The notes under the pieces are model-generated. The model saw nothing but the letters and a program-made list of their open reading frames with translations. It ran no database searches and was not told the origin of the DNA. Positions 1-7,039 of a stretch of DNA of 7,039 nucleotides are shown piece after piece. How positions within the stretch are numbered: the stretch's first letter is position 1; each line of letters begins with the position of its first letter. This DNA is from a virus (lineage: Duplodnaviria > Heunggongvirae > Uroviricota > Caudoviricetes). The position numbers were made by a program, and so were the translations under genes. The stretch lies in IMG/VR virus record IMGVR_UViG_2671180986_000004; one strand, 5' to 3'.

Positions 1-134
1 GAGAATGCTTCAGGAGTACATCAGGATCCAATGCCTTGGGGGGTAGCGGTAATTTTACTCATTATCCTTCAAATCAGATTCTGTTGTCAGAGGAATGGGG
101 GAAGCTGGATTCGCAAGAGCTTTTTATGGGCAGT

Positions 135-644
135 TTAGCTAAAAAAAGGCAACACGAAGCTAAAACTACCAACATAAAGTGCTGACCAGCTAGCAGCTGA
201 AATCAGACTCACTGTATACACTTTCACTGGATGAAGTTGCAACATTCCTGCCACCAAAGGAGCAATATAACGCAGCACGGCGATAAAGCGCGAAGTGAAA
301 AGTATTGACACAGAGTTATTTTGCAACTGAAGGCGAACCCGTTCTATTGTATTGGAACGGCTCGATATTATACATGCAAGTTGAGGGATATGCCCAATTA
401 TTATACCAAGATGGTAATTAACGATAGTACCGCACCATGCGCCACTCATGACCGTGATTCCAGCTTCCCATGGTGAAAGAGTCGTCTTGCTGACTGTAAT
501 TACAGTGGCCATCATAATTGATGCTGGTGGCAATATCGCCGAAATGAGTAAAGTGGATTTTGTGAACGCTATTATAAAAAGAAGCCCCCATAGGCGATAT
601 GGATGAAGTACAAAATAGTTCATCAAAGCATTTATCCACTCCAT
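135..644 (-). CDS. DedA/YqaA-family (VTT/SNARE-associated-like) inner membrane protein
   Basis: Stop-free ORF on the - strand with stop TAA (complement of 135-137). The ORF track starts at a TTG (645-647), but the next codon is ATG (complement of 642-644) with an AAGGA Shine-Dalgarno-like sequence about 9 nt upstream, so ATG is preferred. The protein is very hydrophobic with several predicted membrane segments and has a motif (RFIAVLRYIAPLVAGMLQL) matching the R-F-x-P-x-x-R...P-L-x-A-G pattern recalled for DedA/YqaA proteins. Family assignment is from memory. Confidence 0.5.
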   Translation of the reverse strand: MEWINALMNYFVLHPYRLWGLLFIIAFTKSTLLISAILPPASIMMATVITVSKTTLSPWEAGITVMSGAWCGTIVNYHLGIIIGHIPQLACIISSRSNTIERVRLQLQNNSVSILFTSRFIAVLRYIAPLVAGMLQLHPVKVYTVSLISAASWSALYVGSFSFVLPFFS

Positions 645-841
645 CAATGTCTTTCCTTCTGTGAATTTTTCTTTGCTATTTAACCGTGATACGACTTAAT
701 TTAGGCTTAAACACCTTACATTTACAAGGTACTCCTGTGGGGGGCCCTGCCACGGAGCGTCGCAGGAGTGAGTGATGAGGAAGAATTAAAGCAACCTATT
801 GTGACAGGCAGCGATAACAGTAAATCACAGGAAGCATAATC
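645..841. promoter_or_regulatory. Divergent intergenic region between the membrane-protein gene and terS; likely holds promoter(s) and the terS ribosome-binding site
   Basis: About 197 bp of non-coding sequence between divergent start codons. AGGAAG at 829-834 lies 7 nt upstream of the terS ATG (842). GTGACA at 801-806 is -35-like, but no convincing -10 at correct spacing was found by eye. No promoter is mapped with confidence. Confidence 0.25.
731..769. repeat. Perfect 7-bp inverted repeat (ACTCCTG ... CAGGAGT) with a 25-nt GC-rich spacer, about 70 bp upstream of terS
   Basis: Read directly: 731-737 ACTCCTG and 763-769 CAGGAGT are reverse complements; the spacer 738-762 is GC-rich (tggggggccctgccacggagcgtcgc). 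No T-tract follows, so it is not a typical intrinsic terminator. Confidence 0.6.
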
Positions 842-1606
842 ATGGCAAAACCGGACTGGGAGGCCATCGAATCGGCATACCGGGCCGGAGTCCTTAGCCT
901 CCGTGATATAGGCGAGAAATACGGCGTTACAGAAGGGGCTATCAGGAAGAGGGCCAAAAAGCTTGGTTGGGCACGCAGTGGCGGTACGCAGGTTTGCAAA
1001 AATGGTACGCAAAAAAGGAAAGTGCGTACCAGCAGAAAGCCTGCCATTACTGGCCTTACACAAAAAAGTACGCAACTAAAAACAGAATCTACACCGGATA
1101 CGAAACCGATACGCGGAATGCGTACCGATCCCCCGACTAACCCATTCCAACCCGGTAACCAGCAGGCATTAAAACACGGTGGTTATGCCCGTCGCCTTCT
1201 GCTCAAAGATGAGGTGATAGAGGACGCTAAAGCGTTGACGCTCGAGGACGAATTATTTCGCCTTCGTGCTAACAACCTTGTCGCTGCAGAGAATATTGGT
1301 CGGTGGTTGGTGTCGCTGGAAGATGCTAATGGGGACCAGGAAAGGAAGATGCTGATTGAAAATATCAGCGCCGCCGAGAAAGCAATGATGCGCAATACAG
1401 TTCGTATTGAGTCCATCGTTGGCACGCTTGCGACGGTAGGAAAAATATTTGCTGATACAGCCTACCGCAAGGCCGCCACTGATAAGGTGTCTCTGGAGGC
1501 TGATCGTCTTCGCCGTGATGCAGGTATTGATGATGGCAATGGAGAGCGTGACCTCAATGACTTCTACTCTGACATCCAAACCGACGCTGAATCCGGCTTT
1601 ACGTAG
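842..1606 (+). CDS. Phage terminase small subunit (N-terminal helix-turn-helix DNA-binding domain)
   Basis: ATG at 842 with AGGAAG ribosome-binding site at 829-834; 254 aa; stop TAG at 1604-1606. The N-terminus (LSLRDIGEKYGVTEGAIRKRAKKLGW, about nt 893-971) is a classic helix-turn-helix, followed by a basic linker and a helical C-terminal region, as in small terminase subunits. It sits directly upstream of and overlaps the terminase large subunit gene. Confidence 0.8.
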   Translation: MAKPDWEAIESAYRAGVLSLRDIGEKYGVTEGAIRKRAKKLGWARSGGTQVCKNGTQKRKVRTSRKPAITGLTQKSTQLKTESTPDTKPIRGMRTDPPTNPFQPGNQQALKHGGYARRLLLKDEVIEDAKALTLEDELFRLRANNLVAAENIGRWLVSLEDANGDQERKMLIENISAAEKAMMRNTVRIESIVGTLATVGKIFADTAYRKAATDKVSLEADRLRRDAGIDDGNGERDLNDFYSDIQTDAESGFT

Positions 1607-3099
1607 TTTCTGGACTATGCGGGCACGTAACAAAGTGCTTTATGGTGGTCGGTCATCGTCAAAATCATGGGATGCCGCTGGCATTGCCATATTTCTGTCG
1701 AATAAATACACCCTGCGTTTTTGTTGTGCCCGTCAGATCCAGAATAAAATCGAAGAGTCGGTGTATACCCTGCTCAAAATTCAGATAGACAGGTTTGGTC
1801 TGCGGCACCGTTTCCGTATTCTGAACAACAAAATCATTAACCGGGTTACTGGCTCGGAATTTGTTTTTTATGGATTATGGCGCAACATCGAAGAAATTAA
1901 GTCACTGGAGGGGATCGATGTGTTGTGGCTGGAAGAAGCCCACGCACTGACGGAATACCAGTGGAAAATTCTGGAGCCAACGATCCGTAAAGAGGGTTCG
2001 GAATGCTGGTTCATATTCAACCCCGGACTTGTTACTGATTTCGTCTGGCGCAACTTCGTTGTTGATCCGCCCGAAGGCACTCTCATCCGCAAAATTAACT
2101 ATGACGAAAATCCGTTTCTGTCTGACACCATGCTTAAGGTTATCGACGCGGCGCGACGCCGTGATNNNNNNNNNNNNNNNNNNNNNNNNNNNNNNNNNNN
2201 NNNNNNNNNNNNNNNNNNNNNNNNNNNNNNNNNNNNNNNNNNNNNNNNNNNNNNNNNNNNNNNNNNNNNNNNNNNNNNNNNNNNNNNNNNNNNNNNNNNN
2301 NNNNNNNNNNNNNNNNNNNNNNNNNNNNNNNNNNNNNNNNNNNNNNNNNNNNNNNNNNNNNNNNNNNNNNNNNNNNNNNNNNNNNNNNNNNNNNNNNNNN
2401 NNNNNNNNNNNNNNNNNNNNNNNNNNNNNNNNNNNNNNNNNNNNNNNNNNNNNNNNNNNNNNNNNNNNNNNNNNNNNNNNNNNNNNNNNNNNNNNNNNNN
2501 NNNNNNNNNNNNNNNNNNNNNNNNNNNNNNNNNNNNNNNNNNNNNNNNNNNNNNNNNNNNNNNNNNNNNNNNNNNNNNNNNNNNNNNNNNNNGCAGATAT
2601 TGTTTACGACTCTATCGGTGTTGGTGCGTCTGCCGGTGCTAAATTCTCTGAAATTAACGCTGACCGGAAGAGCGAGAACGCATACGCGCGACGTGTGAAT
2701 TACCAGAGGTTTAACGCCGGTGCTGGTGTGCATGAGCCAGATGACGAGTACAACGGCATCCCCAACAAAGACTTTTTCGCAAATCTTAAGGCTCAGGCAT
2801 GGTGGCTGGTGGCTGACCGTTTCAGAAATACGTTTAACGCCATTAACAACGGAGAACAGTATCCTGTGGATGAGCTGATCAGCATAGATTCTCGTTGTCC
2901 GTTGCTTGAAAAGCTGAAACTGGAACTGACAACACCTCATCGTGATTTCGACCGTAACGGACGTGTGATGGTCGAAAGTAAAAAAGACCTCGCAAAACGC
3001 GAGATACCGTCACCAAACGTTGCTGATGCATTCATTATGGCCTTCGCGCCAATCGATACATCGCTGGATATCTGGGAACAGCTGGGGAGACAGGCCTGA
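1557..3099 (+). CDS. Phage terminase large subunit (PBSX/Terminase_3-like ATPase plus C-terminal nuclease), interrupted by a masked N-run and with a coding-frame change across it
   Basis: Walker A-like VLYGGRSSSKS at about 1644-1667 and Walker B-like IDVLWLEE at 1914-1937 are in frame 0. After the N-run (2166-2592) the nuclease-like region (ADIVYDSIGVG ... ADAFIMAFAP) runs in frame +1 to TGA at 3097-3099. Start chosen at ATG 1557 (GGAG at 1541-1544, about 27 residues before the P-loop); the ORF-track start at 1449 is a TTG extension. ATG 1617 is an alternative start. The span 1557-3099 is 1543 nt, not a multiple of 3. Confidence 0.75.
2166..2592. other. Masked or unresolved sequence (427 N) inside the terminase large subunit gene
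   Basis: Contiguous run of n characters; content unknown. Confidence 0.95.
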
Positions 3100-4565
3100 T
3101 GGCACGAAACAAACAAGCCCTGCGGCGAACTGTGCAGGCCACAGCTGATGGTTATGAGAATTTTATTGCCCGCGTAGGGATGCAGACACCTAACCAGCAC
3201 TCAGCATCCACCTACCGGGCTAATTTCACCAGTCGTAACCGCATGCTGGTGGAATGGTCCTATCGTTCATCCTAGATCATCGGCGAAGCAGTCGATGCTA
3301 TCCCGGATGATATGACCCGCAAAGGCATTCGCATCACTTCGGAAATTGATGCAAAAGATCGTGGCATTCTCGAATCACAACTGGATGAGTTGCAAATCTG
3401 GGATGCGCTGAATGACGTGCTGAAATGGTCGCGCCTCTACGGCGGCGCGGTGGGTTTCATCATGATTGAGGGGTAGGCACCAATGACCCCGCTGCGACCC
3501 GAAACCATCGGTAAGGGCAAGTTTAAGGGGATTCTCCCGCTCGACCGCTGGATGGTCGACCCGGCACTGACCCGCCGCATTAAAGATATGGGGCCGGACC
3601 TGGGTAAACCTGAGTTTTACGATGTGGTGACCACAGCAACGGGAATTCCTGCCTGGCGCATTCATCACAGTCGCCTGATTCGCTTTGATGGCGTCACGTT
3701 GCCATTTCAGCAGAAGATGACCGAGAACGAATGGGGAATGTCGGTTGTAGAGCGTATCTGGGATCGTCTTACCGCGTTCGACAGCGCTACTGTCGGCGCG
3801 GCGCAGCTGGTCTACAAGGCGCATTTGCGTACCTACAGCGTGGAGAAGCTACGCGAGCTTATCGCACTTGGTGGTCCTGCGTATGAAGCGTTGCTGAAGA
3901 ATATCGACCTGATTCGACAGTTCCAGAGTAATGAAGGCATGACGCTCATGGACTCGCGGGATAAGTTTGAAACCCATCAGTACAGCTTCAGTGGTCTGGA
4001 TGACATCCTTTCGCAGTTTGTAGAACAGATTAGTGGCGCTGTTGGTATCCCACTGGTGCGGTTGTTCGGACAGTCCCCGAAAGGATTTTCTACCGGTGAT
4101 GCAGACCTTGCCAACTATTACGATCGCATCAGTTCGTTGCAGGAGAGGCGTTTACGTCTTCCGGTGCGGCGGATACTGGACATCATGCATCGTTCGGAAC
4201 TTGGCAAGCCGCTGCCGGACGATTTCACGTTTGAGTTTAACCCGCTCTGGCAAATGTCTGATGTCGATCGCTCAACGGTGGCGTTAAACACCACCAACGC
4301 AATCAGTACGGCGCTGGGTGATGGTCTGATGACACTGAAAGCCGCTATGACTGATTTGCGAGAAAATTCTGACGTAACCGGCATCGGGGCATCCATTACC
4401 GACGAGGAAATCGAGAATGCCGAAGATGAAGCGCCGCCCGGCATCGGCGAACCTGATGACGAACCGCAGGAGCCGTCAGGCGGAAATCCGGTATCGAACC
4501 AGCCTACGCAGGATAGCGAGGGCGGTCGGAGACATCGTAAATGGTCGCTACGATGGTTCAAATGA
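3099..4565 (+). CDS. Phage portal protein reading frame (possibly DUF1073-like); stop-free from ATG 3483, with the N-terminal ~128 codons in the same frame interrupted by two in-frame TAG codons (3273-3275, 3474-3476); possible pseudogene or suppressed amber codons
   Basis: ATG at 3099-3101 overlaps the terminase large TGA (3097-3099) in an ATGA-type junction. Translating frame 0 from 3099 gives MARNKQALRRTVQATADGYENFIARVGMQTPNQHSASTYRANFTSRNRMLVEWSYRSS-TAG-IIGEAVDAIPDDMTRKGIRITSEIDAKDRGILESQLDELQIWDALNDVLKWSRLYGGAVGFIMIEG-TAG-APMTPLRPETIGKGKF..., continuous with the 360-aa ORF 3483-4565. Total about 488 codons, typical of a portal; the stop-free 360-aa part alone would be short. Position after the terminase and the acidic C-terminal tail fit a portal. 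Family name is from memory. Confidence 0.7.
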
Positions 4566-5277
4566 CAGTATCACGGAAATTATTGCGGCGCTGGAGCGTT
4601 ACAGTGAAATCATCACCCCCTGGGCGACAAAGGTCGCGGAAAACTTTACTGCGGACCTAACCCGGCAGAACGAGAAAGTTTGGCGGCAACACAGCAAGAA
4701 CATCAGTCGCGANNNNNNNNNNNNNNNNNNNNNNNNNNNNNNNNNNNNNNNNNNNNNNNNNNNNNNNNNNNNNNNNNNNNNNNNNNNNNNNNNNNNNNNN
4801 NNNNNNNNNNNNNNNNNNNNNNNNNNNNNNNNNNNNNNNNNNNNNNNNNNNNNNNNNNNNNNNNNNNNNNNNNNNNNNNNNNNNNNNNNNNNNNNNNNNN
4901 NNNNNNNNNNNNNNNNNNNNNNNNNNNNNNNNNNNNNNNNNNNNNNNNNNNNNNNNNNNNNNNNNNNNNNNNNNNNNNNNNNNNNNNNNNNNNNNNNNNN
5001 NNNNNNNNNNNNNNNNNNNNNNNNNNNNNNNNNNNNNNNNNNNNNNNNNNNNNNNNNNNNNNNNNNNNNNNNNNNNNNNNNNNNNNNNNNNNNNNNNNNN
5101 NNNNNNNATGGCGATGTCCGAGATTCCCACGATCACATGAAAGGTAAATTCGTCCGCTGGGATTCACCTCCAACTTTGGACGGCATGACCGGCCACGCGG
5201 GCGAGCTGCCAAACTGCCGCTGCTATAAAGAGATCGTGTTTGTTCGCGTTCCATTCGCAATGAAAAGGGCAGCATAA
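4417..5277 (+). CDS. Phage head morphogenesis protein (Mu F-like / SPP1 gp7-like minor head protein), containing a masked N-run
   Basis: The C-terminal segment after the N-run contains HAGELPNCRCY (PNCRC at 5209-5223), matching the conserved motif recalled for the Phage_Mu_F domain. Frame +1 is coherent on both sides of the mask. Stop TAA at 5275-5277, 3 nt before the next gene. The start is uncertain: in-frame ATGs at 4417 (GAGG 9 nt upstream), 4426 and 4456, all inside the portal gene; no in-frame ATG/GTG/TTG exists between 4459 and the mask. Confidence 0.75.
   Translation: MPKMKRRPASANLMTNRRSRQAEIRYRTSLRRIARAVGDIVNGRYDGSNDSITEIIAALERYSEIITPWATKVAENFTADLTRQNEKVWRQHSKNISRXXXXXXXXXXXXXXXXXXXXXXXXXXXXXXXXXXXXXXXXXXXXXXXXXXXXXXXXXXXXXXXXXXXXXXXXXXXXXXXXXXXXXXXXXXXXXXXXXXXXXXXXXXXXXXXXXXXXXXXXXXXXXXXXXXXXXGDVRDSHDHMKGKFVRWDSPPTLDGMTGHAGELPNCRCYKEIVFVRVPFAMKRAA
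4713..5107. other. Masked or unresolved sequence (395 N) inside the head morphogenesis gene
   Basis: Contiguous run of n characters; content unknown. Confidence 0.95.
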
Positions 5278-5280
5278 CCC

Positions 5281-6501
5281 ATGAAATACTTTTTTGAGAC
5301 CAGGCTCGGGGAAACCCGATACCGCCTGGCTGACGGCTCGTTGCTGTGCAAAGACGTGCCGATAGGACGAACAGGTAAGCAGCTCTATGGTGCTGATGAC
5401 CTGCCAAAACTGAAACCCGATAAGTTCGGTGAAATAGTCGTCACGCGTTCTCCTGAGCAGGTATTCCATCCGGCCACGCTTGCCTCATTCGAAGGGATGA
5501 GCATCACGATCCTGCATCCTGAAGATGAAAACGGGAATGTGCGGCTGGTAAATCCCGAGAACTGGAAAGAGCTTGCTGTCGGGCACCTCCAGAATGTCCG
5601 GCGCGGGACGGGTGAGCAGTCTGATTTGATGCTGGCTGACCTTATCGTCAAAGACGAAAGCGCCATTCAGCTTATCGAAGATGGCCTGCGCGAAGTGTCG
5701 TGCGGCTATGACGCGGAGTACGAGCAGACCGAGCCAGGTAAAGCCGAGCAGGTCGATATTACCGGAAACCATGTGGCTCTTGTCCCTAAAGGCAGAGCCG
5801 GAAATCGTTGTGCAATTGGAGACAGAGACACAATGGCAAATCAAAAGAAAAACTGGTGGAACCGCATGCGTGCGGCCATCAAGACAGGAGATGCCGACAC
5901 CATGAACGAACTGGTGGAGTCGGCTCCCGCATCGGTTACAGGAGATGAGGGGGATTTGCCGCAGGGCGTTAATCTCAACATCAACCTGTCCCCGCAGCAA
6001 CCACTACCGGACAAAGCACCAGAGATGGGCGGAGATCCAACCGGCGACAGTGATGATGACCTCAAAACATTACTGAAAGCCCTGCTGGCTAAGCTGGAAA
6101 GAAATGCCACGGGCGATAACGATAATAAGCCTGACGATAATCCGACCGGTGACGGCGAGGACGATGAAGAGGAAACCACGATTACTGGTGACTCAGCCTG
6201 GCGTGCCGAAGTTATCGTTCCGGGTATCGATCTGAGCCGTAAGATGAAACCGACCGCGTTCAAACGCGAGGTTCTGGCTTCTGCTGACAAAACGCTGGTT
6301 CGCCAGATAGTCGGTGATGCGGATATCCGCAAATTACCGAAACAATCGGTCGACATGGCGTTTAATGCCGTGTCTGAGGTTGCCAAAGGGCGAAACACCC
6401 GCGCCACCACCGGCGATGCACAGCGCCTAAACATGGGCATGACCAGTATCGCTTCCCTGAACAAACAAAACGCTGAATTCTGGGCAAACCGTAAAGGGTA
6501 A
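5281..6501 (+). CDS. Phage head-assembly protein, possibly DUF2213-like; putative scaffolding protein with an acidic low-complexity C-terminal half
   Basis: ATG at 5281, 3 nt after the upstream stop; 406 aa; stop TAA at 6499-6501. The N-terminal ~190 aa form a globular-looking domain; the C-terminal half is Asp/Glu-rich, helical-looking, with recurring TGD motifs. Its position between the head-morphogenesis gene and small head-protein genes suits a scaffold or prohead-processing role. Function is inferred from context and recalled family resemblance. Confidence 0.6.
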   Translation: MKYFFETRLGETRYRLADGSLLCKDVPIGRTGKQLYGADDLPKLKPDKFGEIVVTRSPEQVFHPATLASFEGMSITILHPEDENGNVRLVNPENWKELAVGHLQNVRRGTGEQSDLMLADLIVKDESAIQLIEDGLREVSCGYDAEYEQTEPGKAEQVDITGNHVALVPKGRAGNRCAIGDRDTMANQKKNWWNRMRAAIKTGDADTMNELVESAPASVTGDEGDLPQGVNLNINLSPQQPLPDKAPEMGGDPTGDSDDDLKTLLKALLAKLERNATGDNDNKPDDNPTGDGEDDEEETTITGDSAWRAEVIVPGIDLSRKMKPTAFKREVLASADKTLVRQIVGDADIRKLPKQSVDMAFNAVSEVAKGRNTRATTGDAQRLNMGMTSIASLNKQNAEFWANRKG

Positions 6502-6504
6502 AAA

Positions 6505-7011
6505 ATGAATAATGTATTTCTGTACCGGATGCCTGTTGGCATTGCCGGGGCTGTCTCTCGCCCGCAGGACTTAACCGTCGAACCGGTGGTCCTTAAATCC
6601 GATAACGCCTTCGCTGCCTATGGCCTGGCTGGTAAATACGATGATGACGGTTTTTTCGTGCCGCTGGCAGATGGTGATACCGCAGACAAGGTGAAGGGGA
6701 TCTACGTGCGCCCTTATCCGACCACGTCGCAGCCGGACATGGTTCGCCAGGTGGGAACAGGCAAGAACTTCCCGGGCGACGCCATGAAGCGTGGCTACGT
6801 GACCGTTAATCTCGGTTCTGATTTTGATGCCAGCACTATCAAAAAAGGCGATCCGGTATACGTTGTCGTCTCCACTGATGAATCCATCAAAGTGCCGCTG
6901 GGTGGATTCATGTCCACGTCAGTCAGTGGCAAAAACGTGGTGCTGACCAACGCTGAATTCACAGGTGCCGGTGATGCTGACGGCAATGCAGAAATTTCCT
7001 GGAAGATTTAA
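6505..7011 (+). CDS. Small phage head structural protein (putative decoration/cement-type protein)
   Basis: ATG at 6505 with AAAGGG 8-9 nt upstream, 3 nt after the preceding stop; 168 aa; stop TAA at 7009-7011. Gly/Val/Asp-rich, beta-strand-like composition and location just before the window end, where a major capsid gene would be expected. Function is inferred from synteny only. Confidence 0.5.
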   Translation: MNNVFLYRMPVGIAGAVSRPQDLTVEPVVLKSDNAFAAYGLAGKYDDDGFFVPLADGDTADKVKGIYVRPYPTTSQPDMVRQVGTGKNFPGDAMKRGYVTVNLGSDFDASTIKKGDPVYVVVSTDESIKVPLGGFMSTSVSGKNVVLTNAEFTGAGDADGNAEISWKI

Positions 7012-7039
7012 GGAACAGACGAATGAGGTGATGCTGCCA

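Follow-up and report, generated by a model that had tools for sequence, protein, structure and literature searches.

The large terminase subunit gene (terL) found in the stretch of DNA analysed here, a window of 7,039 nt, appears to be coded in two different reading frames, and the question is whether this frame change belongs to the gene or to the record in which the gene is found. The open reading frame that begins with the ATG at 1557, which is also the terL start annotated by PGAP in the related locus L002, stays in frame 0 for 203 residues until it ends at a run of N's at 2165, and the stretch from 2593 to 3099, coding for 168 residues and a stop, is carried by frame +1. When the 427 N's in between (3n+1) are counted literally, the two halves of terL are consequently one frame apart. 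A second run of 395 N's (3n+2) interrupts a head-morphogenesis gene further downstream (Table 1). This arrangement was first described from the letters of the window, and the coordinates, the Walker motifs and the frame arithmetic given in that sequence-only reading are correct, as judged by translation and by the lengths of the N runs. The same reading considered it weakly suggested that the N's are a mask of true length and offered as explanations a frameshift lesion, a split terminase, a hidden intron, intein or homing-endonuclease-like insertion, or an inexact mask length. We find that the frame change is without biological reality, and that it is with very high probability an assembly artefact over a single open reading frame of 1404 nt, coding for a 467-residue large terminase of the PBSX family (Sf6/P22 gp2-like).

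Table 1. Features of the terminase region and the two N runs, in window coordinates
Feature	Position	Strand	Evidence
254-aa ORF in small-terminase position	842..1606	+	ORF list; 50-nt overlap with the terL start
terL residues 1-203 (N-terminal part with the ATPase domain)	1557..2165	+	PF04466 Terminase_3, E=7.9e-35; TIGR01547, 120.9 bits
Walker A, GGRSSSKS	1644..1667	+	translation; aligned to GGRGSGKS of Sf6 gp2
Walker B, IDVLWLEE	1914..1937	+	translation; aligned to IDICWVEE of Sf6 gp2
Scaffold gap, 427 N's; most likely 288 nt coding for terL residues 204-299, including Asp252	2166..2592	.	sister and relative loci
terL C-terminal part, residues 300-467 and stop, RNase H-like nuclease domain	2593..3099	+	PF17288 Terminase_3C, E=8.5e-5, below cutoff
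Scaffold gap, 395 N's; most likely 317 nt of a Mu-F-like head-morphogenesis gene	4713..5107	.	gap-free relatives

Origin of the N runs

The 360-aa portal fragment of the window has a rare SNP at 4409; a search with this fragment led to six contigs, and the window was found to be identical, base for base and with both N runs included, to the 7039-bp contig CXDQ01000201.1 of the assembly GCA_001252575.1 (L014). Since the deposited contig carries the same N's, the runs are gaps of a scaffolded draft assembly and do not mask any known sequence. This notion is furthermore in agreement with the genes recorded for the contig, among which the 5' part of terL is absent and the calls resume at 2695, as is expected where a record already contains N's. 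The assembly is more fragmented than the sister drafts, and its contig begins 941 nt later than that of its sister L013. The runs resemble scaffold gaps of estimated length in being located inside a WGS contig, in that genes are broken only there, and in that their lengths disagree with those of gap-free sisters by tens to more than 100 nt. The N's belong to the deposited record and their lengths are in conflict with near-identical assemblies that have no gaps.

The window is therefore a contig from the scaffolded draft genome of an isolate of Shigella sonnei type, in which two short stretches remained unassembled and were spanned by the scaffolder with N runs of estimated length, such estimates being, by general assembly practice, probably taken from read-pair distances. 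Repeats have been considered as a reason for the contig breaks, but this idea is unsupported, since in complete E. coli genomes, that is in genomes other than the isolate, the two stretches are mostly single-copy (median 1 and maximum 2 places per genome among the genomes that have them). The G+C of the stretches is ordinary (0.50 and 0.56 versus 0.51 overall).

The sequence under the gaps

The most direct evidence on the true lengths comes from two sister contigs, CXDK01000174.1 (L013) and CXDM01000183.1 (L015), which have no N's, share the SNP at 4409 that marks the isolate lineage, and are 100% identical to the window over all 6217 of its 6217 non-N bases (2165+2120+1932). In both, the first gap (427 N's) corresponds to 288 nt and the second (395 N's) to 317 nt. 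Indeed, the window with both stretches filled in equals L013:942-7763 exactly, the 288-nt stretch being L013:3107-3394 and the 317-nt stretch L013:5515-5831. A stretch of 288 nt is likewise found at the gap site in L002-L004, L006-L010 and L012, and terL is continuous at 1404 nt in these nine loci as well as in the two sisters, with flanks that are identical or near-identical. Seven complete S. sonnei-type chromosomes (L003, L004, L006, L007, L009, L010 and L012), which differ from the window by 2-4 SNPs, contain the very same 288 nt without any change, as does E. coli FDAARGOS_944; in the same seven genomes and in FDAARGOS_944 the 395 N's are replaced by 317 nt. One of the seven is the Shigella sonnei 75/02 chromosome CP019689 (L010), and as it is just 2 SNPs away we conclude that the window derives from an S. 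sonnei-type genome. Neither the 15 related loci nor the 118 E. coli genomes compared had extra sequence at the gap site, and all 118 of the 118 complete E. coli genomes matching terL have the gene as a single uninterrupted piece of 1398-1404 nt. Judged by its sisters and relatives, this isolate most likely has the same 288 nt.

The N runs are thus too long by 139 nt (427 versus 288) and by 78 nt (395 versus 317), respectively. An excess of 139 nt is 3n+1 and accounts for the apparent frame change in the downstream half of terL, and an excess of 78 nt is a multiple of three (3x26), so that the head-morphogenesis gene stays in frame by coincidence. It was this preserved frame that had been put forward as weak support for masks of true length, and it lends none. 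The fact that the second run is also too long shows that these N runs are not length-preserving in general, and an inexact length is the one among the proposed explanations that the evidence bears out. Both estimates came out too long, the first shifting the apparent frame of terL and the second leaving the frame of its gene as it was.

The rebuilt terminase

With 288 nt inserted in place of the N's the two halves join, since (2166+288) mod 3 = 0, which is the frame of the ATG at 1557, and the rebuilt terL is one open reading frame of 1404 nt and 467 aa. The length in the sisters is accordingly 3n and they carry a single 467-aa ORF, an outcome that the sequence-only reading had itself named as a refutation, and it follows that terL has no genuine frameshift. 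The rebuilt protein matches TIGR01547, the NCBIfam equivalog model of the PBSX-family phage terminase large subunit, with 142.5 bits over residues 25-425 (cutoff 105.05), and the N-terminal 203 aa of the window alone exceed this cutoff as well. The C-terminal domain model Terminase_3C (PF17288) scores 20.8 bits, which is under the gathering threshold of 26.7, but matches to solved structures span that domain, including the nuclease-domain chain PDB 8dkr_B (E=1.3e-66).

Alignment to a full-length terminase, which had been proposed as a check, shows both domains to be complete and the gap zone to be free of added sequence. Sf6 gp2 (4IDH) aligns with residues 10-449 of the rebuilt protein in one stretch (E=9.4e-79), and the gap zone, residues 204-299, holds 96 residues versus 98 in Sf6 gp2, a 2-residue deletion being the sole indel there. 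Walker A and Walker B, the marks of an ASCE ATPase, are both present and aligned to the Sf6 gp2 motifs, and the acidic triad of the nuclease is found in D252, D305 and D444, of which D252 lies inside the gap and is read only in the sister assemblies. The rebuilt protein thus combines an N-terminal ASCE ATPase with a C-terminal RNase H-like nuclease, and the gap would conceal the inter-domain region together with the first catalytic aspartate. In the relatives there is no added or frame-breaking sequence between ATPase and nuclease of the kind that defines an interrupted terminase, and terL is intact in all S. sonnei-type copies examined. The real terL is therefore almost certainly an ordinary, intact terminase of 467 residues.

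Alternative explanations

An alternative is that this isolate alone carries an insertion or duplication of about 139 nt, or another frameshifting lesion, so that its terL would be truly broken and the break would also have caused the assembly to fail. Genuine lesions of terL do occur among relatives, since E. coli FDAARGOS_943 (L001 5611-6942) has an IS2 inserted at the window-equivalent of ~2005-2010, L005 has a 7-nt deletion at gene positions 1105-1111 and is called as 391 + 77 aa, and L011 has a 1-nt deletion at gene position 1078; furthermore, the prophage is already defective, which leaves no selection against damage to terL, and the N run does exceed the homologous stretch by 139 nt. All three of these lesion sites are however normal in the window and none of them is at the gap. 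In addition, the other gap of this 7-kb contig would have to contain a private insertion too, of 78 nt, although the isolate is identical to its sisters at every readable base, and extra sequence at the site is seen in 0 of 15 related loci and 0 of 118 E. coli genomes. Since two private insertions would be needed in an otherwise identical 7-kb stretch, we regard a lesion private to this isolate as very improbable.

A version of this idea in which an insertion sequence is responsible fits the gap poorly, since such an element would break the contigs at one point, with nothing homologous missing and a gap of at least ~1 kb, and what is absent here is 288 nt of unique sequence. An element like the IS2 of FDAARGOS_943 was accordingly rejected: its site reads through in the window, and an IS under the gap can neither remove 288 nt of unique sequence nor fit an estimate of 427 nt. 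Small insertions in both genes and private to this isolate (~139 nt in terL, ~78 nt in the Mu-F-like gene), which might be copies of some short repeat or mobile element, would break both genes and defeat the assembler, but they are likewise very improbable.

Finally, the idea of an intentional mask of true length with a split terminase, a programmed frameshift or an intron, intein or homing-endonuclease gene inside has in its favour only that 427 is 3n+1 and that the frame of the other interrupted gene is kept, and it can practically be discarded, since the N's stand at the same coordinates in the public record, the other N run is overlong as well, and the protein, when aligned to Sf6 gp2, has both domains in full and a gap zone of near-equal size. 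Inteins and homing-endonuclease genes of typical size are moreover longer than the excess of 139 nt. An intein, intron or homing-endonuclease gene was also rejected on the ground that in the relatives the gap zone codes for nothing but terminase and can be aligned with Sf6 gp2. A frameshift lesion, a split terminase and a hidden insertion are thus all three left without support, and the preferred explanation remains an assembly artefact over an unbroken terL.

State of the prophage and neighbouring genes

The sequence-only reading also suspected that both packaging genes are lesioned, on account of amber codons in the portal gene. This is correct for the portal gene (Phage_portal_3/DUF1073, 3099-4565), which has two in-frame amber codons, TGG>TAG at 3273-3275 and CAG>TAG at 3474-3476, when compared with E. 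coli FDAARGOS_944, where the portal is intact at 488 aa, but it does not hold for terL, which is unbroken in the S. sonnei-type copies. Both stops recur in the sister drafts as well as in the complete S. sonnei-type genomes, in all of which the portal gene is annotated in three pieces (58, 54 and 360 aa), and they must therefore be real pseudogenising mutations of the whole lineage. The window ends with the terminus of an IS1 (7027-7039, GGTGATGCTGCCA), and at the corresponding place in the complete S. sonnei-type genomes (11802-12499 in L003/L004) the IS1 is followed directly by chromosomal genes, namely pgl, ybhD, an aconitase-family gene and a pectinesterase gene. The major capsid gene and all tail genes, present in the E. 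coli relatives L002, L005, L008 and L011, are deleted in the S. sonnei-type genomes, and as these genes are lost beyond the IS1, the prophage is an IS1-truncated remnant. Hence terL is an intact gene within a dead, decaying prophage remnant.

The head-morphogenesis protein, when rebuilt with the 317-nt stretch, is 247 aa long and matches PF04233. For the 254-aa ORF upstream of terL neither Pfam nor NCBIfam gives a match, and in RefSeq E. coli relatives it is a hypothetical protein; its position suggests that it may be the small terminase. When the window between 1400 and 3300 is compared with phage records the terminase region is seen to be mosaic: Klebsiella phages match at ~88% over the TerS-like gene and the beginning of terL, only as far as the gap, and E. 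coli vB_EcoM phages match at 94-97% over the 3' end of terL and the start of the portal gene. Between the lysis and terminase genes a gene for a DedA-family (VTT-domain) membrane protein is found on the minus strand (135-647); it is conserved in all relatives and looks like a prophage cargo (moron) gene.

The sole value of the frame change lies in the caution that it teaches about draft assemblies. N runs in such assemblies are size estimates and reading frames can therefore not be transferred across them, and a frame that is kept over one N run, as in the head-morphogenesis gene, is no proof that the lengths are true.

Comparison with known terminases

The closest reference with known structure considered here is gp2 of Shigella phage Sf6, for which the structures PDB 4IDH, 4IEE and 4IFE, and 5C10-5C2F of the nuclease domain, are available, and for which D244, D296, K428, N441 and D444 have been described as the residues of the nuclease (PMC4678813). 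If the 490-residue PDB chain is assumed to be offset by a tag of 20 residues, these positions correspond to D252, D305, K429, N441 and D444 of the rebuilt protein, so that 5 of 5 are conserved; the last four are included in the C-terminal part readable in the window. Sequence comparison thus indicates that the Walker A and Walker B motifs and the nuclease residues are conserved between the two proteins. The terminase described here is however a diverged homolog from another type of phage, and its activity is a predicted one. Furthermore, its gene belongs to a degraded prophage whose head genes are of the Mu-F-like, DUF2213 and cement-protein kinds, and not to a P22-like podovirus. PGAP names the 99.9% identical E. 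coli gene product WP_038341124.1 a PBSX-family phage terminase large subunit, and there is nothing notable that sets the rebuilt protein apart from this family (TIGR01547; PF04466, PF17288). We can conclude that terL is a routine member of a well-studied and already known terminase family.

Follow-up and report, generated by a model that had tools for sequence, protein, structure and literature searches.

The window analysed here, that is, the whole stretch of 7,039 bp, is the entire draft contig CXDQ01000201.1 (GCA_001252575.1), Ns included, and it is identical to locus L004 of our comparison, so its N runs belong to the deposited record. It opens, on the minus strand, with a gene (135-647) for a DedA/VTT-domain membrane protein of 170 aa (Pfam VTT_dom, E=9e-14), which carries the annotation DedA family (WP_011069285.1) in relatives and is an opposite-strand 'moron', sited between the lysis cassette and terS. 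All further genes lie on the plus strand. First, the gene at the terS position (842-1606; 254 aa), which ends in a genuine TAG stop, is named for its position, and a Pfam search of its product returned no match; in Klebsiella phages with 84% DNA identity it is annotated as terminase small subunit. Second come the large terminase gene terL (1557-3099; Terminase_3/PBSX family, E=4e-38) and a portal pseudogene (3099-4565). Third, these are followed by a Mu-F-like head-morphogenesis gene (4456-5277; Phage_Mu_F, E=2e-18), which shares its first 110 nt with the 3' end of the portal gene, and by the genes for a DUF2213 (Pa193 gp24-like) head protein of 406 aa (5281-6501; E=3e-42) and a Gp24/XM1-gp53-type capsid cement (minor capsid) protein of 168 aa (6505-7011; E=4e-30).

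The late gene order given in the preliminary description, from the terS position through terL, portal, Mu-F-like and DUF2213 genes to the Gp24 cement gene, is backed by Pfam, and the order of terL, portal, Mu-F, DUF2213, cement and DUF2184 capsid is colinear with annotated relatives, with 4 nt of the capsid gene left in the window. The terS/terL overlap (1557-1606) agrees with the earlier description, and so do both 3-nt spacers (5278-5280 and 6502-6504); the three genes after the portal are uninterrupted. The terL/portal junction is indeed tight, but it is not the ATGA that had been reported: the sequence is TGATG, in which the terL stop (TGA, 3097-3099) and the portal start (ATG, 3099-3101) share 1 nt. 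An Rfam scan of a gap-free contig of the locus and a promoter/terminator scan of the intergenic positions 600-900 gave no matches.

Two scaffold gaps interrupt the window, one of 427 N (2166-2592) and one of 395 N (4713-5107). Two sister contigs without gaps, L003 and L005, agree with the window at all 6,217 determined bases (100% identity), and hold 288 and 317 nt of real content at these places. With the terL start set from the annotation of identical relatives, the true length of terL is 1,404 nt (467 aa), which reads without a stop in L003 (2498-3901), and the Mu-F-like gene is likewise continuous over 744 nt or 247 aa (L003, 5258-6001). The apparent break in the terL frame, previously taken for a lesion, arises because the 427-N run lies in the gene and has a length that leaves a remainder of one when divided by three. 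Judging from these clonal relatives rather than from the reads of this isolate, the 'frameshift' is an artefact of a mis-sized N gap in a short-read scaffold, and the gap contents of the isolate are probably those of its identical relatives. The possibility that the N runs are length-faithful masks, covering insertions of 139 nt and 78 nt, was dropped in view of the 288 and 317 nt found in the clonal contigs and of the identity of the window with a complete deposited contig. The lengths of N runs in draft scaffolds are estimates that can create spurious frameshifts, which calls for caution.

The portal gene is a different case. Its 488 codons (Phage_portal_3/DUF1073) are colinear with the intact WP_000113499.1, and the frame is split into ORFs of 58, 54 and 360 aa by two in-frame TAG codons, as had been noticed. 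The first, W59* (3273-3275), is a TGG>TAG change caused by G>A at 3274, and the second, Q126* (3474-3476), a CAG>TAG change caused by C>T at 3474. Both are derived, as seven out of seven lesion-free relatives, including vB_EcoM-689R2 and S. flexneri, have TGG and CAG at these sites. Two further derived substitutions were found in the same gene, namely, A308V (C>T at 4021), which is common to the other S. sonnei loci examined, and D437E (C>A at 4409), which is private to the small sub-lineage of the window (6 contigs).

The window is a short-read draft contig with two N gaps, and some other assemblies of the locus show obvious homopolymer indel errors, so that both stops might be thought to be sequencing or assembly errors in a portal gene that is actually intact, which had been named as a finding that would overturn the earlier reading. 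However, the changes in the portal are substitutions rather than homopolymer indels, and both ambers recur in 15 of 15 independently assembled loci, finished chromosomes included; they are therefore not sequencing errors, and we give this explanation a negligible probability. The single-base deletions of L015 and L017-L020 (JBEAA*/JBDZZZ*/JBQRUS*), which resemble long-read homopolymer errors, were left uncounted.

To what extent the ambers are shared was first misjudged. An exact look-up of the 360-aa fragment showed just six carriers, because this fragment includes the sub-lineage-specific D437E, and the view that the ambers are private to some six assemblies was dropped when look-ups of the other fragments gave 2,737 assembly blocks (58 aa) and 2,758 blocks (54 aa), S. 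sonnei 53G (HE616528.1) among them. To call a lesion 'private' thus takes look-ups that tolerate other changes, given that one fragment led to six carriers and its neighbours to thousands. Neither amber occurs in 5,426 complete E. coli genomes, where the best identity was 99.3% (2 of 271 nt differing), and a scan of species-representative genomes gave just two matches, S. flexneri SFBU1023 and E. coli ECMA0423, in which the codons are intact. The locus of 53G differs from the window by two bases. From this near-identity and from a shared IS1 junction, described below, we infer that the window isolate is S. sonnei. WGS prefixes of the form CXB* are, moreover, listed for the S. sonnei assemblies of Holt 2012.

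This distribution also bears on the suggestion that the element is a deliberately crippled construct, that is, a laboratory or engineered amber-mutant phage. TGG>TAG and CAG>TAG are the classic amber changes produced by G:C>A:T mutagens, but G:C>A:T is also the commonest spontaneous mutation. Moreover, the lesions are present in thousands of natural-isolate assemblies, reference strain 53G included, and the context is chromosomal, with IS1, IS2, IS600 and pgl. An origin in natural clinical isolates with IS elements around the locus is at odds with a construct, which we regard as having next to no probability.

Slightly more, yet still extremely little, can be granted to a functional module in which a suppressor tRNA of host or phage, or reassignment of TAG, allows readthrough into a full-length portal. 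The two stops are the same codon, TAG, in a portal frame that is otherwise perfectly preserved, and relatives of the prophage carry a cluster of four tRNA genes upstream of the lysis genes. The anticodons of these tRNAs, however, are CAT, TCT, TGT and TAC/TCC, with no suppressor (CTA) among them, and the cluster has apparently been lost from the S. sonnei remnant. In TAG-recoded phages and laboratory amber mutants, as in the window portal, in-frame TAGs stand in an essential structural gene. In contrast to recoded phages, the window has just two, confined to a single gene; the homologous positions are sense codons (W and Q) in all relatives, and within this operon the terS-position gene is genuinely terminated by TAG. 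In addition, the capsid and tail genes are deleted anyway.

This last point follows from the right end of the window. Only the first 4 nt (ATGA, 7023-7026, plus strand; compared with L001 from 24353 onward) remain of the DUF2184 major capsid gene, and the contig ends in 13 nt of the left, insA-proximal terminal repeat of IS1 (GGTGATGCTGCCA, 7027-7039), as identified from the sister contigs, with the element in the orientation of the late genes. The sister contigs run 35 nt further into IS1, and this 35-mer recurs in L001 and L002, at a distance of 55 nt upstream from the IS1 transposase genes annotated there. Since IS1 follows the fourth nucleotide of the capsid gene, the module is not the 'complete-looking' one that had been described. 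The IS1 end at 7027-7039, the largest lesion, had been missed in the preliminary description. The decisive lesions sit at or past the edges of the window, and a contig end can hold key information even where it shows just 13 nt of the terminal repeat of an IS.

In S. sonnei 53G the full IS1 (768 bp) is present without target duplication (left GACGAATGA, right AACAGGGGG), and its right flank corresponds to position 4501 of L024, 17 nt before a DNA-invertase fragment, after which come pgl and ybhD. Simple insertion of IS1, with 9 bp duplicated and the capsid ORF restored beyond the element, was therefore rejected, as no bases are duplicated and the sequence beyond IS1 is that of the prophage's right end. 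About 20 kb are deleted from complete S. sonnei genomes, comprising the capsid gene, all tail genes and ipaHb. The holin gene is divided by IS2, the late-gene regulator region is disrupted, and most of the early region is gone, down to fragments, with IS elements in its place. The remnant lies on the chromosome and is bounded or interrupted by IS1, IS2, IS600 and an IS110-family element. The IS1-capsid junction was not found in any of the 5,426 complete E. coli genomes. For the window isolate, the deletion and the divided holin gene may be assumed on the basis of its clonal relatives, which are identical or differ by two bases. The examination of flanking sequence that had been recommended thus finds the tail genes deleted, the holin gene divided and most of the early region lost in complete S. 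sonnei genomes.

The prophages most closely related to the window show what has been lost. Between the window and intact E. coli relatives, 9-10 of 6,204 determined bases (0.13-0.15%) differ; E. coli relatives with 99.8% identity have neither the portal ambers nor the IS1 junction. In the prophages L001 and L002, which are likewise 99.8% identical, the module is preceded by lambdoid lysis and early genes and followed downstream by genes for a contractile tail and baseplate. Salmonella phage SEN34 and the coliphages vB_EcoM-689R2, -611R5, -683R1 and -606R2 have the same order of portal (DUF1073), Mu-F, DUF2213, cement and DUF2184 capsid genes, with DNA identities to the window from portal to cement of 96-98% for the vB_EcoM-689R2 group and 83-84% for SEN34. 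SEN34 also matches the terS/terL type of the window, whereas the terminase pair of the coliphages differs, with a recombination breakpoint near window position 3046. The coliphages were deposited as complete genomes, with the portal intact where checked (689R2); the window, in contrast, carries two ambers and lacks the capsid and tail genes. In the SEN34-like group, a lambdoid early region is joined to the structural module of a myovirus. SEN34 itself, prototype of the cluster 'temperate 26', is mitomycin-inducible, plaque-forming and yields myovirus particles (PMC5261728). The Klebsiella temperate phages GZ7, ST16-OXA48phi5.2 and Wanchaivirus PDP110P2 infect another host genus, and match the terS-position gene and the PBSX-type terL with 84% DNA identity over the full length of these genes; this comparison is confined to the terminase region.

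Other related Shigella-type genomes carry the same prophage with lesions of their own. In FDAARGOS_943, IS2 lies in terL and the Mu-F-like gene has W209*; in S. flexneri SFBU1023, terL has IS2 and a 7-bp deletion, and the cement gene a 17-bp deletion; in VL40, IS150 and IS2 lie in tail genes. These lesions are different and independent in each genome, and some strike genes that are intact in the window. The reduced architecture was not found to be kept across diverged host lineages, the window's lesions being specific to S. sonnei-type loci. The proposed comparison with relatives has a clear outcome: the lesions are shared across S. sonnei and absent from the E. coli relatives.

The distribution of substitutions deserves separate attention. 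In our comparisons, synonymous and nonsynonymous changes in the portal stand at 24:6 and 17:9, showing that this gene normally evolves under constraint, against 0:4 in the window lineage (Fisher p = 0.005-0.026). All four derived substitutions of this lineage fall in the portal and alter the protein (two nonsense changes, A308V and D437E), with none in the other 5.3 kb; total divergence is just these four events, and the clustering has p ~0.002 under uniformity, or ~0.05 once ascertainment through the two ambers is taken into account. Such portal-only clustering is not specifically predicted if the entire remnant decays neutrally.

This clustering, together with the five ORFs that are uninterrupted despite IS-riddled flanks, could be taken to mean that the element has been domesticated, with terS, terL, Mu-F-like, DUF2213 and cement genes kept for a host function and the portal specifically silenced. 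However, with intact relatives just 0.13-0.15% away in sequence, uninterrupted ORFs are what one would expect anyway, and the supposedly retained genes terL, Mu-F-like and cement are the very ones broken in sister Shigella-type lineages. Furthermore, no architecture is kept across lineages, and the late-gene regulator region and the holin are disrupted. Domestication, which the independent lesions of the same prophage speak against, is in our view very unlikely, and we found no evidence for it, nor for recoding or engineering.

Taken as a whole, the comparisons indicate that the window very probably represents the lysis-distal, head-proximal portion that survives of a prophage, whose remnant is fixed in S. 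sonnei. The ancestor would have been a temperate myovirus in which a lambdoid early and lysis region was combined with a structural module of SEN34 type; it would have been integrated beside the chromosomal pgl, and its right end would have carried an ipaH effector gene. In tailed-phage assembly, the portal is needed for procapsid nucleation and DNA packaging. Two G:C>A:T transitions, giving ambers at portal codons 59 and 126, would have abolished the full-length portal, and hence procapsid nucleation and DNA packaging. IS1, 4 nt into the major capsid gene, would have been joined straight to the prophage's far right end with loss of about 20 kb, while IS2 would have divided the holin gene and IS elements would have replaced most of the early region. 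The terS, terL, Mu-F-like, DUF2213 and cement genes most likely look intact because too little time has passed. The term defective prophage is thus borne out by derived inactivating lesions in essential genes (W59*, Q126* and IS1 at nucleotide 4 of the capsid gene), and by loss of whole modules (capsid, tail, early/integration) and the divided holin gene, as seen in complete S. sonnei genomes at a distance of two bases from the window; terL forms no part of this evidence. 'Recently inactivated' holds in one sense, since the lesions are absent from near-identical E. coli and hence recent by divergence, but not in the sense of being private to an isolate, as they are fixed across very many S. 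sonnei assemblies. The gene content of the remnant predicts that no infective particles would be formed on induction.

The biological weight of these observations is small, as they describe a textbook case of a prophage worn down by point mutations and IS elements in a host-restricted pathogen. Rac, DLP12, Qin and e14 are the classical cryptic prophages of E. coli K-12. As in these, and as in IS-driven degradation of Shigella genomes ('Impact of insertion sequences on convergent evolution of Shigella species', PMC7373316), the remnant is chromosomal and IS-bounded, with point pseudogenes and an IS-associated deletion, and is fixed in a clone; it does not differ in kind, keeping five head and packaging ORFs without interruption. 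S. sonnei reference genomes already contain the remnant, which represents ordinary and already known prophage decay, and is carried by essentially all S. sonnei.

Within this decay, the loss of the portal might have been selected rather than neutral, given that all four lineage-derived substitutions across 6.8 kb fall in this gene, but we consider this very improbable, if a little less so than domestication. If true, the cause may be costly portal expression from an immobilised prophage, or a host defence sensor that recognises the portal, as Avs-type sensors do, and the adjoining intact terminase and head genes would be tolerated or used. As a minor observation, the intact form of the prophage carries an ipaH type III effector gene, and the deletion in S. 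sonnei took that copy away.

The window is identical to contig CXDQ01000201.1 of the public draft assembly GCA_001252575.1, as recorded in an assembly collection, including both of its N runs, at 2166-2592 (427 nt) and 4713-5107 (395 nt). Since the deposited record has the same Ns, these runs are gaps of the deposited scaffold, and neither sequence features nor masking from the scan. Two sister contigs without Ns (L003, GCA_001252175.1; L005, GCA_001253895.1), which match the window at every one of its 6,217 determined bases (100% identity), gave true gap contents of 288 and 317 nt, lengths that also occur in closely related complete genomes. Gap sizes in short-read scaffolds are estimates, and the terL frames before and after the first run differ solely because 427 mod 3 = 1; therefore, terL is not damaged. 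Once the true gap contents are put in, terL and the Mu-F-like gene both read without interruption, as ORFs of 467 and 247 aa, respectively. Thus, the frame discontinuity that the preliminary description saw in terL is an artefact of the 427-nt run.

The gene order of the preliminary description stands, and the Pfam assignments agree with it. On the plus strand, a gene in the small-terminase position (842-1606), whose 254-aa product has no Pfam match, is followed by genes for a Terminase_3/PBSX-type large terminase, a Phage_portal_3 (DUF1073) portal (3099-4565), a Mu-F-like head-morphogenesis protein (4417/4456-5277), a DUF2213 protein and a Gp24/XM1-gp53-type cement protein. Also read correctly were the overlap of terS with terL (1557-1606) and the two 3-nt spacers (5278-5280 and 6502-6504), but the terL/portal junction, given as ATGA, is actually TGATG, with a one-base overlap. 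For the Mu-F-like gene, gene callers give either 247 or 152 aa on identical DNA (window 4417/4456-5277; L005, the S. sonnei locus L012 and others), and the gene for the 247-aa form shares 110 nt with the 3' end of the portal gene. In the RefSeq genome NZ_CP148474.1, the same DUF1073 portal has the product name 'anti-CBASS protein Acb1 family protein'. On the minus strand, between the lysis cassette and terS, lies a gene for a DedA/VTT-domain membrane protein (135-647), which looks like a moron; it is present in Shigella-type copies and absent from the more distant relatives L006 and L007 (E. coli 97-3250), which have other small genes there.

The two in-frame TAG codons reported in the portal, at 3273-3275 (W59*) and 3474-3476 (Q126*), are real, as they are identical in independently assembled loci. 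In the closest E. coli-labelled genomes, VL40 and FDAARGOS_943, which are 99.8% identical with the window, the 488-aa portal is intact, codon 59 being TGG and codon 126 CAG. So it is in five further relatives, namely, two more distant E. coli prophages, the deposited coliphage genome vB_EcoM-689R2, S. flexneri SFBU1023 and E. coli ECMA0423. Because all compared relatives have TGG and CAG, both ambers are derived, each by a single G:C>A:T transition (G>A at 3274 and C>T at 3474). Neither amber allele was found in any of 5,426 complete E. coli genomes, where the best match to a 271-nt probe (99.3%) has exactly two mismatches. Of the fragments that the ambers delimit, those of 58 and 54 aa occur in ~2,740 indexed assembly blocks, >20 of them with megabase contigs. 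Searching for exact copies of the C-terminal fragment, of 360 aa, gave six contigs only, a count which is misleading because this fragment also has the sub-lineage-specific D437E.

That the TAGs are sequencing errors is vanishingly improbable, with the same substitutions present in 15 out of 15 independently assembled loci examined. Readthrough or recoding of the ambers is extremely unlikely: all relatives have sense codons at the homologous positions, the gene in the terS position terminates at TAG, the tRNAs of related prophages have the anticodons CAT, TCT, TGT and TAC/TCC, and the capsid and tail genes are absent regardless. The JBEAA*, JBDZZZ* and JBQRUS* megabase-contig assemblies (S. 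sonnei loci L015 and L017-L020) lack single bases at many places where finished genomes have them, which cuts the terS, terL, DUF2213 and cement genes into spurious fragments; these deletions are probably long-read homopolymer errors and not pseudogenisation.

Among the carriers of the amber fragments is the S. sonnei 53G chromosome (HE616528.1), which has only two differences from the window, at 363 and 4409. W59*, Q126* and A308V (4021) are common to all S. sonnei-type loci examined, and D437E (4409) is private to the small sub-lineage of the window; we infer that the source of the window is S. sonnei. Position 363 is the ancestral C in the window, as in the E. coli relatives, whereas the large-contig S. 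sonnei loci examined, 10 of 10, have T. This C and the private A at 4409 together suggest that the window comes from a rare, early-branching S. sonnei sub-lineage.

All four derived substitutions of the window lineage in 6,809 aligned bases (3274, 3474, 4021 and 4409) fall in the 1,467-nt portal gene and alter the protein, with none in the other 5.3 kb; synonymous to nonsynonymous counts in the portal are otherwise 24:6 and 17:9 (Fisher p = 0.005-0.026 against the window lineage). Under uniform placement this clustering has p ~0.002; since the two ambers were the reason for choosing the locus, however, the fair figure is ~0.05. The clustering, weakly significant at best after ascertainment, is probably due to chance, and it is the basis for the reading that the portal was silenced by selection, which we consider very unlikely.

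The preliminary description, right about the ambers and mistaken about terL, overlooked a truncation at the end of the window. Similarity to all intact relatives breaks off abruptly at four nucleotides from the ATG of the gene for the DUF2184 major capsid protein, leaving 13 unrelated bases at the window end (7027-7039, GGTGATGCTGCCA). The sister contigs run 35 bases past this end, and the sequence is that of the terminal repeat which precedes annotated IS1 transposase genes by 55 nt. This IS1, 768 bp long in complete S. sonnei genomes, lies in S. sonnei without target-site duplication between a left flank, GACGAATGA, and a right flank, AACAGGGGG. At the latter, IS1 abuts the far right end of the prophage, at a point 17 nt upstream of a truncated gene for a DNA invertase, beyond which come chromosomal pgl and then ybhD. 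The deletion, measured on FDAARGOS_943, is ~20.6 kb and comprises the capsid gene, all neck, sheath, tube, baseplate and tail-fibre genes, and the type III effector gene ipaHb. The IS1 junction was found in no complete E. coli genome.

The intact form of the prophage has this ipaHb, which encodes a type III secretion effector and E3 ubiquitin ligase; in FDAARGOS_943, it lies between the tail-fibre genes and the DNA invertase (2200-4026 of L024, the right-end locus), in a region which adjoins chromosomal pgl. Its presence shows that this 'E. coli' is of Shigella/EIEC type. The same stretch is absent from the S. sonnei loci L011-L023; the IS1-associated deletion cost S. sonnei this copy of ipaH as well as the capsid and tail genes. 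Decay extends upstream, where the S. sonnei holin gene is split by IS2, with an IS110-family element in front of it, and IS600-type elements replace the antiterminator, tRNA and replication regions of relatives, a small HTH/DUF1391 fragment being the leftover of the early region.

The window is a fixed remnant of a SEN34-type temperate phage, a known kind of object already present in S. sonnei reference genomes. A portal is needed for procapsid assembly and DNA packaging, and its Pfam domain spans residues 55-402. Judging from the sequence, the remnant would be unable to make heads, because portal translation stops at codon 59 and the capsid gene is gone. Of the readings first offered, that of a defective prophage is borne out by the portal ambers and the capsid and tail loss. 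The reading as a construct is not supported: an engineered amber mutant is excluded by the spread of the lesions over thousands of natural-isolate assemblies and by their chromosomal IS surroundings.

The portal-to-cement DNA is 96-98% identical to that of the deposited coliphage genomes vB_EcoM-689R2, -611R5, -683R1 and -606R2, and 83-84% identical to that of Salmonella phage SEN34. The latter is mitomycin-inducible and plaque-forming, with myovirus morphology and a lambda-like early region (PMC5261728). Other copies have different lesions: in FDAARGOS_943, terL is interrupted by IS2 and the Mu-F gene by a stop codon (TGG>TGA); in S. flexneri SFBU1023, terL has both IS2 and a 7-bp deletion, and the cement gene has lost 17 bp; and in VL40 the tail genes are hit by IS150 and IS2. 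The same prophage is decaying independently in related Shigella-type genomes, in keeping with the genome degradation by IS elements that is known in Shigella (PMC7373316). Domestication is not supported, as the lesions are not common to different lineages and genes intact in the window are broken in others. Lack of time is the simplest explanation for the ORFs that survive, because only 9-10 of ~6,200 determined bases differ between the window and its intact relatives.

A mosaic joint lies at ~3046, about 50 nt before the portal start. E. coli 97-3250 and vB_EcoM-689R2 share the module from the portal onward (94-98% identity) but have an unrelated terminase pair (190-aa terS and 540-aa terL); therefore, the terminase cassette has been swapped as a unit at the terL/portal boundary. 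The VL40 and FDAARGOS_943 prophages, despite their 99.8% identity, differ in the fourth gene of the tRNA cluster, namely, a 72-nt tRNA-Val(TAC) in the former (L001, 16051-16122) and a 75-nt tRNA-Gly(TCC) in the latter (L002, 14324-14398). The first tRNA of the cluster is Ile in the RefSeq annotation and Met(CAT) according to ARAGORN. In VL40, the product of a tail spike gene (L001, 35747-36499) is printed as 'xxxxx family membrane-puncturing spike protein'.

Follow-up and report, generated by a model that had tools for sequence, protein, structure and literature searches.

A portal pseudogene with two amber codons in a prophage remnant of Shigella sonnei

The portal gene of a prophage in Shigella sonnei is interrupted by two in-frame amber codons and is very probably an ordinary pseudogene, lying in a prophage remnant riddled with insertion sequences (IS), struck by two GC>AT nonsense mutations and subject to no special decoding. 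The finding is one of routine gene decay. The window (the whole stretch of 7,039 nt that was analysed) is the entire draft contig CXDQ01000201.1, whose proteins carry Shigella sonnei as their source name; the element that hosts it is a lambdoid, ipaH-type prophage situated next to pgl in the S. sonnei chromosome.

The portal gene and its neighbours

The gene order, terS-terL-portal-MuF-DUF2213-cement-DUF2184 capsid, is common to SEN34-like and related E. coli temperate phages. A gene for a DedA/VTT-domain membrane protein (PF09335; positions 135-647, minus strand) is carried as cargo between the lysis cassette and the terminase genes, and is also present in intact relatives. On the plus strand, on which all the other genes and sequence changes described here are located, there follow: an intact gene in the position of the small terminase (terS, 842-1606, assigned from the open reading frame list and its position), which ends in TAG, has no Pfam match and is annotated 'hypothetical protein' in relatives; the large terminase gene, terL (1557-3099; PF04466); the portal gene (3099-4565); the Mu F-like head morphogenesis gene, MuF (4456-5277; PF04233); and two intact genes, for a DUF2213 head protein (5281-6501, from the open reading frame list and a profile match) and for a capsid cement or minor capsid protein (6505-7011; PF22758 and PF23982). 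Two scaffold gaps lie in this series, both wrongly sized: 427 N stand for 288 real bp at 2166-2592, and 395 N for 317 bp at 4713-5107. An insertion or frameshift in terL behind the 427-N gap is ruled out: the apparent terL frameshift arises because the N runs are wrong gap estimates, and N-free sister contigs have both terL and MuF intact (as open reading frames of 467 and 247 aa, respectively, in contig L003).

The portal frame, 1467 nt long, begins at an ATG (3099) that overlaps the terL stop and ends with the TGA at 4563-4565; the MuF, DUF2213 and cement genes come after it. An earlier note on this DNA had seen here one portal frame broken only by two TAG codons, and direct reading together with gapless alignment to intact 488-aa DUF1073 portal genes confirms it, with no frameshifts. 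The first amber stop (3273-3275) is at codon 59, which relatives read as TGG (Trp59) and which became TAG by G>A at 3274; the second (3474-3476) is at codon 126, CAG (Gln126) in relatives, changed by C>T at 3474. Three pieces can be distinguished: a 58-aa N-terminal fragment (3099-3275), called as a gene of its own in assemblies; a 54-aa fragment between the stops (3312-3476), corresponding to residues 72-125 of the intact protein; and a residual C-terminal open reading frame of 360 aa (3483-4565), in which, as the earlier note had it, all 360 codons are open in translation.

The gene belongs to the family of PF06381 (Phage_portal_3), DUF1073 and TIGR01555 (the HI1409 family). An intact relative of the same length matches PF06381 with 355.4 bits over aa 55-402 (cut-off 33.8), TIGR01555 with 255.1 bits (cut-off 196.25) and the phrog_146 'portal protein' profile with 583 bits; the 360-aa fragment of the window matches PF06381 with 274.5 bits, starting no earlier than profile position 84. 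The PF06381 domain takes in both amber codons (59 and 126), and a single open reading frame spanning the whole domain is absent from the window. This copy is a pseudogene of the PF06381/TIGR01555 family and not a functional member of it. With the SEN34-like (Brunovirus) and related phages it shares the gene order and the strong HMM match; in contrast to theirs, it is stop-interrupted and encodes no full-length protein, and its element lacks the capsid gene and every tail gene.

Ancestral codons and the spread of the stops

The nearest intact relatives are E. coli prophages with 99.7% identity, and these read TGG (Trp59) and CAG (Gln126) at the two amber positions; among the E. coli complete genomes with the gene (n = 382), none matches above 99.7%. 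The same pair of sense codons is present in all seven relatives compared base by base: E. coli FDAARGOS_944, FDAARGOS_943, VL40, A34 and the ETEC strain H10407, phage vB_EcoM-606R2 (with three siblings, one of four E. coli phage records at 98.0% nucleotide identity, of which one was read base by base) and Salmonella phage SEN34 (85% nucleotide identity). Among 63 IMG/VR relatives, codon 59 is TGG in 57, TAG in four (all S. sonnei-type contigs) and uncovered in two; codon 126 is CAG in 59, including the S. dysenteriae-type copy. TGG and CAG occur together, with no in-frame stop, in 57 of these relatives (the codon-by-codon stop scan comprising the 53 that align without gaps), and the TAG/TAG combination is confined to the four S. 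sonnei-type contigs. Since all relatives have the sense codons TGG and CAG, both stops are derived GC>AT transitions. The observation in the earlier note that each TAG is one transition away from TGG or CAG is borne out by these closest intact relatives, which have TGG at one position and CAG at the other, and alignment to portal homologs accordingly places Trp and Gln there.

That the stops might be errors of sequencing or assembly is a suspicion that a low-quality, scaffolded draft with two N-filled and wrongly sized gaps could well arouse. However, the same two TAGs are present in independent isolates and in complete genomes, in all in approximately 2,700 index blocks of the assembly collection. 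The exact 58-aa peptide, which goes by the name 'putative bacteriophage protein [Shigella sonnei]', is found in at least 1000 contigs; counted by index blocks, it is present in 2,737 and the exact 54-aa peptide in 2,758. Complete chromosomes among the carriers are HE616528.1, CP044191.1, CP019689.1 and CP022672.1, and the sister contigs of other isolates are identical at both stops. The stops are not assembly errors, because independent assemblies and complete chromosomes agree; this concordance refutes sequencing error at the TAG sites, and the probability left to an artefact is negligible.

No S. sonnei assembly examined lacks either stop, even where the genome departs from the others elsewhere in the element; the stops are therefore probably older than the diversification of the sampled S. 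sonnei. Across these assemblies both TAG alleles have been inherited vertically. An exact search for the two amber alleles in a species-representative genome collection, in which S. sonnei probably has no separate representative, gave no match. The two TAGs, or the IS1 junction described below, could be S. sonnei-specific markers.

Termination, readthrough and re-initiation

The portal TAGs most likely do nothing other than terminate translation. The converse proposition is that they are decoded, as Trp, Gln or another amino acid, by a suppressor tRNA of host or phage, so that full-length portal protein is made; it draws on the amber identity of both stops, on the 360 codons that are still open beyond them, and on the fact that the only TAG terminator in the window, that of terS, is backed by a TAA 8 codons on. 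However, an open downstream frame is to be expected at a divergence of ~0.2%, and that both stops are amber is unremarkable because TAG is the likeliest nonsense outcome, making up 57% of those from GC>AT changes. The arrangement at the end of terS (TAG at 1604-1606, in-frame TAA at 1628-1630) is present as the earlier note described it, but it has no bearing on the matter: the closest intact relative, where the portal gene has no internal stop, does not differ by a single base in this stretch, which is for that reason uninformative. TAG is still a true terminator of terS, as it is in that relative.

No tRNA gene lies within the 7-kb window. In-frame TAG codons were looked for in the other genes of the element and there are none, terS, terL, MuF, DUF2213 and cement all being clean open reading frames. 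Moreover, with the capsid, tail and fibre genes lost by deletion, a full-length portal protein would be devoid of assembly partners; making it by suppression would be pointless because there is no virion to build. A search of the literature for natural amber suppressors together with prophages gave no match. The suppression option of the earlier note thus finds no support and is highly improbable; the locus provides no evidence for alternative decoding.

Two known systems offer superficially similar codons. In stop-codon-recoded phages (crAss-like, Lak), TAG is read as an amino acid, and they and the window alike have a late structural gene with TAG codons in frame. Here, in contrast, there are only two TAGs, in one gene, with no suppressor tRNA in the window; the ancestral codons, at 99.7% identity, are ordinary sense codons, and the host is a standard-code enterobacterium. 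TGG>TAG and CAG>TAG are likewise the transitions by which an essential head gene is classically altered in laboratory amber (sus) mutants, which are propagated on supE or supF hosts. The window has the same transitions in the same kind of gene; unlike the laboratory mutants, it represents clinical S. sonnei chromosomes worldwide, and a particle-incapable remnant with no sign of phage propagation.

A second way of rescuing the locus is to suppose that it is naturally split, with small upstream genes and a 360-aa portal starting at 3483, or that the 360-aa product is functional and has been retained. The Shine-Dalgarno-like GAGGGG at 3468-3473 (a reading of the sequence), 9 nt upstream of the ATG at 3483, would suit such re-initiation, and gene callers annotate a 360-aa protein not only in S. 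sonnei but also in S. dysenteriae. Against this, the PF06381 domain occupies residues 55-402 of the intact protein, and the 360-aa frame enters the profile late; the gene is a single uninterrupted open reading frame in the seven relatives compared base by base and in the 53 scanned IMG/VR relatives; and the S. dysenteriae call has another cause, truncation by IS1 at approximately portal nt 307, with CAG126 intact. With stops located inside the domain and an uninterrupted frame in every covering relative outside S. sonnei, the natural split portal is contradicted, and there is very little likelihood in either form of the proposal.

The S. dysenteriae gene is of interest in its own right. An IMG/VR locus retrieved with a window-derived pattern (L072) encodes the exact S. 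dysenteriae 360-aa protein. The notion that the amber alleles are common to S. dysenteriae Sd197, through the spread of an amber-bearing phage, is rejected, as this locus has CAG126 intact and is IS1-truncated. The S. dysenteriae copy was inactivated independently of that in S. sonnei, and its four private missense changes fit drift. The locus is a small, clean case of parallel prophage decay, by nonsense mutation in S. sonnei and by IS1 truncation in S. dysenteriae.

Decay of the prophage and the question of selection

The portal stops are not the only lesions. Comparison with the loci L001 and L033 identifies ATGA at 7023-7026 as all that is left (the last 4 nt) of the gene for the major capsid protein, DUF2184 in relatives, which is truncated by the terminus of an IS1 element at 7027-7039, the contig end; the junction is 48 nt longer in sister contigs, and in complete genomes it is followed by the InsA and IS1 transposase open reading frames. 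In complete S. sonnei genomes, this IS1 replaces 19,075 bp of intact-prophage DNA containing the major capsid, neck, tail, baseplate, fibre and ipaH genes. The 3' end of the holin gene is occupied by an IS2-like insertion of 1331 bp, the interval from the Q antiterminator gene to the lysis genes contains more IS elements, and one S. sonnei strain has an additional IS630-family insertion. The prophage is non-functional independently of the portal stops, by virtue of the IS1 element with its deletion and the IS2 in the holin gene; the other head genes (terS, terL, MuF, DUF2213 and cement) are still intact open reading frames in this isolate, and the decay is thus uneven. A prophage of the same type in E. 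coli FDAARGOS_943 has terL interrupted by IS2 and MuF by an internal stop. IS-driven pseudogenisation is, according to PMC8072062, typical of Shigella.

Derived substitutions in the head module are few. In addition to its stops, the portal gene has C>T at 4021 (Ala308Val), common to all S. sonnei copies examined, and C>A at 4409 (Asp437Glu), private to this isolate group: in sum, 2 nonsense, 1-2 missense and 0 synonymous changes. The terS gene has one derived change, synonymous, at 1300, which is its sole difference from the closest intact relative, and the DUF2213 gene has one that is nonsynonymous, at 6488 (Ser403Asn). GC>AT transitions constitute five of the six shared changes in the module. 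In the head module, a stop would result from 3.5% of all the substitutions that could occur and from 4.9% of the GC>AT transitions; the probability of two or more stops among 5-6 derived changes is ~0.02, before allowing for post-hoc selection. Two stops among so few changes, both in one gene, are mildly unusual.

The following account is very probably correct. Two independent GC>AT transitions converted TGG to TAG at Trp59 and CAG to TAG at Gln126, and the stops have passed vertically through S. sonnei. IS1 and its 19-kb deletion stripped away the capsid-to-fibre and ipaH genes, and IS2 struck the holin gene; the portal gene, free of selection because there is no virion to assemble, gathers nonsense and missense changes. 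The genomes compared show directly which codons are ancestral, how widely the amber alleles are spread, what further lesions exist and that relatives are intact; the order of the stops and the IS1 deletion, and the lack of translation through the stops, are what we infer. The suggestion of the earlier note that this is an inactivated head gene of a defective prophage is strongly supported by the ancestral TGG and CAG and by the several lesions; its 'very recent' is true only on an evolutionary scale.

Had the portal knockouts instead been favoured because they stopped virion production (a domestication of the prophage, not a neutral sequel to the IS1 deletion), the presence of more nonsense changes than neutrality predicts (P as above) and their gathering in one gene would be accounted for, and the independent disabling of this prophage type in S. 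dysenteriae and in E. coli FDAARGOS_943 would fall into place. On the other hand, a portal knockout leaves induction and lysis possible, and it is hard to see what the host would gain; the counts are low, and it was for its odd look that the finding was picked, post hoc; the lesions that arose independently elsewhere are of the IS kind that characterises decay throughout Shigella; and no intermediate allele that would order the events was found among the E. coli complete genomes and IMG/VR relatives. Selected inactivation is accordingly unlikely. Also quite unlikely is the composite proposal that the ambers preceded the IS1 deletion and were selected for domestication, or that the putative 360-aa open reading frame is expressed in a non-virion role; were it true, selection or a retained frame would explain two nonsense hits in one gene at ~0.2% divergence with its neighbours intact.

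Ordinary decay of the portal gene, by comparison, has ample precedent in the nonsense pseudogenes of cryptic Shigella and E. coli prophages, with which the window shares derived stops at sense codons of relatives, several IS insertions, an IS-mediated deletion, vertical inheritance, a GC>AT bias and portal changes that are all nonsense or missense. Nothing essential sets it apart from these; the one slightly unusual feature is that a gene of such low divergence was hit twice by nonsense mutation. The significance of the locus is mainly one of annotation. The 58-, 54- and 360-aa 'putative bacteriophage protein' open reading frames in thousands of S. sonnei assemblies are one dead portal gene; in at least one instance such a piece has the exact extent of a reference family, the 54-aa fragment being the whole of the 54-position profile phrog_28295.

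The portal reading frame and the codons its stops replaced

The DUF1073 portal gene has become a pseudogene through ordinary nonsense mutation, within a prophage remnant degraded by IS elements. It is found in this state in every S. sonnei assembly examined. Direct reading gives a single frame, from ATG at 3099 through TAG at 3273-3275 and TAG at 3474-3476 to TGA at 4563-4565, and over its 1467 nt it aligns gap-free with intact 488-aa DUF1073 proteins that annotators have recorded in prophages and phages of E. coli; the coordinates of the earlier note, and its statement that there is no frameshift, are thus correct. The nearest intact relatives, in E. coli FDAARGOS_944, FDAARGOS_943 and VL40 (99.7% identity across the portal gene), have TGG and CAG at codons 59 and 126, respectively. 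So do E. coli A34, ETEC H10407, phage vB_EcoM-606R2 (98.0%) and Salmonella phage SEN34 (85%). Among 63 IMG/VR relatives, retrieved with a conserved pattern taken from the window, 57 carry TGG and CAG, and a codon-by-codon scan of the 53 of these that align gap-free finds no in-frame stop; the remaining six comprise four S. sonnei-type contigs with TAG at both codons and two that lack codon 59. Because the relatives read TGG and CAG, each stop is a derived change of one base by transition (G>A at 3274, C>T at 3474), which bears out the proposal that each TAG lies one transition from TGG or CAG.

The PF06381 portal domain spans residues 55-402 of the intact protein, and both stops therefore lie inside it; TIGR01555 and phrog_146 ('portal protein') concur with this assignment. 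The suggestion that the portal is split, with a start at 3483, is contradicted by the position of the stops within the domain. The 360-aa ORF from 3483 begins to match PF06381 only at profile position 84, and a naturally split portal is excluded. Two matters of nomenclature attach to the fragments. The profile phrog_28295 ('unknown function', 54 profile positions) corresponds exactly to residues 72-125 of the intact portal, the fragment flanked by the two ambers (window 3312-3476), and by virtue of this coincidence it appears to have been built from pieces of the portal pseudogene. NCBI gives some fragments of DUF1073-family portals the name 'anti-CBASS protein Acb1 family protein', an odd fit with the Pfam and PHROGs portal assignment.

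The source contig and its S. sonnei relatives

Exact-protein look-up shows the window to be contig CXDQ01000201.1 in full (assembly GCA_001252575.1), the proteins of which bear the source name 'putative bacteriophage protein [Shigella sonnei]'. Two sister contigs from other isolates contain no N and match all three non-N blocks exactly, so that the N runs at 2166-2592 (427 N for 288 bp of real sequence) and 4713-5107 (395 N for 317 bp) are scaffold gaps. Both terL and the Mu F-like gene are intact in these gap-free contigs, at 467 and 247 aa respectively; the apparent terL frameshift at the first gap is produced by the wrong-size N run. Exact copies of the 58-aa and 54-aa fragment peptides occur in 2,737 and 2,758 index blocks of the assembly collection, respectively, each on at least 1000 contigs, and in complete chromosomes that include HE616528.1, CP044191.1, CP019689.1 and CP022672.1. 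Thousands of concordant assemblies refute assembly error. At five other sites within the element, the S. sonnei complete genomes are distinct from the isolate group of the window, yet they have both stops, which are for this reason probably older than the diversification of sampled S. sonnei. None of 382 E. coli complete genomes carrying the gene exceeds 99.7% identity to it, and no intermediate allele was seen among E. coli complete genomes and IMG/VR relatives.

From terS to the cement gene, six derived substitutions are common to the S. sonnei copies relative to intact relatives. Three fall in the portal gene (W59*, Q126*, A308V), terS and terL have one synonymous change each, and DUF2213 has S403N. 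All but one of the six are GC>AT transitions; portal D437E is an additional change of the window's isolate group. Stops would be created by 3.5% of all possible substitutions in the head module and by 4.9% of GC>AT transitions, and the probability of two or more in 5-6 changes is ~0.02. That both are amber is unremarkable, since TAG accounts for 57% of GC>AT nonsense outcomes. Selection for portal inactivation would account for such an excess, but the excess is mild and the finding was picked after the fact, leaving this explanation a small chance. Upstream of the window, an Rz-like lysis gene (L001 668-887) has five S. sonnei-specific substitutions within 220 bp, four of them missense; this cluster, denser than the rest of the element, could reflect a small recombination patch or relaxed selection.

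IS damage and the readthrough alternative

The window closes with the first 13 bases (7027-7039) of an IS1 element, which interrupts the major capsid gene after 4 nt. Downstream of it in complete S. sonnei genomes lies a 43-aa serine-recombinase (invertase) remnant, whose Resolvase match (E 4e-4) is weak and falls short of the Pfam cut-off, followed by chromosomal pgl and ybhD. In the intact FDAARGOS_944 prophage, the interval from the cement gene to the same invertase remnant contains the DUF2184 capsid gene, genes for neck, sheath-type tail, baseplate and fibres, and ipaHb; alignment shows that 19,075 bp of this interval have been replaced by IS1 in S. sonnei (L015 13847-14618). At the other end, a 1331-bp IS2-like element whose junction has a 5-bp overlap interrupts the holin gene in its 3' end, and further IS elements lie between the Q antiterminator gene and the lysis genes. 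The element is unable to make a virion, and its portal gene is consequently free of selection. Of the explanations that the earlier note entertained, inactivation of a head gene in a defective prophage is the right one, given the derived stops, the IS1-associated loss and the interrupted holin gene.

That the TAGs are suppressed, read through or recoded, as was also proposed, is unsupported: the window has no tRNA gene, in-frame TAG is confined to the portal gene in the window and sister contigs, the closest intact relative likewise has a TAG terminator in terS and the TAA behind it, and a full-length portal would be useless once capsid and tail genes have been deleted.

Two further features of this region may be recorded. 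A second IS1 lies nearby in place of ybhH-ybhI. The T3SS effector gene ipaHb (L033 16861-18687) is located between the tail-fibre genes and the invertase remnant beside pgl in FDAARGOS_944; a strain labelled E. coli has a Shigella/EIEC-type effector on its prophage, and this copy was lost in the S. sonnei deletion.

Decay of related prophages

A 360-aa ORF, 98% identical, is present in S. dysenteriae Sd197 as well. An S. dysenteriae-type copy (IMGVR_UViG_2609459817_000001, reverse strand 1-1190) encodes the Sd197 protein exactly, with CAG126 intact, four private missense changes and an IS1 end that truncates the portal gene at about nt 307. An amber-bearing phage common to S. dysenteriae is rejected on these grounds; since this copy keeps CAG126 and is truncated by IS1, it represents an independent inactivation in a second Shigella lineage. 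The near-identical prophage of E. coli FDAARGOS_943 has an intact portal, but its terL is interrupted by IS2 and its MuF gene by an internal stop (L007 1462-4201, 5558-6301). One prophage type has decayed by different routes. In S. sonnei CP022672.1 (L030 2910-3941) an extra IS630-family (DDE_3) transposase gene lies inside the 58-aa N-terminal portal fragment. Shigella genomes are known for IS-driven pseudogenisation (PMC8072062). Between the lysis cassette and the terminase genes, a gene for a DedA/VTT-domain membrane protein (135-647, minus strand) is kept in intact relatives and has the look of phage cargo (a moron gene).
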